Source: a phage | Sequence record: PZ445428.1 | Length of the DNA: 64,000 nucleotides | Direction: 5' to 3' (one strand) | Program-made: the position numbers and the translations under genes | Notes under the pieces: generated by a model | What the model was told of the DNA's origin: nothing | Seen by the model: only the letters and a program-made list of their open reading frames with translations | Databases searched by the model: none | Shown here: positions 1 to 64,000 of the stretch, in pieces | Layout of the letters: each line of letters begins with the position of its first letter | How positions within the stretch are numbered: the stretch's first letter is position 1

Positions 1-162
1 GTTTGTAAACTTGTATTCGGCATAATTTCGTAGACTTAAAATTCCTAGATATTCTGCCAGTTGTCTATTAGACAGTTTGCGTGGATTATCAACTATCGTT
101 GATTCATTCAAAATGAATGAGGAGCCGACCAGCAATTGGTGAGCATCAGGCTCTGCAAGCAT
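1..162 (-). CDS. hypothetical protein, partial (continues beyond window start); HTH-like segment LSNRQLAEYLGIL
   Basis: Minus-strand frame is stop-free from 258 down to 1; ATG at 162, or possible ATT start at 240 placed 9 nt after GAGGAG. Two tandem promoters lie upstream. Absent from ORF track because it is truncated. Confidence 0.4.
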   Translation of the reverse strand, partial: MLAEPDAHQLLVGSSFILNESTIVDNPRKLSNRQLAEYLGILSLRNYAEYKFTN

Positions 163-269
163 TCTATTAAATAACTTAACAATCAGGTCGGAATTTCCTC
201 TAGCTAGTAAGTATAGCTTTTCATAGTCGAAGAATTTAATTTTTGTTTTCTCCTCGAATTTATGTATAT

Positions 270-299
270 ATTATACTAGATTTCGAGAGAATTTAGCAA
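270..299 (-). promoter_or_regulatory. sigma70-type early promoter (TTGCTA-18-TATAAT)
   Basis: Reverse complement reads TTGCTAaattctctcgaaatctagTATAAT followed by ATAAATTCGAGGAG. Confidence 0.6.
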
Positions 300-370
300 G
301 TACAATTTTTATTTTTCTGCTTCGGACTTTCTTATCAATCCGAAACTTTCTCTCTCAAATTTATGTATAT

Positions 371-399
371 ATTATACAATAATTATGAACTGTTGCCAA
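371..399 (-). promoter_or_regulatory. sigma70-type promoter (TTGGCA-17-TATAAT), tandem with 270-299
   Basis: Reverse complement reads TTGGCAacagttcataattattgTATAAT; shares a 20-bp direct repeat (aatttatgtatatattatac) with the promoter at 241-260. Confidence 0.5.
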
Positions 400-1735
400 A
401 TGCAATTTTAGCTAACTGTACTGCTTTCTCCGGAGTCATAGTAATAGTTTTCCATGCATTATTGCGATACACGGCCATACGTCCGGAAGCCTGTCTTAAA
501 CCAGTGCCACCTTTCATAATTAGGTCTACTACTATCGGATCTAACTTCCCATCAACTATACGTTGTACACGACCTGCTAACTGTTCTATTAACGATTCGT
601 TATTAATGAGACTTCCCATTATTAAACAAGACAGCTCGTTAAGAGAAATACCTTCGGAGAAGATACTTTGTGCAGCAGCAAGACAACATGGACCACCTTC
701 TGCTACTTCCTTCTGGATTCGCAGACGATCATCGAGTGGAGTTGCACCAATAATCTCGTAGGTTGTAACACCTCGCTGAGACAGTGCTTCTAGTATCGTT
801 TGTATTAGTTCTGTCCTGTCACTCACAAACAGAACCTTATGTCCCATGTTCACATACAGATGCGCCAGATTAATAATAGTCTGACGATATTCAGGGTTAG
901 AATACACATCATTAGCACGTAAAGCCCACGGAACGTTCTGGTTTCCAGACAATTCAACCGGTACGGAGTACCTGTGGATTGTAGGAGCGACAGTATTATT
1001 AACCGGAGGGCTAAAGATCTTATATCCAAAGAAATCTTTGAACATAACCTGCAAACCATCCTTACGTTTTAACGTACCGGATAGCCCAATCTTGTAGCGG
1101 GCACAGGAAATTTCCAAGAAATTAGTAAATGTAGTTGCAACACAATGGTGAACTTCATCCACAATAACTGTTCCAAACACTTTGGACAGCTGATTAGCGT
1201 GTTTATTTACTGTTTGTATATTACTAACCACAATAGGTGGGTCAATATTATACTTTCCTGAACCAATAACTCCAGGTTCAAACCCAAACCATTTACGAAC
1301 TTCGGCCATCCACATTTCACGGATGGAAGTATTCGTACAGATTACCAGAGTTTTCTGTCCAAACTTATACGCAAGTGCTAATGCTAGGATAGTTTTACCA
1401 AATCCTGGCTTACCATTGATAATGCAGGTATCATCACACTCTTCATAAATAGGTAACTGATCTTCTTCACGCAGTTTAAAAGATGGTTCTGGAATATAAA
1501 CCGGAGCCAATGTGCGTTTATCAACCAGTTCGTACTTCACTCCCTTAGCATCTAGTAAATCCAGACGTGTAATGGGAATCCACTTAATCTCTTTAGCAAC
1601 AACACCGCTATTCTTATACATAATAGGGTATTTACTTGTCATTGTCTCGACATGGTAAGTGGTTTGCTTACTACAATAATCCCAAAGTTCATCATCGGGC
1701 TTGAAATAGGCTTTATTAGATATAACAACCTTCAT
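383..1735 (-). CDS. SF2 DNA helicase (T5 D10-like)
   Basis: Walker A GKPGFGKT and DEVH box VIVDEVHH in a 450-aa ORF adjacent to the DNA polymerase. Confidence 0.8.
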   Translation of the reverse strand: MKVVISNKAYFKPDDELWDYCSKQTTYHVETMTSKYPIMYKNSGVVAKEIKWIPITRLDLLDAKGVKYELVDKRTLAPVYIPEPSFKLREEDQLPIYEECDDTCIINGKPGFGKTILALALAYKFGQKTLVICTNTSIREMWMAEVRKWFGFEPGVIGSGKYNIDPPIVVSNIQTVNKHANQLSKVFGTVIVDEVHHCVATTFTNFLEISCARYKIGLSGTLKRKDGLQVMFKDFFGYKIFSPPVNNTVAPTIHRYSVPVELSGNQNVPWALRANDVYSNPEYRQTIINLAHLYVNMGHKVLFVSDRTELIQTILEALSQRGVTTYEIIGATPLDDRLRIQKEVAEGGPCCLAAAQSIFSEGISLNELSCLIMGSLINNESLIEQLAGRVQRIVDGKLDPIVVDLIMKGGTGLRQASGRMAVYRNNAWKTITMTPEKAVQLAKIAFGNSS

Positions 1736-2229
1736 AATTTTATTCTAAGTCTAGGAATTTCAGGCTCCTCTTGATGGACTTGATAAATAACAGGGCTATT
1801 ATTTACCAGAATATAGCTTATATAAGCTGGTACACTAGAAAGCACGAATGGATACGGAACCTTCGCTACGTAACATTGATACTTTCCATTATAAATTCTT
1901 GCAGAATGCAGAACTTTCGCAGTCACAACATCATAGAACGTAGTTTTCTTCCAGTTAATAAGATTTCCATCAGAATCTATAAACTGGGTACGTTTCGATC
2001 CCACTAACTGGGACAGCATTGATATTCTACCACGAATAGGATAGAGTTTGTAAGGTAATTCCTTTCGTTCCTCGTATAGAACAAGCCTACGTTGAGAAAA
2101 TGTGCCAGGCAACTTCCTGTTATCCAGCACATATTTGTTATATCTTGTAGTTATTACGGAATAATCACCTTCTTGCTCAATTCTTTCAAAAGCCCGCAGT
2201 GCGTATACGGGCAGTTTGAAATTAAGCAC
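1732..2229 (-). CDS. hypothetical protein
   Basis: 165-aa ORF between polymerase and helicase; stop/start overlaps with both neighbours. Confidence 0.55.
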   Translation of the reverse strand: MLNFKLPVYALRAFERIEQEGDYSVITTRYNKYVLDNRKLPGTFSQRRLVLYEERKELPYKLYPIRGRISMLSQLVGSKRTQFIDSDGNLINWKKTTFYDVVTAKVLHSARIYNGKYQCYVAKVPYPFVLSSVPAYISYILVNNSPVIYQVHQEEPEIPRLRIKL

Positions 2230-4789
2230 CGAGAATCCTTTTCACGTTATCCAGATCTTTACATACAGCGATAAACTTATCATCCTTGTACTTGCTGTGG
2301 TCTGGATGCTCTTTATCCATAGCTGCTAACTTCTTGTATTCGAAGTCTGCGTCTAATAATACACCCTTAACATAACGAGTATATTCATCATCATCGATAC
2401 ACGCAATAGACGGGTGCTGTTTCTTCATCTTACCGCAGGAGTAGTCACGAGAACCCCCAGCTTCGGAGTCAGAATCAATACCGATTGGGCAATCAGGAAT
2501 ACTGATACCACGGTCTTTCTGAATGTTACGAATCAGAATCTGGTTATACTGCTCAATCAGATCTTCACGTACAATGGCAACCACGGAGTCGTGAACCAAC
2601 ATGACGATCTTCATCTCCTTTCCTAGACCCAGGGACAGGATTTCTTCATCAGCATCAATAGCACCTAATAGGAGACTGTCAGAAGATGCAGACTGAATGA
2701 TTGCGTTAAATCCAGAACGGATTTCTTCACCCTGAACACCACGATCTTCGGAGTGGATGTTGTGAAGACGACGTTTACGACCAAAGTGACTATAGATGAA
2801 TCCAAAGTTCTTGATCTGATCGTGGCACTTATCAATCCAACGCTTAAGCTGAGGGAACTGACCGAAGTAAGTTTCGATGTAATCTTTCGCATCTGCAACA
2901 GTACATTCAGTGAACGGTTCACCAGTTTTAGCTGCTTGCTCAAGCAATGCTTCGTTAACAGAATGAGCTACCTTAGCTGGGCCAGAACCATACAGAATAC
3001 CGAAGGTAATTGCCTTAGCTGCCTGACGCAGGGCTGGGAACAGTTTCTTAACATCACGTGGTTCACAGGATAACTTAAATACCATGTGGGCGATGTTAGA
3101 GTGGAAGTCAGGATACTTATCCGGCTCATTTTTCATGTTGATGAATACTTGTTGCATGTTTCTGTCACCAGACAGTACAGCAGCATAGTAAACTTCAGCA
3201 GTTGTTAAGTCCCATGCGATTACACGATATCCAGGTGGTGCAACTACACAACCCTTGATAATAGATTCATCACGAGGTAACTGTTGCAAGTTCAGTTTAC
3301 CAGAAGAACTCAGACGACCAGAAGTAGTCATGTGTTCGTGGAAACCTGTACGGATGCAACCATCGGCATCGATACTCAGAAGAATCTTCTCAACATAAGT
3401 AGAGATCAGCTTAGTCAGCTTACGAATCTCTAGCAGAGTCTTAGCAATCGGATGTTGAGTTGCTAATTCATTCAGAGCTTCTGCGTTCGTAGAATCTGCA
3501 CCAGTATCCGTCAACTTACCAGTTGGAGCCAAACCAACATAATCGAACAGAAGAACACGGAGCTGCTTAACAGAGTTCGGGTTAAACGCTTCATTCTGAT
3601 CCTGTTCTAGTTGCTTAACTTCTGGATAAGTATACAGATGCTCACGAGCCTTATTCAGACGATGAGTCAATTGATACTGAGCTTCTTTCAGACGATCTAC
3701 GGAAATAGGTACACCACGATCTTCAACACGTTGCAGGAATACACAACCGGGCATCAGAACTTCGTAATACAGATCACGCAGTTTCTCGTTCTTCTCAATC
3801 TTCGGTAAGAAGAAATTGTGCAGACGCAGAGTCGCATCGGTATCCTTCGCAGCATATGGCCACATAATATCAAATGGAATCAGATCATAGCTGAAATCCT
3901 CTTTCTTGATCTTATGCGCTTTGCAATAATCGTCCTTGAACTTATCGAGTTCAAAGTCGTAGTCACCCATGTCAGTATACTTCATAGCCAAAGATTTCAG
4001 GCCGTGAGTACCACGACGTTCATCGAGAACATAGTGCTGTAACATGGTATCATGAAGTCTACGCTCTTTACTTGCTTTCTCGAAGGAAAGTCCTAGATGG
4101 TAGGAGTAAAAGTGCATATCGAACTTCAAGTTATGGAAAACAATGTCATGCTTCTCACTGTCCAGGATCTTCTGGAGATAATGGACTGTCACTTCCGTAA
4201 GCACATCGGCATCAATATAAACACCCTGATACTCTTGGTGAGAAATGGAAACACCAAGCAGATAACCATCACGGCAATACAGAGCCGAGGTTTCGGAGTC
4301 AAATGCGATCGGGCCGATAACCATGGTATACACCATCTTGATGTATTCTTCGGCTTCATCAGGATCTGTAATCGGGCGATAATCACCAGCTTTAGCAATT
4401 TTCTCCCGACCATTAATAATGTCATGAATGCTTTCAACAGTTGCTTCAAAGACTGGTTTCATTTCAGGTTTAAAGTGTAACTGGGCTGGACTAATACTTG
4501 CAATCCAGTTCGCATAGCCATTATGCTCTACACGTTTACCGGTATAATCACCAATACCTTTCTTGCCTGCAAAATACAGGAAAGGTTCAGCACCAACTAG
4601 TACAACAAAATCGTAATCATTCGGATCGAATGGATTCTCTGGAGTTCCAATGGTAATATGCTTTTTCAGCAAACGCCCAGATAACTTCTCGTTACACATA
4701 TGGAATACATCAACTTCCTCACCGTAAAGCTGGAAGTGTTTATCATAACGAGTATTATTTAGAGCTTTATCAACTACTGCAATTTTCAA
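2222..4789 (-). CDS. DNA polymerase, family A, with 3'-5' exonuclease domain
   Basis: 855 aa; exo motif FDSETSALY; Pol I-like motif B RQAAKAITFGILYGSG; motif C LVHDS. Confidence 0.95.
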   Translation of the reverse strand: MKIAVVDKALNNTRYDKHFQLYGEEVDVFHMCNEKLSGRLLKKHITIGTPENPFDPNDYDFVVLVGAEPFLYFAGKKGIGDYTGKRVEHNGYANWIASISPAQLHFKPEMKPVFEATVESIHDIINGREKIAKAGDYRPITDPDEAEEYIKMVYTMVIGPIAFDSETSALYCRDGYLLGVSISHQEYQGVYIDADVLTEVTVHYLQKILDSEKHDIVFHNLKFDMHFYSYHLGLSFEKASKERRLHDTMLQHYVLDERRGTHGLKSLAMKYTDMGDYDFELDKFKDDYCKAHKIKKEDFSYDLIPFDIMWPYAAKDTDATLRLHNFFLPKIEKNEKLRDLYYEVLMPGCVFLQRVEDRGVPISVDRLKEAQYQLTHRLNKAREHLYTYPEVKQLEQDQNEAFNPNSVKQLRVLLFDYVGLAPTGKLTDTGADSTNAEALNELATQHPIAKTLLEIRKLTKLISTYVEKILLSIDADGCIRTGFHEHMTTSGRLSSSGKLNLQQLPRDESIIKGCVVAPPGYRVIAWDLTTAEVYYAAVLSGDRNMQQVFINMKNEPDKYPDFHSNIAHMVFKLSCEPRDVKKLFPALRQAAKAITFGILYGSGPAKVAHSVNEALLEQAAKTGEPFTECTVADAKDYIETYFGQFPQLKRWIDKCHDQIKNFGFIYSHFGRKRRLHNIHSEDRGVQGEEIRSGFNAIIQSASSDSLLLGAIDADEEILSLGLGKEMKIVMLVHDSVVAIVREDLIEQYNQILIRNIQKDRGISIPDCPIGIDSDSEAGGSRDYSCGKMKKQHPSIACIDDDEYTRYVKGVLLDADFEYKKLAAMDKEHPDHSKYKDDKFIAVCKDLDNVKRILGA

Positions 4790-4851
4790 ATTTAGTCTCC
4801 TTTTGGTAAGTAAGTATAACTTCAGTGTTTCTTCTCTAACTTACCAATATA

Positions 4852-5742
4852 TTATACCAAATCTTTAAGCGATTCAGCAACTAAAATTTCAATACGTTGT
4901 GCTAACGTATCGATCTCTTCTTTATTAAGATCACCTGGGTCTTTTCCTTCAGGAAGAAGGAAGTTACCAACTACAGGTGTTAAACGTGTTTTTGTACGGA
5001 TTAATTTAGCCAATGCTTGGGCAGCTTTATTACCCGAAGCATCGTTATCTAGTAAGATAACTACTACTCTAACTCCAGCAATAATATATGGGCTGAACTT
5101 ATCTGCAATGTTATCAGAAGTAAACTGATGTGTACCAAAGCAACAAGAGGCATAGTTTATCCCATTATCTTCTAGGTTCAACATATCAAAGATGCCTTCA
5201 ACTAGAACGAGAACTGGAGTATTATATCGTACAGGAAAAATCGGGGGTGAAACTTGTTTAGGTTTTACTAAGTATTTAGGAGGGGCAGAACTGTTTATAG
5301 AACGACCCAGGAATAGGATATTACGTCCAACAGCATCTGTTATTGGGAACACGATTCTGCCTTCCCAGTCTGCTTGATGTTGGAAAGCAAAATATTTCTT
5401 CAAGGTCTTAGAACTGATACCTCGGAAATCACCTTCGAAAAGGTAAGCAGATTCAGGAATTGCAAGATTCGTAGATCCATTCCTGATCTCTGAAATCTTT
5501 TTACGTACTTGTGACAATCTTGGTGACTGTCTGTACTGAGTCTCATTAAAATAATGGTAAATGCTCGGTATACCTTTACCGAAGCCGCAACTCAAGCAAT
5601 GCATAACTCCTGATTCAGGATCAATACGTAAACTTGGGTGCTTATCATCATGATCTGGGTTGAGACAACAGATGAGGATGTCCCCACCTGTGTCTTTGTA
5701 TTCAATGCCTTTCAGATCAAGTAGTTCTGTTATCCTACTCAT
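4852..5742 (-). CDS. DNA primase (DnaG-like, zinc finger plus TOPRIM)
   Basis: Zinc-binding CLNPDHDDKHPS...HCLSCGFG; TOPRIM motifs VLVEGIFDMLN and ILLDNDASG. Confidence 0.85.
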   Translation of the reverse strand: MSRITELLDLKGIEYKDTGGDILICCLNPDHDDKHPSLRIDPESGVMHCLSCGFGKGIPSIYHYFNETQYRQSPRLSQVRKKISEIRNGSTNLAIPESAYLFEGDFRGISSKTLKKYFAFQHQADWEGRIVFPITDAVGRNILFLGRSINSSAPPKYLVKPKQVSPPIFPVRYNTPVLVLVEGIFDMLNLEDNGINYASCCFGTHQFTSDNIADKFSPYIIAGVRVVVILLDNDASGNKAAQALAKLIRTKTRLTPVVGNFLLPEGKDPGDLNKEEIDTLAQRIEILVAESLKDLV

Positions 5743-7211
5743 ATATCTTTGGCCTCTTCACCTGAGGAATTTTCTGGTTTTTCTTTCTTAGCACGTTTAG
5801 GTTGGGCTGGTTTATCCTTCTCGATCGGAATAACAAATTCAGCTTCCATTTGAGTGATATCTTCCATTGCCAAGTTAGTAGTGTTATCCATTCGTAGAGT
5901 TTCCCAGTTCATCTTAGGCATAAACTTCACACTATCAGAGGAACGAGTCTTAACGAAGTCAAACATAATAGCACCCTGACCATTATCAGCTTTAGCAGCA
6001 TTAAGGTTGGCAGCCATGTCTGCGGAATCAAGGATACCTTTAGACATACGAGTTCTACCGTCTTGATCAATCTGGTAAGGAGCTACACCAGCAACATTAT
6101 GTTTCTGGCATATAGATTTGAAAGATGAACTTACAACCATCTGCTCTTTCCAGTCATACATGTCAATGGTTTTGGAATCTGGAAGTCTAGTCTGGTTAAT
6201 GTAGTCCAGTAGAGCTACAGTAACTTTATCACCATACTTAGCAACTAGTTTGTTTAGTTCTACGTCTACTGTAGTAATGGAGAGTTCGGGATCATACACA
6301 ACGATCATTGGAGTATGTAACTCATGACTTTCTAACAGCTTACTTTCCATATCATAGAAGTCGCTCATTCTAGCCATTGTGTACTGCTTAACGAAGTTAT
6401 CGAAAAGTTCTTCACCACCATTAAACATTCTAGCCCTAGTTCTTGCTAATCTCAAAAGAGGAGCGCCATCAAGGGTGTTGTTACGCATTGCCAGTGCAGA
6501 TACACCAGCTAACATTGCTAAATTACGCCTAAACACTTCGTGCTCTTTCATCTCAATTGAGAAATATGGAGCAATGTCTCCATTCAAATATTGCTGAACC
6601 TGTATGTTTGAACAGATAATGGATTTACCAGTACCACGCCAACCACCAAGCAGTAACGTTTCTGTACGAGCTAAACCAATTTGCGCGTCGAACTCATTAC
6701 AAATACCAAGAGCAATCATGTTAAGTTTGGTATCTTCTTCTCTCTGGAAAATACGCATTGTGTCTGCGTTGAATACCTTTCCAGTATTCGTTACTTTCTC
6801 TTCTAATTTTAAGTGAAGGGAGGCAACCCTGTTGAGAATTTCTCCCTGATCCAGCATTGTTAAATCTTGAAGCACGTCTGTTTCTAGAAGTTTCAGGAAT
6901 AGATCCTGTGTATATTCAGCTTCTAGGACTTCAAGTGCCTGTTCCATGCTCACTTCTGGAATTTGAGTGTTAGCTAAGACGACTAGAGCTTGAGAAAGGC
7001 GGGCGTTCCTGTTGGCCTCAAGCATAAGTGCGTCAATGGACGGCATTGCGTTATATTTTTTATAATAATTCTGGACGGCTTGGTAAATTGAGGAGAAAGC
7101 GTCATTAAAATGATCTTTATGCAGTTTTGAGAATGTTTCCAATGCTATTTGTTTCTGTTCAGAAGCCAGAAGCATCTTCAACACTACAGCTTGCACGTTA
7201 AACAAGGTCAT
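5739..7211 (-). CDS. DnaB-like replicative helicase (RecA-fold ATPase)
   Basis: P-loop GGWRGTGKS; track start 7262 lies inside a terminator hairpin, so the start is moved to the Met at 7211 (AGGAG just upstream). Confidence 0.65.
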   Translation of the reverse strand: MTLFNVQAVVLKMLLASEQKQIALETFSKLHKDHFNDAFSSIYQAVQNYYKKYNAMPSIDALMLEANRNARLSQALVVLANTQIPEVSMEQALEVLEAEYTQDLFLKLLETDVLQDLTMLDQGEILNRVASLHLKLEEKVTNTGKVFNADTMRIFQREEDTKLNMIALGICNEFDAQIGLARTETLLLGGWRGTGKSIICSNIQVQQYLNGDIAPYFSIEMKEHEVFRRNLAMLAGVSALAMRNNTLDGAPLLRLARTRARMFNGGEELFDNFVKQYTMARMSDFYDMESKLLESHELHTPMIVVYDPELSITTVDVELNKLVAKYGDKVTVALLDYINQTRLPDSKTIDMYDWKEQMVVSSSFKSICQKHNVAGVAPYQIDQDGRTRMSKGILDSADMAANLNAAKADNGQGAIMFDFVKTRSSDSVKFMPKMNWETLRMDNTTNLAMEDITQMEAEFVIPIEKDKPAQPKRAKKEKPENSSGEEAKDI

Positions 7212-7244
7212 TCTCCTTTGCACGCTTTCGTGCCTTCTAAATGC

Positions 7245-7277
7245 AAAAAGGGGAAGGAGCATAGCCCCCTCCCCTTA
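7245..7277 (-). terminator. intrinsic terminator downstream of 7294-8061 gene
   Basis: Minus-strand RNA forms GGGGA...TCCCC stem followed by TTTTT. Confidence 0.5.
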
Positions 7278-7293
7278 GGTTTAATTTACCAGA

Positions 7294-8061
7294 TTATTCA
7301 GCAGCCGCAGCTTTTGCATCCAGTTTAGCACGCTTAGCAGCACCATCATAGTCCTTAGCAACCAGACCACGACGAGACAGCATAGATTTAACACCGCGCT
7401 CAGACTTACCAGTTTTCTCAGCGATATCAGCAACAGTCATGTTAGCCAGATCCAGACCTTCTAACAGATCTTCGCGAGTTTTAGCGCTTGAAGTTTCCTG
7501 TACCGGCATTGCAGCGATACGACCTTCACGAAGCAGGCTCAGAGCTTTACCACGGATCTGCTTGATATTGCGACCGAAGTGAGCAGCGATAGCTTCAATA
7601 GTTGCACCAGCAACAACCTGATTAACGAAATCAGTTTCTTCGTCAGGAGTGAAGGAACGAACGGCAGCAGCTTTTTCAGTTGGCTTAACAGCAGCAGTCA
7701 TTTCCAGACTCAGAATCTTACCCTGTACCTGCTTAGCACCGAACTGACCACCAGCTACAGCAGCAGCGATTTCAGCGTAGGTATACTGACCAGCATGAGA
7801 GTTCAGGAAATCAACCAGTTCAGCTTCCTGCTCAGGAGTCCACGGGGATTTCTGTACTTCGTTAGCTTTCTGTACTTCGAAGCCTTCTTTACGCAGCTTA
7901 GAACCAACAGAGCGGGCGGTTACGTCCTTGCCAGTTTCAGCAGCCAGTTCTACAGCGATAGCAGCAACTTGTTCTTGAGAGATTACAGCTACACCCAGAG
8001 CAACGGCTTTAGCTTTCAGAGACTCGGTTACACCTTCTACGTTCCAGTTCAGTTTAGACAT
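7294..8061 (-). CDS. DNA-binding protein with four tandem HTH-like repeats
   Basis: 255 aa, Ala-rich; four repeats of the form acidic-x-[TI]xxEIAxxxGxxxxxV[RK]xKxxSLxRxG. Confidence 0.6.
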   Translation of the reverse strand: MSKLNWNVEGVTESLKAKAVALGVAVISQEQVAAIAVELAAETGKDVTARSVGSKLRKEGFEVQKANEVQKSPWTPEQEAELVDFLNSHAGQYTYAEIAAAVAGGQFGAKQVQGKILSLEMTAAVKPTEKAAAVRSFTPDEETDFVNQVVAGATIEAIAAHFGRNIKQIRGKALSLLREGRIAAMPVQETSSAKTREDLLEGLDLANMTVADIAEKTGKSERGVKSMLSRRGLVAKDYDGAAKRAKLDAKAAAAE

Positions 8062-8063
8062 TA

Positions 8064-8837
8064 TTATTTTTTCTCCAATAGTTCTTTAATCGACAGGATT
8101 TCTATCCCATTCGTTTCGGCTTTCTTATAAGATGAGGAAGAACGCTTTGATTCATCCTCACAGATGAGGTAGTTTACGTCTTTGGTAACGGACTTCTTAA
8201 CCGTATATCCTAGACTTTCTAAGTAGTTTGTTGCATCCGTTCTATTTGCAAAATCTTGCAAAGAACCGGTAATACATACCACGATTCCGTTCGGTTGAGC
8301 AACTAAATCATCGATAAAGATGATATCAGCTTTTGTGCCCCGAATACCAGAACTAAATTTCCATGGTAGTTCGATAACATCCTTGCCTTGTGGGGAATTT
8401 AGCCAGGCTTTATAATTTTCTCCAGCTTTGCCGTCAGCCTTAACATCATTAAAACTAATGCAACCCTGGGATAGCTTTTTAGCAGCAACCTCTCCAATCA
8501 GAGGGATTCCTAAAGAACCGAGAACTGAACCAAAGTCAATGTCTCCGCGAACCTTAGTATTTAACTCGCTAATTAACTTAGCGGCAACCTTACTTCCCAC
8601 AGCTCCGACCAAATCTTCTTCGGTCAGGTAAAACAGTTCTGAGATCTTAGTCAGTTCCAGCTTTTCAATTGTTTTCGGGCCAAAGCCCTTTAACTTCATC
8701 TTTGTGCAGAAGTTCTCAATTAACTTACTTGACTGAGCTGGACAGTTGGACTTATTCCGACAGAATAATTGTCCGTTGACAAGATCTAGCTTAGAACCAC
8801 AAGAGGGACATTGTGTTGGAATTTCGATTTTCATCAA
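8064..8837 (-). CDS. ligB: NAD-dependent DNA ligase, C-terminal subunit (Zn finger, HhH, BRCT)
   Basis: CPSCGSKLDLVNGQLFCRNKSNCPAQ zinc finger followed by HhH-like and BRCT-like segments; located downstream of the adenylation subunit. Confidence 0.75.
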   Translation of the reverse strand: MMKIEIPTQCPSCGSKLDLVNGQLFCRNKSNCPAQSSKLIENFCTKMKLKGFGPKTIEKLELTKISELFYLTEEDLVGAVGSKVAAKLISELNTKVRGDIDFGSVLGSLGIPLIGEVAAKKLSQGCISFNDVKADGKAGENYKAWLNSPQGKDVIELPWKFSSGIRGTKADIIFIDDLVAQPNGIVVCITGSLQDFANRTDATNYLESLGYTVKKSVTKDVNYLICEDESKRSSSSYKKAETNGIEILSIKELLEKK

Positions 8838-8864
8838 ATTTCTTCCTTATCAATTTATATAACT

Positions 8865-8893
8865 ATTATAGCAAGTATTTAAGCATTTAGCAA
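8865..8893 (-). promoter_or_regulatory. sigma70 promoter between the two ligase genes
   Basis: Reverse complement reads TTGCTAaatgcttaaatacttgcTATAAT then ATAAATTGATAAGGAAG. Confidence 0.6.
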
Positions 8894-9040
8894 CTACAAT
8901 TTTAACTAACTTTGCTTACCCTCGCCATAACTTTCTATCCCTCAACTGAATGATAATAGTATATACCTAAGCGGCGAAAATGTCAATAACCACTTTATAA
9001 TTCCGACATGGGAAACGGGTAGCAAAGGGTTATGAATTAC

Positions 9041-10054
9041 TTAATCTACTCGCTCTACAATACATGGGATTACACCACCAGCACGAATCACTCGAATCTG
9101 GCAACCGATCTCTAAATCGAGAGCGTTAATGTAATCAACGTTATTGAGAGTTGCTTTAATAATCTTGGCATCGTCAATAATTACCGGTTCGAAATATCCA
9201 ACAGGAGTTACTTTACCAGAAGCCCCTACCTGCCACTCAACTTTGAGAAGAGTTGTAATTTCGCCTTCTTCATCTTGTTTAATTGCATAAGCACCACGAG
9301 GATGTTTATTTGTCCAACCTTCACGGAAGAATTTGTTGTTGTCATTAATACGAACAACTTTACCATCCATTGGATACCAGTTGAAGTAGTTTTTAATATT
9401 CAGTACAGTGATGAAATCTTCGTTAGCTAACCAAGACATATCATCTAAGTAAGAGCCTGTAATACCTACAGAATCTTCGGAACACTGAATACCATAAGCT
9501 ACAAAGATCAATCCACCTTCCGCAATACGTTCGATGAAGTCATCTTCTTCTTTTAAGTTAATAGCACCAGAAGCGTAGTTACGTTTGTTTTCTACTTCTT
9601 TAGTGATAAGAACTTCACCAGTGATTTGAGTTGGTACTTTCTGAGAAATCTTTTTCGGAATGTTCAGCAATCTAACGTTGCTTGTGACATCATTTCCTAG
9701 AATACCATTACCACGAGTTAACGCTTGAACAAACGTTCCGTCGATATACAACAGAGAAATTGCGCAACCGTCTAGCTTATCAGTTTCTACATCATCAAGA
9801 GTAGTGAATGGAGCTTTATCACCCCGATCGAAGTAAACTTTCTGCAAAGAATACATACGATACAGATGTGGGATATCACCTTTCGGACCGATGGCATCTT
9901 CCGCTGTTGGGAAACGTTTAAGCAGACGATCATACTCAGCATCAGAGATAATACTATAACCCTGATAATACGCTTCTTGACAACGTTGGATAAACTCTTT
10001 TACATTATTCATCGTCGGCGATTTCCATCTTGAGTTCTTTATTATACTGCGCAA
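9041..10054 (-). CDS. ligA: NAD-dependent DNA ligase, N-terminal adenylation/OB subunit
   Basis: KxDG adenylation motif in VETDKLDGCAISLLY; 337 aa. Confidence 0.8.
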   Translation of the reverse strand: MRSIIKNSRWKSPTMNNVKEFIQRCQEAYYQGYSIISDAEYDRLLKRFPTAEDAIGPKGDIPHLYRMYSLQKVYFDRGDKAPFTTLDDVETDKLDGCAISLLYIDGTFVQALTRGNGILGNDVTSNVRLLNIPKKISQKVPTQITGEVLITKEVENKRNYASGAINLKEEDDFIERIAEGGLIFVAYGIQCSEDSVGITGSYLDDMSWLANEDFITVLNIKNYFNWYPMDGKVVRINDNNKFFREGWTNKHPRGAYAIKQDEEGEITTLLKVEWQVGASGKVTPVGYFEPVIIDDAKIIKATLNNVDYINALDLEIGCQIRVIRAGGVIPCIVERVD

Positions 10055-10205
10055 CCATACCAGCTAAATCAGCAGATTCTTTCAGAAACGCATCTCTGTA
10101 CGCTTTTTGATTTACTGTGCCGATACTATCTTGATATTTAATGCGAGCCATTGAAAGCAAATTAAGTTTTGCTTGAATTTTGGGAAGTGTTACTGTCATT
10201 GCCAT
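10005..10205 (-). CDS. hypothetical small protein
   Basis: Start moved to ATG at 10205, 6 nt after GAGAGGA of the promoter module; overlaps the ligA start. Confidence 0.4.
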   Translation of the reverse strand: MAMTVTLPKIQAKLNLLSMARIKYQDSIGTVNQKAYRDAFLKESADLAGMVAQYNKELKMEIADDE

Positions 10206-10234
10206 AATTGATCCTCTCATCAATTTATATAAAT

Positions 10235-10263
10235 ATTATATATTAAAATTGAGCTGAAAGCAA
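10235..10263 (-). promoter_or_regulatory. sigma70 early promoter
   Basis: Reverse complement reads TTGCTTtcagctcaattttaataTATAAT then ATAAATTGATGAGAGGA. Confidence 0.6.
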
Positions 10264-10290
10264 GTACATTTATAAAGAAAAAGCCAAGAA

Positions 10291-10599
10291 CTATTCAGTC
10301 TTGGCTTTGAGTTCCTCAGCTCTTTTCTGAACTTCGGCAAGAACCTCAGATTCACTAAGGATTTGCGTAAAAGCATAGAATAGCTGTGAAGTAGTTTCTA
10401 GAGTGTACGGAAAAGAGAAGCCGGATTTCGTTGGAAACCATTCTCCAGTAATATCCTGGAGCCAATATCTAATTCCCATGTATAGATTCCCACGAAATTC
10501 AGATACTGTCAATCTTACTTGTTCACCTTCCTTTTCCCATAGAAGGATTGACTGATCATCAATGTGTCCTTCATAGTTTTGGTTTACCTGATCGCTCAT
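10291..10599 (-). CDS. hypothetical protein
   Basis: 102-aa ORF. Confidence 0.5.
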   Translation of the reverse strand: MSDQVNQNYEGHIDDQSILLWEKEGEQVRLTVSEFRGNLYMGIRYWLQDITGEWFPTKSGFSFPYTLETTSQLFYAFTQILSESEVLAEVQKRAEELKAKTE

Positions 10600-10649
10600 T
10601 TACGTTTCTCAAATAGACAAAAAGCCCCATATAGGGGCTAATTGCTTTC

Positions 10650-10946
10650 TTATCGGCCTACTGGAGAAGCACGATCTAACTCTGACTGAAGGCTCGTAAT
10701 GCGACGAACTTTCGCAACAGGAATGAAACGGAAGCTATCGTTAGTACGGGAGAAAACGAGGATCTCGTCGTCTTTATCCTTACGAATACGTTCACGTTTA
10801 ATGCGCTCTGCTAGGTATTTATCCTGAGCAGGATCAAACTCCATCGTACCCTGAAGATACGTGGTTCCTTTCTGACGCAGTTTCTCATAATGGAGATAAA
10901 ACTCACCAAATTTGTTGCATTGTGCAATGATTTCAGCTTTATTCAT
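10650..10946 (-). CDS. hypothetical protein
   Basis: 98-aa ORF. Confidence 0.5.
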   Translation of the reverse strand: MNKAEIIAQCNKFGEFYLHYEKLRQKGTTYLQGTMEFDPAQDKYLAERIKRERIRKDKDDEILVFSRTNDSFRFIPVAKVRRITSLQSELDRASPVGR

Positions 10947-10983
10947 AACTGTATTTCCTTGTGTGGTGGATTTATCTTGAGAA

Positions 10984-11394
10984 TTATTTAGTGATAGCTC
11001 GGACAGCTTCTGCCAGATGAGCAGCTGCTTTACCAGTCAGCTTGTCGATAATCGCTGAATCCAGGAAGTCTGGAGCCAGACCTGCATCAGAGAATGCAGA
11101 CAGAAGATCGGCATGAGCCTGAGCTTTAGAAGTACGAGAACCGCCAGAAGCTTTTTCTCCAGTAGATGCAGTTGATTTGGAAGCAGAGCCAGCAGCTTTC
11201 TTGATATACAGACCCGCTTTAGTCAACTTCATACGGAAGCCGTTCGGAGTTACACCGTTTTCCTGAGCGATTTCGCTAACAATTTCCATGCTAACGCCCG
11301 GACGCTCATCTTCTGGGAATTGCTCCATACGAGCAACGTAATCGGAAGACATTTTTTCGAACAGTTCATCAGTCCACTGAGTTGGAGTAGTCAT
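10984..11394 (-). CDS. hypothetical protein
   Basis: 136-aa ORF downstream of the promoter at 11453-11481. Confidence 0.5.
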   Translation of the reverse strand: MTTPTQWTDELFEKMSSDYVARMEQFPEDERPGVSMEIVSEIAQENGVTPNGFRMKLTKAGLYIKKAAGSASKSTASTGEKASGGSRTSKAQAHADLLSAFSDAGLAPDFLDSAIIDKLTGKAAAHLAEAVRAITK

Positions 11395-11452
11395 ATTTTT
11401 GAATTTCCTTAATTAAGAATTAAACAGAATAGTTCTTTCAAACTATGAGAAT

Positions 11453-11481
11453 ATTATATCAAGAATTACAGGATTAAGCAA
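11453..11481 (-). promoter_or_regulatory. sigma70 early promoter
   Basis: Reverse complement reads TTGCTTaatcctgtaattcttgaTATAAT. Confidence 0.55.
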
Positions 11482-11731
11482 CTGAAATTTTTCAGTAACT
11501 GCTACACATCAAGCTCAACGATCTCCCAATCATCGGCCAGTGCTTCTTCTAGGGTCAGCTCACACACTTCGTCACTAGGCATTAGTGACGTATCGGAGGG
11601 CATCCACACGTACTGGCGTACGGTGTTGCTATCTACGAAGAATTTCAGGATTACTGTGTAATCCTTGTTGTTTTCCCAACTAGTCCGCTGGAGATATTTT
11701 TACGTCTCTAGCTTTTAACAGATCAGTTAAT

Positions 11732-12436
11732 TTACTCGCTGCGTCTTCCTTTTTCTTTATCAAGTTTCAGGGCAGCCTTAACAGCTTCATTAACTAACGT
11801 GATTACTTCTTCACGAGTATATTTGAAACCTAAAGCCTTAACATCGACTCCCAGCTCTTGCAGATGTTTTACAGAAGCTAATTCGTAGTTCATATAATGA
11901 ACGTTCTGTTGTTTACCCTCGCTTAACAACCAAACACGATAAGCTCCTACCGGATTAGTCAATGCTTTCTTAACTTCACCGATACACTGATAGCCAGGAA
12001 CCCAAACAAGCTCACCAACTTCAAATTCTTCTGCCATTGCATCATCTGGAACCAGCGGTGGATTCAACGGATCAACGATATCATTGATACGAAGCAGAGC
12101 ACCATAACGTTCAAGGACAGATTTAACCATAGCTACAGAACGATAGTTACGATCGGCAATTTCTTCGAAAGAATCACCAGATAAATACTGTTCAATTACG
12201 TTTGCGAGCTCAACACCTTGAATTAGTGTGCCACGCTTCTTTTTCTTCATTTCCGCGACTTGAACTTGGCGATCCTGCCATTCTTCAATCATTCGTTCCA
12301 TCGTCGGGTTAGAAGAAACTCCCAGCATTTCACAAGCAGCTTTCTTCGTTCCACCGTTCTCTAGATGTTCAATAACCTTCTTGAATACATCATCGGAGAT
12401 TTCGTGGATTTGCTTTTTTCTACGAGAACCAGCCAT
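11732..12436 (-). CDS. hypothetical protein transcribed from N25-like promoter
   Basis: 234 aa beginning MAGSRRKKQ; start context matches the first gene downstream of T5 promoter N25. Confidence 0.6.
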   Translation of the reverse strand: MAGSRRKKQIHEISDDVFKKVIEHLENGGTKKAACEMLGVSSNPTMERMIEEWQDRQVQVAEMKKKKRGTLIQGVELANVIEQYLSGDSFEEIADRNYRSVAMVKSVLERYGALLRINDIVDPLNPPLVPDDAMAEEFEVGELVWVPGYQCIGEVKKALTNPVGAYRVWLLSEGKQQNVHYMNYELASVKHLQELGVDVKALGFKYTREEVITLVNEAVKAALKLDKEKGRRSE

Positions 12437-12467
12437 TTAAATACTCCTCTCTCAAATTTATGAATCT

Positions 12468-12496
12468 ATTATACAGAAAATTTTTGCAAGATGCAA
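12468..12496 (-). promoter_or_regulatory. T5 N25-like strong early promoter
   Basis: Reverse complement reads TTGCATcttgcaaaaattttctgTATAATAGATTCATAAATTTGAGAGAGAGGAG, nearly identical to the classical T5 PN25 sequence. Confidence 0.7.
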
Positions 12497-12504
12497 ATAA
12501 ATTT

Positions 12505-12738
12505 TTACGATTCCTTGAGCAAAGAAGCCAGCTCAGCATAAACTTTATCTAACTCAAATCCAACGCGAAGGGACACACGAGTCTTCCGTTGTTTCAGAAG
12601 CCATATAGATACGTTAGGGATACCAGCGAGACGAGGTGGTACAACCCTACATAACTTTTCCGCAGTGTCATATCCGGAACGTTTACTCTCTTTTACGGGG
12701 AACTTCCTTGTTTCCCATTTTTTATTCTTCGCTGTCAT
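12505..12738 (-). CDS. hypothetical basic protein
   Basis: Start moved to internal Met with GGGAG 6 nt upstream; the track start would overlap the upstream gene by 68 nt. Confidence 0.45.
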   Translation of the reverse strand: MTAKNKKWETRKFPVKESKRSGYDTAEKLCRVVPPRLAGIPNVSIWLLKQRKTRVSLRVGFELDKVYAELASLLKES

Positions 12739-15577
12739 TTCTAGCTCCCAGTTCTGCCAAAGCCTCTTCATGCATCTGACGTTCTTCATCAGTCATGAAC
12801 TTAACTGGAATCGGCATACACTCGATCTTACAGTAAGTTCTGTACCAGTCCACAATCTTTTCTGTATCCAAATCCTTTCCGATACCCATCATTCCCAAGT
12901 ACATACGAGCATACTTTGGGTTTGCACTCTGACCTGTTTTAAGGAAGAAATCTTTCTTCTTACCTTTCAGAGCTTCGATAAATGGTTTGATTGTGACATT
13001 TGAACACTTCTTAATATCTTCCCAGAACATCTCGTGCATCTTATGGAAGAATGCAGCCCGATCGTTTGGTTTATCCTTGATATACTGTTCAACATGTTCA
13101 ACTGTTACATCTTTAATAGAATCAAGATGATAGTAACGAACTAGCAGAAGTTTTGCTTCATAAGCATCAGCATGACGTGGTGCACAATAATCAGGAGTTG
13201 AGTGCAGGATAGCTTTAATTCGCTCTTCTGTGTACTCTTTGTTTGCACCTTCGATAGTCCCCCAGCTTTCACTGAAGATATCAATAGTCGCACCCTGATC
13301 AAGCAGATAATAGCGTAGAGTACTAGTATAATTCCTAGACTCCAGCTCACGACGACGTGCATAAAGTTGCTGTGCTAACTCAATCCAACCTTCGTCAATA
13401 TTATACTGCTCGGAACCCGCAGAAAATCCACTTGTAGACTTATCAATAAAGTAATAGATATTCTGAGCACCACGGTCGCGCCTGATTGCTTGAAAACGCA
13501 TGTTTGGCGCTTGGTTACTGGTTCGAGTAATAACGAATACGTTATCGAAATAGTTAAAGTCAACCCCACTCGTTACAGAGGGACTACATAATAAACAATC
13601 AATCTGCTGATCAATTAGCTCATTAGTTGTGTAATCCAGAATACGACGAATATCCACATCTGATGTGGAATTTGAGTGAATTTCTTTAACTAACGCACCA
13701 GTATTACGACGTAACGCCATACCTTTTTCGTTCAGTTCATCCGGACCACAGTCAGATACTAGGATAGATTTCTCACCCATCTCTAGAGATGTTTGTAAGG
13801 CAACCCAAATGCTGGATTCATCAGGGAACTCATAAGCATGAGCTTTTGCCAGCATTTTACGGTGATGATTATAGAACGCTACCGGTTTATCAAAGTCGAT
13901 CAGAGAGCCATAGGCTTCAATCGTTTCAGCACTAATATCACCATCAGACAGAATAACTGTTTTAGCTGTCATGAGAATATCACGAAGAACCTGAATACAT
14001 TCACGACGGTTCTTAACAACTGGAGCAAACAACAGGTCATTCATTACCGCGTCACATTCATCGATAAAGATTGTATCAATCTGACCAACAAAACTCTTGA
14101 ATTTATGGATTGAGTGAATCGTAGTTGACATACGATCAATCGCACCACGCTTGAAGTTCAGCATATCTACAGACTTATCATACTGACCAGCACTAAATTT
14201 CTTTGCGTTTGAAGATACCAGAGCACGAGTGTTTGTTACCGCGATGAAATTCCCAGGAAGAACGCCAGCATCCAGCCACTTCGTTACCGCCGTAGTTTTA
14301 CCTGTACCAAGACTTGCCTTAACAAATGTTAGGTGATCTTTTGGAGGTACAATGTTAATCTTCAGATATGGGACTTCCGCTGGAGAATCCGTATTTAACT
14401 GTTTTAGAGGAACACCTTTCAAGTTTTGTGGAATATCTCTACGACTATTGTTAACAAACGCTTTTAACGCCTGTTTACGACCGTTATTGAAGTAATCCTG
14501 AATATTACGACTATTATCTTTAGTTGCAATGTATTCAGACAAGGCAGGTTTAATCTCACGTTCTAACCACGCAAAATCAACACCATCCTCTAACGCTCGG
14601 TGATATAGTTTTGGAATAATACGCAGGTACACTCCATCCTCAGCTTCTTCTAATTCGCTGATGGTTTCCTCTACTTTTTCAGAAGCAGCCTTCTTACCTT
14701 TGATTTGATCGAGTAAAGAGTAGAACTCTTCTTTGAACTCACCCCTAGTTGTTTCATAGTCAACTAGGTTGTTTGGCAGATTTACTTTCGAACCCTTAAC
14801 ATACACAAGGCGTGGCTTATTCTCCGCTTTAAACGGATCAACTATACCATCGCTAAATAAAGGGTCGGCAAAATAGTGAAGCTGTACAGAAGAATAATAA
14901 GCTAAGTCAGCAATATCAAAACCATACTTTTGCTTACTACTATCGTTGATAGACGTAAATAAGAACTTTAACTGTCCCTGCGTCACCTTAACATTAGATT
15001 CCAGCATTAAGTGCATTCGGATACCTGATTTTAATCCAGCCGAAGACGATGCATGAGCAATAAACCCTGCATCAAGAGGAAACATATCCTCACTAATACT
15101 ATGTAACATCTTAATGATATGACGTGCCATGCCAACAAGATTAAACTTGTCGTAACCACCAGTATCCTGAATACCATCCACGTCCATTGCAATAATGTGA
15201 CTAGGATTAGAAACGTTAAAGTTTCCACGAGTACGACGGACATTATCCTTTGGAGCCAAACATTTACCACGAATAGCCACAATATGAGGATCTTGGGTTA
15301 GCCTACGCATAATAGGCAGCATTTCAGCAAGGCTTTGCGGGTCAAGCTCTTCAAGTACATCAAATTTGAAGGGCATGGAAGCTGGTTTACCTTCCGGATG
15401 CTCTTTCGAGAATCGCTTAGCAAAGGTGTAATCTTCCACTTTAATTTCTTTCCAGATGCCTGTTGCTTTATCTCTGGAAAATCCTGCATGACCTTGTAGG
15501 ATTGAGAACACAACAATACTCCTATGCTGGTTATTCGAATACTTTTCTTTAGGACTATTCAAAAAAGAATAGAACAA
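12722..15577 (-). CDS. large P-loop NTPase, helicase or replication-initiator-like
   Basis: 951 aa; Walker A LGTGKTTAV and Walker B FIDECDAV in the central region; N-terminal MDVDG segment may be primase-like. Confidence 0.65.
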   Translation of the reverse strand: MFYSFLNSPKEKYSNNQHRSIVVFSILQGHAGFSRDKATGIWKEIKVEDYTFAKRFSKEHPEGKPASMPFKFDVLEELDPQSLAEMLPIMRRLTQDPHIVAIRGKCLAPKDNVRRTRGNFNVSNPSHIIAMDVDGIQDTGGYDKFNLVGMARHIIKMLHSISEDMFPLDAGFIAHASSSAGLKSGIRMHLMLESNVKVTQGQLKFLFTSINDSSKQKYGFDIADLAYYSSVQLHYFADPLFSDGIVDPFKAENKPRLVYVKGSKVNLPNNLVDYETTRGEFKEEFYSLLDQIKGKKAASEKVEETISELEEAEDGVYLRIIPKLYHRALEDGVDFAWLEREIKPALSEYIATKDNSRNIQDYFNNGRKQALKAFVNNSRRDIPQNLKGVPLKQLNTDSPAEVPYLKINIVPPKDHLTFVKASLGTGKTTAVTKWLDAGVLPGNFIAVTNTRALVSSNAKKFSAGQYDKSVDMLNFKRGAIDRMSTTIHSIHKFKSFVGQIDTIFIDECDAVMNDLLFAPVVKNRRECIQVLRDILMTAKTVILSDGDISAETIEAYGSLIDFDKPVAFYNHHRKMLAKAHAYEFPDESSIWVALQTSLEMGEKSILVSDCGPDELNEKGMALRRNTGALVKEIHSNSTSDVDIRRILDYTTNELIDQQIDCLLCSPSVTSGVDFNYFDNVFVITRTSNQAPNMRFQAIRRDRGAQNIYYFIDKSTSGFSAGSEQYNIDEGWIELAQQLYARRRELESRNYTSTLRYYLLDQGATIDIFSESWGTIEGANKEYTEERIKAILHSTPDYCAPRHADAYEAKLLLVRYYHLDSIKDVTVEHVEQYIKDKPNDRAAFFHKMHEMFWEDIKKCSNVTIKPFIEALKGKKKDFFLKTGQSANPKYARMYLGMMGIGKDLDTEKIVDWYRTYCKIECMPIPVKFMTDEERQMHEEALAELGARNDSEE

Positions 15578-16010
15578 CTATTACTAACGTCAACACAAAT
15601 ATTAATCATCATCAAGCAGTATGGATAAGTTACCATACCTCAGTGCTGTGCTCTCTATACTCATATCCAGAATAGAAATTAGGTCTATCGGCCGCTAAGC
15701 CATTTCTATTTGTCCTCACTATCCTATTGGTAGGTGACTACTGGACGTGTTACCATTCGCAGCTCTTTTCGTTCGCACCCCCATAAAAGCCTCTCCCTAT
15801 CTAACGAAGCTAATATGCACGGTTTGGATTTACCTTTCCGAATTCAGGGTACACAGATCACTTAATTGACAACCAACTAATATCGTATAAACATTAGTAA
15901 TAGTTAAAACAACCTTTAATGGGGCAGCCGAACTGTTCCGTATTGCGGATTGTAAACAAGAAAAATTAGTAAAATCAATTTTTACTAATGTCTCTCAATT
16001 CAATATAAAT

Positions 16011-16040
16011 ATTATATCAACTTTTGGAGCATCCTGCAAG
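16011..16040 (-). promoter_or_regulatory. sigma70 promoter facing the ORF-free region 15578-16010
   Basis: Reverse complement reads TTGCAGgatgctccaaaagttgaTATAAT. Confidence 0.5.
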
Positions 16041-16130
16041 TAAAATTTTCCCGACGGTGCTATCAGTGGCCTTGAGTACGGAGAAAACCGAGCCAAAGTG
16101 ACTCGGTAATCAGGATTGTGCTAAGGAAAA

Positions 16131-16538
16131 TCAATCATCATTTAGACCTGGAACATAGATTCCAATACGGTTTAATTGATGTTTGGCTTCTTCGAGAATA
16201 TCTGGAGTGTACTCCCAAATATCATCTTCCACAAATAACAAATAAGGGGACTCACCTGTTTCGGGGTCACGTGTAATGGCGTAACCGCGTGGGTGGAACA
16301 GGGAGAAGTTTAGGGCAACAATAAGACCCATACGAGATAGCTCATTCCAGTGCATCTCAAAATCTACAGGAACATCATTTTGATCTCTACTGGTAACAAA
16401 GATTCCTAGACAAGGATCTGTCGGGTCAGTAAAGGGGAAAGTTACACTAACCTTTTCAACCCCCAACCAACGTGCAAGGAGCCCTTCAGCCCGCTCCACT
16501 AAACTAGGATCAATAAGACGCCAAGATACTTGTTCCAT
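16131..16538 (-). CDS. hypothetical protein, paralog of 16549-16977
   Basis: C-terminal half aligns with the neighbour: WNELSRMGLIVALNFSLF against WKELDYMGLVFALNYKLF, both ending IPGL/VPGL. Confidence 0.6.
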   Translation of the reverse strand: MEQVSWRLIDPSLVERAEGLLARWLGVEKVSVTFPFTDPTDPCLGIFVTSRDQNDVPVDFEMHWNELSRMGLIVALNFSLFHPRGYAITRDPETGESPYLLFVEDDIWEYTPDILEEAKHQLNRIGIYVPGLNDD

Positions 16539-16548
16539 TCTGCCTCCT

Positions 16549-16977
16549 TTAAGCAGTTAAACCAGGGATCTGATAGCCGAAATGACGCAGCTTCTGGATA
16601 CCCTCATTTATTTCTTCGGGCGAATAATGCCAGCCCTCACGTTCATTTACCTGGAAAGCCGGAGCCTCCCCATTACGATAGTTTACTATCAAACGATGTT
16701 TAATAGGCATGAACAGTTTGTAGTTCAATGCAAAAACCAATCCCATGTAGTCCAGTTCTTTCCAGTCTACAATCTCTTCTACCCCATCTTCCAACATTAC
16801 ACTGATACCAATGCAGCTAGCTTCATCAGAGTCTGAAGTAAACGCGAAAGCAATCTCATTATTCTCACACCAAATCTTGAGAGTATTAATGGCTTCCTCA
16901 AACAGATTATCCGGCAGAGAACGCCAGAAGTTGATAAGAAGTGGATTGATATTGGTTTCAAATAGGTTATTAAACAT
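16549..16977 (-). CDS. hypothetical protein, paralog of 16131-16538
   Basis: Tandem duplicate, 142 aa. Confidence 0.6.
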   Translation of the reverse strand: MFNNLFETNINPLLINFWRSLPDNLFEEAINTLKIWCENNEIAFAFTSDSDEASCIGISVMLEDGVEEIVDWKELDYMGLVFALNYKLFMPIKHRLIVNYRNGEAPAFQVNEREGWHYSPEEINEGIQKLRHFGYQIPGLTA

Positions 16978-16979
16978 AG

Positions 16980-17519
16980 CTATACCTTTAAGTTTTGAAG
17001 GGCTTTACACATTGCAAGATCAGGACTAAACTCCAGCATATAGCTGATAGCATTCAGATCCTGCATATTTATTCCAGTTCTACCATTGACAATAACTGTT
17101 GGATACTGGTACATCATAGCTCCAGCATCATCTAGGACACACCAGTGCTTGAGTTTGTACTTTTCCACAAACCGAAGAACAGAATTGCCTCTAGATAATC
17201 CACCACCAGTAAAATCAGTAGTACCAAGAAAACGATCAACCAGACCTAACGCGGTCATGATCTCAACATTCTCCACCTCGTTACGTACTGTAAACCATGA
17301 TGAAACCCCAACAATCATTATACCGGATGGTTTTAAGAAGTTCTGGAAAGCCTGTAGTAAAGGTTTGAAAACCCAGTCTCCACCAAAGAAGATCTTCTCT
17401 TCATCTGGAGCATGGTGGTGAGAGATGCTCGAATTGAGCACCCCATCAATATCCAGAAAAATAATTGGAGTATTACTTAGATCCACCGGATTTGTCCCAT
17501 TGCAGAGTTTTAGCTTCAT
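16980..17519 (-). CDS. HAD-superfamily phosphatase-like protein
   Basis: HAD motif I FLDIDGVL; motif II VGVSSW; later VLDDAG. Confidence 0.6.
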   Translation of the reverse strand: MKLKLCNGTNPVDLSNTPIIFLDIDGVLNSSISHHHAPDEEKIFFGGDWVFKPLLQAFQNFLKPSGIMIVGVSSWFTVRNEVENVEIMTALGLVDRFLGTTDFTGGGLSRGNSVLRFVEKYKLKHWCVLDDAGAMMYQYPTVIVNGRTGINMQDLNAISYMLEFSPDLAMCKALQNLKV

Positions 17520-17658
17520 CGGAGAAAGGAATATGGTAGTCTACCTTACCCTTACCAAACATAGCCGCCAAAAATACAGTATAGATAGTAATCATACCAA
17601 TCAGGTTTACAGTCCACACCAATACTTTCCAGATACCCTTAAAAATCTTCTTCACCAT
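17473..17658 (-). CDS. hypothetical small membrane protein
   Basis: 61 aa with one hydrophobic helix; overlaps the HAD gene start. Confidence 0.35.
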   Translation of the reverse strand: MVKKIFKGIWKVLVWTVNLIGMITIYTVFLAAMFGKGKVDYHIPFSDEAKTLQWDKSGGSK

Positions 17659-17821
17659 ATTCTTCCTCCTTAATCAGGAATTCTTTCCATTCTGCTGTAT
17701 CCTCATAGATAACGCAGAAATCATCACTCTTGCACGAGAAATCATCAGTAGCATATTCAAAACGGTAGCACCAACTACCATCTGGCCATACTAAAAGATC
17801 ACACATGCTTTTGCGGTGCAT
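17639..17821 (-). CDS. hypothetical small acidic protein
   Basis: 60-aa ORF overlapping neighbours by about 20 nt. Confidence 0.35.
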   Translation of the reverse strand: MHRKSMCDLLVWPDGSWCYRFEYATDDFSCKSDDFCVIYEDTAEWKEFLIKEEEYGEEDF

Positions 17822-18575
17822 AAATAGTTCCTTCCATAAAAGCCCCTACTTGGCCAATAAAGTGTTTGTTACCAAAAACTTCGGCAGCCCCAGCACGCCA
17901 TACAGTAACACCACGTTTCTCATACAAGGACTGTTCTAAGTAGTTGATAGTTGGGTTAACAACCATCATCTTAGTACCCCGTGCCACCGCAGGAAATAGT
18001 TCCCAGTTGAAGTTGATAACTTGGTTACTGCACCCAACCACGATAACCATATCATTAGCCGTAAGACTATCGAAAGTAGCGTTCATCAAAGCGTATTCAG
18101 GGGCTACTTCACCGAAGAATACAACGTTAGGCTTAGCCCAATAAAACTCATCAGGATCTATGGCAGTATAACCCACATCTAGGATATACTCTTTTCGATC
18201 TGGCAATTCCTTAATACGAACTTCTGGTAAATAACCATGAACGTGTAGAACTTCACTTTTTGGCACACCAGCCCTTTCCAGTAGATCATCCACGTTAGTA
18301 GTGATGTTCAGTACAGTCTCTGGATATCGTTGGAACCACTCCCCAATGCGGAGATGCGCAATGTTAGGTTCAACAGTCTGCAATTCCTGACGACGCTTGT
18401 TGTAGAACTCGTGGGTTTTCCAGTAGAACTGTCCACGGAAAGCATGAATATCACATACTTCTTCCAGATCGTATTCATCCCACATTGCCTTGCCACTAGC
18501 AGTATCTGTACGGAATGCACGGATACCACTATCAACACTTAAACCTGCACCACTAACAATAATTAGTCTACGCAT
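17799..18575 (-). CDS. SIR2-family (sirtuin-like) NAD-dependent protein
   Basis: N-terminal IVSGAGLSVDSGIRAFR matches the sirtuin GAGxSxxxGIPxFR NAD-binding motif. Confidence 0.65.
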   Translation of the reverse strand: MRRLIIVSGAGLSVDSGIRAFRTDTASGKAMWDEYDLEEVCDIHAFRGQFYWKTHEFYNKRRQELQTVEPNIAHLRIGEWFQRYPETVLNITTNVDDLLERAGVPKSEVLHVHGYLPEVRIKELPDRKEYILDVGYTAIDPDEFYWAKPNVVFFGEVAPEYALMNATFDSLTANDMVIVVGCSNQVINFNWELFPAVARGTKMMVVNPTINYLEQSLYEKRGVTVWRAGAAEVFGNKHFIGQVGAFMEGTIYAPQKHV

Positions 18576-18813
18576 TTTTCACCTGCTCTCGGAAATTTTG
18601 ACCAATACTATCTAATAGCTCAGCTAATTCTTTATTACCTTTTTCTACTAAGGTATTAGCAATAACTTCCAGCATAGTAGCACAAGATTCAACACCATCT
18701 TTGTAACCAGTTTCCCAGTGTTTCATTAAAACACCCTGAAACTCTTCATTGAGCTTGTTTAGGTCAATGAGGCTAACATTTTCACTTGGTAGCTTCTGAC
18801 TCGAGAATGCCAT
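18568..18813 (-). CDS. hypothetical protein
   Basis: Start moved to ATG at 18813, 9 nt after GGAGG; the upstream part of the track ORF looks non-coding. Confidence 0.45.
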   Translation of the reverse strand: MAFSSQKLPSENVSLIDLNKLNEEFQGVLMKHWETGYKDGVESCATMLEVIANTLVEKGNKELAELLDSIGQNFREQVKNA

Positions 18814-18985
18814 ACAGTTTGTCCTCCAGTTCCATAATACGATTTTCATAGGAAGCACGCAGCTTCTCGATGGATAAAGCACGAACCGTAACCTCATCTG
18901 AGTTAATCGCCAGTTGAGCGAGGTCTTCCGTTTCCATGCGGCCATTGTAAATTAAGCGATATTTAAGATGTTTTACGTTTTTCAT
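18782..18985 (-). CDS. hypothetical protein
   Basis: 67-aa ORF. Confidence 0.45.
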   Translation of the reverse strand: MKNVKHLKYRLIYNGRMETEDLAQLAINSDEVTVRALSIEKLRASYENRIMELEDKLYGILESEATK

Positions 18986-18994
18986 TCTTCTTCC

Positions 18995-19276
18995 TTAGTT
19001 CTGTACTGTAAATGCGTTTTTATCGGCATGAGCATTATAAGGATCATTCATGCGATAGATTTTCACAGCTTTAGTAGACCCTTTTGATTCTTCATAATCA
19101 ATCCAGAGCCACTTGTCTTTGCCTACATAATGTACCCGAAATTTCTTAACTTTCTTATCGTTCCACGTTGCTACAACTCTACGATAATCAAAGCCACCTA
19201 ACCAATCAAGAGCCTTACGTTCTTCACTAGGCTCTCCCAAATGTGAAACGTCCACTTTAGGAAGCAATTCGCTCAT
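18995..19276 (-). CDS. hypothetical protein
   Basis: 93 aa, downstream of the N25-like promoter at 19295-19323. Confidence 0.55.
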   Translation of the reverse strand: MSELLPKVDVSHLGEPSEERKALDWLGGFDYRRVVATWNDKKVKKFRVHYVGKDKWLWIDYEESKGSTKAVKIYRMNDPYNAHADKNAFTVQN

Positions 19277-19294
19277 AGCTTTCTCCTCTCAAAT

Positions 19295-19323
19295 TTATAA
19301 ATCTATTATACACAAATTTTTAG
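19295..19323 (-). promoter_or_regulatory. N25-like early promoter
   Basis: Reverse complement reads TTGCTTTCAGctaaaaatttgtgTATAATAGATTTATAAATTTGAGAGGAG. Confidence 0.65.
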
Positions 19324-19357
19324 CTGAAAGCAAATAAAATAAAAGCCAGGTCGACTA
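19322..19357 (-). terminator. intrinsic terminator after nrdD
   Basis: Minus-strand RNA forms AGCCAGGT...ACCTGGCT hairpin followed by TTTTATTTT. Confidence 0.6.
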
Positions 19358-19375
19358 GCAACCTGGCTGATTCAC

Positions 19376-21250
19376 TTATTTAGCGCGAACGTCTCTATGT
19401 TTCACTCGACCCATAACCTCATGTTGTTTACCAGGGTTAAAAGGACGTGCTCCTGGGTTCCCAAGATAACCACAAACTCGACGAGTTACCTCTAAAGTTT
19501 CAGGATCATGGTTTCCACAGATAGGACATTTGAATCCATCCTCAGAAGCGATAGTCTCACCCAAGAATCCACACTCACCACAGGAATCTACGGGGGTATT
19601 AATACCGAAGTAATGAACCTTACTTGCAGCATAATTAATAACCCATTCCAATGCATCAGGGAATTTCTTCATATCAGGTAATTCCACATAGGAAATGCAC
19701 CCACCAGAAGCAATTGGGGTAAAGTTAGACTCATAATCAAACTTCACGTTTGGAGCAACCTTACGTTCCACATCAAGGTGATGTGAGTTAGTATAGTATC
19801 CTTTACCAAGAATATCTTCATGCTCTGGGAAATATTCACGGTCTAGACGACAGAAGCGATCACATAGGGATTCAGAAGGCGTTGCATACAAACTGTACCC
19901 TAACTGAGTTTCTTCCTTCTTCTGATCTGCACGATCACGCATATATTGTAAAACACGCTGTACAAACTTAATGCAGGTGTCAGACATTGTATCTACATCC
20001 TTACCAAACATAAACTGTAACATTTCATGGCAGCCAATGTACCCTAGTGATACAGAAGCACGCTTGTAGAAATGATCAAACACATATTCATCGGGCCCCA
20101 GACGTAATCCAAAGGCTCCTGACATATAGAGGATGGGCGCAGCTTTAGCTTGAATGTATTTTAAGCGATCAACCCTCCACTCCAATGCTTTAAGTGCAGT
20201 ATCAACACGCAGCTCAAGCAGATCGAAAAACAGATCAATATCTCCATCGGCTTCGATAGCGATTCGAGGAAGGTTTACAGAAACGACACCTAAGTTATTA
20301 CGACCTGATGTTTCTCCATCTTCCGCAGCAGCTAAGAATGAGCGGCAGCCCATAGAAACTTTGTAGTCTCCAGTAACTTCAACTACCTTATCATAGCTGA
20401 TATAGTCAGGATACATACGTTCGGCAGTACACTTCATAGCTAACTTCTTGATATCGTAGTTTACATCACCAGGTTTCATATTAACGCCATCACGAAGTAC
20501 AAATACCAGTTTAGGGAAGATTGCAGTACGTTTATTGATACCCAGACCATCCATACGTACTTCTAGGATTGCTTTCTGTACAAGACGAGCTTCCCAAGAA
20601 GTTCCTAAACCAAAGCCAAAGGTGATAAAAGGACTCTGACCATTAGAGTTGAACATCGTATTGATCTCATACTCTAGACCCTGACAGGCGTCGTAAACTT
20701 CTTTCTCAGTCATTTCCGTAGCCATTACAGATGCTTTGGCTTCGTCCTTAGTCCAACGCTTAGCGAACGCATGGTTCTTATCATAAGATTTACGAACGTA
20801 AGGGGCTAATACTTCATCAAGACGGTCAACAGAAGTACCGCCATATTGATGGGAGCTAACCTGAGTAATAATCTGAGCTGTAATAGCAGCCGCAGTAGTG
20901 ATAGAATTTGGCGTACTGATTTCAGCATTACCAACCTTCATACCATTCTTCAACATATCTTCCAAAGCAACGAGGCAACAGTTAGTCATACCTAAAGCTG
21001 CATAGTCAGCATCGTGGAAGTGAATATCACCAATCATATGAGCATTTCGAATCTGAATCGGCATTTCTTCTAGAATCAGATACTTACTCAACTCACCTGC
21101 TAGCATATCCCTTTGAGTAGGGAAGCGTTCTGAAGGTTTATTGGCGTTATTAAACAGCAGCTCTTCATCTGCTGAACCTTCGATAATTTCCTTGCAGTTT
21201 GTAATTAAAGACTGCATTCTTTTAATCTTCATCTGATCATTGTGATTCAT
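19376..21250 (-). CDS. nrdD: anaerobic ribonucleoside-triphosphate reductase (class III)
   Basis: 624 aa; C-terminal Cys cluster and glycyl-radical motif RVCGYLG. Confidence 0.9.
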   Translation of the reverse strand: MNHNDQMKIKRMQSLITNCKEIIEGSADEELLFNNANKPSERFPTQRDMLAGELSKYLILEEMPIQIRNAHMIGDIHFHDADYAALGMTNCCLVALEDMLKNGMKVGNAEISTPNSITTAAAITAQIITQVSSHQYGGTSVDRLDEVLAPYVRKSYDKNHAFAKRWTKDEAKASVMATEMTEKEVYDACQGLEYEINTMFNSNGQSPFITFGFGLGTSWEARLVQKAILEVRMDGLGINKRTAIFPKLVFVLRDGVNMKPGDVNYDIKKLAMKCTAERMYPDYISYDKVVEVTGDYKVSMGCRSFLAAAEDGETSGRNNLGVVSVNLPRIAIEADGDIDLFFDLLELRVDTALKALEWRVDRLKYIQAKAAPILYMSGAFGLRLGPDEYVFDHFYKRASVSLGYIGCHEMLQFMFGKDVDTMSDTCIKFVQRVLQYMRDRADQKKEETQLGYSLYATPSESLCDRFCRLDREYFPEHEDILGKGYYTNSHHLDVERKVAPNVKFDYESNFTPIASGGCISYVELPDMKKFPDALEWVINYAASKVHYFGINTPVDSCGECGFLGETIASEDGFKCPICGNHDPETLEVTRRVCGYLGNPGARPFNPGKQHEVMGRVKHRDVRAK

Positions 21251-21279
21251 TATATTCTCCTTCTCTAACTAAGACTACT

Positions 21280-21308
21280 ATTATAGCTCATTTGAAGGCG
21301 TATGTCAA
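21280..21308 (-). promoter_or_regulatory. consensus sigma70 promoter for nrdD
   Basis: Reverse complement reads TTGACAtacgccttcaaatgagcTATAAT. Confidence 0.6.
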
Positions 21309-21366
21309 TATAAATTTTCTAAAGAGCTAAGTAACTTGATCTGGCTCAATTTTTGGAAAATTGTTG

Positions 21367-21396
21367 TTGACACCTTACCCTATTTTATACTATAAT
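21367..21396 (+). promoter_or_regulatory. consensus sigma70 promoter, divergent from the nrdD promoter
   Basis: TTGACAccttaccctattttatacTATAAT. Confidence 0.55.
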
Positions 21397-21508
21397 CCCG
21401 CGCCCATGTACGCGATATAAAATGATTATCTAGTATCATACATCTCCCTCTATAAGCAAGCAAATTTTTTATTTAACTGCAATGTCATAGGCTTATTTAA
21501 AATTGTAG

Positions 21509-21537
21509 TTGCTTTTTACTGTAGATATTGGTATAAT
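21509..21537 (+). promoter_or_regulatory. sigma70 promoter for phoH
   Basis: TTGCTTtttactgtagatattggTATAAT. Confidence 0.55.
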
Positions 21538-21610
21538 ATATTTGTAAGTTGATAAACAAGATCTTTTTGTTGATCCTCTGTTAGCGAAGTACACTATAGG
21601 AGTGTTATTT

Positions 21611-22360
21611 ATGGGAAAACTGCGTCAGAAAAGAGAAACCCGTAACGGGTCAAGAAAGCGTAACAGCAACTACGAAGATAACATTATTCAGGGAAACTTC
21701 TCTGATTTTGCTATTCCCGTTGCTAAGTCCCTAGAAGGTAAAAACAAAGAGCAAAAATCATATATCAATATGATCAAGAACAACACCATTACCGTTGGTA
21801 TTGGTGAACCAGGTACGGGTAAGACTTTTATCCCTTCCGTTCTTGCTGCTCAGGAACTTACTAATCCTCGCTCTAATATTGAGCAAGTGATTTTAGTGCG
21901 TCCTAACGAACCTCTAGGCAAATCTCTTGGGATGCTACCGGGTGACCTGGCTGAGAAGCTAGAACCTTGGCTGGAACCGATTGCAGATGGCATGAAATGG
22001 GCTATAGGTGATCAGGCATATAAAGGGTATGTAGAACGTCAGAAAGTTAAATTCCTGGCTATCGAGCATGCTCGTGGACGAACTTTCAACAACTCCTATG
22101 TGATTGTCGATGAAGCTCAGAATATCTCAGTCGAAGCAATGATCTGTCTCCTAACTCGTGTAGGACAAGATTGTCGCTTAGTCATTTGCGGAGATATCGC
22201 TCAGAAAGACATTAAGGGTGACTCAGGCTTAGCACTTCTAATGGAAGTGTATAAGAGGTATGATTACTCTCCATTCTCAATGATTGAACTTATTGAGAAC
22301 GTACGTTCCCGAGAATCTAAAGCATTCTATGACATCTTTAAAGAGATGGGGCTGGTGTAA
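21611..22360 (+). CDS. phoH: PhoH-like ATPase
   Basis: Walker A GIGEPGTGKTF and Walker B VIVDEAQN; start moved to ATG after TAGGAG. Confidence 0.85.
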   Translation: MGKLRQKRETRNGSRKRNSNYEDNIIQGNFSDFAIPVAKSLEGKNKEQKSYINMIKNNTITVGIGEPGTGKTFIPSVLAAQELTNPRSNIEQVILVRPNEPLGKSLGMLPGDLAEKLEPWLEPIADGMKWAIGDQAYKGYVERQKVKFLAIEHARGRTFNNSYVIVDEAQNISVEAMICLLTRVGQDCRLVICGDIAQKDIKGDSGLALLMEVYKRYDYSPFSMIELIENVRSRESKAFYDIFKEMGLV

Positions 22361-22361
22361 T

Positions 22362-22604
22362 ATGGGAAATGTCGTACATCTACATCGCAAAACTAAAATT
22401 CACCGCACTTCGCTGAGTGCTGCAAACATGATTACCCGTAAAGAGGGTGAAGAAAGTCCTAAGACTTCTCTAGCATGGAAAATTGTAGCCTCTAATCCAA
22501 ATCGACCGTTCAACTATAATGAATTGAATACTTCCGTAGATATTTTAATGGCTAAGGAAATACGAGAGAAATTAAGAGATATGGCCGATAAAATTAAACG
22601 GTAA
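22362..22604 (+). CDS. hypothetical protein
   Basis: 80 aa; ATG directly after phoH stop. Confidence 0.45.
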   Translation: MGNVVHLHRKTKIHRTSLSAANMITRKEGEESPKTSLAWKIVASNPNRPFNYNELNTSVDILMAKEIREKLRDMADKIKR

Positions 22605-22609
22605 GACAG

Positions 22610-22645
22610 ATGAGCCTGGGTATGAAAATATCCGGGCTCTTTTTA
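22610..22645 (+). terminator. intrinsic terminator
   Basis: GAGCCTGG...CCGGGCTC hairpin followed by TTTTTA. Confidence 0.5.
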
Positions 22646-22660
22646 TCTGTAAAATTGTAC

Positions 22661-22689
22661 TTGCATAATGACTCAAAACAAAGTAGAAT
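22661..22689 (+). promoter_or_regulatory. sigma70 promoter for nrdA
   Basis: TTGCATaatgactcaaaacaaagTAGAAT. Confidence 0.45.
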
Positions 22690-22727
22690 ATTTCCTAAAT
22701 CCTGAGAACTACAAAAAGGAAACTGCA

Positions 22728-25061
22728 ATGGACTTTCGAATCACAAAAGTAATTAAACGCGACGGTACGATCCAGGACTTTGCTCCTGAAAAACTCAACG
22801 ACTGGGCTGCGTGGGCATGTAAGAATGCTAACGTTAGCTGGTCTGCCGTAGTTATGGCTGCACTGAAAAATCTACCTAAAGGGGTTGTAGATTCCGATAC
22901 ACTTCAAGATGTATTAATCAAAGCAGCAGAAGGTTTGATCAAAGATAACCCTGCGTATGATGAAGTAGCGAAGGAATTACGTCTTGCACAGATGCGTAAA
23001 CGCCTGTATGATTCCTATGAACCACCTTCTTTACGTTTCTTCCATGACCACATGGTTAAAGTTGGGGCTTGGGAAGATATGAGTGCATGGATTTCCGATG
23101 AACAGTTTGACGCTTTGAATGGTGTTATTGATCATGAACGTGATCGTCTCTTCACTAGCGGTGGTCTGAAACAGTTCTTCGATAAGTATTCCCGTCGTAA
23201 TATCGCAACTGGCGAAATTTACGAAACCCCGCAATTTGCCTACATGGGTATGGCAATGGCGATGTTATCTCAACCTAACTGGACAATTCTGGATGCAATC
23301 GACCTCTACAATGCAATGTCGCTCCATAAAATCAACGTTCCTACTCCGCCACTGGTTGGTCTGCGCTCTAGTGACCGTGGATTTGCTAGTTGCTGCCTCG
23401 TGGATTCCACGGACACGCTGGATTCAATCGACACAGCCGAGCACATCGTTTTCAAAATGGTCGCAGCCAGAGCGGGAATCGGGTATCATCTTGAAAGCCG
23501 ATCAATTGCTGATCCGGTGCGAAATGGGGCGTTCCCGCATTCCGGAAAACTGCCATATTATAGACACATCGACCGTTCAGTAAAAGCGAACACTCAGCAA
23601 ACCCGTGGTGGTTCTGCTACTGTATCTTATCCGTACTTCGATCCTGAAATCATTCAGTTGATGCAGGTTAAACAGCAACGTGCTACAGACGAGAACAAAA
23701 TCGATAAGATGGACTACTCTCTGAGCTTTAACAACCTTCTATTGAAACGTTATCTGAAAAACGAAGATATTACGCTCATGTCTTACTTCTATGCACCAGA
23801 AGTCCACGAAGCGTTTTATGGGGAAGATGAGGCTAAGTTTGAAGAAATCTATGTGGCAGCGGAGAAACGTGTGGCATCTCTTACAAAGATCGACCACGAA
23901 GGAAAAACAATTCCAGCAGCTCCTAAAATCCCTGCAAAAGAAATCCTAGATACTTGGTTACGTATCCGTATGGAAACAGGTCGTATGTACGCTCATCACA
24001 TTGGGGAATCTAACCGTCATGGTAACTTCCTTGACCCGATTCGTATGACCAACCTTTGTGTAGAGATTACCCAGCCAACTCGTCCATTCCAGCACATTAC
24101 GGAACTGTACAAAACTCCAGATCAACTGGATGATATGCGTCCAGAAGATATTGGTGAAGTATCTCTGTGTAACCTGGGTGGTGTTGTTCTAGGCCGTATG
24201 AGTTCTCTGGCAGAATGGGAGAAAACTTGCTACATCCTTCTGAAATTCGTTGATACTATCATTGAAATTCAGGACTATCCGTTCCCAACTATGGAATACA
24301 CGGCTAAGAAGCGTCGTAACGTAGGTATTGGTCTGATGAATGCAGCAGGTGCAATGGCAGCAGAAGGTCTGGCTTACGAAGGTGAAGAAGCTCGTAACTG
24401 GATTCACCGTGAAGCTGAGAAGCTCTCTTACTTCCTGCATAAAGCCTCTGTACGTCTGGCAAAAGAACAAGGTGCATGTGATTGGTTTAACCGTACCAAA
24501 CCTTCTCAAGGAACTCTGGTAATCGACACCTATAAGAAAACTGTTGATGAACTGGTATCCGTAGGTCTAGAAATGGATTGGGAATCTCTGCGTGCAGATA
24601 TCCTGAAATACGGTATGCGTAACTCTGTTCTGACAGCTCAGATGCCTGGTGAAAGTTCTTCTGTACTGTTAGGTGTTACCAACTCAATTGAGCCACCTCG
24701 TAAGATTGTATCTATCAAGGGTAGTGCAGTGAACAAAGTAATTGCAATTGCTCCAGGTGCAACTGATTGGGATACTCTCATGAGCTATAAACTAGCCTAT
24801 GATGTAGATCGCATTGAGTGGATCAAGTGGGTAGCAACTATGCAGAAATTCTTCAGCCAGTCTATTAGTACGAACATGTACTATGACTACACCAAGTTTG
24901 AGAATGAAATCATTCCTGGCCCAGTAGTAGTTCGTGATTTCATGACTGCTGTTAAGTACGGATGGAAGACTTGGTACTACGCTAACTTCAACACTGAAAA
25001 CGGTGGTGGAGCAGGTGAAGAAGCCGCAGCTGGTTGTGCATCAGGTGGTTGCCAACTTTAA
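22728..25061 (+). CDS. nrdA: ribonucleoside-diphosphate reductase alpha subunit (class Ia)
   Basis: ATP-cone start MDFRITKVIKRDG; active-site TNLCVEI; C-terminal CASGGCQL. Confidence 0.9.
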   Translation: MDFRITKVIKRDGTIQDFAPEKLNDWAAWACKNANVSWSAVVMAALKNLPKGVVDSDTLQDVLIKAAEGLIKDNPAYDEVAKELRLAQMRKRLYDSYEPPSLRFFHDHMVKVGAWEDMSAWISDEQFDALNGVIDHERDRLFTSGGLKQFFDKYSRRNIATGEIYETPQFAYMGMAMAMLSQPNWTILDAIDLYNAMSLHKINVPTPPLVGLRSSDRGFASCCLVDSTDTLDSIDTAEHIVFKMVAARAGIGYHLESRSIADPVRNGAFPHSGKLPYYRHIDRSVKANTQQTRGGSATVSYPYFDPEIIQLMQVKQQRATDENKIDKMDYSLSFNNLLLKRYLKNEDITLMSYFYAPEVHEAFYGEDEAKFEEIYVAAEKRVASLTKIDHEGKTIPAAPKIPAKEILDTWLRIRMETGRMYAHHIGESNRHGNFLDPIRMTNLCVEITQPTRPFQHITELYKTPDQLDDMRPEDIGEVSLCNLGGVVLGRMSSLAEWEKTCYILLKFVDTIIEIQDYPFPTMEYTAKKRRNVGIGLMNAAGAMAAEGLAYEGEEARNWIHREAEKLSYFLHKASVRLAKEQGACDWFNRTKPSQGTLVIDTYKKTVDELVSVGLEMDWESLRADILKYGMRNSVLTAQMPGESSSVLLGVTNSIEPPRKIVSIKGSAVNKVIAIAPGATDWDTLMSYKLAYDVDRIEWIKWVATMQKFFSQSISTNMYYDYTKFENEIIPGPVVVRDFMTAVKYGWKTWYYANFNTENGGGAGEEAAAGCASGGCQL

Positions 25062-25069
25062 TAAAACTA

Positions 25070-25096
25070 AGGAGATCTTCGGGTCTCCTTTTTCTT
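25070..25096 (+). terminator. intrinsic terminator with UUCG tetraloop
   Basis: AGGAGATC-ttcg-GGTCTCCT followed by TTTTCTTT. Confidence 0.65.
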
Positions 25097-25107
25097 TGAA
25101 ATTTTAC

Positions 25108-25136
25108 TTGCTAATCGCGACCTGATTTGCTATAAT
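25108..25136 (+). promoter_or_regulatory. sigma70 promoter for the HNH endonuclease gene
   Basis: TTGCTAatcgcgacctgatttgcTATAAT. Confidence 0.6.
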
Positions 25137-25160
25137 ATCTCTATATTAAGGAGATATACT

Positions 25161-25679
25161 GTGAAACCTCAATTAACAAAAGAATTTCTAGAGAAATACC
25201 TAGAACTCAGAGAAGATACACTCTATTGGAAGCCAAGAGAAACTAACAAGGGTGGATTTAACACTAGATTTGCTGGAAAACCTGTAGGAGCCGTCAATGG
25301 AAATGGCTACCTATGCTTCCGACTTAATGTGGAAGGTTATAGATGGGAGTTAAGAAATCATGTAGTAATCTTCTGTCTCTATTATGGATATTACCCTACT
25401 AAGACAGTAGATCATAAAGATACAAATAAACTTAATAACCACCCTTTAAGTCTAAGGGAATCAACCGATGCTGGTAACGCCCAAAATAGAGGAGCTGGTA
25501 AAAACAATACTCATGGGCATAAAAACCTAGAGCCTCTTAGTTCAGGAAACTGGAGGGTTAGGATAACACACAACGGTACTGTTTATAGATCTTCCGCAAT
25601 GCCTTTAGAAAAAGCTCTAGAACATAGAGATATTAAACTTAAAGAATTTCATGGTGAATACGCTAATAATGGAGAATAA
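25161..25679 (+). CDS. HNH homing endonuclease, free-standing between nrdA and nrdB
   Basis: GTG start after AAGGAGA; NUMOD-like YWKPRE...GYLCFRL and HNH region TVDHKDTNKLNNHPLSLRE. Confidence 0.7.
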   Translation: MKPQLTKEFLEKYLELREDTLYWKPRETNKGGFNTRFAGKPVGAVNGNGYLCFRLNVEGYRWELRNHVVIFCLYYGYYPTKTVDHKDTNKLNNHPLSLRESTDAGNAQNRGAGKNNTHGHKNLEPLSSGNWRVRITHNGTVYRSSAMPLEKALEHRDIKLKEFHGEYANNGE

Positions 25680-25682
25680 TTA

Positions 25683-26828
25683 ATGACAACCTTACTAAAT
25701 CTGAACTGGAATCCTGATTCTGAAGAGCTATTTCTGGGTGATGCTTTGGGAGTAGCAGACTATGTTCGTGTTGCTCATCCAGAGCTAGAACGACTTGCAC
25801 TATTGCAGAGGAGCCAGTTTTGGACTGAAACAGAAATCAGTCTAGAAAGTGACAAAAAGCAATGGCCTAATCTCCCAAGAGAAATACAAGAAATCACTCT
25901 GCTGAATTTAGCTTGGCAGGTTCAAACAGATTCATTTATTAGTAGAGCACCAGAAGCCGCAGTACTTCCTTTGGTTAGTCGCCCTGAGTTAGAGGGAATG
26001 CTAAAGCAGTGGAGCTACTTCGAAGATCTGCACAGCCGTGCTTATAGCAACATTATCCGTAACGTTCTGACTGATCCAGCAGAATTTATCGATTCTGTTA
26101 CAAAAAACCAAGAAGCATTCGCACGTATCGCTGATTCCGTAGAACTGTTCGATGAACTGTATCAATTAGGTCAGTATTTCATCGCAGTACGTGACCATCG
26201 TGGTGACAATACTTATCCAGAAACCGAGTTTCCTGAAGTTAAACGTGAAACTCAGGCTAAACTGTTAGATGCCTATTTTGCAATCTATGGTCTGGAAGCA
26301 ATGCAGTTCTACGCATCTTTTGCTTGTACCTTTGCTCTAGCAGAAAACGATATTCTGCAAGGTATTGCTAAGAACCTGCAATTGATTGCTAAAGATGAAG
26401 CTCTGCATACTCAAATGTCCAAAGCAGTTATCCAGATCATGTTCCAGCAGTTCGACCAAGATCTGATTGATGAAGCTCTGGCTAAAGCACCAGCGCAGCT
26501 TTTGAAAACTCTGCAAACTGAAATCAACTGGGGCCACTTTATCTTTAAAGGCCGTAGTCTGATTGGTCTGAACGCAGAACTTCTGGAAGAATACCTTTAC
26601 TTTGTAGGACGTAACGCATTTATGCATATTGGCGTAGAATGGCCGAGCAATCTGCCAGTAATTACTAAGAACCCAATTCCGTGGATCATGAACTGGCTGG
26701 ATACTACCTCTTTACAACCTGCTCCACAGGAAATCCAGATTGGTGCAGCTTATCGTGTAGGTCAGGTAACTGAGACTTCAACTGATACCTTGAAAGACCT
26801 GGGTAATGAATTTGAGGGCATGTTCTAA
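25683..26828 (+). CDS. nrdB: ribonucleoside-diphosphate reductase beta subunit
   Basis: 381 aa; di-iron ligand motif KDEALHT. Confidence 0.9.
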   Translation: MTTLLNLNWNPDSEELFLGDALGVADYVRVAHPELERLALLQRSQFWTETEISLESDKKQWPNLPREIQEITLLNLAWQVQTDSFISRAPEAAVLPLVSRPELEGMLKQWSYFEDLHSRAYSNIIRNVLTDPAEFIDSVTKNQEAFARIADSVELFDELYQLGQYFIAVRDHRGDNTYPETEFPEVKRETQAKLLDAYFAIYGLEAMQFYASFACTFALAENDILQGIAKNLQLIAKDEALHTQMSKAVIQIMFQQFDQDLIDEALAKAPAQLLKTLQTEINWGHFIFKGRSLIGLNAELLEEYLYFVGRNAFMHIGVEWPSNLPVITKNPIPWIMNWLDTTSLQPAPQEIQIGAAYRVGQVTETSTDTLKDLGNEFEGMF

Positions 26829-27364
26829 TGATAGCAGCAATCTATGCAACTGGGCCGAAAGGGGAGTTCGGCCTCAATGGTAGACTCCCTTGGGGTTCCT
26901 TCAAAGAGGAACTAGATATATTTTATGCCACACTAGATTCTCTAGCACCTGATAACATCATCATTGGTGCAGGTACGTGGTTGGGCTTTCCTGAAACGCT
27001 TCAAAAGCGGATTTTAGGGGATTCTGATCTGTTTATTTATGCCAATGCCCACAAGCCTTTACCAGAAACTATTGGGTGCCCTACTCGAATTACTAGCATT
27101 GGGTATACTTTGCCTGAATTCTTTAAGGAAGAAGTAACAGTAGTATTGGGCGGAGCAGCTTTGCTCCTAGAGATGTATGCTAAAAATCACTTAGACATGG
27201 CATATGTTTCGACAATCGCATCAGCAACACCATTATCAGCTGATGTACACTTGCATCCACATATTACTATGACTAACTCGATGGCAACCAGAATGGAGTA
27301 TGCATCAGGGGAGAATGCGGATAAAACCCTTTCCTTCCTACAGGAGCTGGTAACGTTTAAATGA
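26828..27364 (+). CDS. folA: dihydrofolate reductase
   Basis: N-terminus [22 protein letters not shown] and VVLGGAALL resemble FolA; ATGA overlap with nrdB. Confidence 0.65.
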
Positions 27365-28215
27365 AACAATATATTGAAACAGGAAAACGTATTCTCGAAG
27401 AAGGTCAGTGGGTAACTAATCCTAGAACAGGTGTACGTTGCCTCACTATTATTGATGCAGATTTCACTTTTAATGTGGGGGCTAATGAATTTCCTCTTAT
27501 TACTACTCGTAAGGCATTTGCAAAACAAGCAATAATGGAAATGATTGGCTATCTACGTGGTTATGACTCCGCAGCACAATTCCGCGATATCGGGGTTAAT
27601 ACGTGGAACGCTAATGCAAATGAAAACCTTGCATGGTTGGATAATCCATATCGTAAAGGCGAGGATGATATGGGACGGGTCTATGGTGTTCAAGGACGTC
27701 ATTGGACAAACTCTGATGGTCTTATGTTTGACCAATTATCCAAGATCTATCGTAACCTGAAAAGAGGGATTGATGATCGTGGGGAAATTCTAACTTTCTG
27801 GAATCCGGGGGAGTTCTCAAAGGGCTGCTTGCGTCCTTGTATGCACACCCATCAGTTCTCTATTCTAGGTGATACCTTATATCTGAATTCATTTCAGAGG
27901 TCTAATGACTTCCTGCTAGGCCAGGTATTTAACATGGTTCAATGCTACGCTTTGCTTGCAATCATGGCTCAAATCACTGGATATAAACCTGGGATCGCTC
28001 GCCAAAAGATCGTGAATCTTCACATCTATGAGAATCAGTATGAAGTTCTAATGGAACACAAACAGTTTGATCGTGAACCTTTTGAGCCGCCTCATCTGAT
28101 TATTAATCCAGATATTCGAACTTTGGATGATGTATTAACTTGGGTAAGTAAGGATGATTTTACTGTTCGTGGCTATGAACATCATCCTGCTATTGCATAT
28201 CCATTTACGGTGTAA
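27361..28215 (+). CDS. thyA: thymidylate synthase
   Basis: [15 protein letters not shown] start, PLITTRK, and active-site Cys in [10 protein letters not shown] resemble ThyA. Confidence 0.85.
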
Positions 28216-28218
28216 CAT

Positions 28219-28572
28219 ATGTTAATTATACTATTATTTGTAATATTCTTTCTAAAACATTTTATGGCCGATTATCCTCTCCAAACACCATATATGCTAA
28301 GAAAGACTCATAAAATAGGGTGGAAACTTCCATTATTAACCCATTCTCTAGTACATGCTGTATTAACATTTGCAATTCTAATTCTATTCACATCACTAGG
28401 GATGGCTATAGCTTTAGCTATTATGGAATTAATTTTACACTTTATTATAGATTATTGGAAAGCACAACGCTGTAAGTACGCTATAAGCGATGCTAAGTTT
28501 TGGATAGCTTTAGGATTTGATCAGTTACTGCACTATCTGACATACGCCTTAATAATCTTGATTATAATCTAA
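28219..28572 (+). CDS. hypothetical integral membrane protein
   Basis: 117 aa, strongly hydrophobic. Confidence 0.5.
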   Translation: MLIILLFVIFFLKHFMADYPLQTPYMLRKTHKIGWKLPLLTHSLVHAVLTFAILILFTSLGMAIALAIMELILHFIIDYWKAQRCKYAISDAKFWIALGFDQLLHYLTYALIILIII

Positions 28573-28577
28573 CTCAA

Positions 28578-28601
28578 ATAGCCCTTCGGGGCTATTATAT
28601 T
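28578..28601 (+). terminator. intrinsic terminator with UUCG tetraloop
   Basis: ATAGCCC-ttcg-GGGCTAT followed by a T-rich run. Confidence 0.55.
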
Positions 28602-28611
28602 TAAATTTCAT

Positions 28612-28640
28612 TTGCTTACTGAGTGAAATTCAAATATAAT
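28612..28640 (+). promoter_or_regulatory. sigma70 early promoter
   Basis: TTGCTTactgagtgaaattcaaaTATAAT. Confidence 0.6.
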
Positions 28641-28664
28641 ATATTTTATAAATTGGAGACACCT

Positions 28665-28919
28665 ATGGGACTCTTTAAAAAGAAAGTTTATTTAACACAA
28701 AGTCAAGAACGCAGGTTCTTAACTCTGTCTCAGTATTATCACTTACCTTTCGATCATTTCGTAGAACGGGCGATAGAACAATTCCTAGAAAAGGAACTAA
28801 GGGCAATAAGACCCGAACCGCCAAGAGTACCCAATGATGCACAGAGAGGCCACCCACGTATTCCTCCTATGCCGCCAATTCCTCAGGCGACTAGGGTCAT
28901 TGTAGAGGGCGAAAAATAA
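28665..28919 (+). CDS. hypothetical protein
   Basis: Start moved to ATG after GGAGAC; the track start lies inside the promoter. Confidence 0.45.
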   Translation: MGLFKKKVYLTQSQERRFLTLSQYYHLPFDHFVERAIEQFLEKELRAIRPEPPRVPNDAQRGHPRIPPMPPIPQATRVIVEGEK

Positions 28920-29188
28920 TGTCTATTCTTTTATCTGCTTTAGAAGCAAAACAAAATACTATTGCTGTTATTAAACAGGAAGTAATTGACCTAGAATCAC
29001 TTATTGCCGTAGAGATTGATAAAGCAATCAAAGAAAAAGAATTTAACTGCCATATTCAGGGATTAACTGAATATTCAGAAAACGCCAGAAACAGCGTTAT
29101 GCAACGACTTACTAAACTAGGCTATATCGTAGAGGCTAAGTATGAGCAGCGTGAAGGTTTTTGGCTTGAAATTGACTGGAGCAAATAA
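28919..29188 (+). CDS. hypothetical protein
   Basis: 89-aa ORF with ATG overlapping the upstream stop. Confidence 0.5.
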   Translation: MSILLSALEAKQNTIAVIKQEVIDLESLIAVEIDKAIKEKEFNCHIQGLTEYSENARNSVMQRLTKLGYIVEAKYEQREGFWLEIDWSK

Positions 29189-29664
29189 TGTCGGTTTTCC
29201 ACATATATACAGATGGTGCATGTAAAGGTAATCCTGGGTTAGGCGCTTGGGGTTTTGTAGTATATGATCCTACTGATGAACGTTTAGGTTCTAAATCCGG
29301 TTTTAATCCAAAAACCACAAATAATGAGATGGAACTCACAGCTATTGTTGAAGTTCTACGTTGGGCTACTAAAAATGATAAGCGCCCAGCTATGATCTAC
29401 ACTGACTCTACATACTGTAAAAATGGCATGGAAAGCTGGGTTTTCTCCTGGCAGAAAAAAGGCTGGAAGAAAGCCGATGGAGAAGCCCCTCTTAACCTAG
29501 AGTTGTGGAAAGAAGCATTCTCATTACTACAAAAATACATAAACTTCCACGACACCACACCGACCTTCGTTAAAGTCAAGGGGCACTCAGGTGGTCCTAG
29601 AAATGACGAAGTAGACGCTCTATGTAATACAGTTATAACAGAGCAAGAGTTAGCTGAGATGTAA
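29188..29664 (+). CDS. rnhA: ribonuclease H
   Basis: FTDGACKGNPGLGAWG, TTNNEMEL, YTDSTY, KGHSG and DEVDALC align with E. coli RNase HI. Confidence 0.85.
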   Translation: MSVFHIYTDGACKGNPGLGAWGFVVYDPTDERLGSKSGFNPKTTNNEMELTAIVEVLRWATKNDKRPAMIYTDSTYCKNGMESWVFSWQKKGWKKADGEAPLNLELWKEAFSLLQKYINFHDTTPTFVKVKGHSGGPRNDEVDALCNTVITEQELAEM

Positions 29665-29684
29665 TAAATAAATTAAAAATTCAG

Positions 29685-29713
29685 TTGCTTAAAGCCCTCG
29701 ATTTTAGTATAAT
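29685..29713 (+). promoter_or_regulatory. sigma70 early promoter
   Basis: TTGCTTaaagccctcgattttagTATAAT; spacer GCCCTC is complementary to the downstream GAGGAGGGC. Confidence 0.6.
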
Positions 29714-29740
29714 ATTCATATTGAAAGTGAGGAGGGCTTT

Positions 29741-30019
29741 ATGCGAATTTATAACTCAAATTCATTAGGTTTCAAACCATTGAGAAAACGTGCACAATCT
29801 CCGCGTCAGATCAGAAAGGCTAATATCGGAGAACCAGAAACGCGTCTTCCGCCACCTCCTGAACAACGTTTAGTTTATCTAGACGAGGAATTGGCAGAAC
29901 GTGAACGTAAAGCTCAAGAAGAAATTGAGCGTAAGAAGATGTGTACTGCTCCGGCATATAATAAAGGTGCATATCAATACGTTTCTGATGAAGAACAAGC
30001 TAAGATGGTCGGCAGATAA
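29741..30019 (+). CDS. hypothetical protein
   Basis: 92-aa ORF. Confidence 0.5.
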   Translation: MRIYNSNSLGFKPLRKRAQSPRQIRKANIGEPETRLPPPPEQRLVYLDEELAERERKAQEEIERKKMCTAPAYNKGAYQYVSDEEQAKMVGR

Positions 30020-30035
30020 TTTTTAAAAAATTCAT

Positions 30036-30064
30036 TTGCTAAACGCTTCAAAATCTCGTATAAT
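30036..30064 (+). promoter_or_regulatory. sigma70 early promoter
   Basis: TTGCTAaacgcttcaaaatctcgTATAAT. Confidence 0.6.
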
Positions 30065-30102
30065 ATACTTCATAAATTGATCAACAAAAAGGAAAATAAA
30101 TA

Positions 30103-30618
30103 ATGGCTAAGCAGAAAAACGCAAAAACTCAGGCAGCTCCAGCAGTTAAGACTTTCCCGCAGACCGAAGCTAATCGTAAGGCTCGTCTGGAACGTCATCT
30201 GCGTAAGCATCCTGAAGATGTTCAGGCTGCACAAGCTCTGGGTCGTCCGGCTCCTGTTCGTCAGAAACCGAAGGCTAAAAACTCAACCCGAGCTGTAGCT
30301 AAACAGGTTGTGTTCATCAAAGGTGAAGGCCACAAGTCTGTACCTGTAACCCTGGGCTTCAACGGTGGAGCTGAAATGTTCTCCCGTAAGGACATGTCCC
30401 CGAAAGAGTACGAAAAAGCAGTTAATCAGAAACGTAAGCCAATGGCCGACGTATTCCGTGAAACTCGCGGCCAGTTCGGCTCTGTTAAACCGAATATCTT
30501 CGGTGTAGAGTATAGCCGTGACAACGTTCGCGCTCTGTGCTACGGCATTGGCATCAAGTTCACTGGTGCTTCTGATCGTAAATCCGCTAAACCGGCTCGT
30601 AAGCGTAAAGCGAAGTAA
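30103..30618 (+). CDS. hypothetical highly basic protein
   Basis: 171 aa, Lys/Arg-rich, possibly nucleic-acid binding. Confidence 0.55.
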   Translation: MAKQKNAKTQAAPAVKTFPQTEANRKARLERHLRKHPEDVQAAQALGRPAPVRQKPKAKNSTRAVAKQVVFIKGEGHKSVPVTLGFNGGAEMFSRKDMSPKEYEKAVNQKRKPMADVFRETRGQFGSVKPNIFGVEYSRDNVRALCYGIGIKFTGASDRKSAKPARKRKAK

Positions 30619-30676
30619 TGATTGATGGGGCGAAAGCCCCATATACTAACTCTCTTTCTAACTAAGGATATTTTTT

Positions 30677-30892
30677 ATGTTCTCTAAGAAACCACGTTCC
30701 GTTACTGAAATCGTTGCTTCCTTTACCACAATTACTGACGAACTTCAAGCTCGTATTGATGCTGATCAGAAAACCGCTGCTGAAATTCAGAAACAGCAGG
30801 AAGAACTTGCTCTGAAATTGGCTGAAACCAATAAGAGCGAAAAATCTGCTCAAACTATTAAGGAAAACATCCTTAAACTGCTGGGTAAGTAA
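30677..30892 (+). CDS. hypothetical protein
   Basis: 71-aa ORF, helical. Confidence 0.45.
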   Translation: MFSKKPRSVTEIVASFTTITDELQARIDADQKTAAEIQKQQEELALKLAETNKSEKSAQTIKENILKLLGK

Positions 30893-30893
30893 T

Positions 30894-31154
30894 ATGAGAC
30901 ATAATAACTCACGTATTATGTCTGGTATGCTTCAACGACTATTTAACGATGGAGCGGTGAGGGCTTATCGGACAGACATTACCAATATTTGGAAACTAGA
31001 GTTTAGGTTATCAGATGATTCCGAAGCCATAAACAACCGTACCTTTACTTGGTATGAATTTGAAGATGAAGTTCAGCAGTTTAGCGAGGGTTACTTTGTA
31101 ACACCTGGAGAAGCTCAGGCTGCCCTAGAGCACTACTGTAGGACTTATCTCTGA
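30894..31154 (+). CDS. hypothetical protein
   Basis: 86-aa ORF. Confidence 0.45.
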   Translation: MRHNNSRIMSGMLQRLFNDGAVRAYRTDITNIWKLEFRLSDDSEAINNRTFTWYEFEDEVQQFSEGYFVTPGEAQAALEHYCRTYL

Positions 31155-31193
31155 TATACTAGGGGGCGAAAGCCCCTCTCATTTGGAGAAACT

Positions 31194-31409
31194 ATGCGTA
31201 ACTTCGTTGCAAAGAATGATTTTAACCGTGCTAGCACTCATAAGTCTGCTAGAGATTATACTCGTCTTTCTAAACATGAGCTTCTAGAAGAAATCATGGA
31301 AGAAAACTGGGATGTTAATGAAAATGGAACAGACCTGTTTGAAGAAGAAGAAATTCCCTTGAAAGACCCCAAGCAGTGGGAGTCTAACAAAGAGACCACT
31401 CTTTGTTAG
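31194..31409 (+). CDS. hypothetical acidic protein
   Basis: 71-aa ORF. Confidence 0.45.
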   Translation: MRNFVAKNDFNRASTHKSARDYTRLSKHELLEEIMEENWDVNENGTDLFEEEEIPLKDPKQWESNKETTLC

Positions 31410-31433
31410 TTTTCTACACAATAAGGATAAGTT

Positions 31434-32135
31434 ATGAAAGTAAAACCATTTGGTATGCTGGACATTGAATCCCTAGGGACTCCAGATAACTGTGGAACAA
31501 CCCATATCGCAATGCCGTCTTTCGCTTTCGTAGCCATGCACGGAATTGATACAGACCCTGACCTGATCTTCGTAACCCTAGACGTTCAAGATCAACTTAA
31601 TGCAGGTGCTAAAGTTACTGCATCTACATTTGCTTTCTGGATGGATCAGGCTAAAAATAGCCCATCTGCCCTCCACATTATGGAAGCTTTACAAAGCAAA
31701 GGTGCAAAACTCATTGCATTCCGTGATGGTAAACACCAGTGCACTAATGAACTAGGTTCAAACTATGGAGCTTACCTCATGGCTAAGAACATGATGGAAA
31801 TCTTCCTAGACGAAAATGCACTGTACTACGGCAATGGCCCAGAATTTGATATGACTATCTACTCTGCTAATACGTTCCATGCTGGAACTAATGAAGCAGT
31901 CGTTCCATGGAAATTCTGGAATCTGGGTAACGTTCGTTCTTTCCGTAATCTGTGGATGCAAGCAGGTTATAATTACAAAGAACTGGAAGCCGAAGGTGCT
32001 AGCTGGGCTAAGGCTAAAATGGAGAAGATGGACACCATTCGTTATGGAATCTATCCAGTTAAGCATGATCCAGCATTCGATGCATTAGTTGAAAGTTACT
32101 GCGTTGCGCGCATGATCGAAAAAATCAAAATTTGA
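31434..32135 (+). CDS. putative DEDDh-type 3'-5' exonuclease
   Basis: N-terminal MLDIESLG (DxE) and C-terminal YPVKHDPAFDALVESY (H-x4-D). Confidence 0.5.
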   Translation: MKVKPFGMLDIESLGTPDNCGTTHIAMPSFAFVAMHGIDTDPDLIFVTLDVQDQLNAGAKVTASTFAFWMDQAKNSPSALHIMEALQSKGAKLIAFRDGKHQCTNELGSNYGAYLMAKNMMEIFLDENALYYGNGPEFDMTIYSANTFHAGTNEAVVPWKFWNLGNVRSFRNLWMQAGYNYKELEAEGASWAKAKMEKMDTIRYGIYPVKHDPAFDALVESYCVARMIEKIKI

Positions 32136-32136
32136 T

Positions 32137-32165
32137 TTGCTTTCAGCTCCAAAATTCTGTATAAT
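32137..32165 (+). promoter_or_regulatory. N25-like early promoter
   Basis: TTGCTTTCAGctccaaaattctgTATAAT then ATTCATAAATTTGAGA. Confidence 0.65.
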
Positions 32166-32205
32166 ATATTCATAAATTTGAGAAAACAAACAAAAGGAAA
32201 ACACA

Positions 32206-32388
32206 ATGCCAGTATCTAAAAACACTCGTAAAAATGGTAAGAAAGCTACTCGTAACCTGGGCCTGCGTCGTATGGCTGAACGTCAGTCCGGCATCCAGAA
32301 AATCTTTAACGTGCTGAATCGCGCTAATCCAAACATTGATAACAGTTCTGATACTGTTCTGCGCACTCTGCTGGCAATCGGTCTGTAA
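32206..32388 (+). CDS. hypothetical small basic protein
   Basis: 60-aa ORF downstream of promoter and SD. Confidence 0.4.
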   Translation: MPVSKNTRKNGKKATRNLGLRRMAERQSGIQKIFNVLNRANPNIDNSSDTVLRTLLAIGL

Positions 32389-32441
32389 TAGACCGCTTTT
32401 AAAACAAATTCAAATCTCAAACTTCATATAAGGAAGAAATA

Positions 32442-33080
32442 ATGACTACTCGTATGTCTAAAACTCGTGCTCTGGCAACCATCAAGTCTCTGGAAGCTAA
32501 AATCCGTAAAGCCACTGAACAACAGCTTCTGGTTGCAGTTGGTGAAGGTAAAGACCACAACCAAGTTGTTGTTGGTGCTGCAATCGAAGTAGATGCTCTG
32601 TCTACTCGTATTGCGAATGACTTCCAGTCTCTGCTGGATATGATGTCTCAGCGCGATCGCATCAAAGCTGCCCTGATTCAGAGCAACGCAGAAACGATTG
32701 TTGAAATCGGTTCTCGCAAAATGACCGTAGCGGAAGCTATCGAAGCCAAGCGTTCTATGGAACTCAAGGCACAGCTGTTGGCTAACATGCGTAAGCAGTT
32801 CCATGCTGCAACTGTTAAGTTCAACACTCAGAAAGCTCAATTTGATGCTAAGTACGAACGTCTTCAGGATAATATGTCCACCCGTGACAAGAAGACTTCC
32901 GAAGATGAAATCAAAATGCAGATCAACCTGCTGGAACTGAAGCACACTCCGTTCCTGATCGATCCTCTGGGTCTGGAAGCGTTGATCAAGCAGCATGACG
33001 AAGACTATCAGGACTTTGCAACTAACGTTGACTTTGTTCTGTCTGAGTCCAACGCCTCTACTTTCATCGAAGTAGAGTAA
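32442..33080 (+). CDS. hypothetical protein
   Basis: 212 aa; the opposite-strand ORF 32424-32996 is judged a shadow. Confidence 0.55.
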   Translation: MTTRMSKTRALATIKSLEAKIRKATEQQLLVAVGEGKDHNQVVVGAAIEVDALSTRIANDFQSLLDMMSQRDRIKAALIQSNAETIVEIGSRKMTVAEAIEAKRSMELKAQLLANMRKQFHAATVKFNTQKAQFDAKYERLQDNMSTRDKKTSEDEIKMQINLLELKHTPFLIDPLGLEALIKQHDEDYQDFATNVDFVLSESNASTFIEVE

Positions 33081-33463
33081 TGAATTAAAAGTCTAGCAAA
33101 TCGGTAGACGAAAGCCCAAGCATCTTACCTCGCAGCAGCGGTTGAAATACGAGGTTAAATAAGACCGCTGACCATACTATAAAGTATAATCTATTGGAGA
33201 TTATGTTTATTACATCAGACTCTTAATCTGACACGTAAAAACAAAGGTCGTTGGTAGTACCAACACAACTTCAAAGATCAACGCTCAAGTATGAAAGCTG
33301 AAAAGTTAAAAGCACTCAAACTTCTAACCTTCTAAAGCTAAAAGATGCAAAGTATTCGTTGATGATTCAAACCCTAGGTCAAAGGTACATGGCTCATAAG
33401 ATATGGCCTGTGGCGCCTCTAGGCTGTTTATCGGTTTGCTAGTCTCTCAATCTAAAAATGTAT

Positions 33464-33492
33464 TTGCGAAAACACTTTCACTTCTGTATAAT
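33464..33492 (+). promoter_or_regulatory. sigma70 early promoter
   Basis: TTGCGAaaacactttcacttctgTATAAT. Confidence 0.55.
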
Positions 33493-33522
33493 ATATTTTT
33501 AAATTGATGAGACGAGGCTATT

Positions 33523-33840
33523 ATGACTTTCCATATTCTGATTGATGATGTTCGTAACTTAAATGGAATGGATATTATCATTCGAACCCCCGAAGCCGCT
33601 GTTGAGTTTCTGAATACAACCGATACCACTGGTCATTTCGTTTATATGGACAACGATCTGGCTGTAGATGGTATGGAAGGTTATCAAATTCTTCGTTTAC
33701 TCTTAGAATTTGGCCAGAGACCCAAGAAAGTGGTACTAGTAACCTCTAACCCGGTAGCTAAAGAGACCATGCGTAATGATCTCCTAGACGAAGGGTATCA
33801 AGAAAGCCCTAATCGTATTGAGTACGATTGGCCGGAGTAA
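33523..33840 (+). CDS. hypothetical protein with receiver-domain-like acidic pocket
   Basis: ILIDDVR...VYMDNDL...VVLVTSNP arrangement is CheY-like; 105 aa. Confidence 0.45.
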   Translation: MTFHILIDDVRNLNGMDIIIRTPEAAVEFLNTTDTTGHFVYMDNDLAVDGMEGYQILRLLLEFGQRPKKVVLVTSNPVAKETMRNDLLDEGYQESPNRIEYDWPE

Positions 33841-33847
33841 ACAAAAG

Positions 33848-34297
33848 ATGAAGGCAGCACTGCTACTAACTGCTGCCCTAGCCTTTAGCTTTAATAGTCA
33901 TGCCACACATGATGCAAAAGAAATAGAATGTATTGCTAAAAACATCTATTTTGAGAGCCGAGGTGAGGGCACGAAGGGAATGCTCGCAGTTGCACAGGTT
34001 ACTAAAAACCGTGTTAACTCTGGTAAGTTCCCTGATACTTACTGTAAAGTAGTATATCAGTCTAACCAGTTTTCTTGGGTATCCAAGAACCCAAAAGTTG
34101 ATAAAACCGATGAGGCTTGGCAAGTTGCTAAGAATTTAGCTAGAGTGATATACTACGTTGATTTACCACAAGATCCAACACATGGAGCGTTATACTTCCA
34201 TAGTGGTAAAGACAAACCTTATTGGACTAAAGTATTTAAGAAAACAACTAAGATCAAAGGACACACGTTCTATAAACCTGTCTCCCAAGAAACTTAA
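33848..34297 (+). CDS. secreted cell-wall hydrolase (SleB/Hydrolase_2-like)
   Basis: Signal peptide MKAALLLTAALAFSFNSHA; NIYFESRGEGTKGMLAVAQVTKNR motif. Confidence 0.6.
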   Translation: MKAALLLTAALAFSFNSHATHDAKEIECIAKNIYFESRGEGTKGMLAVAQVTKNRVNSGKFPDTYCKVVYQSNQFSWVSKNPKVDKTDEAWQVAKNLARVIYYVDLPQDPTHGALYFHSGKDKPYWTKVFKKTTKIKGHTFYKPVSQET

Positions 34298-34305
34298 AAA
34301 TTCGG

Positions 34306-34334
34306 TTGCTTAATGCTTTAAAAACCTGTATAAT
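34306..34334 (+). promoter_or_regulatory. sigma70 early promoter
   Basis: TTGCTTaatgctttaaaaacctgTATAAT. Confidence 0.6.
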
Positions 34335-34365
34335 ACTTTCATAAATTAATGAGAGGAAGCGAAAC

Positions 34366-34536
34366 ATGAAATCAGTTGTAATTATTGGTGTTAATACTCG
34401 TGGTATTCGTACTACTAAAACTGTTAAAACTGCTAAGATTTCTGATGTTACATCAAACCCTAGCAAGTTTGATTTCGCTAAAGTCTCGGCAGTTATGACT
34501 GAAAAATCTTTTAATCAAACACTGGAAGCAAAATAA
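34366..34536 (+). CDS. hypothetical small protein (56 aa, not in ORF track)
   Basis: ATG after GAGAGGAAG; reads MKSVVIIGVNTRGIRTTK...; stop overlaps next ATG. Confidence 0.4.
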   Translation: MKSVVIIGVNTRGIRTTKTVKTAKISDVTSNPSKFDFAKVSAVMTEKSFNQTLEAK

Positions 34537-34979
34537 TGGAAGAGAATATCCTAGACGTTCTGCGTAGAGCTTTACAAGCATCTAAAGTAAATGGTTCTGA
34601 TAAAGAAGTAGTGAAGAGCTACCAGACTATAATTGGCGATCTTCAGCGGGTAGATAAAGACTTTATCACTTCTGAACAATTTGTAAATTATCTGAAAGCT
34701 CAGTTAAAGAGCATTGAAGCAACTAAAGCAAAACTGCAGGGTGCTGATCTGCAAAACTATAGTCTGCAATCTGCTCAGTATGAATATGTACTTAACAGTT
34801 ATTTAGAGAAGTATCTGCCTCCGCAGATGTCCTCTACTGAAATACGCAATTACTTTGCAGAATTAGTTAAACTGAATCCAGGTATTACCAAAGGTACCCT
34901 GATGAAAGCGATTAAGGAAGAATTTTCTGGTCGTTATGATGGTAAACTTGCAGCTCAAGTTGCTGGCGAATTTAATTAA
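34536..34979 (+). CDS. GatB/YqeY-domain protein
   Basis: C-terminal YLEKYLPPQMSSTEIRNYFAELV...GTLMKAIKEEFSGRYDGKLAAQVAGE resembles the YqeY family. Confidence 0.55.
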   Translation: MEENILDVLRRALQASKVNGSDKEVVKSYQTIIGDLQRVDKDFITSEQFVNYLKAQLKSIEATKAKLQGADLQNYSLQSAQYEYVLNSYLEKYLPPQMSSTEIRNYFAELVKLNPGITKGTLMKAIKEEFSGRYDGKLAAQVAGEFN

Positions 34980-34987
34980 AAATTGAT

Positions 34988-35016
34988 TTGCTAAATGCTT
35001 CAAAAGTTGATATAAT
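34988..35016 (+). promoter_or_regulatory. sigma70 early promoter driving the ORF-free structured region
   Basis: TTGCTAaatgcttcaaaagttgaTATAAT. Confidence 0.6.
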
Positions 35017-35021
35017 AGTTA

Positions 35022-36144
35022 CATAAATTAGAGAGAACAGCGAGCCGATTACGCTGAGTGCAGAATCCCAACCGGAGCGCATTGAATAGAGTCGGTGAGT
35101 TGTACTAGGATTCCTGATTAGAGAGGTTCCAGGCACCGCAGGGTTTACTCTGTACCGCTTCCAGCTATCGATATCAGGAATGAATAGTGCGCAAAACTCG
35201 GGAGCTGTCCCGAAACCTCGTAAACTCTTCTCTCTAATTTAATTAAACGATGGATCTCAGCACGAGCCAGTCACAGTGTGAAACATGGTGCGTGACCCAG
35301 GGGTAGAAGACTAGGAGTTGGCTTGAGAAACCCATGTAACTCCTAACGCTGACCCGTCTAGGTTGCAAATCGAGACATGTGTATATCACAATGAGGTAAG
35401 TGACCATCAAATAGTGGGTAGCGTAATTTTTAGGTGAATGATGGAGGTCTAACGACTGAGGGCATCATCTCGGGATTACCAGCCACGAAATAGTGGGGTG
35501 TCGAACTGACTTATGTAATAACACTGCCGTCCTAGTATAAACGGTAATATCAAGCCGTAACTGGTGGAAGATGTAGGTTCGAATCCTACGGTCGGTAAGA
35601 ATTAGATAACTCGGGCTTATACCGGATAAGCATTCGCTGCGGAAGTACATACTATGACGGTTCAGGAGGTACGCCGCCTGATCAGTATGAGGTTAGAATC
35701 GAAACCGCTAAACCACGAGGAAACCTGACGGCCTCAGCCAAACTCGGAAACTCAGGATCGCTGCTTAGTGCGTGCCCTGTTTTAACCTAGAGACTAAGCA
35801 CTCCAGCTTCGCATCGAAAATCGGAGGTGCGATTCTACTAGACCGCGTAACTATGAGAGGGGGAAATGCTCACATGAAACATGTGACTAATGGTGCACAA
35901 TAGAACAGGTAAACGCGATAAGTCCTGTTGAGTAGCAGCAGAAGGCTGGGAGTCATGACCTGAGCCTAACCGAGTTCTCCACATAGGGAGGACATAACCA
36001 CGAAGTCACCTTGACTTAAACTGGAAGATATTGTCTGACGGCAGGGCTGAAGAGCTTAATCTGAGGGGGCTGACCCTACCTACCGCCGGGTATCTTTAAG
36101 AGCTTTTGAGAGAGTTCTTAAAAATACCTAACAAAATCTATTTT
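35022..36144 (+). ncRNA. candidate structured stable RNA(s) or tRNA-like elements, about 1.1 kb ORF-free
   Basis: No ORF on either strand apart from one spurious minus ORF; higher GC; many hairpins (TAGGAGTT...AACTCCTA; AGAGAGAA...TTCTCTCT about 200 nt apart); T-arm-like GTAGGTTCGAATCCTAC at 35573-35589. Confidence 0.4.
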
Positions 36145-36219
36145 CGGGGTGTAGTCTAAGGGATAGGCAGGAGTCTTCTAAATTCCTTTATGCAGGTTCG
36201 AATCCTGTCACCTCGGCCA
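36145..36219 (+). tRNA. tRNA-Arg (anticodon TCT)
   Basis: Hand-folded cloverleaf: acceptor CGGGGTG/CACCTCG, anticodon loop CTTCTAA, T-arm GCAGG-TTCGAAT-CCTGT, encoded CCA. Confidence 0.8.
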
Positions 36220-36245
36220 ATTTTATTAACTAGTAGGAAAATAAA

Positions 36246-36446
36246 ATGAAAACACGATATATAGTAAAAGCAGTAGGTGAACATTCTCAAGTAAATACCA
36301 CTGATGTTACAGCACTAGCGTTTGAAGTAGTCTCCGGTATAGTTATATTTCATAATGGAGATATTAAAGCACCTGAATTTGCTGTGGATTCTGGCCTGTT
36401 TATTTCTGCCACTAAAGTAACTGTAGTATCTAACTCTTCTAAATAA
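36246..36446 (+). CDS. hypothetical protein
   Basis: 66-aa ORF. Confidence 0.4.
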   Translation: MKTRYIVKAVGEHSQVNTTDVTALAFEVVSGIVIFHNGDIKAPEFAVDSGLFISATKVTVVSNSSK

Positions 36447-36457
36447 TAAGGAAATAT

Positions 36458-37402
36458 ATGTTTACTAAAAACACTAAAGAACTAACTTCTGAACAAAAAG
36501 TAATTCGTACTATTAAACGTTGGGGTGTTGGTGCTGTAGTTGGTCTTGGTGCTCTTATTCTGGCTCTCAATTCCTATACAGTTGTTCAGGACGGTACTGT
36601 AAAGACTCAGACATTCTTGGGTAAAGTTAACCCGAACCCTGTACTGCCAGGGTTTCACATTGTCAACCCATTCGCTTCTTTTGATACTTTTAGTACGAAA
36701 GATATTTCCATGAAACTGGATAAGCTTCAGGTTCCTAGCCAGGATAAGTTTAAGTCCACTGTTGATATTACTGTTATGTTGCAGTTCGATGGTGCTAAAG
36801 CTCCGATGAACCGTGTTAACGCAGGTACTCAGGATCAGGCGCTGAACAAGTATGTTGAAGAGAAGATGCTGTCTACTATCCGTGAATTTGGTAAGTCTGT
36901 ACCGAAAGCACAGGATCTGTTCGACGCTAAGATTCAGGCACAGCTGCAAACTGCAATTCAGCAGGAAGTTGAAGAATATGCTCGTCCTTATGGTTACACC
37001 GTGAAGCAAGTATTCCTTCAGGATATTACACTTCCGCCAGTAATCATGGAACAGGTTCAGAACACAAAAGTTCGTGAAGAACAAGTTAACGCCGCTAAAG
37101 CTGAACTAGCTCGTGTTGAACAAGAAGCACAGCAGAAAGTTAAGCAAGCTGAAGCAGATCGTTCTGCTCGTGAAAACATGGCAGTAGCTAACGAACGTGA
37201 CGCAGATGCTAAACTGTACGCAGCTAAGAAAGAAGCTGAAGCTAACGCCGCACTGCAACGTACCATTACCCCTGAAATGATTCGTTGGAAACAGCTGGAA
37301 GTTGAAATGCTTCGTGCTGAGAAATATCAGGGTGGTGTACCGCAGACTGTAGTTGGTACTGGTTATGATGGCCAGATGATCATGGATATGCGTAACAAGT
37401 AA
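36458..37402 (+). CDS. SPFH/band-7 (stomatin/prohibitin-like) membrane protein
   Basis: N-terminal TM segment, SPFH-like core, long C-terminal coiled coil (EQEAQQKVKQAEADR). Confidence 0.6.
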   Translation: MFTKNTKELTSEQKVIRTIKRWGVGAVVGLGALILALNSYTVVQDGTVKTQTFLGKVNPNPVLPGFHIVNPFASFDTFSTKDISMKLDKLQVPSQDKFKSTVDITVMLQFDGAKAPMNRVNAGTQDQALNKYVEEKMLSTIREFGKSVPKAQDLFDAKIQAQLQTAIQQEVEEYARPYGYTVKQVFLQDITLPPVIMEQVQNTKVREEQVNAAKAELARVEQEAQQKVKQAEADRSARENMAVANERDADAKLYAAKKEAEANAALQRTITPEMIRWKQLEVEMLRAEKYQGGVPQTVVGTGYDGQMIMDMRNK

Positions 37403-37427
37403 TAGACATACGTAACATCTGAAGTAA

Positions 37428-37460
37428 GCCCGCGTTTCCTCCGAGAGCGCGGGCTTTTCT
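37428..37460 (+). terminator. intrinsic terminator after the SPFH gene
   Basis: GCCCGCG...CGCGGGC hairpin followed by TTTTCT. Confidence 0.65.
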
Positions 37461-37474
37461 GTATTTAAGGCAAA

Positions 37475-37510
37475 AGAAAAGCCCCTTACCTTTCGGCAGG
37501 GGCTTTGTTT
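37475..37510. terminator. bidirectional terminator at convergent junction
   Basis: GCCCCT...AGGGGC hairpin flanked by T-runs on both strands. Confidence 0.55.
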
Positions 37511-37720
37511 TTGGTTTAGAACCATACTCTCTTGTTACAGCAACCACCCATACGGGAGACCAATCTTGACTGAAAATCTACTCTAGGGGGCAGGATAAGA
37601 GTAGGCTTAAAGGCAAACGGATTGAACACCGGTATTTGCGTAAACATTGCTGGAGAGCAACAACGTGCTACAGGCATTGGGCAGCATGATGTAGGCTTTC
37701 TACAACACATTTAAACCTCC

Positions 37721-38149
37721 TTAGGAGTTATTCCCATTGTTTTGAGCTTTTGCAATCTGACTCTGGCAGTAGCTGTTAAACTTCCCCATGTAAGAGACAA
37801 GAAGCTTTCCATCCTCTGTTTTAGCGAATTCTTCGAAAAGGGACAATACGGCCTGTCCCTCAGCAGAAACTTGCTGTTGTTGAGGTTGTTGAACCTGCTG
37901 CTGTTGAGGCATTTGCATCTGCTGCTGAGGCTGCATTTGTTGAGGCATTTGCGGCTGCCCGCTCATTTGCTGCATCATCTGCATAGGGTTTACACTTCCA
38001 GGATTCTGCTGGAATTGCTGTTGCATATTCTGAGCTTCTGCCAAACGCTGTTGCAACTGCTGTAGGTAAGGGTTATCCAGACCCGGAACGGGCTGCTGGG
38101 AGCCCATTGGTTGATTAAATCCGTTGTTTACAAAACCATATTTACTCAT
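37721..38149 (-). CDS. Gln/Pro/Met-rich low-complexity protein
   Basis: 142 aa with a long QQMQPQQQMQMPQQQQVQQPQQQQ tract; on the opposite strand to all surrounding genes. Confidence 0.55.
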   Translation of the reverse strand: MSKYGFVNNGFNQPMGSQQPVPGLDNPYLQQLQQRLAEAQNMQQQFQQNPGSVNPMQMMQQMSGQPQMPQQMQPQQQMQMPQQQQVQQPQQQQVSAEGQAVLSLFEEFAKTEDGKLLVSYMGKFNSYCQSQIAKAQNNGNNS

Positions 38150-38170
38150 AATGGGCTCCTCCCCTTAATA

Positions 38171-39166
38171 TTAAGCTGGCAGCTTAGCTTGTAGGCCAGC
38201 CAGCGTCTGAGTGATAGCACCTAGGCTAACAGCGATCTGGTTGATTACCTGACCGTTTGCACCACTACCCTGAGCGATTGCTTCGCGTAGACGACATTCG
38301 TTCAGTTCGTCCTGGATACGCGCAGTAGTTACACCAGCGATCGCAGACTGAAGTTCACAGCAGCACTCAGCAATCTGACGTTCCAGAGAGTTCTGGTTAG
38401 CACACATCTGAGCCTGAACAGCGGCGAACTGGTTGTTTGTCTGGATAGACTGAGCAAAAGAGATCTGTGCAGCATCAAACTTGTCCTGTGCACGAGCGAT
38501 CTGGTTAGCAGCGAAAGCTTGATCCATCTGACGAGAAAGATCGAACTGACCCTGAATAACGTTACGAGTTTCCTGACAGATCTGGTTGGACAGGTTAGCA
38601 CCAGTACCATACACAGTAGTCAGAATCTGTTGAGTGCTAGAAGCTTGAGCAGCACCTACACCATTAACAGCGTTTAGAACAGCACCAGTACCTTGATTTG
38701 CTTCAGTACGAGTAGTGTTGATTGCAGCTAGAATACTTGCAGTATCCTGGTTGGAAAGGATAGCGTCCACAGCAGTTCCCTCAGTGGCAACACCAGCACC
38801 ACGACCTAAACCACCGAAACCACCGAATCCGCCTGTTAATAGAGCACCAATCAGGATAGCTCCGAATAGACCCATACCTTCACCACCGAAAGCACCCTGT
38901 GCAGCAGCTGGGTAACCACCCATCAGACCTGGGAAGCCGCTAGTGAATACGTTTACTGGTTCTTGCATTTTATGTTTCCTATGTTTATGACAGCCCTCAT
39001 GGTCGTCATCTTCTTCATCGTCATCATCGTGATCACGATGTTTCTTTTCGTAGGCTTTGACCTTCTCCCACTTATGTTTGTCTGATTCCTCATGACGTCT
39101 CAGTTCTGCTGCGACTTCACTTACGGTCTCAGGTTTCTTAGTTACTTCATCTGTCATTTTTGACAC
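38171..39166 (-). CDS. hypothetical protein: His/Asp-rich N-terminus, glycine-zipper hydrophobic segment, Ala/Gln-rich C-terminus
   Basis: 331 aa; HRDHDDDDEEDDDHEGCHKHRKHK, then GLFGAILIGALLTGGFGGFGGLG, then a Q/A-rich helical region with CCC cluster. Confidence 0.55.
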   Translation of the reverse strand: MSKMTDEVTKKPETVSEVAAELRRHEESDKHKWEKVKAYEKKHRDHDDDDEEDDDHEGCHKHRKHKMQEPVNVFTSGFPGLMGGYPAAAQGAFGGEGMGLFGAILIGALLTGGFGGFGGLGRGAGVATEGTAVDAILSNQDTASILAAINTTRTEANQGTGAVLNAVNGVGAAQASSTQQILTTVYGTGANLSNQICQETRNVIQGQFDLSRQMDQAFAANQIARAQDKFDAAQISFAQSIQTNNQFAAVQAQMCANQNSLERQIAECCCELQSAIAGVTTARIQDELNECRLREAIAQGSGANGQVINQIAVSLGAITQTLAGLQAKLPA

Positions 39167-39218
39167 CTCCTAGTATATAGAAAATGTGTGTCTCTTTGAT
39201 CACTCATCCATAACATAT

Positions 39219-39248
39219 ACTTTACACTACCCCAGCGAAAATGTCAAG
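39219..39248 (-). promoter_or_regulatory. atypical promoter for the minus-strand island (TTGACA-18-TAAAGT)
   Basis: Reverse complement reads TTGACAttttcgctggggtagtgTAAAGT; lacks the conserved early-promoter downstream box. Confidence 0.35.
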
Positions 39249-39364
39249 GGGTCTTTAAAAATTGCCCCCGGATTTTTATTGGGGTAATAATTTTGGGGTC
39301 TGCCCACTCACCTGCTACCCTTAAGTGCCCTACTATTTTCCTACAAAAAGTTTAAAAATTCGAT

Positions 39365-39392
39365 TGCTTGAACGCTAAATTCTCTGTATAAT
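39365..39392 (+). promoter_or_regulatory. sigma70 early promoter
   Basis: TTGCTTgaacgctaaattctctgTATAAT. Confidence 0.6.
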
Positions 39393-39423
39393 ATATTTAT
39401 AAATTAATGAGAAGGAAGTAAAT

Positions 39424-39888
39424 ATGAACAAGTTCAAAGGCATTCGAGTTATTCCTTGTCTTATTCCTAAAACCTTCAAAAGATTCGCTGAATGGCGTGG
39501 TGATGAAGAAGAACTTAGTCATTGCTTCCATAAATATAAAGAAATAGAGTGTGAACCACGTTTCAATCGTCCAGGTCTTTACATGGATCGTATTAACAAA
39601 GAAGCATGGTACGAACTAGAAATGCTTGATGGTACTATTCGAGCTTTCAGCACAGAATATGAGCATCAAGAATGGGTCTGGAAGTATAAGTACTCTCACG
39701 GTGATCGTATTCTGAACAAAGGCGAATATGAAGAAATGCGCCGTATGTTCCAACTATATAACGTGCCTCTAGAGCAGCAGCCAGATGTATACAGAGCTAG
39801 CCGTGAATACTGGCATGATAAAGCAATAGGACGAGATATGGAGTTGTGTTTACTTCGTTCTTCTAAACGAAAAGCTGAGAAGGAATAA
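39424..39888 (+). CDS. hypothetical protein
   Basis: 154-aa ORF. Confidence 0.5.
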   Translation: MNKFKGIRVIPCLIPKTFKRFAEWRGDEEELSHCFHKYKEIECEPRFNRPGLYMDRINKEAWYELEMLDGTIRAFSTEYEHQEWVWKYKYSHGDRILNKGEYEEMRRMFQLYNVPLEQQPDVYRASREYWHDKAIGRDMELCLLRSSKRKAEKE

Positions 39889-39893
39889 AAATA

Positions 39894-40184
39894 ATGAAAC
39901 ACTACGCAGAACGTGAAATTGATGAATTAGACTTTGCTGGCGGGTTTTATTCCACCCATGTTAGTGCTATGACCGCAGAAGGACTTAATTCTAAGTCGGC
40001 TATTGCGGCAGAATTAGCATTTCGTGATTTTACTATTGCTGAAATGCAAGAGCATATTATGCGACTAGAGAATCAGGTGGATGAACTCCTGAAGCACAAT
40101 GAGGAACTAGGTGAAGATCTCCATGAACTCACAGAAGAACGTGATACTCTTTACATGAAGTTAGCCGGTCATGAATCTTTTTAA
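39894..40184 (+). CDS. hypothetical protein
   Basis: 96-aa ORF. Confidence 0.5.
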   Translation: MKHYAEREIDELDFAGGFYSTHVSAMTAEGLNSKSAIAAELAFRDFTIAEMQEHIMRLENQVDELLKHNEELGEDLHELTEERDTLYMKLAGHESF

Positions 40185-40190
40185 ATTTAT

Positions 40191-40219
40191 TTGCTAAATA
40201 ACTTGAATTTCTATATAAT
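40191..40219 (+). promoter_or_regulatory. sigma70 early promoter
   Basis: TTGCTAaataacttgaatttctaTATAAT then ATAAATTTGAGAGAGGAAG. Confidence 0.6.
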
Positions 40220-40249
40220 ATACTTATAAATTTGAGAGAGGAAGCAAAT

Positions 40250-41314
40250 ATGATTAAGACTGGTCTAGTAATTGGTAAATTCGCACCATTAACTCGTGGT
40301 CATATCAACCTTATTAATACTGCGGCGACAATGTGTGAGCGCGTTATCGTTGTAGTTAGCCACGACAATCGTTGGCTGGATAAGCAAAACTCTAGGGATC
40401 AAGAAGTCCTACAGTTGAAGAATCGTTTACGATGGCTTGAGCAGACTTATGCAGATATTGAGCATGTGGAAATCCACGATCTTATCGAAGATGATATTCC
40501 TGAGTACCCTAATGGATGGGAAGCATATACCAAGATACTCCAGGAGTGTTATGGTATGTATCCTGAAATCACTATCTTTTCTAGTGAAATTGGGTATGAT
40601 GCGGAGTACAAAAAGTATCTGCCAAACTTCGGCCATTATATTGTAGACTCGGAACGCACTCGTGTACCAATCTCTGCTACTATGATTCGTGAGAATCTGA
40701 TGAAGTATTGGGAGTTCCTGCCTAGCATAGTTCGTAAAGACTATGTTCGCAAGGTAGTTGTTATCGGTACTGAAAGCTCTGGCAAGACAACTTTAACAAA
40801 GTATCTTGCGAAGTTATATAATACTTCATGGGTTGAAGAGTATGGTCGTACATACTGTGAAGTTGACTTAGTAGGCAACGAAAGCCTACTGACTAGCGAC
40901 GACTACACGAAGATTGCATTTAGGCACAAAGAGCTAGAGTTTGAAGCAGAATGTACTGCAAATAAGATCATGTTTGTGGATACCAATGCTTTCATTACTG
41001 AGTTCTACCATAGACTCTACGAACATCGTAAGAATCCTGTGGTTACGGCTATTGCGAAAGAAGAACATTACGATTTAGTTATTGTTCTAGCACCTACTGT
41101 GAAGTGGGTAGATGATGGTTTACGTATTAACTCAGATCGTTCTATTACTTCAGAACTATTCGAGCAGATGAAGGAGGAGTTCCCTAACCAATTCCCAGAG
41201 GGACGCACTGTTTATATCGACTCACCGGACTACAAAGTTCGTATGGACGAAGCTGTAAATGCTGTAGACTGGTTAATTCATTATGTTGACGCGGGAGCTA
41301 TCCAATATGACTAA
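40250..41314 (+). CDS. nadR: bifunctional NMN adenylyltransferase / ribosylnicotinamide kinase (NadR-like, no HTH)
   Basis: GKFAPLTRGHINLI, NRLRWL, YPNGWEAY, ISATMIRENLMKYWEFLP and kinase P-loop VVVIGTESSGKTTL align along E. coli NadR. Confidence 0.85.
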   Translation: MIKTGLVIGKFAPLTRGHINLINTAATMCERVIVVVSHDNRWLDKQNSRDQEVLQLKNRLRWLEQTYADIEHVEIHDLIEDDIPEYPNGWEAYTKILQECYGMYPEITIFSSEIGYDAEYKKYLPNFGHYIVDSERTRVPISATMIRENLMKYWEFLPSIVRKDYVRKVVVIGTESSGKTTLTKYLAKLYNTSWVEEYGRTYCEVDLVGNESLLTSDDYTKIAFRHKELEFEAECTANKIMFVDTNAFITEFYHRLYEHRKNPVVTAIAKEEHYDLVIVLAPTVKWVDDGLRINSDRSITSELFEQMKEEFPNQFPEGRTVYIDSPDYKVRMDEAVNAVDWLIHYVDAGAIQYD

Positions 41315-41984
41315 TTATCTTGTAAATGACTTTAAAAACTGGAAACCTCTGGAATATCTGTGGCTGTTCATTGCAGTGGCCTTCATTAGTTTGGCTAACT
41401 ATAATGGTACAGCACTAGATTGGGCAACAGCAATCACCAACGTTGTTTGTGTTATTCTGGTTGCAAAGGGGCGTGTTTCTAACTATGTCTGGGGTTTGGT
41501 AGGTGTTCTGACCTACGGAATTACAGCTCTAAATGCTGATCTTTATGGTAACGCAGCGCTAAACCTGTTGTACTACGTCCCTATGCAGTTCTACGGAATG
41601 TACTTGTGGCATAAAAATAAGCCAAGTAATCTGCCGGATGTTCCAACTAAAGTTCTGACAAAAGCTCAAGCTTTGCTGACTCTAGGGATTTTAGCAGTAG
41701 CAACATTAGGTTATGGTAGTTTCCTTGCTACTACGGCTGATCCATTCCCAATGTTAGACGCATTTACCGCGGTTGGCAGTGTGATTGCTATGTGGCTTAT
41801 GGTTAAGCAGTATGCTGAACAGTGGCTGATCTGGATTGCCATTAACTTTGGTACTGTGTACATCTGGCTTGTAACTGCCCAATCTACGGGTGCATCTTAC
41901 GCAATCCTGGCAATGTGGCTGGTATTCTTAGGTAACTCTATTATGGGAGCCTATAAAGGCTACTTTGTAAGAGTTAACAAGTAA
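41307..41984 (+). CDS. pnuC: nicotinamide riboside transporter PnuC
   Basis: Multi-TM protein; DAFTAVGSVIAMWLMVKQYAEQWLIWIAINFGTVYIWL matches the PnuC conserved core. Confidence 0.8.
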   Translation: MTNYLVNDFKNWKPLEYLWLFIAVAFISLANYNGTALDWATAITNVVCVILVAKGRVSNYVWGLVGVLTYGITALNADLYGNAALNLLYYVPMQFYGMYLWHKNKPSNLPDVPTKVLTKAQALLTLGILAVATLGYGSFLATTADPFPMLDAFTAVGSVIAMWLMVKQYAEQWLIWIAINFGTVYIWLVTAQSTGASYAILAMWLVFLGNSIMGAYKGYFVRVNK

Positions 41985-41993
41985 TTGAATTTA

Positions 41994-42014
41994 TAGCCCT
42001 CTACCTGAGGGCTA
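41994..42014 (+). terminator. hairpin after pnuC
   Basis: AGCCCTC-tacct-GAGGGCT with a weak T-run. Confidence 0.4.
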
Positions 42015-42033
42015 TTATACAGAAAATTTCACT

Positions 42034-42061
42034 TGCTAATTGCCGAAATTTTCTGTATAAT
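42034..42061 (+). promoter_or_regulatory. sigma70 promoter driving tRNAs
   Basis: TTGCTAattgccgaaattttctgTATAAT; tRNA-Ser starts about 15 nt downstream. Confidence 0.6.
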
Positions 42062-42075
42062 ATATTCATAAATTC

Positions 42076-42169
42076 GGAAGATTAACCCTAAAGGTAAGGG
42101 AGTTGTTTGCTAAACAACCAGTAGCTGTGGAGACACGGTGTATCAGTTCGAGTCTGGTATCTTCCTCCA
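42076..42169 (+). tRNA. tRNA-Ser (GCT)
   Basis: Acceptor GGAAGAT/ATCTTCC, anticodon loop TTGCTAA, long variable arm, T-arm ATCAG-TTCGAGT-CTGGT, CCA. Confidence 0.8.
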
Positions 42170-42176
42170 AATTCAT

Positions 42177-42254
42177 GGTTCCTTAGCTCAATCAGGTTAG
42201 AGCATTCCCCTCATAAGGGACAGGTTCTCGGATCATACCCGAGAGGAGCCACCA
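42177..42254 (+). tRNA. tRNA with CAT anticodon (Met or Ile2)
   Basis: Acceptor GGTTCCT/AGGAGCC, D-arm GCTC...GAGC, loop CTCATAA, atypical T-loop ATCATAC, CCA. Confidence 0.65.
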
Positions 42255-42271
42255 ATTAACTAGGAGACTTT

Positions 42272-42460
42272 ATGTCTAAATTCCAAGAACTAATGAGAGA
42301 GTTGGGTGAGCATCGCTGCAAGGATTGTTATGGGTCTGGAGAGCAAAACGATGCAGAGCCTGGAGATACTCGATTCAATAAGTGGACTTGTCCTACCTGC
42401 GAAGGTACAGGTATCAACCCTCTTTACACTATTTCTATCTACGTGGGAATTGCTAAATAA
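42272..42460 (+). CDS. zinc-ribbon small protein
   Basis: CKDCYGSG...CPTCEGTG; 62 aa. Confidence 0.45.
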   Translation: MSKFQELMRELGEHRCKDCYGSGEQNDAEPGDTRFNKWTCPTCEGTGINPLYTISIYVGIAK

Positions 42461-42798
42461 TGGATATTTTTACTACTCCAGCAGTCAACCTTTTAGGTGT
42501 AGGTCTGTTCCAAGCTACCATCTATCGTACTGATGATTCTACTGATGTGGTAATGTTCATCGTACCTGAATTCTTCCTAGAAAAGTTCTTTGAAGAGTTT
42601 GAGCAGTTCCGTGAAGAACATAATGCTCACTCCGATATGGAAGATCTAGCAGCTATGTTCCCTGCAGTTTACGGCTATATCTTTGAAAGTAATGGTCTGG
42701 ATCTTAATAAATCTGAGCTGGTCGAACTTAATTGGGGAATTAGTTTTGAAGTTGGCTCTCCATTCCCCCGATACTTCCAGGGTTTAGAGATCCGCTAA
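42460..42798 (+). CDS. hypothetical protein
   Basis: 112-aa ORF. Confidence 0.5.
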   Translation: MDIFTTPAVNLLGVGLFQATIYRTDDSTDVVMFIVPEFFLEKFFEEFEQFREEHNAHSDMEDLAAMFPAVYGYIFESNGLDLNKSELVELNWGISFEVGSPFPRYFQGLEIR

Positions 42799-42806
42799 GA
42801 TTACAT

Positions 42807-42883
42807 GGGGGTGTAATCGAATTGGCATAGGTACTGGACTTAAAATTCAGGTTTTGTGGGTTCGAATCCCACCACCCCTACCA
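42807..42883 (+). tRNA. tRNA with TAA anticodon (Leu by anticodon, short variable arm)
   Basis: Acceptor GGGGGTG/CACCCCT, loop CTTAAAA, T-arm GTGGG-TTCGAAT-CCCAC, CCA. Confidence 0.6.
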
Positions 42884-42900
42884 AATAAAAGGAAACTGAT

Positions 42901-43068
42901 ATGTATCAGAGACCGTCACCACCAGCTCGAAGATCAAGAGAAACTCTTTTGATGGAGTTGGCGAAAAACTTCAAGGCTAAACTTGAAGACGATAATTTTA
43001 CTACAGATGAAGATATTGACTTCATTTGCAAACTATTAAAAATGAAATTGGAGAAAAAACATGGCTAA
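42901..43068 (+). CDS. hypothetical small protein (55 aa, not in ORF track)
   Basis: ATG after AAAGGAAA; MYQRPSPPARRSRETLL... Confidence 0.35.
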   Translation: MYQRPSPPARRSRETLLMELAKNFKAKLEDDNFTTDEDIDFICKLLKMKLEKKHG

Positions 43069-43267
43069 TCCAGAAGTAGTTACACAGCGTTTGCTGATTA
43101 AAGGTGTAGTAGCTGAAGCAGGTCTTACCGAAGCTGTTGCAGATTTTCAGGCACAGTTCACAGCTATTCTCACCCAAGCTAAAGAAACTGGTGCGGAGGA
43201 GTATGCTGCTGCAACTCTAGCGCTCACGTTAGCTGGACTTGATCTGGCAGAAGAAGCCGGAGTTTAA
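43061..43267 (+). CDS. hypothetical protein
   Basis: 68-aa ORF. Confidence 0.4.
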   Translation: MANPEVVTQRLLIKGVVAEAGLTEAVADFQAQFTAILTQAKETGAEEYAAATLALTLAGLDLAEEAGV

Positions 43268-43297
43268 CTCCTCCAAGCAGAAATTTTAAAAATGTAC

Positions 43298-43327
43298 TTG
43301 CTTTTTACTTAAGATTTCTGCTATAAT
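43298..43327 (+). promoter_or_regulatory. sigma70 early promoter
   Basis: TTGCTT-18 nt-TATAAT. Confidence 0.55.
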
Positions 43328-43356
43328 AGTTATATAAATTGATGAGAGGAATCAGA

Positions 43357-43632
43357 ATGTCAAAACGTGTTACAGCAACTGGTATTGAAAGCTCAGTATG
43401 TAAATCCTGGGGTGGTTGGGAAGGTGAGATTGAATGGCTTTATTTCTACAATGTAGAACTTCTGCCTGAAATTAAAGCCCACTGTATCGAAGCTGGTATG
43501 TCTCCTGATGCTAAAGCAGATATCGAAATTACTATGACTAAACTAGAAGGTCGTGTAATTACTGTTAGTGATGAAGGTGAAGAGGTCTTCGAACTTCCAT
43601 TCACCTTGAAAGTCACTCCTTCGTTTGATTAA
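43357..43632 (+). CDS. hypothetical protein
   Basis: Start moved to ATG after GAGAGGAATCAGA. Confidence 0.5.
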   Translation: MSKRVTATGIESSVCKSWGGWEGEIEWLYFYNVELLPEIKAHCIEAGMSPDAKADIEITMTKLEGRVITVSDEGEEVFELPFTLKVTPSFD

Positions 43633-43640
43633 CTGATACA

Positions 43641-43679
43641 GCACTGAGCAAGTTCTTTAAAATTTGACTTGCTCAGTGC
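43641..43679 (+). terminator. 12-bp perfect inverted repeat overlapping the next promoter -35
   Basis: GCACTGAGCAAG...CTTGCTCAGTGC; the 3' arm contains the TTGCTC -35 element. Confidence 0.45.
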
Positions 43680-43698
43680 CTTAAAACTTGATATAATA
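43669..43698 (+). promoter_or_regulatory. sigma70 promoter driving a small RNA and tRNAs
   Basis: TTGCTCagtgccttaaaacttgaTATAAT. Confidence 0.55.
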
Positions 43699-43721
43699 GT
43701 TATCTAATTTGGAAAACATAT

Positions 43722-43820
43722 CTGAATGAGAAGTAACTAAGCGAGTTGCTTTGAGGGGTAAGGTCAGGATAGCCTGAAATATTCCACCTTGAGTTTAACC
43801 GACTTACTTTTCATTCAAAT
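43722..43820 (+). ncRNA. candidate about 100-nt structured RNA upstream of tRNA-Tyr
   Basis: Terminal stem GAATGAGAAGTAA...TTACTTTTCATTC enclosing about 75 nt; no ORF. Confidence 0.3.
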
Positions 43821-43902
43821 ATGTTGGATTAGTATCGTAGAGGTAGCGAAGCAGACTGTAAATCTGCCGACTCGGAAGGGTCTCGGGTGGTTCGACTCCA
43901 TC
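43812..43902 (+). tRNA. tRNA-Tyr (GTA)
   Basis: Acceptor GTTGGAT/ATCCAAC, anticodon arm GCAGA-CTGTAAA-TCTGC, long variable arm, CCA. Confidence 0.75.
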
Positions 43903-43921
43903 ATCCAACACCAAATTTAAT

Positions 43922-43996
43922 GCACCTATCGTCTATCGGTTAGGACATCAGGTTTTCAACCTGAGAAGCTCGGTTCGATTCCGTGTGGGTGTACCA
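43922..43996 (+). tRNA. tRNA-Glu (TTC)
   Basis: Acceptor GCACCTA/TGGGTGT, anticodon arm TCAGG-TTTTCAA-CCTGA, CCA. Confidence 0.7.
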
Positions 43997-44003
43997 AATT
44001 AAT

Positions 44004-44080
44004 GTTCTGCTAGACAAACAGGTAAAGTCCCTACCCTTTCAAGGTAGGGTTTGCGGGTTCGATCCCCGCACAGAACGCCA
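44004..44080 (+). tRNA. tRNA with TTC anticodon (second Glu-type)
   Basis: Anticodon arm CTACC-CTTTCAA-GGTAG, T-arm GCGGG-TTCGATC-CCCGC, CCA. Confidence 0.6.
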
Positions 44081-44088
44081 TATTCTGC

Positions 44089-44165
44089 ATTCCTAGAGTG
44101 TTACTGGACAGCATGTCGGTCTCCAAAACCGTACGGTCTAGGTTCGAGTCCTAGTAGGTTTGCCA
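44089..44165 (+). tRNA. tRNA-Trp (CCA), acceptor stem with U-U mismatches
   Basis: Anticodon loop CTCCAAA, T-arm CTAGG-TTCGAGT-CCTAG, CCA. Confidence 0.55.
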
Positions 44166-44171
44166 ATATTT

Positions 44172-44246
44172 GCACCTTTAGCTGAGATGGATTAGCGCTT
44201 GCCTGAAGAGCTTGAGAGGTTGGATCGTTACCAACGGGGTGCACCA
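44172..44246 (+). tRNA. tRNA-Phe (GAA)
   Basis: Acceptor GCACCTT/GGGGTGC, D-arm GCTG...TAGC, loop CTGAAGA, CCA. Confidence 0.6.
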
Positions 44247-44263
44247 ATTTGAAGGAGATGCTG

Positions 44264-44536
44264 ATGCATCCTGAAAACTTCTTTATATACTGTACTAGTC
44301 CTTTGCTTAAACGCCGGATTAATAAAGTATATCACTACAGAGCTAGTCAACAGCCTTATATTTATGATTCTAGTGGAGATCACATTCCACTTGAGCAACT
44401 AGGGACTGATTATATGGTTTTGAAGCACTTTAATGAGGCAAAGATCTCAAGCGTTCATAACCGACAAAACTCTAAAACGTGGTGGTATAAGAAGCGTAAG
44501 AAAGGCATCAAATTTCTGAAAAATGTAGTTGCTTAA
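44264..44536 (+). CDS. hypothetical protein
   Basis: Start moved to ATG 6 nt after AAGGAG; the track start is TTG. Confidence 0.45.
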   Translation: MHPENFFIYCTSPLLKRRINKVYHYRASQQPYIYDSSGDHIPLEQLGTDYMVLKHFNEAKISSVHNRQNSKTWWYKKRKKGIKFLKNVVA

Positions 44537-44585
44537 ATCCTTAAAGTTCTGTATAATTATTACATAAATTGAACTGGAGAACTAG

Positions 44586-44774
44586 ATGAAAGCACCTAAA
44601 CCGAAATTAGTTAAGTTCGACTGCTGTGACACTGAAATCTTATTTACTAAGTTTGGTGAATTTAAGATGTGTGAATGTGGAACATGTGGTTACGATCATG
44701 GTGATGGATATTATTGCAGAACCCTCGGGCCTTCTGAACTAATCCACTTCTCATGGCCGGAAAGTAAAGAATAA
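44586..44774 (+). CDS. Cys-rich small protein
   Basis: FDCCDTE...CECGTCGYDHGDGYYC; 62 aa. Confidence 0.45.
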   Translation: MKAPKPKLVKFDCCDTEILFTKFGEFKMCECGTCGYDHGDGYYCRTLGPSELIHFSWPESKE

Positions 44775-44776
44775 TA

Positions 44777-44852
44777 CGACCGTTGGCTGAATGGCTTAGG
44801 CGGGGGCCTGCAAAACCTCCTTATGTGAGTTCGAATCTCATGCGGTCGTCCA
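44777..44852 (+). tRNA. tRNA-Cys (GCA)
   Basis: Acceptor CGACCGT/GCGGTCG, loop CTGCAAA, T-arm GTGAG-TTCGAAT-CTCAT, CCA. Confidence 0.65.
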
Positions 44853-44859
44853 AATTTAT

Positions 44860-44942
44860 GGGTCGTTAGCCAAGCGGTTTGGCGGTGGACTGTTAATCCA
44901 TGTCGAAAGACAACGTAGGTTCGAATCCTGCACGGCCCGCCA
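44860..44942 (+). tRNA. tRNA with GTT anticodon (Asn) and extended variable arm
   Basis: Anticodon arm GTGGA-CTGTTAA-TCCAT, extra arm GTCGAAAGAC, T-arm GTAGG-TTCGAAT-CCTGC, CCA. Confidence 0.6.
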
Positions 44943-44970
44943 TTTTTCACTAAAAACTGAGGAAATAGAT

Positions 44971-45156
44971 ATGACAACTCATGCAATTGCTCGACTAGAA
45001 GCTGATCGCGATAGTATTAAGAACAATATTAAAGTTCGTGATCAAATCATTAAGGTTTTAAAGGCAGAACTGCTTGAAGAACTTCAACATCAAGTAGATC
45101 GTCGTGAGTCTTTAAAAGAAGTCGAGGAAGCTCTGTCTAAACTCAAAGCTGAATAA
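44971..45156 (+). CDS. hypothetical coiled-coil protein
   Basis: 61-aa ORF. Confidence 0.4.
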   Translation: MTTHAIARLEADRDSIKNNIKVRDQIIKVLKAELLEELQHQVDRRESLKEVEEALSKLKAE

Positions 45157-45165
45157 ACAAATTAT

Positions 45166-45242
45166 GCGATCGGGGCTGGCTTGGTAATGGTACTCCCCTG
45201 TCACGGGAGAGAATGTGGGTTCGAATCCCATCGGTCGCGCCA
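45166..45242 (+). tRNA. tRNA-Asp (GTC)
   Basis: Acceptor GCGATCG/CGGTCGC, anticodon arm CTCCC-CTGTCAC-GGGAG, CCA. Confidence 0.8.
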
Positions 45243-45248
45243 AATTAT

Positions 45249-45324
45249 ACATCCATAGCTCAATGGTTAGAGCTACCGCCTCTTAAGCGGAGGGTTCTAG
45301 GTTCAAGTCCTAGTGGGTGTACCA
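45249..45324 (+). tRNA. tRNA-Lys (CTT)
   Basis: Acceptor ACATCCA/TGGGTGT, D-arm GCTC...GAGC, loop CTCTTAA, T-arm CTAGG-TTCAAGT-CCTAG, CCA. Confidence 0.65.
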
Positions 45325-45329
45325 AATAC

Positions 45330-45668
45330 TGGGGTCTTAGCTAATCGGTTAAGCGTCATGGATAGCGGTGAATTCCGGCCTATGAAGGGAGTAACACGTA
45401 GTCTCCCAGACTCCACCAAATTTCAGTGCAGAACACGGAGCTAGCAATTCGGAAGTGCTGACGCGCGATAAGCTGCCTATGTACTTGCAAAGCGGACGTG
45501 TCCTAGACTCGGACTCTTGCACTGAAACCAATTAAACATTCTAGCGTGGTGGAGAGGGGACACCAGCTTGCCGAGGGTAGAAGCTCGTTCGATTCGAGTG
45601 AAAGAATGGTTCTCGTAAATCCGCACAAGTGATAGTAGGTTCAAGTCCTGCCTAGATTGACTTATTAT
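45330..45668 (+). ncRNA. cluster of tRNA-like / structured RNA elements, non-canonical
   Basis: Acceptor-like stems with encoded CCA (GGGGTCT...AGACTCCACCA; TTCAGTG...CACTGAAACCA) and T-arm-like motifs, but no canonical cloverleaf by hand folding. Confidence 0.35.
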
Positions 45669-45742
45669 GCGTCCATAGTTAAAAGGTATAATTTCTGGTT
45701 GCCAACCAGATGTTGAGAGTTCGATTCTCTCTGGCCGCACCA
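45669..45742 (+). tRNA. tRNA-Gly (GCC)
   Basis: Anticodon arm TCTGG-TTGCCAA-CCAGA, T-arm GAGAG-TTCGATT-CTCTC, CCA. Confidence 0.75.
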
Positions 45743-46050
45743 AATTTAGGTTTATGCTTCCTAGAGAACGTACTCCTAAATAAACAAGGCGATGAGTTTC
45801 CGGCCGGTTCTAGTCGCTGAAAATCCTCCCGACCAGGTAGGTGTAGGTAAACGAAAGTTTACTTATTAAGTAAGTCCGACACATCGGCGGGTGTGTTCTA
45901 GTATTTAAAGAAGGTCTCGCAAACTTTCTCGCTAGCATGAGTTCATAGCTCGGTGACTTACCTAATAAGTAAATTTATTAAAAATGTAATTGCTATTTAG
46001 CTTAATTCTCTGTATAATATATTTTATAAAGTGATGAGAAGGAAAGCAAA

Positions 46051-46209
46051 GTGAAATTAAAAATTGCAGATGTACTTATGTGTACTTGGGTAATTCCAAT
46101 CATAATTGTTGGTTTTAACGCAGATATACTTTCCACAGCGTGGAAGATTGTAGGGCTAAGTACAGGGTTCACAATGCTAGGGTTAAGCATGTTGTGGACG
46201 AAAAACTAA
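46051..46209 (+). CDS. hypothetical small hydrophobic peptide (GTG start)
   Basis: 52 codons after promoter and GAGAAGGAAAG; not in ORF track. Confidence 0.3.
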   Translation: MKLKIADVLMCTWVIPIIIVGFNADILSTAWKIVGLSTGFTMLGLSMLWTKN

Positions 46210-46213
46210 TATT

Positions 46214-46290
46214 CTCCGATTAGCTCAATTGGCTAGAGTACACCGTTTGGGGTGGTGGGGTTGAAGGTTCGAGTCCTTCATTGGAGACCA
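46214..46290 (+). tRNA. tRNA-Pro (TGG)
   Basis: Acceptor CTCCGAT/ATTGGAG, anticodon arm CACCG-TTTGGGG-TGGTG, T-arm GAAGG-TTCGAGT-CCTTC, CCA. Confidence 0.8.
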
Positions 46291-46305
46291 AATAAGAGGT
46301 TAATA

Positions 46306-46458
46306 ATGCGTCATTTAAATAGGCAAAAAACAAAAGCACCTAAAAGGTTTAAGACTTGGTGCGGTTGTGATAGAGAACTCGTTTCTCTAGGAGAGAAATG
46401 TTCTGTTTGTGGTGTACGCTTTGTTAAGTTCAAACAAAGATTTAAATTTGCGAGTTAG
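46306..46458 (+). CDS. zinc-ribbon small protein
   Basis: 50 aa, CGCDRE...CSVCG; its 3' end overlaps the 5' end of the next tRNA. Confidence 0.35.
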   Translation: MRHLNRQKTKAPKRFKTWCGCDRELVSLGEKCSVCGVRFVKFKQRFKFAS

Positions 46459-46526
46459 ATCTCTGGTAGAGATCACTAGTCTCATAAGCTAGTAAGAGGT
46501 CGGTTCGATTCCGACACTCGCATCCA
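46449..46526 (+). tRNA. tRNA with CAT anticodon (Met or Ile2)
   Basis: Acceptor TGCGAGT/ACTCGCA, D-arm GATC...GATC, anticodon arm CTAGT-CTCATAA-GCTAG, CCA. Confidence 0.75.
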
Positions 46527-46537
46527 AAAAGTATTAA

Positions 46538-46615
46538 GGGTTGCTAGCTCAACTGGTTTAGAGCACTGGTCTTTTAAACCATAGGTTACAGGTTCGAGTC
46601 CTGTGCAACCCACCA
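46538..46615 (+). tRNA. tRNA-Lys (TTT)
   Basis: Acceptor GGGTTGC/GCAACCC, loop CTTTTAA, T-arm ACAGG-TTCGAGT-CCTGT, CCA. Confidence 0.75.
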
Positions 46616-46619
46616 AATT

Positions 46620-46693
46620 GCTCGGTTAGTTTAATGGGAGAACCCCGTCTTTACACGGCGGTTGCGATAGTTCGATTCTATCACCGAGTACCA
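46620..46693 (+). tRNA. tRNA-Val (TAC)
   Basis: Anticodon arm CCGTC-TTTACAC-GGCGG, T-arm GATAG-TTCGATT-CTATC, CCA. Confidence 0.7.
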
Positions 46694-46717
46694 CTTAACT
46701 AAAATAAGGAATTGCAA

Positions 46718-47077
46718 ATGCAATTATCATCTAAAGTTCAAGGTTTCTTCACACATGCAACAGCAGAATTTGCTATTAGCAAGGGTTGGGACTTTGAGCA
46801 AGAACTTTCTGAGTTCTATAAAGATATAGATATGAATACACCATACATGGCCTTAGCTTCTGGACAAGAGTTCTCAGAAGGTGATCTTTTCAAGGCAAGT
46901 CAAGGCGAGGTAACGCCTGGTTTTGCCGCTTTTTGGAGTGGCTTCACAATTAAAGAAGAAGCTCCAGATGATGATGTATTTATGCAAAGCATGCACTCTG
47001 GGAGTTCTGATATGTTATTCGTTAAAGATGTACGACATATCCAAGAAGTGGTAAAAACGTATTTGCAAAATGCTTAA
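46718..47077 (+). CDS. hypothetical protein
   Basis: Start moved to ATG 7 nt after TAAGGA. Confidence 0.5.
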   Translation: MQLSSKVQGFFTHATAEFAISKGWDFEQELSEFYKDIDMNTPYMALASGQEFSEGDLFKASQGEVTPGFAAFWSGFTIKEEAPDDDVFMQSMHSGSSDMLFVKDVRHIQEVVKTYLQNA

Positions 47078-47331
47078 TTTCTTGTTATAATATTTATATA
47101 AATTGATGGGGAGAAATCCTCATCAAAGTTCACTAAGGTATTAGCTCGACCTAGGACTGGCTGCCACCAAGCACGATCCCTACGACTCGGGAGAAGTTCT
47201 AGATTAGTCCACTAGATTCAGCGGCAACTGAATAGTGTATCGGGTTTGTGAAGAGCGGGTATCCAAGCCTGGCTAATGGCACTGGGTATTACGCACACCG
47301 AGCTAATAGCCTTAGTAAACTTGAAGAATTT

Positions 47332-47406
47332 GGGCGAATAGTGTCAGCGGGAGCACACCAGACTTGCAATCTGGTAGGGAGGGTTCGAGTCCCTCTTTGT
47401 CCACCA
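47332..47406 (+). tRNA. tRNA-Ala (TGC)
   Basis: Acceptor GGGCGAA/TTTGTCC, anticodon arm CCAGA-CTTGCAA-TCTGG, T-arm GAGGG-TTCGAGT-CCCTC, CCA. Confidence 0.75.
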
Positions 47407-47412
47407 AATTTT

Positions 47413-47488
47413 GGGGTCATAGGTTATTTGGTTAAACTTACTGCCTTGCAAGCAGTAGAACTCAGTTCAATTCTGAGTGACTCCACCA
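47413..47488 (+). tRNA. tRNA with TGC anticodon (second Ala-type)
   Basis: Acceptor GGGGTCA/TGACTCC, anticodon arm ACTGC-CTTGCAA-GCAGT, T-arm CTCAG-TTCAATT-CTGAG, CCA. Confidence 0.6.
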
Positions 47489-47507
47489 AACAAATTAAGG
47501 AAATAAT

Positions 47508-47726
47508 ATGGTATTCTTAGCAGCCTCTGTAGTTCTTGCATCTTTAGCGTTAGCTATCTATTTTAGAACTGCTAAAGATTTATCTAAAGAAAAGAAAACT
47601 TTCTTTACTGATTACTCTTGGGGTGCTCCATACGCTATCAATTCTATCAGTCTAGAAGCTATGTTGATAATGGTATTCAGTGGTATAGGTTCTATCGTTG
47701 CTGGATTACTTTTTATTTCTAACTAA
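47508..47726 (+). CDS. hypothetical small membrane protein
   Basis: 72 aa, two hydrophobic segments; AAGGAAA upstream. Confidence 0.45.
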   Translation: MVFLAASVVLASLALAIYFRTAKDLSKEKKTFFTDYSWGAPYAINSISLEAMLIMVFSGIGSIVAGLLFISN

Positions 47727-47733
47727 ACAAAAT

Positions 47734-47814
47734 GGGGATGTGGCGAAATTGGCAGACGCGCTAGATTTAGGTTCTAGTCTTCGGGTGTGGGTTCGAGTCC
47801 CTCCATCCCTACCA
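47734..47814 (+). tRNA. tRNA-Leu (TAG)
   Basis: Acceptor GGGGATG/CATCCCT, anticodon arm CTAGA-TTTAGGT-TCTAG, extended variable arm, CCA. Confidence 0.7.
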
Positions 47815-47834
47815 TTTTAAAATAGGATTAATTA

Positions 47835-47999
47835 ATGTTAAAGATGCCAGTAAAACATATTTGGTTAGCTAGAAATAGGGCTACTAATGAATTTGTCTTT
47901 ATTGATACAGGAATGACATATGATCAACGAATATATGATCTTCTGTATTCCGTGTCTGCTGAAGAAGTACACAAATTAATTCTAAAAGATGCAACATAA
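47835..47999 (+). CDS. hypothetical small protein (54 aa, not in ORF track)
   Basis: ATG after TAGGA; the minus-strand track ORFs here overlap tRNAs and are rejected. Confidence 0.3.
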   Translation: MLKMPVKHIWLARNRATNEFVFIDTGMTYDQRIYDLLYSVSAEEVHKLILKDAT

Positions 48000-48001
48000 T
48001 T

Positions 48002-48094
48002 GGAAGAGCAAATCGACTTGGTGACGAAAACCGCTTGGAAAGTGGCTGACTTGTGAAAGCAGGCTTGAGAGTTCGAATCTCTCTTCTTCCGCCA
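48002..48094 (+). tRNA. class II tRNA, probably Ser (GGA)
   Basis: Acceptor GGAAGAG/TTCTTCC, candidate loop TTGGAAA, long variable arm, T-arm GAGAG-TTCGAAT-CTCTC, CCA; anticodon arm is imperfect. Confidence 0.5.
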
Positions 48095-48101
48095 AACAAT
48101 T

Positions 48102-48191
48102 GGAAGTACGGGCGTAGTGGTATGCAACTAGTCTTGAAAACTAGCCCGCTGTAGCGATATGGTGATGGTTCGACTCCATGTGCTTCCGCCA
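48102..48191 (+). tRNA. tRNA-Ser (TGA)
   Basis: Acceptor GGAAGTA/TGCTTCC, anticodon arm CTAGT-CTTGAAA-ACTAG, long variable arm, CCA. Confidence 0.7.
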
Positions 48192-48196
48192 AATCT

Positions 48197-48327
48197 TGGA
48201 ATATGCCGGAATTGGTAGACGGGACTGCCGAATAGGTTTACTAGGAACATCCACTCCTAGAAATATACCTTAAAAGCGGTTGAGTTAAATGGTCTAACTC
48301 GTGAAGGTTCAAGTCCTTCTATTCCTT
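48197..48327 (+). ncRNA. tRNA-like element, about 131 nt, non-canonical
   Basis: Perfect T-arm GAAGG-TTCAAGT-CCTTC and acceptor-like TGGAATA/TATTCCT, but no CCA and no canonical anticodon arm. Confidence 0.35.
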
Positions 48328-48434
48328 GATACATCAATGGCTCAAAGAGTAACGGTGCACCTTTCTAGAGAATTTCCTGGGCGAGAATCCAGGTGTAATC
48401 AACTAGTCGTTAGTGTGATGAGTTTCGGAGAGCC

Positions 48435-48581
48435 GCCACAATTGAAGATCATTGTCTGTTTGAGTCTACCATTTAGGGTCGTTACTTGTAGCGCCTATCT
48501 GCTAGGTCTAATCACTAGGTAAAGGCATGCAAGCTTCTAGTGTAGAGAGTTCGCTACTCCTCGATGGTTTTCAATTGTGGC
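48435..48581 (+). ncRNA. candidate structured RNA closed by a 12-bp long-range stem
   Basis: GCCACAATTGAA (48435-48446) pairs perfectly with TTCAATTGTGGC (48570-48581); the 3' arm overlaps the tRNA-His 5' end. Confidence 0.3.
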
Positions 48582-48653
48582 TATATCATAATTGGTTAAT
48601 GATCCTGATTGTGAATCAGGCCTATGTGGATTCGAGTTCCACTAGCCACCCCA
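48577..48653 (+). tRNA. tRNA-His (GTG)
   Basis: Acceptor GTGGCTA/TAGCCAC, D-arm TCAT...ATGA, anticodon arm CCTGA-TTGTGAA-TCAGG, CCA. Confidence 0.8.
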
Positions 48654-48659
48654 AATATT

Positions 48660-48734
48660 GCGTCCTTATTTCAACGGAAAGAATGTAAAGCTACGAACTT
48701 TACGATCGGGGTTCGATTCCCTGAGGATGCACCA
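48660..48734 (+). tRNA. tRNA-Arg (ACG)
   Basis: Acceptor GCGTCCT/AGGATGC, anticodon arm TAAAG-CTACGAA-CTTTA, T-arm CGGGG-TTCGATT-CCCTG, CCA. Confidence 0.8.
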
Positions 48735-48758
48735 ATTAACTTAAACAGGAAAATAATA

Positions 48759-48959
48759 ATGGCTGATTTCTGTAAAGAATGCTCTATCGATATGTGGGGC
48801 AAAGATACACAAGATCTTTCTGGTCTTATCACTGAAGCTGAAGTTAAAGAAGGCTATGGTGCTGTAGTAATCTGCGAAGGTTGTGGTATTATCCGTGTTG
48901 ATCATGAAGGCAAACGCCTTGAAGAACCTGAGCCAATCGCAACGGTTCCTGTAGAGTAA
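48759..48959 (+). CDS. zinc-ribbon small protein
   Basis: MADFCKECSID...CEGCG; start moved to ATG after AGGAAA. Confidence 0.45.
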   Translation: MADFCKECSIDMWGKDTQDLSGLITEAEVKEGYGAVVICEGCGIIRVDHEGKRLEEPEPIATVPVE

Positions 48960-48967
48960 CAAATTAT

Positions 48968-49043
48968 TGGGATGTAGATCAATTGGCAGATCGTCGGCCT
49001 CTGACTCCGAAGGTTCCTGGTTCGATCCCAGGCATCCCAGCCA
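48968..49043 (+). tRNA. tRNA-Gln (CTG)
   Basis: Acceptor TGGGATG/CATCCCA, D-arm GATC...GATC, loop CTCTGAC, T-arm CCTGG-TTCGATC-CCAGG, CCA. Confidence 0.7.
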
Positions 49044-49050
49044 AACAATT

Positions 49051-49125
49051 GGAGAATAGTGTAGTGGTTCGCACAACGGCCTTTGACTCCGTTAGTGGTA
49101 GGTTCAATTCCTCCTTCTCCTGCCA
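49051..49125 (+). tRNA. tRNA-Gln (TTG)
   Basis: Acceptor GGAGAAT/TTCTCCT, loop CTTTGAC, T-loop TTCAATT, CCA. Confidence 0.65.
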
Positions 49126-49131
49126 ATTTAT

Positions 49132-49206
49132 GCGTGATTAGTTCAGTGGCTAGAATAACTGGCTTCCAACCAGTAGACACGAGTTCGACTCTCGTATCCC
49201 GCACCA
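49132..49206 (+). tRNA. tRNA-Gly (TCC)
   Basis: Anticodon arm ACTGG-CTTCCAA-CCAGT, T-arm ACGAG-TTCGACT-CTCGT, CCA. Confidence 0.75.
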
Positions 49207-49220
49207 AATAAGGAAACGTT

Positions 49221-49442
49221 ATGCACGTTTTTGAGTTTCGTAATAAAAGCCCCAATAGACGCGTTTTGATTATTGGTGAAACATATCGAGCTTACGAGCA
49301 AGAAGATGGTTCAGTTTTACTAAACGATGAAAAGCAAGGTTATAGCTTTCATCCAGAAGAAACGTATGAAGAGTTTCGTACTAAGTTTCTTTTACCAGAC
49401 TGGCTAGCAGTAGCCGAGCAACGAGAATCCGAAGATGGCTGA
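49221..49442 (+). CDS. hypothetical protein
   Basis: 73-aa ORF after AAGGAAA. Confidence 0.45.
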   Translation: MHVFEFRNKSPNRRVLIIGETYRAYEQEDGSVLLNDEKQGYSFHPEETYEEFRTKFLLPDWLAVAEQRESEDG

Positions 49443-49599
49443 TAACCTGAAACTAAAGGTTGACAAACAGAAGAAACGTGTAGAGATTGAGCTTGGTGAC
49501 GAACGCCTAGCACTATCCTTCGAGTTTCTTCAGCAGTTGGCGATGACAGTAATGTCTGATAAGTCTCCTGTATTTGAAAAAGAAATCCCGTTGAAATGA
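49435..49599 (+). CDS. hypothetical small protein (54 aa, not in ORF track)
   Basis: ATG overlapping the upstream stop; MADNLKLKVDKQKK... Confidence 0.35.
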   Translation: MADNLKLKVDKQKKRVEIELGDERLALSFEFLQQLAMTVMSDKSPVFEKEIPLK

Positions 49600-49609
49600 C
49601 GGGTTTATT

Positions 49610-49684
49610 GCTCCTAAAGCATTGCTGGCGATGCAGTTGCCTTGTAAGCATCTGAACCGGGTTCGATTCCTGGTGGGAGCACCA
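49610..49684 (+). tRNA. tRNA-Thr (TGT)
   Basis: Acceptor GCTCCTA/TGGGAGC, D-arm GCAT...ATGC, loop CTTGTAA, T-arm CCGGG-TTCGATT-CCTGG, CCA. Confidence 0.75.
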
Positions 49685-49758
49685 AATTTAAAAATTCATT
49701 TGCCTTCTCTCTTATTTCTTGTTATAATATTTATATAAATTAATGAGAGGGAAACCAA

Positions 49759-50052
49759 ATGAAACGTTATCTTTCTGTCGTGTTCCAAACTGGTGGTCAG
49801 CGTTATACCTACGAATTTCCAGAGTCTTGGAAAATCAAAGAAGGTGATCAGGTTGTTGTACTGACACCGCGTGAAGGCTTCAAAGTGGTTACGGTTAAAC
49901 AAGTATTTCCTAAAGATCACGAACCATCTAAATCTATTAATTATAAGATGATTCATGGTCTGGTACGAAAAGTACCACGGACGGAAGTTGAAGTAGATAA
50001 AGATGGTGAAGCTAAATACCAGTATACTTCTTACCTAGACGAGATGCGATAA
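49759..50052 (+). CDS. hypothetical protein
   Basis: 97-aa ORF after promoter and GAGAGGGAAACC. Confidence 0.5.
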   Translation: MKRYLSVVFQTGGQRYTYEFPESWKIKEGDQVVVLTPREGFKVVTVKQVFPKDHEPSKSINYKMIHGLVRKVPRTEVEVDKDGEAKYQYTSYLDEMR

Positions 50053-50276
50053 TGAGAATTACCTTTACTGAGAAGATAATATGTAATGGGATTATGATCA
50101 TTACAGCGTGGGAAGGTAAACAATGGTGCAGTATAACGGGTCTTAAAGCAGAAGATCAAACACCAGAAAACATTCTCAAAATAAAACAAAACATGGCAAA
50201 ACATGCTAAACGTCCTGGTGCTCCTAGGAATGGCATACGTTTTGCAGCAAAATGCTCCGATAGTTCAAACGGTTAG
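50052..50276 (+). CDS. hypothetical protein; 3' end overlaps tRNA-Ile
   Basis: 74-aa ORF; last 7 codons overlap the tRNA 5' half. Confidence 0.4.
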   Translation: MRITFTEKIICNGIMIITAWEGKQWCSITGLKAEDQTPENILKIKQNMAKHAKRPGAPRNGIRFAAKCSDSSNG

Positions 50277-50329
50277 AACAGGCGACCGATAATCGTCAAA
50301 TCTTGGTTCGATCCCAAGTTGGAGTACCA
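50254..50329 (+). tRNA. tRNA-Ile (GAT)
   Basis: Acceptor GCTCCGA/TTGGAGT, D-arm GTTC...GAAC, anticodon arm GGCGA-CCGATAA-TCGTC, T-arm CTTGG-TTCGATC-CCAAG, CCA. Confidence 0.75.
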
Positions 50330-50373
50330 AAACAACGGAGAGTCACTACCGTAAGTGTGAAGTTGAAAAATAT

Positions 50374-50449
50374 AGTTAGTTGGCAGATCGGTTATGCACC
50401 TCCTTCATACGGAGCGATCAGAGTGGTTCGATTCCACTACTAACTACCA
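50374..50449 (+). tRNA. tRNA with CAT anticodon (third CAT tRNA)
   Basis: Acceptor AGTTAGT/ACTAACT, loop TTCATAC, T-arm AGTGG-TTCGATT-CCACT, CCA. Confidence 0.7.
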
Positions 50450-50818
50450 AACAGAAGATCAGGCCATAGTGCCAGATCCTGCTGAGAAGAGAGTCCACAT
50501 TCTATAAATGGACGGGCGTGACAGCAGGAAGTAGACTGCAACTCGATGCTATCTAAGAGTATAAATGTAGAAGCTAAGACTTTAGATAGTCATTGTCTTA
50601 GCGTGAGTAATCACGTAGTTGCAACAGACCAGGAAGATCGCAACGTTAAAATCAAAGCTCCTGTGCTTTTCTTCTTAATCGAGACCATCAATCTCACCGG
50701 AATGCTAGCACCCCAACAGTAGCTAGTGATTAAGAGAAAAGCAAACCTGCCTTCCAGTTTTTATCTTGCTTCTGGGTTATCAAAAAGCTGAGCCAATTTC
50801 TAACATCAGGGAGATCTA

Positions 50819-51187
50819 ATGAAAGCATATCAAAGTCTTAAATCCGGCGTAATTAACCTTGTTCATGACAATCAGATCATTCAGCTATACTCTAAAGACG
50901 GCGAACTTAAACAGAAAGTTCTAGTTGAAGATCTAGAAGGTATCACACCTCACTTTGATCCTGAAGCCTTCCGCATCGTGGATGTTAAAGTAGTTCCTCA
51001 AGTCGAGGGTGGTCAACACCTAAATGTCAACGTATTAAGTCGTGATCAGCTTTTGGATGCTCAGAAACATCCTGAAAAATATCCTCAGTTGACCATTCGT
51101 GTCTCTGGTTATGCTGTTCGATTTAATGCACTGACGCGTGAACAACAGAACGACGTTATTAGTCGTACATTTACTCAGGCGATCTAA
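50819..51187 (+). CDS. grcA: autonomous glycyl-radical cofactor (GrcA/YfiD-like)
   Basis: [12 protein letters not shown]...[37 protein letters not shown] is near-identical in pattern to E. coli GrcA, including the RVSGY glycyl-radical motif. Confidence 0.8.
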
Positions 51188-51268
51188 TGGGGTTTGGATA
51201 CGATTTCTCCCAGCTACGCAAGGTAGTCGAGCAAACTCCATTTATCTCCGAAGTTTTAGGAGAACTTA

Positions 51269-51568
51269 GTGGACAGAGCATTAAGACGTCACCACCGTCA
51301 ACGTGTCAAGAACAATCGCAAGAAGTATTGGACAGTCTTCCCTCATGAAGAAAGTCCTAAACGGTTAGGTATTATTACTACCACTCCTTGTATTTGCTCT
51401 TGCTGGATGTGTGGCAACCCACGCAAATACTATAAAAATAGTAAAGCAGCAATGAAAATCTCGGAGATTAAAAAGATGGATTCAGGATATAATGAAATCA
51501 CGTTTACAGGTGGTATCTCTGATGAGTTCGATGGTTTTGTATCACAAGACGTTATCGAAATTATCTAA
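51269..51568 (+). CDS. minimal radical-SAM activase, NrdG-like
   Basis: GTG start; FPHEESPKRLGIITTTPCICSCWMCGNP carries a CxxxCxxC cluster and aligns with the NrdG N-terminus; TFTGGISDEF resembles the SGGDP region. Confidence 0.5.
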   Translation: MDRALRRHHRQRVKNNRKKYWTVFPHEESPKRLGIITTTPCICSCWMCGNPRKYYKNSKAAMKISEIKKMDSGYNEITFTGGISDEFDGFVSQDVIEII

Positions 51569-51634
51569 TTAAATAACAAACCCCGGCTATTGAATAAGTA
51601 GTTGGGGTTTTCTTATATACACAGGATTTTCAAA

Positions 51635-51820
51635 ATGAAAATTTTTAAAGTGAACTACCGTGGACTATGGTTAGGTGGTACAGCTATTGTTGTTGCGGAA
51701 ACTGCGGAAAAAGCAATCGAACTGGCTAGAAACCATAGATCTTCTATAGAGTTTGAAGGTGTGACAGTAGAAGAACTCCCTAGCAGTGGGGTAGTATACA
51801 ACGATAACGGGAATTACTGA
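51635..51820 (+). CDS. hypothetical protein
   Basis: 61 aa from an internal Met. Confidence 0.4.
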   Translation: MKIFKVNYRGLWLGGTAIVVAETAEKAIELARNHRSSIEFEGVTVEELPSSGVVYNDNGNY

Positions 51821-51877
51821 TGTTATATTTTAAAGTTCGACCACATTAAGTTAATTCACAGACTTAATGGAGAAAAT

Positions 51878-52273
51878 ATGAGCCGTACTTATCGCAAACA
51901 ATCTGGAAATCATTACTGGCGTGACAAACATCGTTGCACTTATAACTTCCACAGCACTAATGTGCGTATTCCCTATGTTTACACAGATCGTGAAGGTAAA
52001 CAGTGGAAATACTACAAAGTTCGCTCTAATGAAGCATGGGCTATGTCTTGGGATGAAGTTGATGCAGAAATTCAGGAAGGCATCCTGAATAACGAAAAGA
52101 AAGATGGTCACTGGTGGGATTCTATCAACCAGAGTGTTAAATGGCACTCTAACAAAATGGTTCGACAGGGAAATCGCCGTGAGTTACATCGTGTAATGAA
52201 AGATCCAGAAAATTACGACTACAATCGAGATCACGACCTTCGTAAGAAAGGCATCTGGTGGATCTACGACTAA
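51878..52273 (+). CDS. hypothetical protein
   Basis: 131-aa ORF, Trp/His-rich. Confidence 0.5.
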   Translation: MSRTYRKQSGNHYWRDKHRCTYNFHSTNVRIPYVYTDREGKQWKYYKVRSNEAWAMSWDEVDAEIQEGILNNEKKDGHWWDSINQSVKWHSNKMVRQGNRRELHRVMKDPENYDYNRDHDLRKKGIWWIYD

Positions 52274-52349
52274 TTTCGTAAATAATTCATTTGCTAAAAC
52301 CCTCTCCTTTTGATATAATATTTATATAAATTGATGAGAGGGCTTTGAA

Positions 52350-52622
52350 ATGAAAGAAGCAGAAATTAATGAAATGGCTAGGGTTTTCGTAGTTTCCTAT
52401 ATGCAAGGTAGCTGCAATAGTCTTTTCGATTCAGCAGTAGTATTTCAGGAAGAATTAGCTGAGAAAGGTATACATATGGAAGATACTGAAATTGAGGATC
52501 TTCTGATGGAAGCTGCAAGTAGTGCAGAAGTATTCTTGTGTGATAATTGTGGTTGGTGGTGTCCTGAGCATGACCGTTCTGAAGAAGGCTCTTACTGTTC
52601 TGACTGTGAGGGAGAAGAATAA
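52350..52622 (+). CDS. acidic protein with C-terminal zinc ribbon
   Basis: CDNCGWWCPEH...CSDCEG; 90 aa. Confidence 0.5.
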   Translation: MKEAEINEMARVFVVSYMQGSCNSLFDSAVVFQEELAEKGIHMEDTEIEDLLMEAASSAEVFLCDNCGWWCPEHDRSEEGSYCSDCEGEE

Positions 52623-52918
52623 TGAATAAGTTTACTATTGCACTGATGATTTCCGCAGTTAGTTTCAGTTCTCTGGCATCCACCAAAGTTTCTATGAAAA
52701 ATGGTAATGTTAAAGTTCAGCAGAACGGCATTACCACTGAGTATGGTAAAGTCAGATTAGTAAAGGAGCGTAATGGTAATATAGAAATTATGACCAATAA
52801 AAACTTCTCTACTCCAGCTATTACCATTCAGCGTAACGGTAATATTACTACCCAACGTTCCAACAATTCTGACTCGTTTACTTGTCGTTATGATTGTGGT
52901 GTGGAAGTAGAAGAATGA
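52622..52918 (+). CDS. secreted small protein
   Basis: Signal peptide MNKFTIALMISAVSFSSLA; NGN repeats. Confidence 0.5.
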   Translation: MNKFTIALMISAVSFSSLASTKVSMKNGNVKVQQNGITTEYGKVRLVKERNGNIEIMTNKNFSTPAITIQRNGNITTQRSNNSDSFTCRYDCGVEVEE

Positions 52919-53442
52919 TTACTCAAGAAAGGTTAAAAGAACTGCTAGAGTATAATCCTGAGACAGGACAATTTACTAATAAAATCCTAAGAGGTAGACT
53001 AAAGGTAGGTGCATTTGCAGGCACGTTAAGGTCTGATGGGTATATCCAAATAAGGCTTGATAAAAAAGCATATTATGCACAACAACTAGCTTTCCTATAT
53101 ATGACAGGTATACTTCCAGAGGAAGTTGATCACATTAATAGGATTAGGTCGGATAACAGATGGGTTAATCTTAGAGAATCTAACAGACAAGAAAATAGTA
53201 GAAATCGTAAATCCACTAGTAACTCTGGATACTTAGGTGTGTCTTGGAATACAAAGGCACAGAAATGGCAAGTAATGGTGCGAAATTCCACGGGAAATAA
53301 TATATTTGGTGGTTATTTTAACTATGAAGATTTAGATTATGCCGTTGCTAAAGCTAATGGATTACGACTAGAATTGCATGGAACTCTAGCAGTTATCGAA
53401 GAGTTTAGCGGTTTTCCACAAGAAAGAGAGAGAAGAACGTGA
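52915..53442 (+). CDS. HNH homing endonuclease with AP2-like DNA-binding domain
   Basis: EVDHINRIRSDNRWVNLRESNRQEN (HNH) and YLGVSWNTKAQKWQVMV (AP2-like); start moved to ATG overlapping the upstream stop. Confidence 0.7.
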   Translation: MITQERLKELLEYNPETGQFTNKILRGRLKVGAFAGTLRSDGYIQIRLDKKAYYAQQLAFLYMTGILPEEVDHINRIRSDNRWVNLRESNRQENSRNRKSTSNSGYLGVSWNTKAQKWQVMVRNSTGNNIFGGYFNYEDLDYAVAKANGLRLELHGTLAVIEEFSGFPQERERRT

Positions 53443-53732
53443 AAGAAATAAACTTAAACAGTTACGCGAGGATTCTAGCGACGGAACCAGTTCTGGAGTT
53501 CCTTCGTAAAGAACATACTGAATTCTGGCAAGAGTACAGCTTTGAGCATGGTTCAGAAGCAGCCGCAGCCTTTGCTAGAAAAAGAATTGACGAGTATGTT
53601 GACCCAGTAATTACTGATGGATTTATCAAGATGCCCCTTTGGGATCTGATGCAAAAATTCGGTGACACAATGGTAATGGGACGAGTTCCTTACTTCACTG
53701 AAATCTACTTTGACGAAAAGGATATTAAATGA
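53439..53732 (+). CDS. hypothetical protein
   Basis: 97-aa ORF. Confidence 0.5.
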   Translation: MKEINLNSYARILATEPVLEFLRKEHTEFWQEYSFEHGSEAAAAFARKRIDEYVDPVITDGFIKMPLWDLMQKFGDTMVMGRVPYFTEIYFDEKDIK

Positions 53733-54013
53733 TTGTTTCTCCGTTTGCTCTTTGGTTTATTATTGGTGCAGTCGTTGCGATTTACAGCTGTGTTGACGAT
53801 GTGTTCTTCTCGAAAAACAAGGCTGTATTGTTAGAGCATATGCGGCGAACTTCCTCAGATATCTTAACCTTCTTTGGTGAGGAAAAGGCATACAAGATCG
53901 CTCTAGCAATATTTATTATATTTGACACATTATTCGGGCCGGTAGCTCTCTACGGATTCTATCGTAAAACCCGCAAGATGAAACAACTCAAAGCTGAATA
54001 CTTTGGGAAGTAA
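53729..54013 (+). CDS. hypothetical membrane protein
   Basis: 94 aa, two hydrophobic helices. Confidence 0.5.
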   Translation: MIVSPFALWFIIGAVVAIYSCVDDVFFSKNKAVLLEHMRRTSSDILTFFGEEKAYKIALAIFIIFDTLFGPVALYGFYRKTRKMKQLKAEYFGK

Positions 54014-54130
54014 AGAACTCGCGTAGGACCGAGTTAGTGTCACCTACTAACGTTACGGAGGGGAGTCGTGCCCCCGACAGGCAAAAGTGGTGAGTTGGTC
54101 GCTGACCTCAATTTTAACTTAGGAGCTAAC

Positions 54131-54475
54131 ATGACTTTTCTTTTAATTATTCTTGTTGCATGGCTGTTGATCGGAGCTGGTTATGCAATTGCACTTACTC
54201 GTCATCTTGATGAATACTCCGCTGAGTGGTTTGTAAAGTATCTACGACTAGACGATAAAGCTGAATCTTTTTCTAGTGAAGATGAACGAAAAGCTGTTAT
54301 GGAAATGACCCCGAAGCAATGTTTACGTTACATGCGTGTTGTTGGCTTCTTTGGTCTATTATTCCTTGGGCCGATTGGTACTACAATCGCCCCGTACAAA
54401 GAAACAGTTGCCGACATCAAACTATGGAGAACTGCTGGATCGCTACGTCGTGCTAGAGAATTGAGTACCAAATAA
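54131..54475 (+). CDS. hypothetical membrane protein
   Basis: Start moved to ATG after TTAGGAGCTAAC; N-terminal TM helix. Confidence 0.45.
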   Translation: MTFLLIILVAWLLIGAGYAIALTRHLDEYSAEWFVKYLRLDDKAESFSSEDERKAVMEMTPKQCLRYMRVVGFFGLLFLGPIGTTIAPYKETVADIKLWRTAGSLRRARELSTK

Positions 54476-54509
54476 GATTGATCTCAAATCAACTTACTAG
54501 CAAAACAAT

Positions 54510-54545
54510 AATGACAAAGCCCAGCCTGCACTTTTGCGACTGGGC
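54510..54545 (+). terminator. intrinsic terminator
   Basis: GCCCAG...CTGGGC hairpin followed by TATTTTT. Confidence 0.45.
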
Positions 54546-54627
54546 TATTTTTGTAATAAAATTTCAGTTGCGTAGATGCCCAAAGTCTTGTATAATATGT
54601 TTATAGATTGAGGCAAAAGGATAATTT

Positions 54628-55326
54628 ATGAGAATCATTTCAAAGTTTAATGATGTTTATGATTTACAGAACAGTTTATTTGACCCCGACCGTGTTTGGG
54701 AACGTAAATCAGACGAGATTCTGGTAAAAGTAACTGAAGATGTAGAAAAGAACATCGTTCATGATCGCCAAGTATTTCAAGAAGGCTCTATGTCCTTCCG
54801 CGGTGACTTCGAGTATCATGTAAATCCACTATTCGTTGCAGGTGAAGTGTACTGGTTACATGGGTTATACTGCTGGCATCCAAAATTCAGCTTCAAAACG
54901 TTTAATCTCGATGCAGTGTTCGACAAAATGGAAGAAATGGGATTACACGCTCGCTCTTACTTACTAGACAAAAGTCGTGGTGATGTTCGAGAATCCATGC
55001 GAGATATGCTGATTGAGGCAAAACCAAAAGCAGAACGTATCTTATCTGAGCTGAGAGTACCGATTGCGTATGTGAAGGGTATTAAGAAGAACGACAACGA
55101 TGATATTCGTAACTTCGTTATTCAGACCAACATTCGTTTCCATCAGTCAGGTATTCCGTGGCAGGAAATTGAAAGTAACTTATATCGTTTACACCAAGTT
55201 CTCGAACAGTATATCTTCGGAGTGCTAGGAACTGGTGAGCCTGATATGATCACCGTATCAGATAAAGACAGGTTAGCAGCTCATGGTTTCGATACAAAAA
55301 CTTCTTTCAGGAATATGGCAAGGTAA
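54628..55326 (+). CDS. hypothetical protein
   Basis: 232-aa ORF after promoter TTGCGT-17-TATAAT. Confidence 0.55.
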   Translation: MRIISKFNDVYDLQNSLFDPDRVWERKSDEILVKVTEDVEKNIVHDRQVFQEGSMSFRGDFEYHVNPLFVAGEVYWLHGLYCWHPKFSFKTFNLDAVFDKMEEMGLHARSYLLDKSRGDVRESMRDMLIEAKPKAERILSELRVPIAYVKGIKKNDNDDIRNFVIQTNIRFHQSGIPWQEIESNLYRLHQVLEQYIFGVLGTGEPDMITVSDKDRLAAHGFDTKTSFRNMAR

Positions 55327-55732
55327 GTGGTATATTCTGGGAGCTGGACTAGCGATAGGCATCGGATTTGGTGCTTATCATCTAGTAAATAAGGTAGAGA
55401 CTTTAGCAGGAGATCTAGCGGTAGCTACTAAAAAGATCTCAACTCTAGAAACTTCCTTAAACAAGGTGAAAGCAGAGAGTGAACAGCGTGAAACACGCAT
55501 GAATCAATACTTCACTTTCCACAACATTTCACAACAAGATCTTGATAAAAAGATCGCCCAGCTTGATAAAGCTCTTAGTCGTCAAGACATTATAGCTGCA
55601 AAGCCTGGACTGGTAACATTAATAGCTAAAAAGCAGAGTAAAGAGTTCGAGGAAAGATTAGCATGTTTAACTGGAAACTTGGAATACTGCTCGCAGCCGC
55701 AATCACCGTCACAGGCTGCGCAGAAACGGTAG
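55283..55732 (+). CDS. candidate i-spanin-like protein (N-terminal TM plus coiled coil)
   Basis: TM segment WYILGAGLAIGIGFGAYHLV followed by heptad-rich region; 3' end overlapped out-of-frame by the lipoprotein gene. Confidence 0.4.
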   Translation: MVSIQKLLSGIWQGKWYILGAGLAIGIGFGAYHLVNKVETLAGDLAVATKKISTLETSLNKVKAESEQRETRMNQYFTFHNISQQDLDKKIAQLDKALSRQDIIAAKPGLVTLIAKKQSKEFEERLACLTGNLEYCSQPQSPSQAAQKR

Positions 55733-56016
55733 TACCAGAGCCGTCACATGAGTTAAAGCAAGCCCATGTGGATTGGCCTAAAGGACTTCAGCCTTGTAGC
55801 TTTGATTTCAAATTCGAAAAGAAACTAGCTACAAATGGTGAAGATGGCGTAGTAGTTGTTGTACCGTATAAAGATTGGAATATGTTAGCGAAATGTCGTG
55901 AGGCAGAATTTTCGTATATTTCAAGACTGACTAGTATGGTTTGCTTCTACCGCCAAGATTTACAAGAACAACGTTGCTTAGTTTACTATCCACCCATTAC
56001 AAATAGGAAAGATTAA
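55663..56016 (+). CDS. lipoprotein, candidate o-spanin-like
   Basis: Signal peptide with lipobox LAAAITVTGC; five further Cys; overlaps the upstream gene by about 70 nt in another frame. Confidence 0.4.
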   Translation: MFNWKLGILLAAAITVTGCAETVVPEPSHELKQAHVDWPKGLQPCSFDFKFEKKLATNGEDGVVVVVPYKDWNMLAKCREAEFSYISRLTSMVCFYRQDLQEQRCLVYYPPITNRKD

Positions 56017-56762
56017 TGTCAGTATTAGTCGGTTTACATGGTGAGGCTGGTGCGGGGAAAGATACCGTAGCAAAATTGATGTTAGAATGGTGCAATGATA
56101 CGTTCCCAACGTATTTAGCCCGCCAATACAGTTTTGCTAAACCCGTTTACGAACTTGCATCCGTAATCCTCGGGGTAACTCCAGAGTTTCTGGGAGAGCG
56201 CAGGGGAAAAGAGGTTAGTCAATGGTTTAATGTGACTCAATCTCAATTGGAGCGAGCTAGGGATGTGTGGTTTAAATACGGAATCGACAAATATGAAGAC
56301 TTCTCGTACGTTTGGCCGATTTTTGAAGGAAAATACCTTGATCCTCAGCAGCTTATCAGTCAGGAGGAAGCACTATATAGTGTATTTATCTCCCCAAGAA
56401 AGATGCTACAGCTTGTAGGTACTGAGTTAGGAAGGCAGCTGGTGCATGAACGCATTTGGCTCATAATTCTGGAGCAATCCATCGCTAAAGACGACCCAGA
56501 CGTCGCCGTAGTAACAGATGTGAGATTCCCTAATGAAGGAGAGTTGATCAGAGAAACAAATCGTCTAGATATGGATTCTCTGTTAGTAAATGTCGTACCC
56601 GCGGAACGTGAATATACTATAAAGACAAACCATCCGTCAGAAAATGGTATTCCCGTTAAATACATTACTCACGAATTTGTTAATACATTCGAGGGTATGC
56701 ACAACCTTAAACTAGAAGTAAATAACTTCTGTGACTTAGAGCTAGAACCACTAGTTGGATAA
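56016..56762 (+). CDS. deoxynucleoside monophosphate kinase
   Basis: P-loop GLHGEAGAGKDT of the T4 gp1 type. Confidence 0.6.
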   Translation: MSVLVGLHGEAGAGKDTVAKLMLEWCNDTFPTYLARQYSFAKPVYELASVILGVTPEFLGERRGKEVSQWFNVTQSQLERARDVWFKYGIDKYEDFSYVWPIFEGKYLDPQQLISQEEALYSVFISPRKMLQLVGTELGRQLVHERIWLIILEQSIAKDDPDVAVVTDVRFPNEGELIRETNRLDMDSLLVNVVPAEREYTIKTNHPSENGIPVKYITHEFVNTFEGMHNLKLEVNNFCDLELEPLVG

Positions 56763-56775
56763 TTAAAGGATCACT

Positions 56776-57375
56776 ATGACTAATAAGAAAGAAGAGAAGA
56801 CTAACCTGTTTCACACTGTTCGCCAATCTAACGAATATACCTTTTTCTTTGACGAAGAATTAGGTTCACCAGATGAGTATCGTGATCTTTCAATGATACT
56901 GATGCAGGCTGGTGAAGAAGATGAAATTAATCTGATGATTAATGGGCCTGGTGGTTATGTTGATACTGCTGCACAGCTATCTAACCTGATTGCCAACTGT
57001 CGTGGAACGGTTATTGGACACCTGCTCGGTCCTAGTGCCTCTGCTTACTGCACAATCTTCCTGTCTTGCCACGGTTGGGTTGTACATCCACATGCTACGC
57101 TTATGGGACATACGTTCTCTGGCGGATTCTGTGAGAAAGGTCAAGAAATCAAGAAAGCCTATGAATCTTACAACCAGTTCGTAGAAGATATGATGCTCGA
57201 TGTTTACTTCCCGTTCTTCTCCATCGATGAAATCGAGGATATGGTAAAAGAGAATAAAAATATCTATCTCGACAGCAAAGAAATCAATAAGCGTATTGAA
57301 GTATTGGCGAACTATCGCAAAGAGCAGTACAGTAAAGCTCAATGCCCTCATCCAGAAGAACATGGAGAAGTGTAA
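56776..57375 (+). CDS. ClpP/S14-family peptidase-like protein
   Basis: INGPGGYVDTAAQLSNLI, GPSASAYCTIFL and MGHTFSGGF align with ClpP catalytic-core segments. Confidence 0.6.
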   Translation: MTNKKEEKTNLFHTVRQSNEYTFFFDEELGSPDEYRDLSMILMQAGEEDEINLMINGPGGYVDTAAQLSNLIANCRGTVIGHLLGPSASAYCTIFLSCHGWVVHPHATLMGHTFSGGFCEKGQEIKKAYESYNQFVEDMMLDVYFPFFSIDEIEDMVKENKNIYLDSKEINKRIEVLANYRKEQYSKAQCPHPEEHGEV

Positions 57376-57385
57376 GTAATTTTAA

Positions 57386-57416
57386 GCCAGAGTTTAACGA
57401 CTCTGGCTTTTCTTTT
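57386..57416 (+). terminator. intrinsic terminator
   Basis: GCCAGAG...CTCTGGC hairpin followed by TTTTCTTTT. Confidence 0.7.
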
Positions 57417-57531
57417 GCCTAAAATTCTTCTTGACAACGATAAAAAATTGTGCTCCAGAAGTGAACTTTAAAAACACGTTGTAATTTTCCTCTAGACTTA
57501 GTATAATGGTAATGGTTAGAGGAGGTTACAA

Positions 57532-58188
57532 GTGGAAAAGTTTCTACAACTATTAACGGTACTGCTCCAAGAAGCGAAAGATCCAGCTTCGCTTCTAAAA
57601 CGTCTGCTAACTATCTTAGTTGCTGTCATTATTTTCTTATTTGTTAGTAATACTAGCGAGGTGATGTCATTTTTAAAGACTTTCTCCACGTCTGCGGTTT
57701 TACAGGATGTTCAAACCCAAAGGATCGATAACTTTCCTAATATAGCTCGAGAAAAGAGTATGGTGCTTTTCTCGCAAACGGGTGCGGATGCTGTTTTTGT
57801 AGTCAAGTATAAACCCGATGCTATTAATGATTATTCCAACATTATCGCATGGGAGAGCAATGCGCAATTAGATAGGGCTGACTTGGCCGATAAAGCAGTA
57901 AATAAGACGTCTGAAATGTATAGACGTCACCTGGAAGGCTTTAACTACGCTTCGGACTTAACTGTAAAGATTAATAAATATATGGGGGCAAATATCCCTA
58001 CGTTTAAGAACGTTACATTTAATTATATTTACACGTGTCCGTATTTCAACCTGAATAATATCTACGCTGGATATGTAGGTATTGCATGGAAGGATAAACC
58101 CGTAGATACAGCTGACTCGGAACAATTTAACGAGTACTTAACAAAGCTTTGCTCACCGCAGCAAAGATCATTAGGTAGATCTATATGA
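57532..58188 (+). CDS. holin-like membrane protein
   Basis: GTG start; N-terminal TM LLTILVAVIIFLFV; immediately upstream of and overlapping the endolysin gene. Confidence 0.5.
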   Translation: MEKFLQLLTVLLQEAKDPASLLKRLLTILVAVIIFLFVSNTSEVMSFLKTFSTSAVLQDVQTQRIDNFPNIAREKSMVLFSQTGADAVFVVKYKPDAINDYSNIIAWESNAQLDRADLADKAVNKTSEMYRRHLEGFNYASDLTVKINKYMGANIPTFKNVTFNYIYTCPYFNLNNIYAGYVGIAWKDKPVDTADSEQFNEYLTKLCSPQQRSLGRSI

Positions 58189-58598
58189 GTTTTAAATTTG
58201 GTAAAAATAGCGAAAAACAACTTGCTACTGTAAAACCCGAGCTACAAAAGGTAGCTCGGAGAGCATTAGAACTGTCTCCTTACGATTTTACTATCGTTCA
58301 AGGGATTCGTACTGTTGCTCAAAGTGCCCAAAACATTGCTAATGGCACATCATTCCTCAAAGATCCTAGTAAGAGTAAACACGTTACTGGAGATGCAATC
58401 GATTTTGCACCATATATTAATGGTAAGATTGATTGGAACGATCTTGAGGCATTTTGGGCTGTTAAGAAGGCTTTCGAACAAGCTGGAAAAGAATTGGGCG
58501 TGAAACTTCGTTTCGGGGCTGACTGGAATGCATCTAACGATTATCGTGATGAAATTCAACGTGGTACCTACGACGGTGGTCATGTAGAATTGGTTTAA
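58185..58598 (+). CDS. endolysin, M15-family L-alanyl-D-glutamate peptidase
   Basis: 137 aa; zinc-ligand motifs SKHVTGDAIDF and DGGHVEL; matches the size and family of the T5 endolysin. Confidence 0.8.
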   Translation: MSFKFGKNSEKQLATVKPELQKVARRALELSPYDFTIVQGIRTVAQSAQNIANGTSFLKDPSKSKHVTGDAIDFAPYINGKIDWNDLEAFWAVKKAFEQAGKELGVKLRFGADWNASNDYRDEIQRGTYDGGHVELV

Positions 58599-58610
58599 AT
58601 AGTAAGGTAA

Positions 58611-58631
58611 GGCGGGGTTCTCCCGCCTTTT
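58611..58631 (+). terminator. intrinsic terminator after endolysin
   Basis: GGCGGG-gttct-CCCGCC followed by TTTT. Confidence 0.65.
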
Positions 58632-58673
58632 AAAGCAAAGGGGGCTTTAATAACTTAATGATAGGAGAAAGCC

Positions 58674-59090
58674 ATGTTTGCAGAACTATTCACAATGACG
58701 CTATTAGGTATCTGGAAAATAAGTCTGATAGTGTTCGTCTTAATGATAATTTTAACTATAGTCGCACTAGTCACCCAAAATGACCTACTAAAAAGAGTCA
58801 TCCAAGGGCTAGAGTATATAATTATGGGCACATTCGGTGTTTGCAAATGTAAATGCCAGAGGAATACGAAATATTGTTGGTTATGGATGGAATTAGAAAG
58901 CTGTCTATCTGTCGCCTTGGCTGTCTCATTCGGTATGATTCTTATGGCCCTTACTCTAGCACTGATACCATTAATGCTGGCTGGGGGAGTCACGGCTTAT
59001 TTCACTCTTTTCTCCCCTATACTTATGTATTCAATCTACCCAATCACTATGTTCTTAGTGAGGAAGAGATTCCCGCATATTGCACATTAA
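58674..59090 (+). CDS. hypothetical multi-pass membrane protein
   Basis: 138 aa, three or four TM segments; AGGAGAAAGCC upstream. Confidence 0.5.
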   Translation: MFAELFTMTLLGIWKISLIVFVLMIILTIVALVTQNDLLKRVIQGLEYIIMGTFGVCKCKCQRNTKYCWLWMELESCLSVALAVSFGMILMALTLALIPLMLAGGVTAYFTLFSPILMYSIYPITMFLVRKRFPHIAH

Positions 59091-59163
59091 GATAAAAAAG
59101 TAATTGACTTCCTGCTTAAATTTTTATATAATATATGTATAAATTGAATCAGAGGAGTTCACT

Positions 59164-59574
59164 ATGTCAGATCGTTTCTATACTCAGATGGCCAACCATT
59201 ACAATATGGCTCCGTATGAATTGAACATCGCATTACGTGACCTCGATTCACCAGAGCGTCAGAAACTTGAGAAAAAGGCGGGAATTCGTATGTCTAGCAA
59301 GGGCAAAAAACTTACTCGTATTGACTTAAATACTATGCTAATGGAAGAGCTTGGCAGAAACATTGAAGGTCAAAAACTGCCTCTCAATGTGTTAGAATTG
59401 ATGCTGGATAAAGTCAAGAAGAAAACTTATAAGAAAGTAGAAGTACCAGAAGGCAGGCTAAAAGCCCCTTATCAGGCTGCTGTATCCGAGTGCTTGGGAG
59501 CTACTTTAGATATGAGCACTGCGACTGTTAAAGTAATGAAGGCATTTTTGGAGGCCATTAATAAACATGAGTAA
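59164..59574 (+). CDS. hypothetical protein
   Basis: 136-aa ORF after promoter TTGACT...TATAAT. Confidence 0.5.
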   Translation: MSDRFYTQMANHYNMAPYELNIALRDLDSPERQKLEKKAGIRMSSKGKKLTRIDLNTMLMEELGRNIEGQKLPLNVLELMLDKVKKKTYKKVEVPEGRLKAPYQAAVSECLGATLDMSTATVKVMKAFLEAINKHE

Positions 59575-59857
59575 ATTAGTATATCTGTTAAAGGGATCTA
59601 CCTGCAATCCGTGCAAACTTTTCGAGCCTGTGTTCGATAAAGTAGTGGATGAATACAGTTTGGAAGTCCATAAGGAAACTGATAATACTGAGCTAATGCA
59701 GAAGTTTGGTGTACGCCAAGTTCCTGTTGTGGTTCTAGCAGATCGTCTCCCGAACGGTCGTATTGAGGCTAATCATATTATGGTTGGTCGTCAGCTTCGT
59801 AAAGAAACTATGCACGAGGCTATCAAAACATTCCTGGAAGATAATCCAGAAGATTAA
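59567..59857 (+). CDS. thioredoxin/glutaredoxin-like protein
   Basis: CNPC dithiol motif near N-terminus and later VPVVVL element; 96 aa. Confidence 0.5.
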   Translation: MSKLVYLLKGSTCNPCKLFEPVFDKVVDEYSLEVHKETDNTELMQKFGVRQVPVVVLADRLPNGRIEANHIMVGRQLRKETMHEAIKTFLEDNPED

Positions 59858-59864
59858 TAATTCA

Positions 59865-59896
59865 ACCCAGATCTTAGCTGATCTGGGTTTTTTATT
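59865..59896 (+). terminator. intrinsic terminator
   Basis: ACCCAGATC...GATCTGGGT hairpin followed by TTTTTTATT. Confidence 0.75.
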
Positions 59897-59961
59897 AGTT
59901 GCTAAACGCTAAAATTTTTGATATAATATACATATAAATTGATGAGAGGAGTATCAAATAA

Positions 59962-60342
59962 ATGAATTACGCTTACTTAATAATCCATAATAACGTAGTT
60001 TGTGGTACTCGCGCTGTCGAAATGGGTATCACAGAAGAAAAGTATAACTCTTTGTCTGAATCGGAGCAAGAATACTATGTCGAACAAGCTGCTTGGGAAT
60101 ATGCTGAAGCTTATCCCGAAGAACGTGAAGGCCGCGTTACTATTGTTGTGTCTTTGGGCTTGGTTGGCTGTGATACCGAAGTTGATACAGATTTAGAAAC
60201 GCTTGAAGAATGGGAAGAGCTAGATATTGGCGAACAAAACGCTATTATCAAAACATCTTTCTGGGAAGCAGTAGACTGCCATGTAGTCTTTGAGCCTAAC
60301 GATAACGAAGCTGAAAAGCACACTAATTGGATGACTCGATAA
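59962..60342 (+). CDS. hypothetical acidic protein
   Basis: 126-aa ORF after promoter TTGCTA-17-TATAAT. Confidence 0.5.
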   Translation: MNYAYLIIHNNVVCGTRAVEMGITEEKYNSLSESEQEYYVEQAAWEYAEAYPEEREGRVTIVVSLGLVGCDTEVDTDLETLEEWEELDIGEQNAIIKTSFWEAVDCHVVFEPNDNEAEKHTNWMTR

Positions 60343-61205
60343 TGAAAAAAGAATTTAATGTACATGAAACGCTGGTAGTTCCTGATACCGCTAACCTGTT
60401 CTTCGTAGGTGATATTCATGGTTGCCATGATATGCTGGAAGATGCACTCAAACTAGCAGGATACAAGGATCGTCGTGACTATGTTGTTTGCGTTGGTGAT
60501 CTAATCGACCGTGGTAAGCAGAATTTACAGGTTCTAGCGAAGTTCCTTTACAACCCACGTTTCCGCAGCGTTCGTGGCAATCATGATCAGTTTATGATTG
60601 GTGGCGACTATGCCAACTGGATGTACAACGGTGGTAGTTGGGCAATGAATGATATGGATACTGATACCATTAAGGGTATTGCAGCAGATATGGCTGAAAA
60701 ACTTCCAGTATTCATGACTATTCTGCATCGTGGCAAGAAGTATGGCGTAGTTCATGGTGGTGTCCCATTCCAATATAAGGATAATGGGAATGATGTACAT
60801 AAACCTAACTGGGATACTATCATTCAGACTATCGAAGCCAGCAAACTCGATAAGAATGATCATCCAGCATATTACATCGAGCCTTATCTGTGGGATCGTG
60901 ATGTAATTCAGGAAATTGGGTTCAATCTGGCACGTCAAGGTGCTACAGATGAGTATTTCCAGCGGTACGCTAGCTTTAAGGCAGAATTAGTAATGGAAGT
61001 ACCTCCGGTGGATGGTGTGGATTTCGTATTCCATGGTCATACTGGTGTTCCATATCCAATTCTGTACCAGAACCGTGTTTACCTCGATACTGGCGGTGTT
61101 TTCAACGGCAAGTTGACGGTTGCGCAAGTTAGTGATGATGCTAACAAAATTATAACGTTTACCACAGATCGTGATGATAGCTGTGGTGTGCAGAGGGTTC
61201 TCTAA
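60342..61205 (+). CDS. Ser/Thr protein phosphatase (calcineurin-like)
   Basis: GDIHGCHD, GDLIDRG and GNHD motifs. Confidence 0.75.
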   Translation: MKKEFNVHETLVVPDTANLFFVGDIHGCHDMLEDALKLAGYKDRRDYVVCVGDLIDRGKQNLQVLAKFLYNPRFRSVRGNHDQFMIGGDYANWMYNGGSWAMNDMDTDTIKGIAADMAEKLPVFMTILHRGKKYGVVHGGVPFQYKDNGNDVHKPNWDTIIQTIEASKLDKNDHPAYYIEPYLWDRDVIQEIGFNLARQGATDEYFQRYASFKAELVMEVPPVDGVDFVFHGHTGVPYPILYQNRVYLDTGGVFNGKLTVAQVSDDANKIITFTTDRDDSCGVQRVL

Positions 61206-61579
61206 TGGAACGCGAAGAACGTTACATAGTTATAAAGCTAGCCGATATTGAGAAAGCCCTAGAATTAGGGCATATCAATCAAAGCAACATTACTACGCTA
61301 GAGCATATCGTTACTAAGATATGGTATAGTCGTAATCAGCGTGGTAAAGAGGATCTCAAAACTGTCGTGGTAGAACAAGATTGGCCTGAATATGAAAAAG
61401 TTTGGGAAATGCTTGAAGAACGGGATGAAAAAGAAGACTATGCCAACTCTGAGTATAATAGTGGGTGGGATAATGCATTAATGCATATAGGTAGTGGCGA
61501 GAAACCTTACCTAATAAGAGGTATTAGCCCTTACGCTACAGGTTGGAATACTTATATGAAATCCTTGAGGAATGAATAA
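61205..61579 (+). CDS. hypothetical protein
   Basis: 124-aa ORF. Confidence 0.5.
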   Translation: MEREERYIVIKLADIEKALELGHINQSNITTLEHIVTKIWYSRNQRGKEDLKTVVVEQDWPEYEKVWEMLEERDEKEDYANSEYNSGWDNALMHIGSGEKPYLIRGISPYATGWNTYMKSLRNE

Positions 61580-62202
61580 TGAAAGTTAAATTCTGGTCGG
61601 ATTTGCACTTAGACCACCCAGGGACATTACGTTTCCGTCCATGGTTTAAGAACATGAAAGAGCACGATGAATATATTCTGGATACCCTATCCAAGCACAT
61701 CGGCAAGCGTACTAAGCTCGTCCTGCTAGGAGACATTGCAGTAGGTCGTGAAGGTCTGGCAAAATTAAAATCGGTTATCTACAACGTGCCGAACCAACTT
61801 ATCCTGGGCAACCATGATGCTGAACGTCAGGGTCTGCGTATTAAAGATCTTGTAGACGTTTACGATGATATTCAGGCTCTAGGTAAGCAGACTGGTGGTG
61901 GCAAGAAGTTCTGGCTGTCACACTGCCCATTGCACGAAGCTGAACTTCGGGGTAAGGTAAACATCCACGGACACGTTCACACCAATTCTGTACGTGACCA
62001 ACGTTATATCAACGTTTCATTTGAAATGAGCAAGACACCGATTACTCTAGAAGATATCGTGTCTGGTAAGTATCAGACGTGGAACAAGATTGTTGACCCA
62101 ATTACTGGTGTTGTATCTGAAATTAGCCAAGATATGGTTGATATCCTTAGTAAGGGGTTTACTTTCGCTGATGGACACCCTGTGAGGACTAACAATGTTT
62201 GA
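61579..62202 (+). CDS. calcineurin-like metallophosphoesterase
   Basis: DLHLDH, LGDIAVG, GNHD and GHVH motifs. Confidence 0.65.
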   Translation: MKVKFWSDLHLDHPGTLRFRPWFKNMKEHDEYILDTLSKHIGKRTKLVLLGDIAVGREGLAKLKSVIYNVPNQLILGNHDAERQGLRIKDLVDVYDDIQALGKQTGGGKKFWLSHCPLHEAELRGKVNIHGHVHTNSVRDQRYINVSFEMSKTPITLEDIVSGKYQTWNKIVDPITGVVSEISQDMVDILSKGFTFADGHPVRTNNV

Positions 62203-62296
62203 TTTTGATGGAATGGCTCGTGAAATATTTATTGCGATAGCAATAGTAGTTCTTATTTCTTTCTTCACTGGCCTAGGAATAGGCCTTTTATTTTAA
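62195..62296 (+). CDS. hypothetical 33-aa hydrophobic peptide
   Basis: MFDFDGMAREIFIAIAIVVLISFFTGLGIGLLF; below the ORF-track size cut-off. Confidence 0.25.
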   Translation: MFDFDGMAREIFIAIAIVVLISFFTGLGIGLLF

Positions 62297-62363
62297 AACT
62301 TCAGTTGCTAAAATGCTTTAATTTCTGTATAATTACTTTATAAATTGATGAGAAGGAATCAAA

Positions 62364-62795
62364 ATGCAAAAGGTTGATAAAGCACTCTTAATCGCAGCAG
62401 CAGATAAGTTTGAACAAGTTAAAGCTACTTTTAGAGCAGTCTTCCAGACCTATGTTCAAGACAAATCAAACCCTATTTCTGAACGTTTGATGATGTGGGA
62501 ATGTTTTGCTTGTAATGCTCTGCTAATTTCCGATTATAAGGGAGAAGTATCTGAGGAGTTACACGAGATCTTTATTAATGAAGATACTCCACGCTATCAG
62601 TTAGTGAACTTCCAAGATCTGGCTGAGCAAGTTATTCCTGATGATCTTTGGGACAAGTATTACGGTGATCCTGAAGAAGATGGTATGGAACCTGAGAAGT
62701 GCATCGAACTGATCTGTAAAGATCATCCGCATATTGCGGAAAAGTTTGAAGCGGTATTTGCTTCTGAGTTCTCCGGTTTTGTGAATGACTGGTAA
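62364..62795 (+). CDS. hypothetical protein
   Basis: 143-aa ORF after promoter TTGCTA...TATAAT. Confidence 0.5.
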   Translation: MQKVDKALLIAAADKFEQVKATFRAVFQTYVQDKSNPISERLMMWECFACNALLISDYKGEVSEELHEIFINEDTPRYQLVNFQDLAEQVIPDDLWDKYYGDPEEDGMEPEKCIELICKDHPHIAEKFEAVFASEFSGFVNDW

Positions 62796-62873
62796 TTAAT
62801 TTAAAAATTCACTTGCTTGATGCTTCAAAATGCTGTATAATAGCTTCATAAATTAATGAGAGAGGATTCAAAC

Positions 62874-63125
62874 ATGGAAAACATGACTAAAAACGAAATG
62901 GCAAACGTATTGGCTATCCTGCTGGATATGCAGGGTCTGGAAGGTCAGCTGATGAAGATGTCCATTCCGGCAATGAAGAAGATGTATGATTCTCTGAACA
63001 AGAACGCTATGGCATTCAACCTCGCTAAACAAGAAGCACGTTTTGCGAAAGAGCATCAGGCAACTGCCGAACGTCGTGCAGCTTCCTTTGAGCGTGAAGT
63101 TAAACAACTGAAAGGTAAGAAATAA
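62874..63125 (+). CDS. hypothetical protein
   Basis: Start moved to ATG after GAGAGGATTCAAAC. Confidence 0.45.
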   Translation: MENMTKNEMANVLAILLDMQGLEGQLMKMSIPAMKKMYDSLNKNAMAFNLAKQEARFAKEHQATAERRAASFEREVKQLKGKK

Positions 63126-63523
63126 TGACTAATGGAAAATTCTTACTTGTACTAGGGCTGAATGCTCTAGTTTCTATAGCTATCACACTCGGTGTTACTG
63201 ATTTTATGCTCAACCAACATGAGAAGAAGGAAGCACTTGAGCAAGTATATATTAGCCCTGAAATTAAAGCACAGGCAGAACGTAATAAAATGCTCGCAGA
63301 AGCAAACCTTGTGCTTAATCAAGCAGAGTTTGATAAAGCTCTCTCGATATATTCAGGTGCTAAAATAAAAGATGCGCATGTGCTAAAGGATTTAGAAGAA
63401 ATAAAGCATCAAATTGAAGAGGCCAAAAGATTTTGTAAATCAATTGACCAATCTTTAGAAAAAATCACGTTCTATAGAACTATAAGCCCATATATTGAGT
63501 GTGGTCATGGAGTAGTTAAATGA
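63125..63523 (+). CDS. hypothetical membrane-anchored protein
   Basis: 132 aa, N-terminal hydrophobic segment. Confidence 0.5.
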   Translation: MTNGKFLLVLGLNALVSIAITLGVTDFMLNQHEKKEALEQVYISPEIKAQAERNKMLAEANLVLNQAEFDKALSIYSGAKIKDAHVLKDLEEIKHQIEEAKRFCKSIDQSLEKITFYRTISPYIECGHGVVK

Positions 63524-63801
63524 TAACAGAAATTCTAATTGGATTGCTAGTAATTACAACGATAGCAGCAATCGGTGGTATAATTGGCATCATTAATGCC
63601 AGTAAAAATATGGAAGCTATGAAGCTTACTAATGAAGGGTTACACAAACGTCTGGTCGAACAAGAAGAAGCTATTGAAATGGCTCAGCGAAGATCAGATA
63701 TTCTTAAAGATAAACTAACAACTGTCGAGTCTCTGGCCGGAAACGTTAAACTGCCTGTTAAAATATTACGTGCACAGATTATTACGGAGATTAAGAAATG
63801 A
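63520..63801 (+). CDS. hypothetical membrane-anchored protein
   Basis: 93 aa, N-terminal TM helix. Confidence 0.5.
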   Translation: MITEILIGLLVITTIAAIGGIIGIINASKNMEAMKLTNEGLHKRLVEQEEAIEMAQRRSDILKDKLTTVESLAGNVKLPVKILRAQIITEIKK

Positions 63802-64000
63802 TTATGTTCCTCCTAGCGATGTATCTTGTTGTTATTGCGGTTCTGGTTCAAAAGTACCACACCTGGACTATTAAGAACGTTGCAAAAGTAGCACTGTTTA
63901 TTATTCCAGTTCCGGTTCTTATCGTTGCCTTAGTTCTCACGATGATTGCGGGTAAGATCACCAAGACTAACGTTAAACGTATTATCGACGAAATACAGCA
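63798..64000 (+). CDS. hypothetical membrane protein, partial (runs off window end)
   Basis: ATG overlapping upstream stop; MIMFLLAMYLVVIAVLV... Confidence 0.4.
   Translation, partial: MIMFLLAMYLVVIAVLVQKYHTWTIKNVAKVALFIIPVPVLIVALVLTMIAGKITKTNVKRIIDEIQ

What the first reader, a model, noticed from the sequence alone, without database searches (positions are those of the whole stretch)
17799..18575. SIR2-like protein in the replication block
The N-terminus carries the sirtuin NAD-binding signature (GAGLSVDSGIRAFR). SIR2 domains act as NAD+-consuming effectors in bacterial defence; in a phage this could be a deacylase or ADP-ribosyltransferase acting on host or phage targets, and it links to the NadR-PnuC NAD+ module.
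Basis: partly seen in the sequence, partly recalled or inferred. Interest (0 to 1): 0.5.

Follow-up and report, generated by a model that had tools for sequence, protein, structure and literature searches.

The report
Zinc-free sirtuin gene of T5-like phage
This is a real, already-annotated phage gene for a sirtuin (an enzyme that consumes NAD+); it keeps its catalytic residues but has lost the usual zinc site, and nobody has yet tested what it acts on during infection.

Summary
Confirmed. Window 17799-18575 (minus strand) is a 258-aa ORF. It is bas27_0052, 'Sir2-like protein', of Escherichia phage TrudiGerster (T5-like).

- **Family:** Pfam SIR2 E=2e-23; PHROG 2162 E=3e-105. The AF2 model matches E. 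coli CobB (TM 0.73-0.83). No defence-type (PADLOC) hit.
- **Residues kept:** GAGLS...FR, N94, D96, catalytic H113, the class-III YxxR motif and the acyl-pocket residues.
- **Residues changed:** all Zn cysteines are missing and TQNID is TTNVD, in all 121 close relatives.
- **Prior knowledge:** about 1000 phage records carry it (T5.102, rV5 gp84, KVP40.0043). The Zn-less state (Skliros 2016) and an RNA-repair context (Iyer 2022) were described in silico. I found no biochemistry.
- **Context:** in T5-like phages it travels with a capless HAD_SAK_2 phosphatase (28/32 loci; gene order inverted on one contig; co-deleted in DT57C). In Vequintavirinae it sits with Rnl1-cREC-kinase, and near NARP1-like genes in Mydovirus-like members. 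In a jumbo phage it sits with NMNAT-NamPT-Nudix.
- **NadR-PnuC (now NARP3):** 22 kb away on the other strand, so the link is thematic, not physical.

Most likely a NAD+-dependent lysine deacylase with specialised targets (~0.45). Main rival: Tpt1-like removal of RNA 2'-phosphate (~0.2). Already known; modest interest.

The parts
17799..18575 (-). Sirtuin ORF, 258 aa (bas27_0052, 'Sir2-like protein'; orthologue of T5.102)
   Evidence: ORF; Pfam SIR2 E=2.3e-23; PHROG 2162 E=2.9e-105; GenBank annotation; AF2 model pLDDT 86.8 with best fold match CobB
18580..18584 (-). Shine-Dalgarno AGGTG, 4 nt before the ATG. The upstream ORF's stop (18568) overlaps the start by 8 nt.
18510..18551 (-). NAD+-binding motif GAGLSVDSGIRAFR (residues 9-22)
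   Evidence: G9, A10, G11, S13, S16, G17, F21 and R22 are invariant in alignment A1
18453..18455 (-). C41, invariant in the clade; aligns to the CobB acyl-pocket residue A76
   Evidence: wild-type vs A76G CobB alignments; PDB titles name A76 as an engineered pocket residue
18393..18404 (-). Y58-N-K-R61, the class-III sirtuin YxxR motif (CobB Y92/R95) that binds anionic acyl groups
   Evidence: alignment to CobB FYNARR; Y in 260/269 and R in 233/269 relatives
18288..18302 (-). TTNVD (residues 92-96): the canonical TQNID with Gln replaced by Thr; N94 and D96 kept
18237..18239 (-). Catalytic His H113 (HG motif; CobB H147)
   Evidence: 267/269
18135..18233 (-). Small beta module (residues 115-147) that replaces the Zn ribbon. 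It has no cysteine, is confidently modelled, and contains an invariant G135-Y136.
   Evidence: 0 Cys; pLDDT 88-92 and strands 114-122, 130-133, 146-151; clade-wide state
18003..18035 (-). GCSNQVINFNW (residues 181-191): a remodelled substrate-cleft loop. The canonical form is GTSxxVYP; CobB V219-Y220-P221 becomes V-I-N.
   Evidence: CobB numbering cross-checked with PMC5107563
16980..17519 (-). Partner gene: a capless HAD phosphatase, HAD_SAK_2 (bas27_0049; annotated start at 17486). It has intact DxD, SS and DD motifs.
17473..17821 (-). Two small overlapping ORFs (60 and 61 aa) between the sirtuin and the HAD gene; function unknown
   Evidence: PHROGs 5116 and 11166
18568..19276 (-). Three small upstream ORFs of the same unit (81, 67 and 93 aa); function unknown
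16131..16977 (-). Two tandem DUF7415 paralogues that close the unit (T5.106/T5.107 homologues)
   Evidence: E=1.6e-30 and 7.3e-27
19344..19368 (-). Strong intrinsic terminator after nrdD (10-bp stem plus T run); marks the upstream end of the unit
   Evidence: same position as the annotated T5 terminator
16087..16107 (-). Hairpin ACCGAGTCA-CTT-TGGCTCGGT followed by TTTTCTC, 24 nt after the last ORF; a likely terminator of the unit (weak tail)
   Evidence: T5 has an annotated terminator at the equivalent place

Best explanation
The gene encodes a catalytically competent, zinc-independent sirtuin of class-III (CobB/SIRT5) descent. It belongs to a clade found almost only in phages.

Proposed mechanism: it binds NAD+ and expels nicotinamide when an acyl-lysine carbonyl oxygen attacks C1' of the ribose. 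It then uses H113 to activate the ribose hydroxyl, so that the acyl group leaves as O-acyl-ADP-ribose. In short, NAD+-dependent lysine deacylation, probably with a preference for acidic acyl groups because the YxxR dyad is kept.

Because the peptide-binding cleft is remodelled (no Zn ribbon cysteines, VYP to VINF, Gln to Thr), I expect a narrow set of phage or host protein targets rather than CobB's broad range. The gene is an accessory early gene. It sits in one minus-strand unit with, and is co-inherited with, a capless HAD phosphatase, so the pair probably acts on the same macromolecular target or pathway.

Shown here: family, fold, residue states, operon layout, co-inheritance and distribution. 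Inferred: enzymatic activity, substrate class and biological role.
For: - **Family and fold:**
- **Residues for NAD+ binding and nicotinamide cleavage:** all kept and nearly universal in 269 relatives (G9/G11, S13, R22, N94, D96, H113, F154, E156).
- **Acyl-lysine pocket:** the residues that were engineered in CobB (A76, Y92, I131, V187; PDB titles) are conserved or conservatively replaced: C41, Y58, V95, V151, plus R61 for R95.
- **No sign of nucleic-acid binding:** no clade-specific gain of conserved basic residues near the site. The whole clade is acidic, with pI 4.6-6.05 and charge -5 to -20. That fits a protein substrate better than an RNA substrate.
- **Closest sequence and structure neighbours:** CobB, Sir2Af and SIRT5.
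- **Zn-free module:** modelled with pLDDT about 90, so a folded small domain without Zn is plausible. Skliros 2016 argued the same for KVP40-type homologues and measured transcription of the φSt2 gene during infection.
- **HAD partner:** its nearest structural neighbours are capless HADs that act on macromolecules, including the protein phosphatases SCP1 and UBLCP1.
- **Base rate (my knowledge):** characterised PF02146 sirtuins that have the catalytic His are overwhelmingly deacylases.
Against: - I found no biochemistry for any member of the clade.
- In three phage lineages the gene sits among RNA-end or ADPR/NAD-processing genes rather than next to obvious protein clients.
- In canonical sirtuins the Zn site and the TQN Gln are considered important (my knowledge). 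Both are lost together: odds ratio 26, Fisher p=5e-14, not corrected for phylogeny.
- All CobB-type NCBIfam models score far below their cutoffs.
- Host CobB itself restricts T4 and lambda (PMC4271551), so simply adding CobB-like activity would not obviously help a phage.
- The host already has CobB.
Confidence: 0.45

Rival explanations
1. RNA-repair enzyme that works like Tpt1/KptA (the prediction of Iyer et al. 2022). An RNA 2'-phosphate attacks NAD+ C1'' in the sirtuin site, giving RNA-2'-phospho-ADPR and nicotinamide. H113 then activates O2'' to release 2'-OH RNA and ADPR-1'',2''-cyclic phosphate. cREC or HAD_SAK_2 processes the phosphorylated ADPR or the RNA ends, and NARP1 can rebuild NAD+. 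The purpose would be to rescue tRNAs cut by host anticodon nucleases.
For: - HAD_SAK_2 lies next to the sirtuin in 28/32 T5-like loci, with gene order inverted on contig L108, and both were removed by one deletion in DT57C.
- In Vequintavirinae, Rnl1 + cREC + an AAA_33 kinase + a metallophosphoesterase flank the sirtuin, and stay together despite rearrangement and only 42-65% sirtuin identity.
- tRNA clusters lie nearby.
- The two-step Tpt1 chemistry (PMC6097658, PMC11417386) parallels sirtuin chemistry (inference).
- The yeast pathway Tpt1 -> Cpd1 -> Poa1p would be mirrored by Sir2 -> cREC -> phosphatase. A Poa1p-like phosphatase is a proven phage NARP1 accessory. HAD_SAK_2 occupies the equivalent operon position upstream of Adps-Namat in ChuuTotoro.
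Against: - The pocket stays hydrophobic and CobB-like, with no added Arg/Lys.
- The clade is strongly acidic.
- I know of no sirtuin shown to act on RNA, and none turned up in the searches.
- The T5-like window has no detectable RNA ligase or polynucleotide kinase among the genes checked.
- A third group of about 150-kb phages shows no repair neighbours.
- Clustering of early nucleic-acid genes in phages can reflect expression timing rather than a shared pathway.
Confidence: 0.22
2. Mono-ADP-ribosyltransferase that modifies a host or phage protein, or a nucleic acid. This would be the T5-like counterpart of T4 Alt/ModA/ModB, used for host takeover or superinfection control.
For: Some sirtuins have ART activity (discussed in PMC9503650). 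The gene is an early gene. The substrate cleft is remodelled.
Against: - There is no adjacent Macro-domain partner of the kind found with ART-type sirtuins.
- The catalytic His and the acyl pocket are fully kept, which an ART does not need.
- The gene is dispensable in the DT57C lineage.
Confidence: 0.1
3. A small-molecule enzyme in the NAD+/ADPR arms race. The sirtuin would cleave or exchange the nicotinamide of NAD+ or an ADPR derivative, the HAD would dephosphorylate an ADPR phosphate, and together they would feed or regulate NAD+ reconstitution.
For: - Block NMNAT-NamPT-Sir2-Nudix in the jumbo phage pEa_SNUABM_50.
- Prs/Adps-like and Namat/NamPT-like genes within 7 kb upstream of the sirtuin in about 10 non-T5 loci.
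- Operon HAD_SAK_2-Adps-Namat in ChuuTotoro and in a 152-kb contig, with Namat identity shown by 9W5X at E=1e-115.
- Precedent of NARP1-AP.
Against: - A phage gains nothing obvious from an NADase.
- The acyl-lysine tunnel residues are conserved.
- In this window the NAD+ module (NARP3) is 22 kb away.
- The HAD is capless, a type usually associated with macromolecular substrates (rule from my knowledge of HAD classification).
Confidence: 0.1
4. A decayed enzyme retained only as an NAD+-binding or structural protein.
For: Loss of the Zn site and of the motif Gln. Scores below the NCBIfam cutoffs. Lost in DT57C.
Against: Catalytic residues are invariant across lineages that have diverged to 33-60% identity, and about 1000 phage genomes keep a full-length gene.
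Confidence: 0.03

Closest known systems
E. coli CobB (class III sirtuin; PDB 1S5P, 6RXJ)
   Same: - Best sequence and fold match (E=5e-19; TM 0.73-0.83).
- Shares the GAGxS...FR motif, N and D of TQNID, the catalytic His, FGE, the YxxR dyad and the pocket residues.
   Different: - About 26% identity; below every NCBIfam CobB cutoff.
- No Zn cysteines; Gln to Thr; VYP to VIN; A76 to Cys.
- Acidic; phage-encoded.
Phage orthologues: T5.102, rV5 ORF84, KpS8 gp233 (PHROG 2162)
   Same: Same clade, 52-70% identity, with the same Zn-free/TTNVD state. T5 has the same gene order as this window.
   Different: The neighbourhood differs by lineage: HAD_SAK_2 in T5-likes, Rnl1-cREC-kinase in Vequintavirinae. 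None has been characterised biochemically.
KVP40.0043 / phiSt2 Sir2/CobB (Skliros et al. 2016, PMC5107563)
   Same: A distant member of the same phage lineage (38-41% identity). The absence of a Zn site was already reported there in silico, and a deacetylase role tied to NamPT/NMNAT was proposed.
   Different: It has TAN rather than TTN, keeps the INP of the lysine tunnel, and has no HAD neighbour.
Human SIRT5
   Same: Class-III YxxR motif and fold.
   Different: SIRT5 has a Zn ribbon and TQNID; identity is about 21%.
Tpt1/KptA RNA 2'-phosphotransferase
   Same: Only a possible functional analogy: NAD+ as ADP-ribose donor to an oxygen nucleophile, followed by attack of the ribose 2''-OH (inference).
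   Different: Unrelated fold and family. Tpt1 uses an Arg/His cluster, and nothing comparable is conserved here.
Defence SIR2 NADases (ThsA, DSR1/2, SIR2-HerA, SIR2-APAZ)
   Same: Same superfamily; they consume NAD+.
   Different: No PADLOC model matches. The Pfam hit is PF02146 only. No HerA, SLOG or Argonaute partner is present.
NARP1-AP Macro phosphatase Adpp (Osterman et al. 2026 preprint)
   Same: Relevant to the partner gene. A phosphatase placed in the Adps-Namat operon converts ADPR-1''P to ADPR. HAD_SAK_2 homologues occupy that operon position in ChuuTotoro.
   Different: Adpp has a Macro fold, whereas this partner is a capless HAD. The HAD's activity is untested, and in this window it sits next to the sirtuin, not next to NARP1.

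Membership tests
Sirtuin / SIR2 (Pfam PF02146) | Profile score above the curated threshold over the whole domain | tested here: met
   83.5 bits against 24, profile positions 1-178 of 180
Sirtuin / SIR2 (Pfam PF02146) | Rossmann-type NAD+ site with GAGxS and SGIxxFR | tested here: met
   Residues 9-22 are GAGLSVDSGIRAFR; invariant in the clade
Sirtuin / SIR2 (Pfam PF02146) | Catalytic His in the HG motif | tested here: met
   H113 aligns to CobB H147; present in 267/269 relatives
Sirtuin / SIR2 (Pfam PF02146) | TQN(I/V)D motif | tested here: inconclusive
   N94 and D96 are kept, but Gln is replaced by Thr (TTNVD) in 121/121 close relatives
Sirtuin / SIR2 (Pfam PF02146) | Zn ribbon with four cysteines in the small domain | tested here: not met
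   0 Cys in residues 115-147; at most 2 in all 121 close relatives. The beta module itself is still modelled confidently
Sirtuin / SIR2 (Pfam PF02146) | Sirtuin fold | tested here: met
   Foldseek E=5e-17, TM 0.73/0.83 to 1S5P
Sirtuin / SIR2 (Pfam PF02146) | NAD+-dependent deacylase or ADP-ribosyl transfer activity | not testable with these tools
   Needs an enzyme assay; no published assay was found
Class III sirtuins (CobB/SIRT5) | YxxR motif that recognises acidic acyl groups | tested here: met
   Y58 and R61 align to CobB Y92 and R95; conserved
CobB equivalogs (NCBIfam NF040867, NF001753 and others) | Score above the curated equivalog or subfamily cutoff | tested here: not met
   91.9 against 320; 108.7 against 243
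Defence-type SIR2 effectors | Match to PADLOC models, or an adjacent defence partner (HerA, SLOG, TIR, pAgo) | tested here: not met
   0 PADLOC families; the neighbours are small ORFs, a HAD and DUF7415 genes
Macro-linked ART sirtuins (SirTM type) | Adjacent Macro-domain gene | tested here: not met
   No Macro domain in the operon
Phage sirtuin clade with RNA-repair neighbourhood, type 3 of Iyer et al. 2022 (phage SP15 type) | Sirtuin linked to a 'Swiss-army-knife' HAD phosphatase | tested here: met
   HAD_SAK_2 lies 280 nt downstream, E=8.7e-19; present in 28/32 T5-like loci; SP15 is itself among the HAD hits
Tpt1/KptA | Homology to the 2'-phosphotransferase family | tested here: not met
   The only Pfam hit is SIR2. 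This bears on membership only, not on a possible functional analogy

The most novel reading that the evidence does not exclude
The sirtuin and its HAD_SAK_2 partner would be non-homologous replacements for the Tpt1 and Poa1p steps of fungal-type tRNA ligation. In Vequintavirinae, Rnl1, a P-loop kinase and cREC would supply the remaining steps.

In this reading the sirtuin removes RNA 2'-phosphates at the expense of NAD+. The capless HAD dephosphorylates the ADPR-phosphate by-product, and the same HAD family also serves as a second, non-Macro type of NARP1-associated phosphatase. This would couple phage tRNA repair to the NAD+ arms race and would be the first sirtuin shown to act on RNA.
Probability: 0.2. 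Interest if true: 0.75.

Novelty: already known. Interest (0 to 1): 0.3.

Why it matters
As a finding it is ordinary. The gene is annotated in this very GenBank record, and it has been annotated in T5 since the genome was deposited (AY543070).

It matters a little more as an open problem. About a thousand sequenced phages keep a catalytically intact, zinc-free sirtuin whose substrate nobody has tested. Phage NAD+ biology has meanwhile become central to defence and counter-defence (NARP1, NARP2, NARP3, aRES). A phage enzyme that spends NAD+ while the host tries to destroy it, and other phage genes rebuild it, needs explaining.

The co-inheritance with a capless HAD phosphatase, and that HAD family's appearance at the head of NARP1 operons, give concrete and cheap experiments.

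Tried and rejected
1. **Defence-type SIR2 effector:** rejected. There are no PADLOC hits, the Pfam hit is PF02146 only, and no partner genes are present.
2. **Physical link to NadR-PnuC:** rejected. The module is 22 kb away on the other strand, 0/67 loci have it within 7 kb, and only 2 of the Sir2-bearing IMG/VR contigs returned a close NadR.
3. **My own early inference that T5 lacks the gene:** wrong. T5 has an intact T5.102-T5.105; only DT57C-type phages carry a 91-aa Sir2::HAD fusion remnant.
4. **Search for the ligase or kinase that a repair pathway needs in this window:** none found among ten larger unannotated proteins, nor in the record's annotation.
5. **Multi-domain relatives as 'Rosetta stone' evidence:** uninformative. 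They showed a tandem SIR2, WG repeats and a GIY-YIG domain, all in Zn-bearing distant relatives.
6. **Names of distant Zn-free relatives:** mostly unnamed metagenomic sequences; one comes from a Neptunomonas MAG.
7. **Third group of about 150-kb phages:** no informative neighbours (C5 methylase, DUFs).
9. **Morganella T4-like phage:** it has a distant HAD homologue, but the neighbouring 262-aa gene is not a sirtuin.
10. **ChuuTotoro:** it has HAD-Adps-Namat but no sirtuin in the 24 kb examined.
11. **Sirtuin rebuilding NAD+ from ADPR-1''P plus nicotinamide:** set aside on my rough thermodynamic estimate, and because the HAD would destroy the substrate (inference only).
Full report
**Identity of the window and the gene.** Megablast of window 17000-20000 gives a 100% match to Escherichia phage TrudiGerster (Bas27; MZ501108.1; Demerecviridae, Epseptimavirus). 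Window position equals record position minus 32480. The finding's coordinates delimit one minus-strand ORF of 258 codons, with ATG at 18575 and stop at 17799. An AGGTG ribosome-binding site lies 4 nt upstream. The GenBank record already calls it bas27_0052, 'Sir2-like protein'.

**Observation check.**
- Pfam SIR2 (PF02146) matches end to end: 83.5 bits against a cutoff of 24, E=2.3e-23.
- PHROG 2162, 'Sir2 (NAD-dependent deacetylase)', matches at E=2.9e-105.
- The best solved relative is E. coli CobB at E=5e-19, followed by archaeal Sir2Af1/2, SIRT5, Sir2Tm and SIRT3.
- An AlphaFold2 model built on 25 homologues has mean pLDDT 86.8. Its best Foldseek matches are CobB (TM 0.73/0.83), then Sir2Af and SIRT5.
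- No PADLOC defence model matches. All CobB-type NCBIfam models score far below their cutoffs.

The protein is a deacylase-type sirtuin, not a defence-type SIR2, and it is not a CobB equivalog.

**Residue anatomy.**
- In the CobB alignment the catalytic His (CobB H147) aligns with H113.
- The class-III YxxR dyad (CobB Y92/R95) aligns with Y58/R61.
- The positions that differ between wild-type CobB and its engineered pocket variants (A76G, I131C) align with C41 and V95. The PDB titles name these engineered residues. V187 corresponds to V151 (my residue count).
- CobB's Zn cysteines align with non-cysteine residues. The protein has only two Cys, at positions 41 and 182.
- TQNID is TTNVD, and the lysine-tunnel VYP is VIN. 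My CobB numbering agrees with Skliros et al..
- The beta module that replaces the Zn ribbon (residues 115-147) is modelled at pLDDT about 90.

**How general these states are.**
- Across 120 database homologues plus the query, all 121 have Thr at the Gln position and at most 2 Cys in the Zn region.
- H113, N94, D96, G9/G11, R22 and F154 are nearly universal across 269 aligned relatives.
- A profile search of 1.84 billion representative proteins found 6108 relatives.
- Among 141 of the 148 more distant representatives from that search that were fetched and scored: Gln with at least 3 Cys, 78; Thr with at most 2 Cys, 34; Thr with at least 3 Cys, 10; Gln with at most 2 Cys, 10. The odds ratio is 26.5 and Fisher p=5e-14, not corrected for shared ancestry.
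- The Zn-free, T(T/A/S)N state holds in T5-like, rV5-like, Mydovirus, 7-11-like, about 150-kb phage and KVP40-type homologues. Remote phage sirtuins with TQN keep CxxC...CxxC.
- The clade is uniformly acidic: pI 4.6-6.05, net charge -5 to -20.

**Distribution and prior knowledge.**
- tblastn finds the protein in 1011 phage records, usually annotated as Sir2-like or NAD-dependent deacetylase.
- T5 itself has an intact T5.102, 'putative Sir2-like protein', in the same gene order. rV5 ORF84 and KVP40.0043 are further homologues.
- Skliros et al. 2016 (PMC5107563) reported the missing Zn site in KVP40-type homologues from modelling. They measured transcription of the phage gene and proposed a deacetylase coupled to NamPT/NMNAT.
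- Iyer et al. 2022 (PMC9503650) defined a viral sirtuin clade and predicted a KptA-like RNA-repair role from three neighbourhood types. The third type, phage SP15, is the T5-like sirtuin plus a 'Swiss-army-knife' HAD.
- Five full-text searches found no biochemical or genetic test of any member.

The finding itself is therefore already known. The function is not.

**Local context.**
- A strong terminator follows nrdD at 19368-19344. A hairpin with a short T tail follows the last ORF at 16107-16087.
- Between them lie nine same-strand, mostly overlapping ORFs: three small ORFs, the sirtuin, two small ORFs, a 179-aa HAD_SAK_2 protein (PF18143, E=8.7e-19), and two DUF7415 paralogues.
- T5 has predicted promoter and terminator annotations at the equivalent borders.
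- The HAD has intact catalytic motifs and a confident model (pLDDT 93.4).

**Co-inheritance with the HAD.**
- Of 67 IMG/VR loci encoding a relative, 32 are T5-like, recognised by nrdD upstream. Of these, 28 have the HAD 0.8-1.3 kb downstream. Many of these genomes are close relatives, so they are not independent samples.
- Of 27 contigs found with the HAD as query, 26 are also in the sirtuin set. The exception carries a truncated HAD.
- On an 8-kb T5-like metagenomic contig the order is HAD, a 116-aa ORF, then SIR2, the inverse of the order here.
- In DT57C a 91-aa ORF fuses sirtuin residues ~168-208 to the HAD C-terminus. One deletion therefore removed the rest of both genes. The pair is dispensable in that lineage.
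- Three T5-like loci have the sirtuin without the HAD. Distant HAD homologues occur without a sirtuin in T4-like Morganella and Aeromonas phages and in ChuuTotoro.

**Context in other lineages.**
- In rV5 and KpS8 the sirtuin sits with a T4-type RNA ligase 1, a cREC domain protein, an AAA_33 P-loop kinase, a metallophosphoesterase, a MazG-like protein and an ATP-dependent DNA ligase. The arrangement differs between the two genera. About 13 IMG/VR loci repeat this pattern.
- In Mydovirus-like loci, Prs-like and NamPT-like genes lie 5-7 kb upstream. Such a pair in Bas63 is NARP1 (Adps + Namat).
- In the jumbo phage pEa_SNUABM_50 the order is NMNAT, a hypothetical gene, NamPT, three small genes, Sir2, Nudix.
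- A third group of about 150-kb phages shows nothing informative.

**The HAD family and NARP1.**
- In Serratia phage ChuuTotoro and in a 152-kb contig, a HAD_SAK_2 homologue heads a same-strand operon with a Prs-like and a NamPT-like gene.
- The NamPT-like protein matches the solved Namat structures 9W5X/9W5W at E=1e-115, against 1e-48 for canonical NamPT. PMC12774641 confirms that those entries are Namat.
- Osterman et al. (2026 preprint) showed that some NARP1 operons carry a Macro-domain phosphatase, a Poa1p homologue. It converts ADPR-1''P, made by the aRES defence, into ADPR.
- The HAD could be a non-homologous counterpart of that phosphatase. This is inference only.

**NadR-PnuC.** Its TrudiRoth orthologues were characterised in 2026 as NARP3, a nicotinamide-riboside import and NAD+ synthesis pathway that defeats Sir2-HerA. 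It lies 22 kb from the sirtuin on the opposite strand. It is never within 7 kb in the 67 loci, and its close homologues are much rarer (about 207 records at 80% identity or more). The link is thematic only.

**Weighing the mechanisms.**

For canonical lysine deacylation:
- every catalytic and acyl-pocket residue is kept;
- the tunnel remains hydrophobic;
- no new conserved basic residues appear;
- the clade is acidic;
- the nearest relatives are all deacylases;
- the HAD's nearest structures include protein phosphatases.

For a Tpt1-like RNA 2'-phosphotransferase:
- the sirtuin is repeatedly linked, in rearranged orders, to RNA-end and ADPR-processing enzymes in three phage lineages;
- the two chemistries are parallel (Tpt1 mechanism in PMC6097658 and PMC11417386).

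Against the Tpt1-like reading:
- the pocket and charge arguments listed above;
- no ligase or kinase is detectable among the genes checked in the T5-like window;
- no sirtuin acting on RNA is known.

Host CobB restricts T4 and lambda, which argues that the phage enzyme is not simply extra CobB. I put deacylase at about 0.45, Tpt1-like at about 0.22, ADP-ribosyltransferase at about 0.10, a small-molecule NAD/ADPR role at about 0.10, and inactive at about 0.03. None of these can be decided without assays.

**Verdict.** The finding is already known at the annotation level and in two in-silico papers.
- the clade-wide Gln-to-Thr change coupled to Zn loss;
- the mapping of CobB pocket residues onto the phage protein;
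- quantified co-inheritance with HAD_SAK_2, including the inverted order and the co-deletion;
- the appearance of the HAD family in bona fide NARP1 operons.

Noticed in passing
window 16980-17519 (-); PHROG 18062; records listed: PHROG 18062 (92 aa, labelled 'Sir2') matches only the C-terminal half of the HAD_SAK_2 protein. The label probably comes from DT57C-type Sir2::HAD fusion remnants. As a result, many RefSeq T5-like genomes annotate the HAD gene as 'Sir2 (NAD-dependent deacetylase)', for example S132, Stitch, faergetype and SP15; Th1 even has 'Sir2 x2'.
   Followed up: partly
L110 6001-9217 (Serratia phage ChuuTotoro ON287369); L111 6001-9569: A HAD_SAK_2 homologue is the first gene of a same-strand operon with a Prs-like gene (probable Adps) and Namat. 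Namat identity is shown by E=1e-115 to 9W5X. It may be a HAD-type counterpart of the Macro phosphatase Adpp of NARP1-AP. Untested.
   Followed up: partly
L107 312-6171 (Erwinia jumbo phage pEa_SNUABM_50): NMNAT, NamPT, the clade's sirtuin and a Nudix hydrolase lie in one same-strand block. These enzymes could consume NAD+ and recycle both products.
   Followed up: no
window 40250-41984 (+): The NadR-like and PnuC-like genes (bas27_0092/93) sit at the head of the tRNA gene cluster. They are orthologues of the NARP3 anti-defence pathway published in 2026.
   Followed up: partly
L003 3468-3740 (phage DT57C): A 91-aa ORF annotated 'sir2' is a chimera of sirtuin residues ~168-208 and the last ~35 residues of the HAD. 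It is the scar of a deletion that removed both genes and the two small ORFs between them.
   Followed up: yes
window 31434-32135 (+), bas27_0073: The gene is annotated 'putative metallopeptidase', but its only Pfam hit is the Rv2179c-like 3'-5' exoribonuclease domain (E=2.9e-8).
   Followed up: no
window 36458-37402 (+), bas27_0085: A 'hypothetical protein' next to the tRNA region has an SPFH/Band 7 domain (E=4e-19).
   Followed up: no
window 16131-16977 (-): Two tandem paralogues, each with two DUF7415 repeats, end the sirtuin-HAD unit. They are retained in DT57C, which has lost the sirtuin and the HAD. Function unknown.
   Followed up: no
window 8064-10012 (-), bas27_0037/0038: The NAD-dependent DNA ligase is annotated as two separate subunit genes, A and B, with a ~200-nt gap between them. 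It is a second NAD+-consuming phage enzyme in the same early region.
   Followed up: no
window 60342-62202 (+), bas27_0162/0163: Two calcineurin-like metallophosphoesterases are annotated as Ser/Thr phosphatases. The same superfamily flanks the sirtuin in rV5 and KpS8.
   Followed up: no

What the first reader, a model, noticed from the sequence alone, without database searches (positions are those of the whole stretch)
25161..25679. Free-standing HNH homing endonuclease with its own promoter between nrdA and nrdB
A terminator and a dedicated promoter bracket an HNH-family gene inserted exactly between the two class I RNR subunit genes, a classic homing-endonuclease position. A second HNH-AP2 endonuclease lies at 52915-53442.
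Basis: partly seen in the sequence, partly recalled or inferred. Interest (0 to 1): 0.45.

Follow-up and report, generated by a model that had tools for sequence, protein, structure and literature searches.

The report
Mobile HNH endonuclease gene before nrdB
This is an ordinary, already annotated selfish "homing endonuclease" gene sitting between the two ribonucleotide-reductase genes of a T5-like phage; comparison with relatives shows it has moved between phages together with about 250 bases of the neighbouring gene, and this copy carries a change at a normally invariant active-site residue.

Summary
The window is Escherichia phage TrudiGerster (Bas27, Epseptimavirus). The ORF at 25161-25679 is real and is annotated "putative homing endonuclease" in GenBank. 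It matches Pfam HNH_3. A confident AlphaFold model matches I-HmuI, with a C-terminal AP2-like domain.

The terminator and promoter exist but are not dedicated to this gene. They are nrdA's terminator and nrdB's promoter, near-identical in relatives with no gene here. The cassette sits between the -10 box and the nrdB start codon.

About 440 T5-like phage records match the junction:
- 249 are empty.
- 34 carry this gene.
- About 150 carry one of four other HNH lineages (23-35% identical).

TrudiGerster resembles an empty-site phage on both sides. Across 25139-25931 (the gene plus 249 bp of nrdB) it matches carriers instead: 66 of 68 informative sites. A second phage with a T5-like backbone carries the gene in a patch with different ends. 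A metagenomic relative has a 73%-identical copy beside an nrdB only 56% identical.

dN/dS is 0.01-0.03. The only amino-acid difference from most carriers is N97S, at the middle Asn of H-N-H. That position is Asn in 92 of 92 aligned homologues, so this copy's activity is uncertain.

Verdict: a known kind, well supported as mobile, of modest interest.

The parts
22668..25061 (+). nrdA (class Ia RNR large subunit), the upstream neighbour. Its 3' end serves as the left homology arm.
   Evidence: Pfam Ribonuc_red_lgC E=4e-120. Annotated in MZ501108.
25069..25095 (+). Intrinsic terminator of nrdA (9-bp GC-containing stem, UUCG loop, T-run). It is not specific to the endonuclease gene.
   Evidence: Conserved in empty alleles and in alleles with other endonuclease genes.
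25108..25136 (+). T5-type promoter TTGCTA-17-TATAAT with an extended -10 TG. This is the pre-existing nrdB promoter, now driving the endonuclease gene plus nrdB.
   Evidence: Identical in empty alleles, where it directly precedes nrdB. The AKFV33 record annotates the same site as a T5-consensus promoter.
25139..25931 (+). Recombinant patch: the endonuclease cassette plus the first 249 bp of nrdB. It has carrier-type (SH9-like) ancestry on an otherwise empty-site-like (AKM_ECS-like) backbone, as a co-conversion tract would.
   Evidence: 66 carrier-type against 2 empty-type informative sites inside; 108 against 326 outside; Fisher p=3e-32.
25148..25153 (+). Shine-Dalgarno AAGGAG for the endonuclease gene, 7 nt before the GTG start.
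   Evidence: Read from the sequence.
25161..25679 (+). Free-standing HNH_3 / AP2-like homing endonuclease gene (172 aa; bas27_0060).
25410..25487 (+). H-N-H (beta-beta-alpha-metal) core, residues 84-109. D84-H85 is the metal ligand and general base, S97 sits at the middle-Asn position, and N106 and N109 lie on the helix.
   Evidence: Alignment to I-HmuI 1U3E, D74/H75/N87/N96. Family alignment.
25449..25451 (+). Codon 97, AGT (Ser). It is AAT (Asn) in all 9 other carriers examined, and Asn in 92 of 92 aligned homologues.
25515..25661 (+). C-terminal three-strand-plus-helix domain (residues about 119-167) with an AP2-like fold, the presumed DNA-binding and specificity module.
   Evidence: AlphaFold pLDDT 94.4. 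Foldseek match to the Arabidopsis TEM1 AP2 domain, prob 0.99-1.0, rmsd 1.8 A over 54 columns. Many homologues carry Pfam PF00847. Pfam AP2 does not hit this protein itself.
25669..25672 (+). GGAG inside the last codons of the endonuclease gene, 10 nt before the nrdB ATG. It replaces the native nrdB ribosome-binding site.
   Evidence: Read from the sequence. The native UTR ...GAGAAAGAGGAAAATCAATG is present only in empty and FFH_1/S124-type alleles.
25683..25931 (+). 5' end of nrdB carrying the endonuclease-linked haplotype. This is the candidate region for the enzyme's target in empty alleles and for the resistance substitutions in carriers.
   Evidence: Carriers are 86.7-96.4% identical to the window here (group mean 94.0%), while all other site states are 75-78% identical. 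Eleven positions separate all carriers from all non-carriers: nrdB nt 32, 34, 38, 69, 93, 166, 167, 204, 207, 219, 231.
25683..26828 (+). nrdB (class Ia RNR small subunit), the downstream neighbour, inferred to be co-transcribed with the endonuclease gene.
   Evidence: Pfam Ribonuc_red_sm E=2.6e-34. Annotated in the record.

Best explanation
The ORF is a free-standing homing endonuclease gene of the I-HmuI-like HNH_3 class. It has an N-terminal beta domain, a His-Me finger nuclease core and a C-terminal AP2-like DNA-binding domain.

It forms a ~540-bp cassette with a short leader and its own Shine-Dalgarno. The cassette is inserted between the -10 box of the nrdB promoter and the nrdB start codon. 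It therefore has no promoter of its own. It is inferred to be read from the nrdB promoter on one early mRNA with nrdB, frd and td. Its last codons supply the ribosome-binding site for nrdB.

The inferred mode of spread is as follows. In a mixed infection with a T5-like phage whose junction is empty, the enzyme nicks or cuts that phage's DNA, most likely in the first ~250 bp of nrdB. Recombinational repair from the carrier genome then copies in the cassette together with the adjoining nrdB 5' segment. That segment carries substitutions which make the carrier allele resistant.

Shown here:
- the family and fold;
- the shared promoter and terminator;
- the presence/absence and multi-allelic polymorphism of the site;
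- patches of carrier-type sequence bracketing the gene on two different backbones;
- a gene better conserved than its flanks in a distant relative;
- strong purifying selection.

Inferred, not shown:
- endonuclease activity;
- the position of the target;
- the direction of transfer.

In TrudiGerster itself the enzyme carries N97S at the structural Asn of the H-N-H motif. This copy may therefore be weakened or inactive.
For: Family and fold:
- Pfam HNH_3 above its cut-off.
- D84/H85/N106 align to I-HmuI D74/H75/N96.
- AlphaFold pLDDT 94.4. The top PDB match is I-HmuI 1u3e (E=7e-4), followed by AP2-domain matches for the C-terminus.

Shared regulatory signals:
- The terminator and promoter are near-identical in empty alleles and in alleles with other endonuclease genes.

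Polymorphism of the site:
- 440 junctions matched, of which 249 are contiguous and empty.
- 34 carry this type, 29 the Spc35 type and 75 the T5 hegH / P-TflVIII type.
- 43 carry the FFH_1 type and 6 the S124 type.
- The lineages are 23-35% identical to this protein.

Transfer:
- The three-way comparison puts breakpoints at 25123/25139 and 25931/25934, with 66:2 against 108:326 informative sites, p=3e-32.
- HZ_ZJUN2 has a T5-like backbone and a separate patch, about 25040 to about 26030.
- The metagenomic homologue P0002 is 73% identical and sits at the same site. Its nrdB is only 56% identical and its nrdA 64-77%.
- Between TrudiGerster and the SH9 group, dS is lowest at the gene (0.23) and rises on both sides: nrdA 0.35-0.46, nrdB 0.56-0.66, phoH 0.8-0.9, td 1.1-1.3, frd 1.5-1.8.

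Other support:
- The gene's GC3 is 24.9%, against 36-40% in its neighbours.
- dN/dS is 0.01-0.03.
- The closest precedent is T4 mobE, which lies between nrdA and nrdB and nicks the 5' region of T2 nrdB. One recombination point there falls within the first 189 nt of nrdB (PMC2790892).
Against: - No cleavage data exist for this protein or for any occupant of this site. T5's gene is still called 'putative' (P-TflVIII).
- T5-like genomes are mosaic everywhere. A patch could therefore arise by ordinary recombination without a nuclease.
- The breakpoints were chosen after looking at the data.
- The three-way pattern does not give the direction of the event. It fits gain in TrudiGerster or loss in the AKM_ECS/RN29 lineage.
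- The patch is 96% identical to the sampled carriers, not 100%. The donor is unsampled or the event is not recent.
- S97 replaces a family-invariant residue in this copy.
Confidence: 0.8

Rival explanations
1. In this genome the gene is a freshly disabled relic. The cassette arrived by homing, but the TrudiGerster protein (N97S) no longer cuts DNA. It persists only because deleting it would remove nrdB's ribosome-binding site. This would be the first step of the usual decay phase of a homing endonuclease gene.
For: - S97 lies at the position of I-HmuI Asn87.
- The position is Asn in all 9 other carriers and in 92 of 92 aligned homologues.
- It is the only amino-acid difference from 7 of the 9 carriers, alongside 22-23 silent differences.
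- This Asn is proposed to hydrogen-bond the general-base His. The equivalent N311A change abolished detectable HpyAV activity (PMC2816704).
Against: - Ser can still donate or accept a hydrogen bond.
- In I-CreII the equivalent N161A change kept catalysis and lost only DNA affinity, about 25-fold (PMC2761285).
- The ORF is intact, with no other damage.
- One substitution cannot distinguish decay from a tolerated variant or a base-call error at 25450.
Confidence: 0.4
2. The gene is kept because it benefits the phage, not only because it is selfish. It could act as a weapon that damages co-infecting competitor genomes (marker exclusion). It could also act as a DNA-binding protein that tunes expression of the nrdB operon it sits in.
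For: - dN/dS of 0.01-0.03 is as low as, or lower than, that of the adjacent essential genes nrdA (0.05-0.08) and nrdB (0.02-0.03).
- The gene sits in the leader of an essential operon and supplies its ribosome-binding site.
- It has a sequence-specific AP2-like domain.
Against: - 57% of related phages do without any gene at this site.
- Four unrelated-looking lineages substitute for it.
- Frequent homing alone can maintain purifying selection.
- No data point to a regulatory role.
Confidence: 0.12
3. The gene is an immobile, vertically inherited accessory gene. The patch pattern reflects the general mosaicism of T5-like phages, and the empty sites reflect repeated deletions.
For: Informative sites of both types are scattered across the whole region, and neighbouring genes show very different divergences.
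Against: - The switch of ancestry coincides with the cassette on two different backbones.
- The first 249 bp of nrdB is the only flanking segment whose haplotype tracks the state of the site.
- In L041 the gene is far better conserved than its flanks.
- Empty junctions are uniform and show no deletion scars.
Confidence: 0.06
4. One reading: an endonuclease gene that brought its own promoter and is insulated from nrdA by its own terminator.
For: Both signals are present immediately upstream of the gene.
Against: - Both signals are present, almost unchanged, in 249 empty junctions, where the promoter drives nrdB directly.
- Cassette-specific sequence begins only after the -10 box, at 25139.
Confidence: 0.03

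Closest known systems
T4 MobE (free-standing HNH homing endonuclease between nrdA and nrdB of T-even phages; Wilson & Edgell 2009, PMC2790892)
   Same: - Same genomic niche, the nrdA-nrdB spacer of a virulent coliphage.
- HNH-class nuclease, not encoded in an intron.
- MobE nicks the 5' region of the recipient's nrdB, and recombination points fall in the first ~190-515 nt of nrdB.
- Here the carrier-type tract ends about 250 nt into nrdB.
   Different: - MobE has no promoter and is co-transcribed with nrdA. This gene lies downstream of the nrdA terminator and behind the nrdB promoter.
- The published His-Me classification puts MobA-E in a different group from HNH_3 / I-HmuI (PMC5714182), so this is an analogue and not an orthologue.
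- Sequence similarity to MobE was not tested here.
- No activity data exist for this gene.
I-HmuI (Bacillus phage SPO1 intron-encoded HNH nicking endonuclease, PDB 1U3E; Pfam HNH_3)
   Same: - Best sequence and fold match in the PDB.
- Same D-H ... N ... N core, and a similar size (174 aa).
   Different: - I-HmuI is intron-encoded and uses helical and helix-turn-helix C-terminal domains. This protein is free-standing and has an AP2-like C-terminal domain.
- The whole-chain superposition is poor (TM 0.40, rmsd 13.7 A).
- This copy has Ser at the position of I-HmuI Asn87.
T5 hegH / P-TflVIII and the other occupants of the same site (Spc35/AKFV33 type, FFH_1 type, S124/H8 type)
   Same: - Same family and the same domain order.
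- The T5 and Spc35 types use the same insertion point, after the -10 box, and end at the nrdB start.
- The T5 type also shares the leader ...ATCTC..TTAAGGAGAT.. and a non-ATG start.
   Different: - Only 23-35% identical in protein.
- The FFH_1 and S124 types use a second insertion point upstream of the promoter.
- None of the others is linked to the diverged nrdB 5' haplotype seen with this type.
T5 F-TflI / F-TflII / F-TflIV (characterised T5 HNH site-specific endonucleases; Akulenko et al. 2004, cited in PMC10644984)
   Same: Free-standing HNH endonucleases of T5-like phages, recognised as the main source of gene-content differences among these phages.
   Different: From my own knowledge, they lie elsewhere in the genome, in the tRNA region. 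Their relation to this protein was not tested here.

Membership tests
HNH_3 / I-HmuI-like His-Me finger endonucleases (Pfam PF13392) | Sequence match to the family profile above the curated threshold | tested here: met
   33.8 bits against a cut-off of 24.8, E=2.7e-8. PHROG 99, E=3.9e-38.
HNH_3 / I-HmuI-like His-Me finger endonucleases (Pfam PF13392) | General-base His preceded by an acidic metal ligand (I-HmuI D74-H75) | tested here: met
   D84-H85, invariant in 93 of 93 aligned sequences.
HNH_3 / I-HmuI-like His-Me finger endonucleases (Pfam PF13392) | Middle Asn of H-N-H (I-HmuI N87) in the loop between the two strands | tested here: not met
   This copy has S97. All 9 other carriers and 92 of 92 aligned homologues have Asn. 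The lineage meets the feature; this copy does not.
HNH_3 / I-HmuI-like His-Me finger endonucleases (Pfam PF13392) | Metal-binding Asn at the start of the core helix (I-HmuI N96) | tested here: met
   N106 (Asn in 90 of 93) and N109 (93 of 93).
HNH_3 / I-HmuI-like His-Me finger endonucleases (Pfam PF13392) | Beta-beta-alpha-metal fold | tested here: met
   The model has strands 82-85 and 98-101 and helix 103-109, pLDDT 94. Top PDB matches are I-HmuI and I-PpoI.
HNH_3 / I-HmuI-like His-Me finger endonucleases (Pfam PF13392) | Metal-dependent DNA nicking or cleavage | not testable with these tools
   Needs purified protein.
Free-standing homing endonuclease gene (mobile by cleavage plus gene conversion) | Separate ORF in an intergenic region, not inside an intron or intein | tested here: met
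   It lies between the nrdA stop and the nrdB start.
Free-standing homing endonuclease gene (mobile by cleavage plus gene conversion) | Presence/absence polymorphism at an otherwise conserved locus | tested here: met
   249 empty junctions against 34 carriers among about 440 records.
Free-standing homing endonuclease gene (mobile by cleavage plus gene conversion) | History of the gene differs from that of the genome; flanking markers are co-converted | tested here: met
   Patches on two backbones. The nrdB 5' haplotype is linked to the gene. The gene is 73% identical against 56% for nrdB in L041.
Free-standing homing endonuclease gene (mobile by cleavage plus gene conversion) | Enzyme cuts the gene-less allele and spares its own | not testable with these tools
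   Prediction only: the target lies within nrdB nt 1-250 of empty alleles.
Free-standing homing endonuclease gene (mobile by cleavage plus gene conversion) | Over-representation in the progeny of mixed infections, dependent on the nuclease | not testable with these tools
   Needs phage crosses.
AP2 DNA-binding domain (Pfam PF00847) | Sequence match to the AP2 profile | tested here: not met
   - No AP2 match at E<=10 for this protein.
- hhalign against the AtERF1 AP2 domain gave probability 4%.
- A PDB profile search found no AP2 entry.
- The second gene scores only E=1.5.
AP2 DNA-binding domain (Pfam PF00847) | Three-stranded sheet packed on a C-terminal helix, superposable on solved AP2 domains | tested here: met
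   Strands 123-125, 131-137 and 140-143 plus helix 149-167. Matches 7et4/7et5, prob 0.99-1.0, rmsd 1.8-2.8 A over 54-62 columns. Full-length homologues carry PF00847 together with PF13392.
T4 MobE family | Promoterless and co-transcribed with nrdA; MobE-type HNH sequence | tested here: not met
   This gene lies behind a terminator and the nrdB promoter. HNH_3 is placed in a different His-Me group from MobA-E (PMC5714182). Direct sequence comparison with MobE was not done.

The most novel reading that the evidence does not exclude
The nrdA-nrdB junction of T5-like phages may be a contested landing pad. At least five HNH-AP2 lineages compete for two insertion points about 70 bp apart.

This lineage alone travels with a strongly diverged, amino-acid-changing nrdB 5' haplotype (H11P, A56S and others). 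That haplotype would be its resistance determinant.

On this reading, TrudiGerster's N97S is not decay but a selected attenuation. It could turn the protein into a binder or nickase once the allele is fixed locally. That would make Bas27 and Bas28 (IrmaTschudi, N97) a natural isogenic-like pair for testing what the middle Asn does in a homing enzyme.
Probability: 0.1. Interest if true: 0.5.

Novelty: new member of a known kind. Interest (0 to 1): 0.3.

Why it matters
The practical gain is limited.

- **Annotation.** The promoter belongs to nrdB. Several GenBank records mis-call, over-extend or omit this gene.
- **Comparative picture.** The analysis gives a clean view of one homing site in T5-like phages: the frequencies of each site state, two insertion points, and two independent transfer patches.
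- **Testable prediction.** The enzyme's target should lie in the first ~250 bp of nrdB in empty-site phages.
- **Available material.** TrudiGerster (Bas27) and IrmaTschudi (Bas28) are BASEL collection phages (collection name from my own knowledge). The protein differs between them only at N97S, so a homing cross and a test of the middle Asn are directly feasible.
- **What stays the same.** Nothing here changes how homing endonucleases are understood.

Tried and rejected
- **AP2 by sequence.** Pfam at E<=10 gave no AP2 match for this protein. A PDB profile search with the C-terminal domain returned only weak, chance-level matches, the best being the I-TevI catalytic domain at E=0.02. The AP2 call rests on the structure model only.
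- **Single-sequence search of the big protein database.** It returned only two clusters. A profile of the site's occupants was needed to reach 1487 homologues.
- **An 'empty, 171-bp spacer' class** from my first script. It was an artefact of where tblastn ended the nrdA match. L022 and L029 are ordinary empty junctions.
- **An internal terminator like mobE's.** Only a 5-bp hairpin at 25442-25458, without a T-run, was seen. Not pursued.
- **Literature.** I found no paper on this gene, on TrudiGerster's endonucleases, or on T5 hegH activity. One search failed on a term that was too short.
- **Direction of the TrudiGerster event** (gain or loss). It could not be settled from three-way comparisons.
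- **Not done.** A whole-genome phylogeny of all carriers.
Full report
**What is there**

The window is 100% identical to Escherichia phage TrudiGerster (Bas27; MZ501108.1; Demerecviridae, Epseptimavirus).

- The ORF at 25161-25679 (+), 172 aa, starts with GTG and has an AAGGAG Shine-Dalgarno 7 nt upstream.
- It lies between nrdA (22668-25061) and nrdB (25683-26828), followed by frd and td.
- The GenBank record already calls it 'putative homing endonuclease' (bas27_0060).
- The hairpin at 25069-25090 plus T-run, and the TTGCTA-17-TATAAT promoter at 25108-25136, are both present.
- The second HNH_3 gene at 52915-53442 is also real. These two are the only members of the family in the window.

**What the protein is**

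- Pfam HNH_3 is matched above its cut-off, and PHROG 99 'HNH endonuclease' at E=3.9e-38.
- The only meaningful PDB sequence match is I-HmuI (1U3E). In that alignment D84/H85 correspond to the metal ligand and general base D74/H75, and N106 to the metal-binding N96.
- An AlphaFold model built on 93 sequences is confident: mean pLDDT 94.4, pTM 0.84.
- Foldseek against the PDB ranks I-HmuI first (E=7e-4), then I-PpoI. The Arabidopsis TEM1 AP2 domain follows for the C-terminal three-strand-plus-helix module, with prob 0.99-1.0 and rmsd 1.8 A over 54 columns.
- Sequence tests for AP2 failed for this protein. Many full-length homologues do carry PF00847 together with PF13392.
- The architecture is therefore an N-terminal beta domain, an HNH core, and an AP2-like DNA-binding domain. 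This is the arrangement described for group 2 His-Me finger homing endonucleases (PMC5714182).

**The promoter is not the gene's own**

I aligned the junction with two relatives that have nothing between nrdA and nrdB (vB_SenS-AKM_ECS, RN29). I also included two that carry a different HNH gene there (Spc35, AKFV33).

- The terminator and promoter are almost base-for-base identical in all five.
- In the empty alleles the promoter is followed by a 30-nt leader (...TATAATATTCCTGAAATAGTGAGAAAGAGGAAAATCAATG) and then nrdB.
- Sequence specific to the cassette begins just after the -10 box.
- The cassette ends with TAA three bases before the nrdB ATG. The GGAG in its last codons takes the place of nrdB's native ribosome-binding site.

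The signals are therefore nrdA's terminator and nrdB's promoter. The gene is an insertion into the nrdB leader and, by inference, is transcribed together with nrdB. This differs from T4 mobE, which is promoterless and read through from nrdA (PMC2790892).

Counts below are records in the phage collection. They include GenBank/RefSeq duplicates.

| Site state | Records | Source |
|---|---|---|
| Junction matched | 440 | |
| Contiguous empty junction | 249 (57%) | |
| This gene | 34 | |
| Spc35/AKFV33 type | 29 | |
| T5 type (hegH, 'P-TflVIII') | 75 | |
| FFH_1 type | 43 | |
| S124/H8 type | 6 | |

- All 34 copies of this gene are at least 94.8% identical in protein to the window's. The next-best hit in the phage collection is 42%.
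- The five occupants are homologous but only 23-35% identical to this protein.
- They use two insertion points. This type, the T5 type and the Spc35 type sit after the -10 box.
- The FFH_1 and S124 types sit upstream of the promoter. They bring their own hairpin and leave the native promoter and leader intact.

**Evidence that it has moved**

1. *A patch in TrudiGerster.*
   - Outside the cassette, TrudiGerster's closest sampled relative is the empty-site phage AKM_ECS: 95% identical on the left and 92% on the right.
   - Across 25139-25931, TrudiGerster is instead 96% identical to carriers such as SH9. Over the nrdB part of that stretch it is only 75% identical to AKM_ECS.
   - At sites where AKM_ECS and SH9 differ, TrudiGerster matches SH9 at 66 of 68 inside the patch. 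Outside it matches AKM_ECS at 326 of 434. Fisher p=3e-32, with the caveat that the breakpoints were chosen after inspecting the data.
   - The left switch falls between 25123 and 25139, at the -10 box. The right switch falls between 25931 and 25934, about 250 bp into nrdB.
2. *A second, independent patch.* HZ_ZJUN2 has a backbone that tracks T5 yet carries this gene at 93.6% nucleotide identity. Its patch has different ends (about 25040 to about 26030) and a mosaic stretch at 25688-25815.
3. *A linked nrdB haplotype.*
   - The first 249 bp of nrdB is the only flanking segment whose haplotype follows the state of the site.
   - Carriers are 86.7-96.4% identical to the window there (mean 94.0%). 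Every other state, empty or occupied by another lineage, is 75-78% identical.
   - Beyond the patch there is no association with site state.
   - Eleven nrdB positions separate all carriers from all non-carriers. They include changes that alter the protein, H11P and A56S.
4. *Better conserved than its flanks.* Metagenomic T5-like contigs encode a 73%-identical copy at the same site. Their nrdB is only 56% identical to TrudiGerster's and their nrdA 64-77%.
5. *A gradient of divergence.* Between TrudiGerster and the SH9 group, dS is lowest at the gene (0.23). It rises on both sides: nrdA 0.35-0.46, nrdB 0.56-0.66, phoH 0.8-0.9, td 1.1-1.3, frd 1.5-1.8.
6. *Composition.* The gene's composition differs from its neighbours: GC3 24.9% against 36-40%.

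This is the pattern expected of a homing endonuclease gene that spreads with a short co-conversion tract. It closely parallels T4 mobE. That enzyme nicks the 5' region of the recipient's nrdB and leaves recombination points within the first 189-515 nt of nrdB (PMC2790892).

**Selection, and the odd residue**

- The gene is under strong purifying selection, with dN/dS of 0.01-0.03 in all nine comparisons.
- TrudiGerster differs from SH9, SLAM_phiST45, BSP22A, SB9 and IrmaTschudi by 23 nucleotides. Of these, 22 are silent.
- The single amino-acid change is N97S (AAT to AGT, codon 25449-25451).
- Residue 97 aligns with I-HmuI Asn87, the middle 'N' of H-N-H.
- It is Asn in all nine other carriers, in the other occupants of the site, and in 92 of 92 aligned homologues.
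- This Asn is proposed to hydrogen-bond the general-base His. The equivalent N311A mutant of HpyAV had no detectable activity (PMC2816704).
- In I-CreII, however, N161A kept catalysis and lost DNA affinity about 25-fold (PMC2761285).

Whether TrudiGerster's own enzyme is active is therefore open. I put roughly 40% on substantial impairment. A sequencing error cannot be excluded from the data in hand.

**How it most likely works**

- Early transcription from the nrdB promoter gives an mRNA that starts near 25143 and encodes the endonuclease, then NrdB, Frd and Td. This is inferred, not shown.
- In a cell co-infected with an empty-site T5-like phage, the enzyme binds through its AP2-like domain and nicks or cuts that genome. 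The target is most plausibly within nrdB nt 1-250, where all carriers differ from all non-carriers.
- Repair from the carrier genome copies the cassette and the adjoining nrdB segment. The invariant terminator-promoter block serves as the left homology arm.
- The carrier's own nrdB 5' haplotype would be refractory to cutting.
- None of these biochemical steps has been shown for this protein.

**Comparison with what is known, and verdict**

- By family this is an I-HmuI-like HNH_3 homing endonuclease.
- By niche and inferred behaviour it is the T5-group counterpart of T4 MobE, but not its orthologue.
- By locus it is an allele-like alternative to T5 hegH.
- The kind is well known, and homing endonucleases are already recognised as the main gene-content variable among T5-like phages (PMC10644984; PMC12639943). 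This copy is annotated.
- New here are the site census, the two transfer patches with mapped ends, the linked nrdB haplotype as a target prediction, and the N97S change.
- Interest is modest at 0.3.

Noticed in passing
window 52915-53442 (+): Second HNH_3 gene of the same family, 23% identical to the first in alignment A2 (28% over the local BLASTP match) and annotated 'putative homing endonuclease'. Pfam AP2 scores only E=1.5. Only 5 of 387 related phage records cover at least 80% of 52300-54100, so this region is also variable.
   Followed up: partly
L041 1688-4924 (also L042, L043): In the metagenomic T5-like contigs that carry the 73%-identical homologue, nrdA is 1078 aa. It contains an insertion of about 290 aa after KANTQQ (starting CYSADTEIL and ending ...VCGN|S) that looks like an intein. 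A further HNH_3 gene sits just upstream of nrdA. That makes three selfish elements around one RNR operon.
   Followed up: partly
L010 4385-5001; L032 4366-5001: The FFH_1 and S124/H8-type endonuclease genes use a second insertion point in the same spacer. They lie upstream of the nrdB promoter, replace the nrdA terminator with a hairpin of their own, and leave the native promoter and leader intact.
   Followed up: partly
L004 2020-2045 (Spc35; same in AKFV33 L005): In the Spc35-type cassette the ATG lies only 6 nt after TATAAT. A transcript from this promoter would be leaderless or nearly so.
   Followed up: no
L035 3748-3840; L038 3401-4078; L040 3575-4093; P0001: Annotation problems in relatives. 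BSP22A labels a 31-aa minus-strand ORF inside the gene as 'H-N-H-endonuclease F-TflVI'. PMBT36 and misterkot call a 220-225-aa ORF that runs back through the promoter and terminator into nrdA. EH7 leaves the gene unannotated.
   Followed up: no
window 26828-27364 (frd) and 27361-28215 (td): frd and td are far more diverged from the SH9 group (73-85% nucleotide identity; dS 1.1-1.8) than nrdA and nrdB, yet 86-97% identical to AKM_ECS. The mosaic blocks switch sharply.
   Followed up: no
window 28200-29300: Gene content downstream of td varies among close relatives. The 354-bp ORF at 28219-28572 is missing from several of them. An extra 579-bp ORF (called 'protease' in YZU-L1) is present in YZU-L1, SB9 and IrmaTschudi but not here.
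   Followed up: no
window 25442-25458: A 5-bp palindromic hairpin (CCCTT-TAAGTCT-AAGGG) inside the gene has the N97S codon in its loop. It has no T-run, and its significance is unknown.
   Followed up: no
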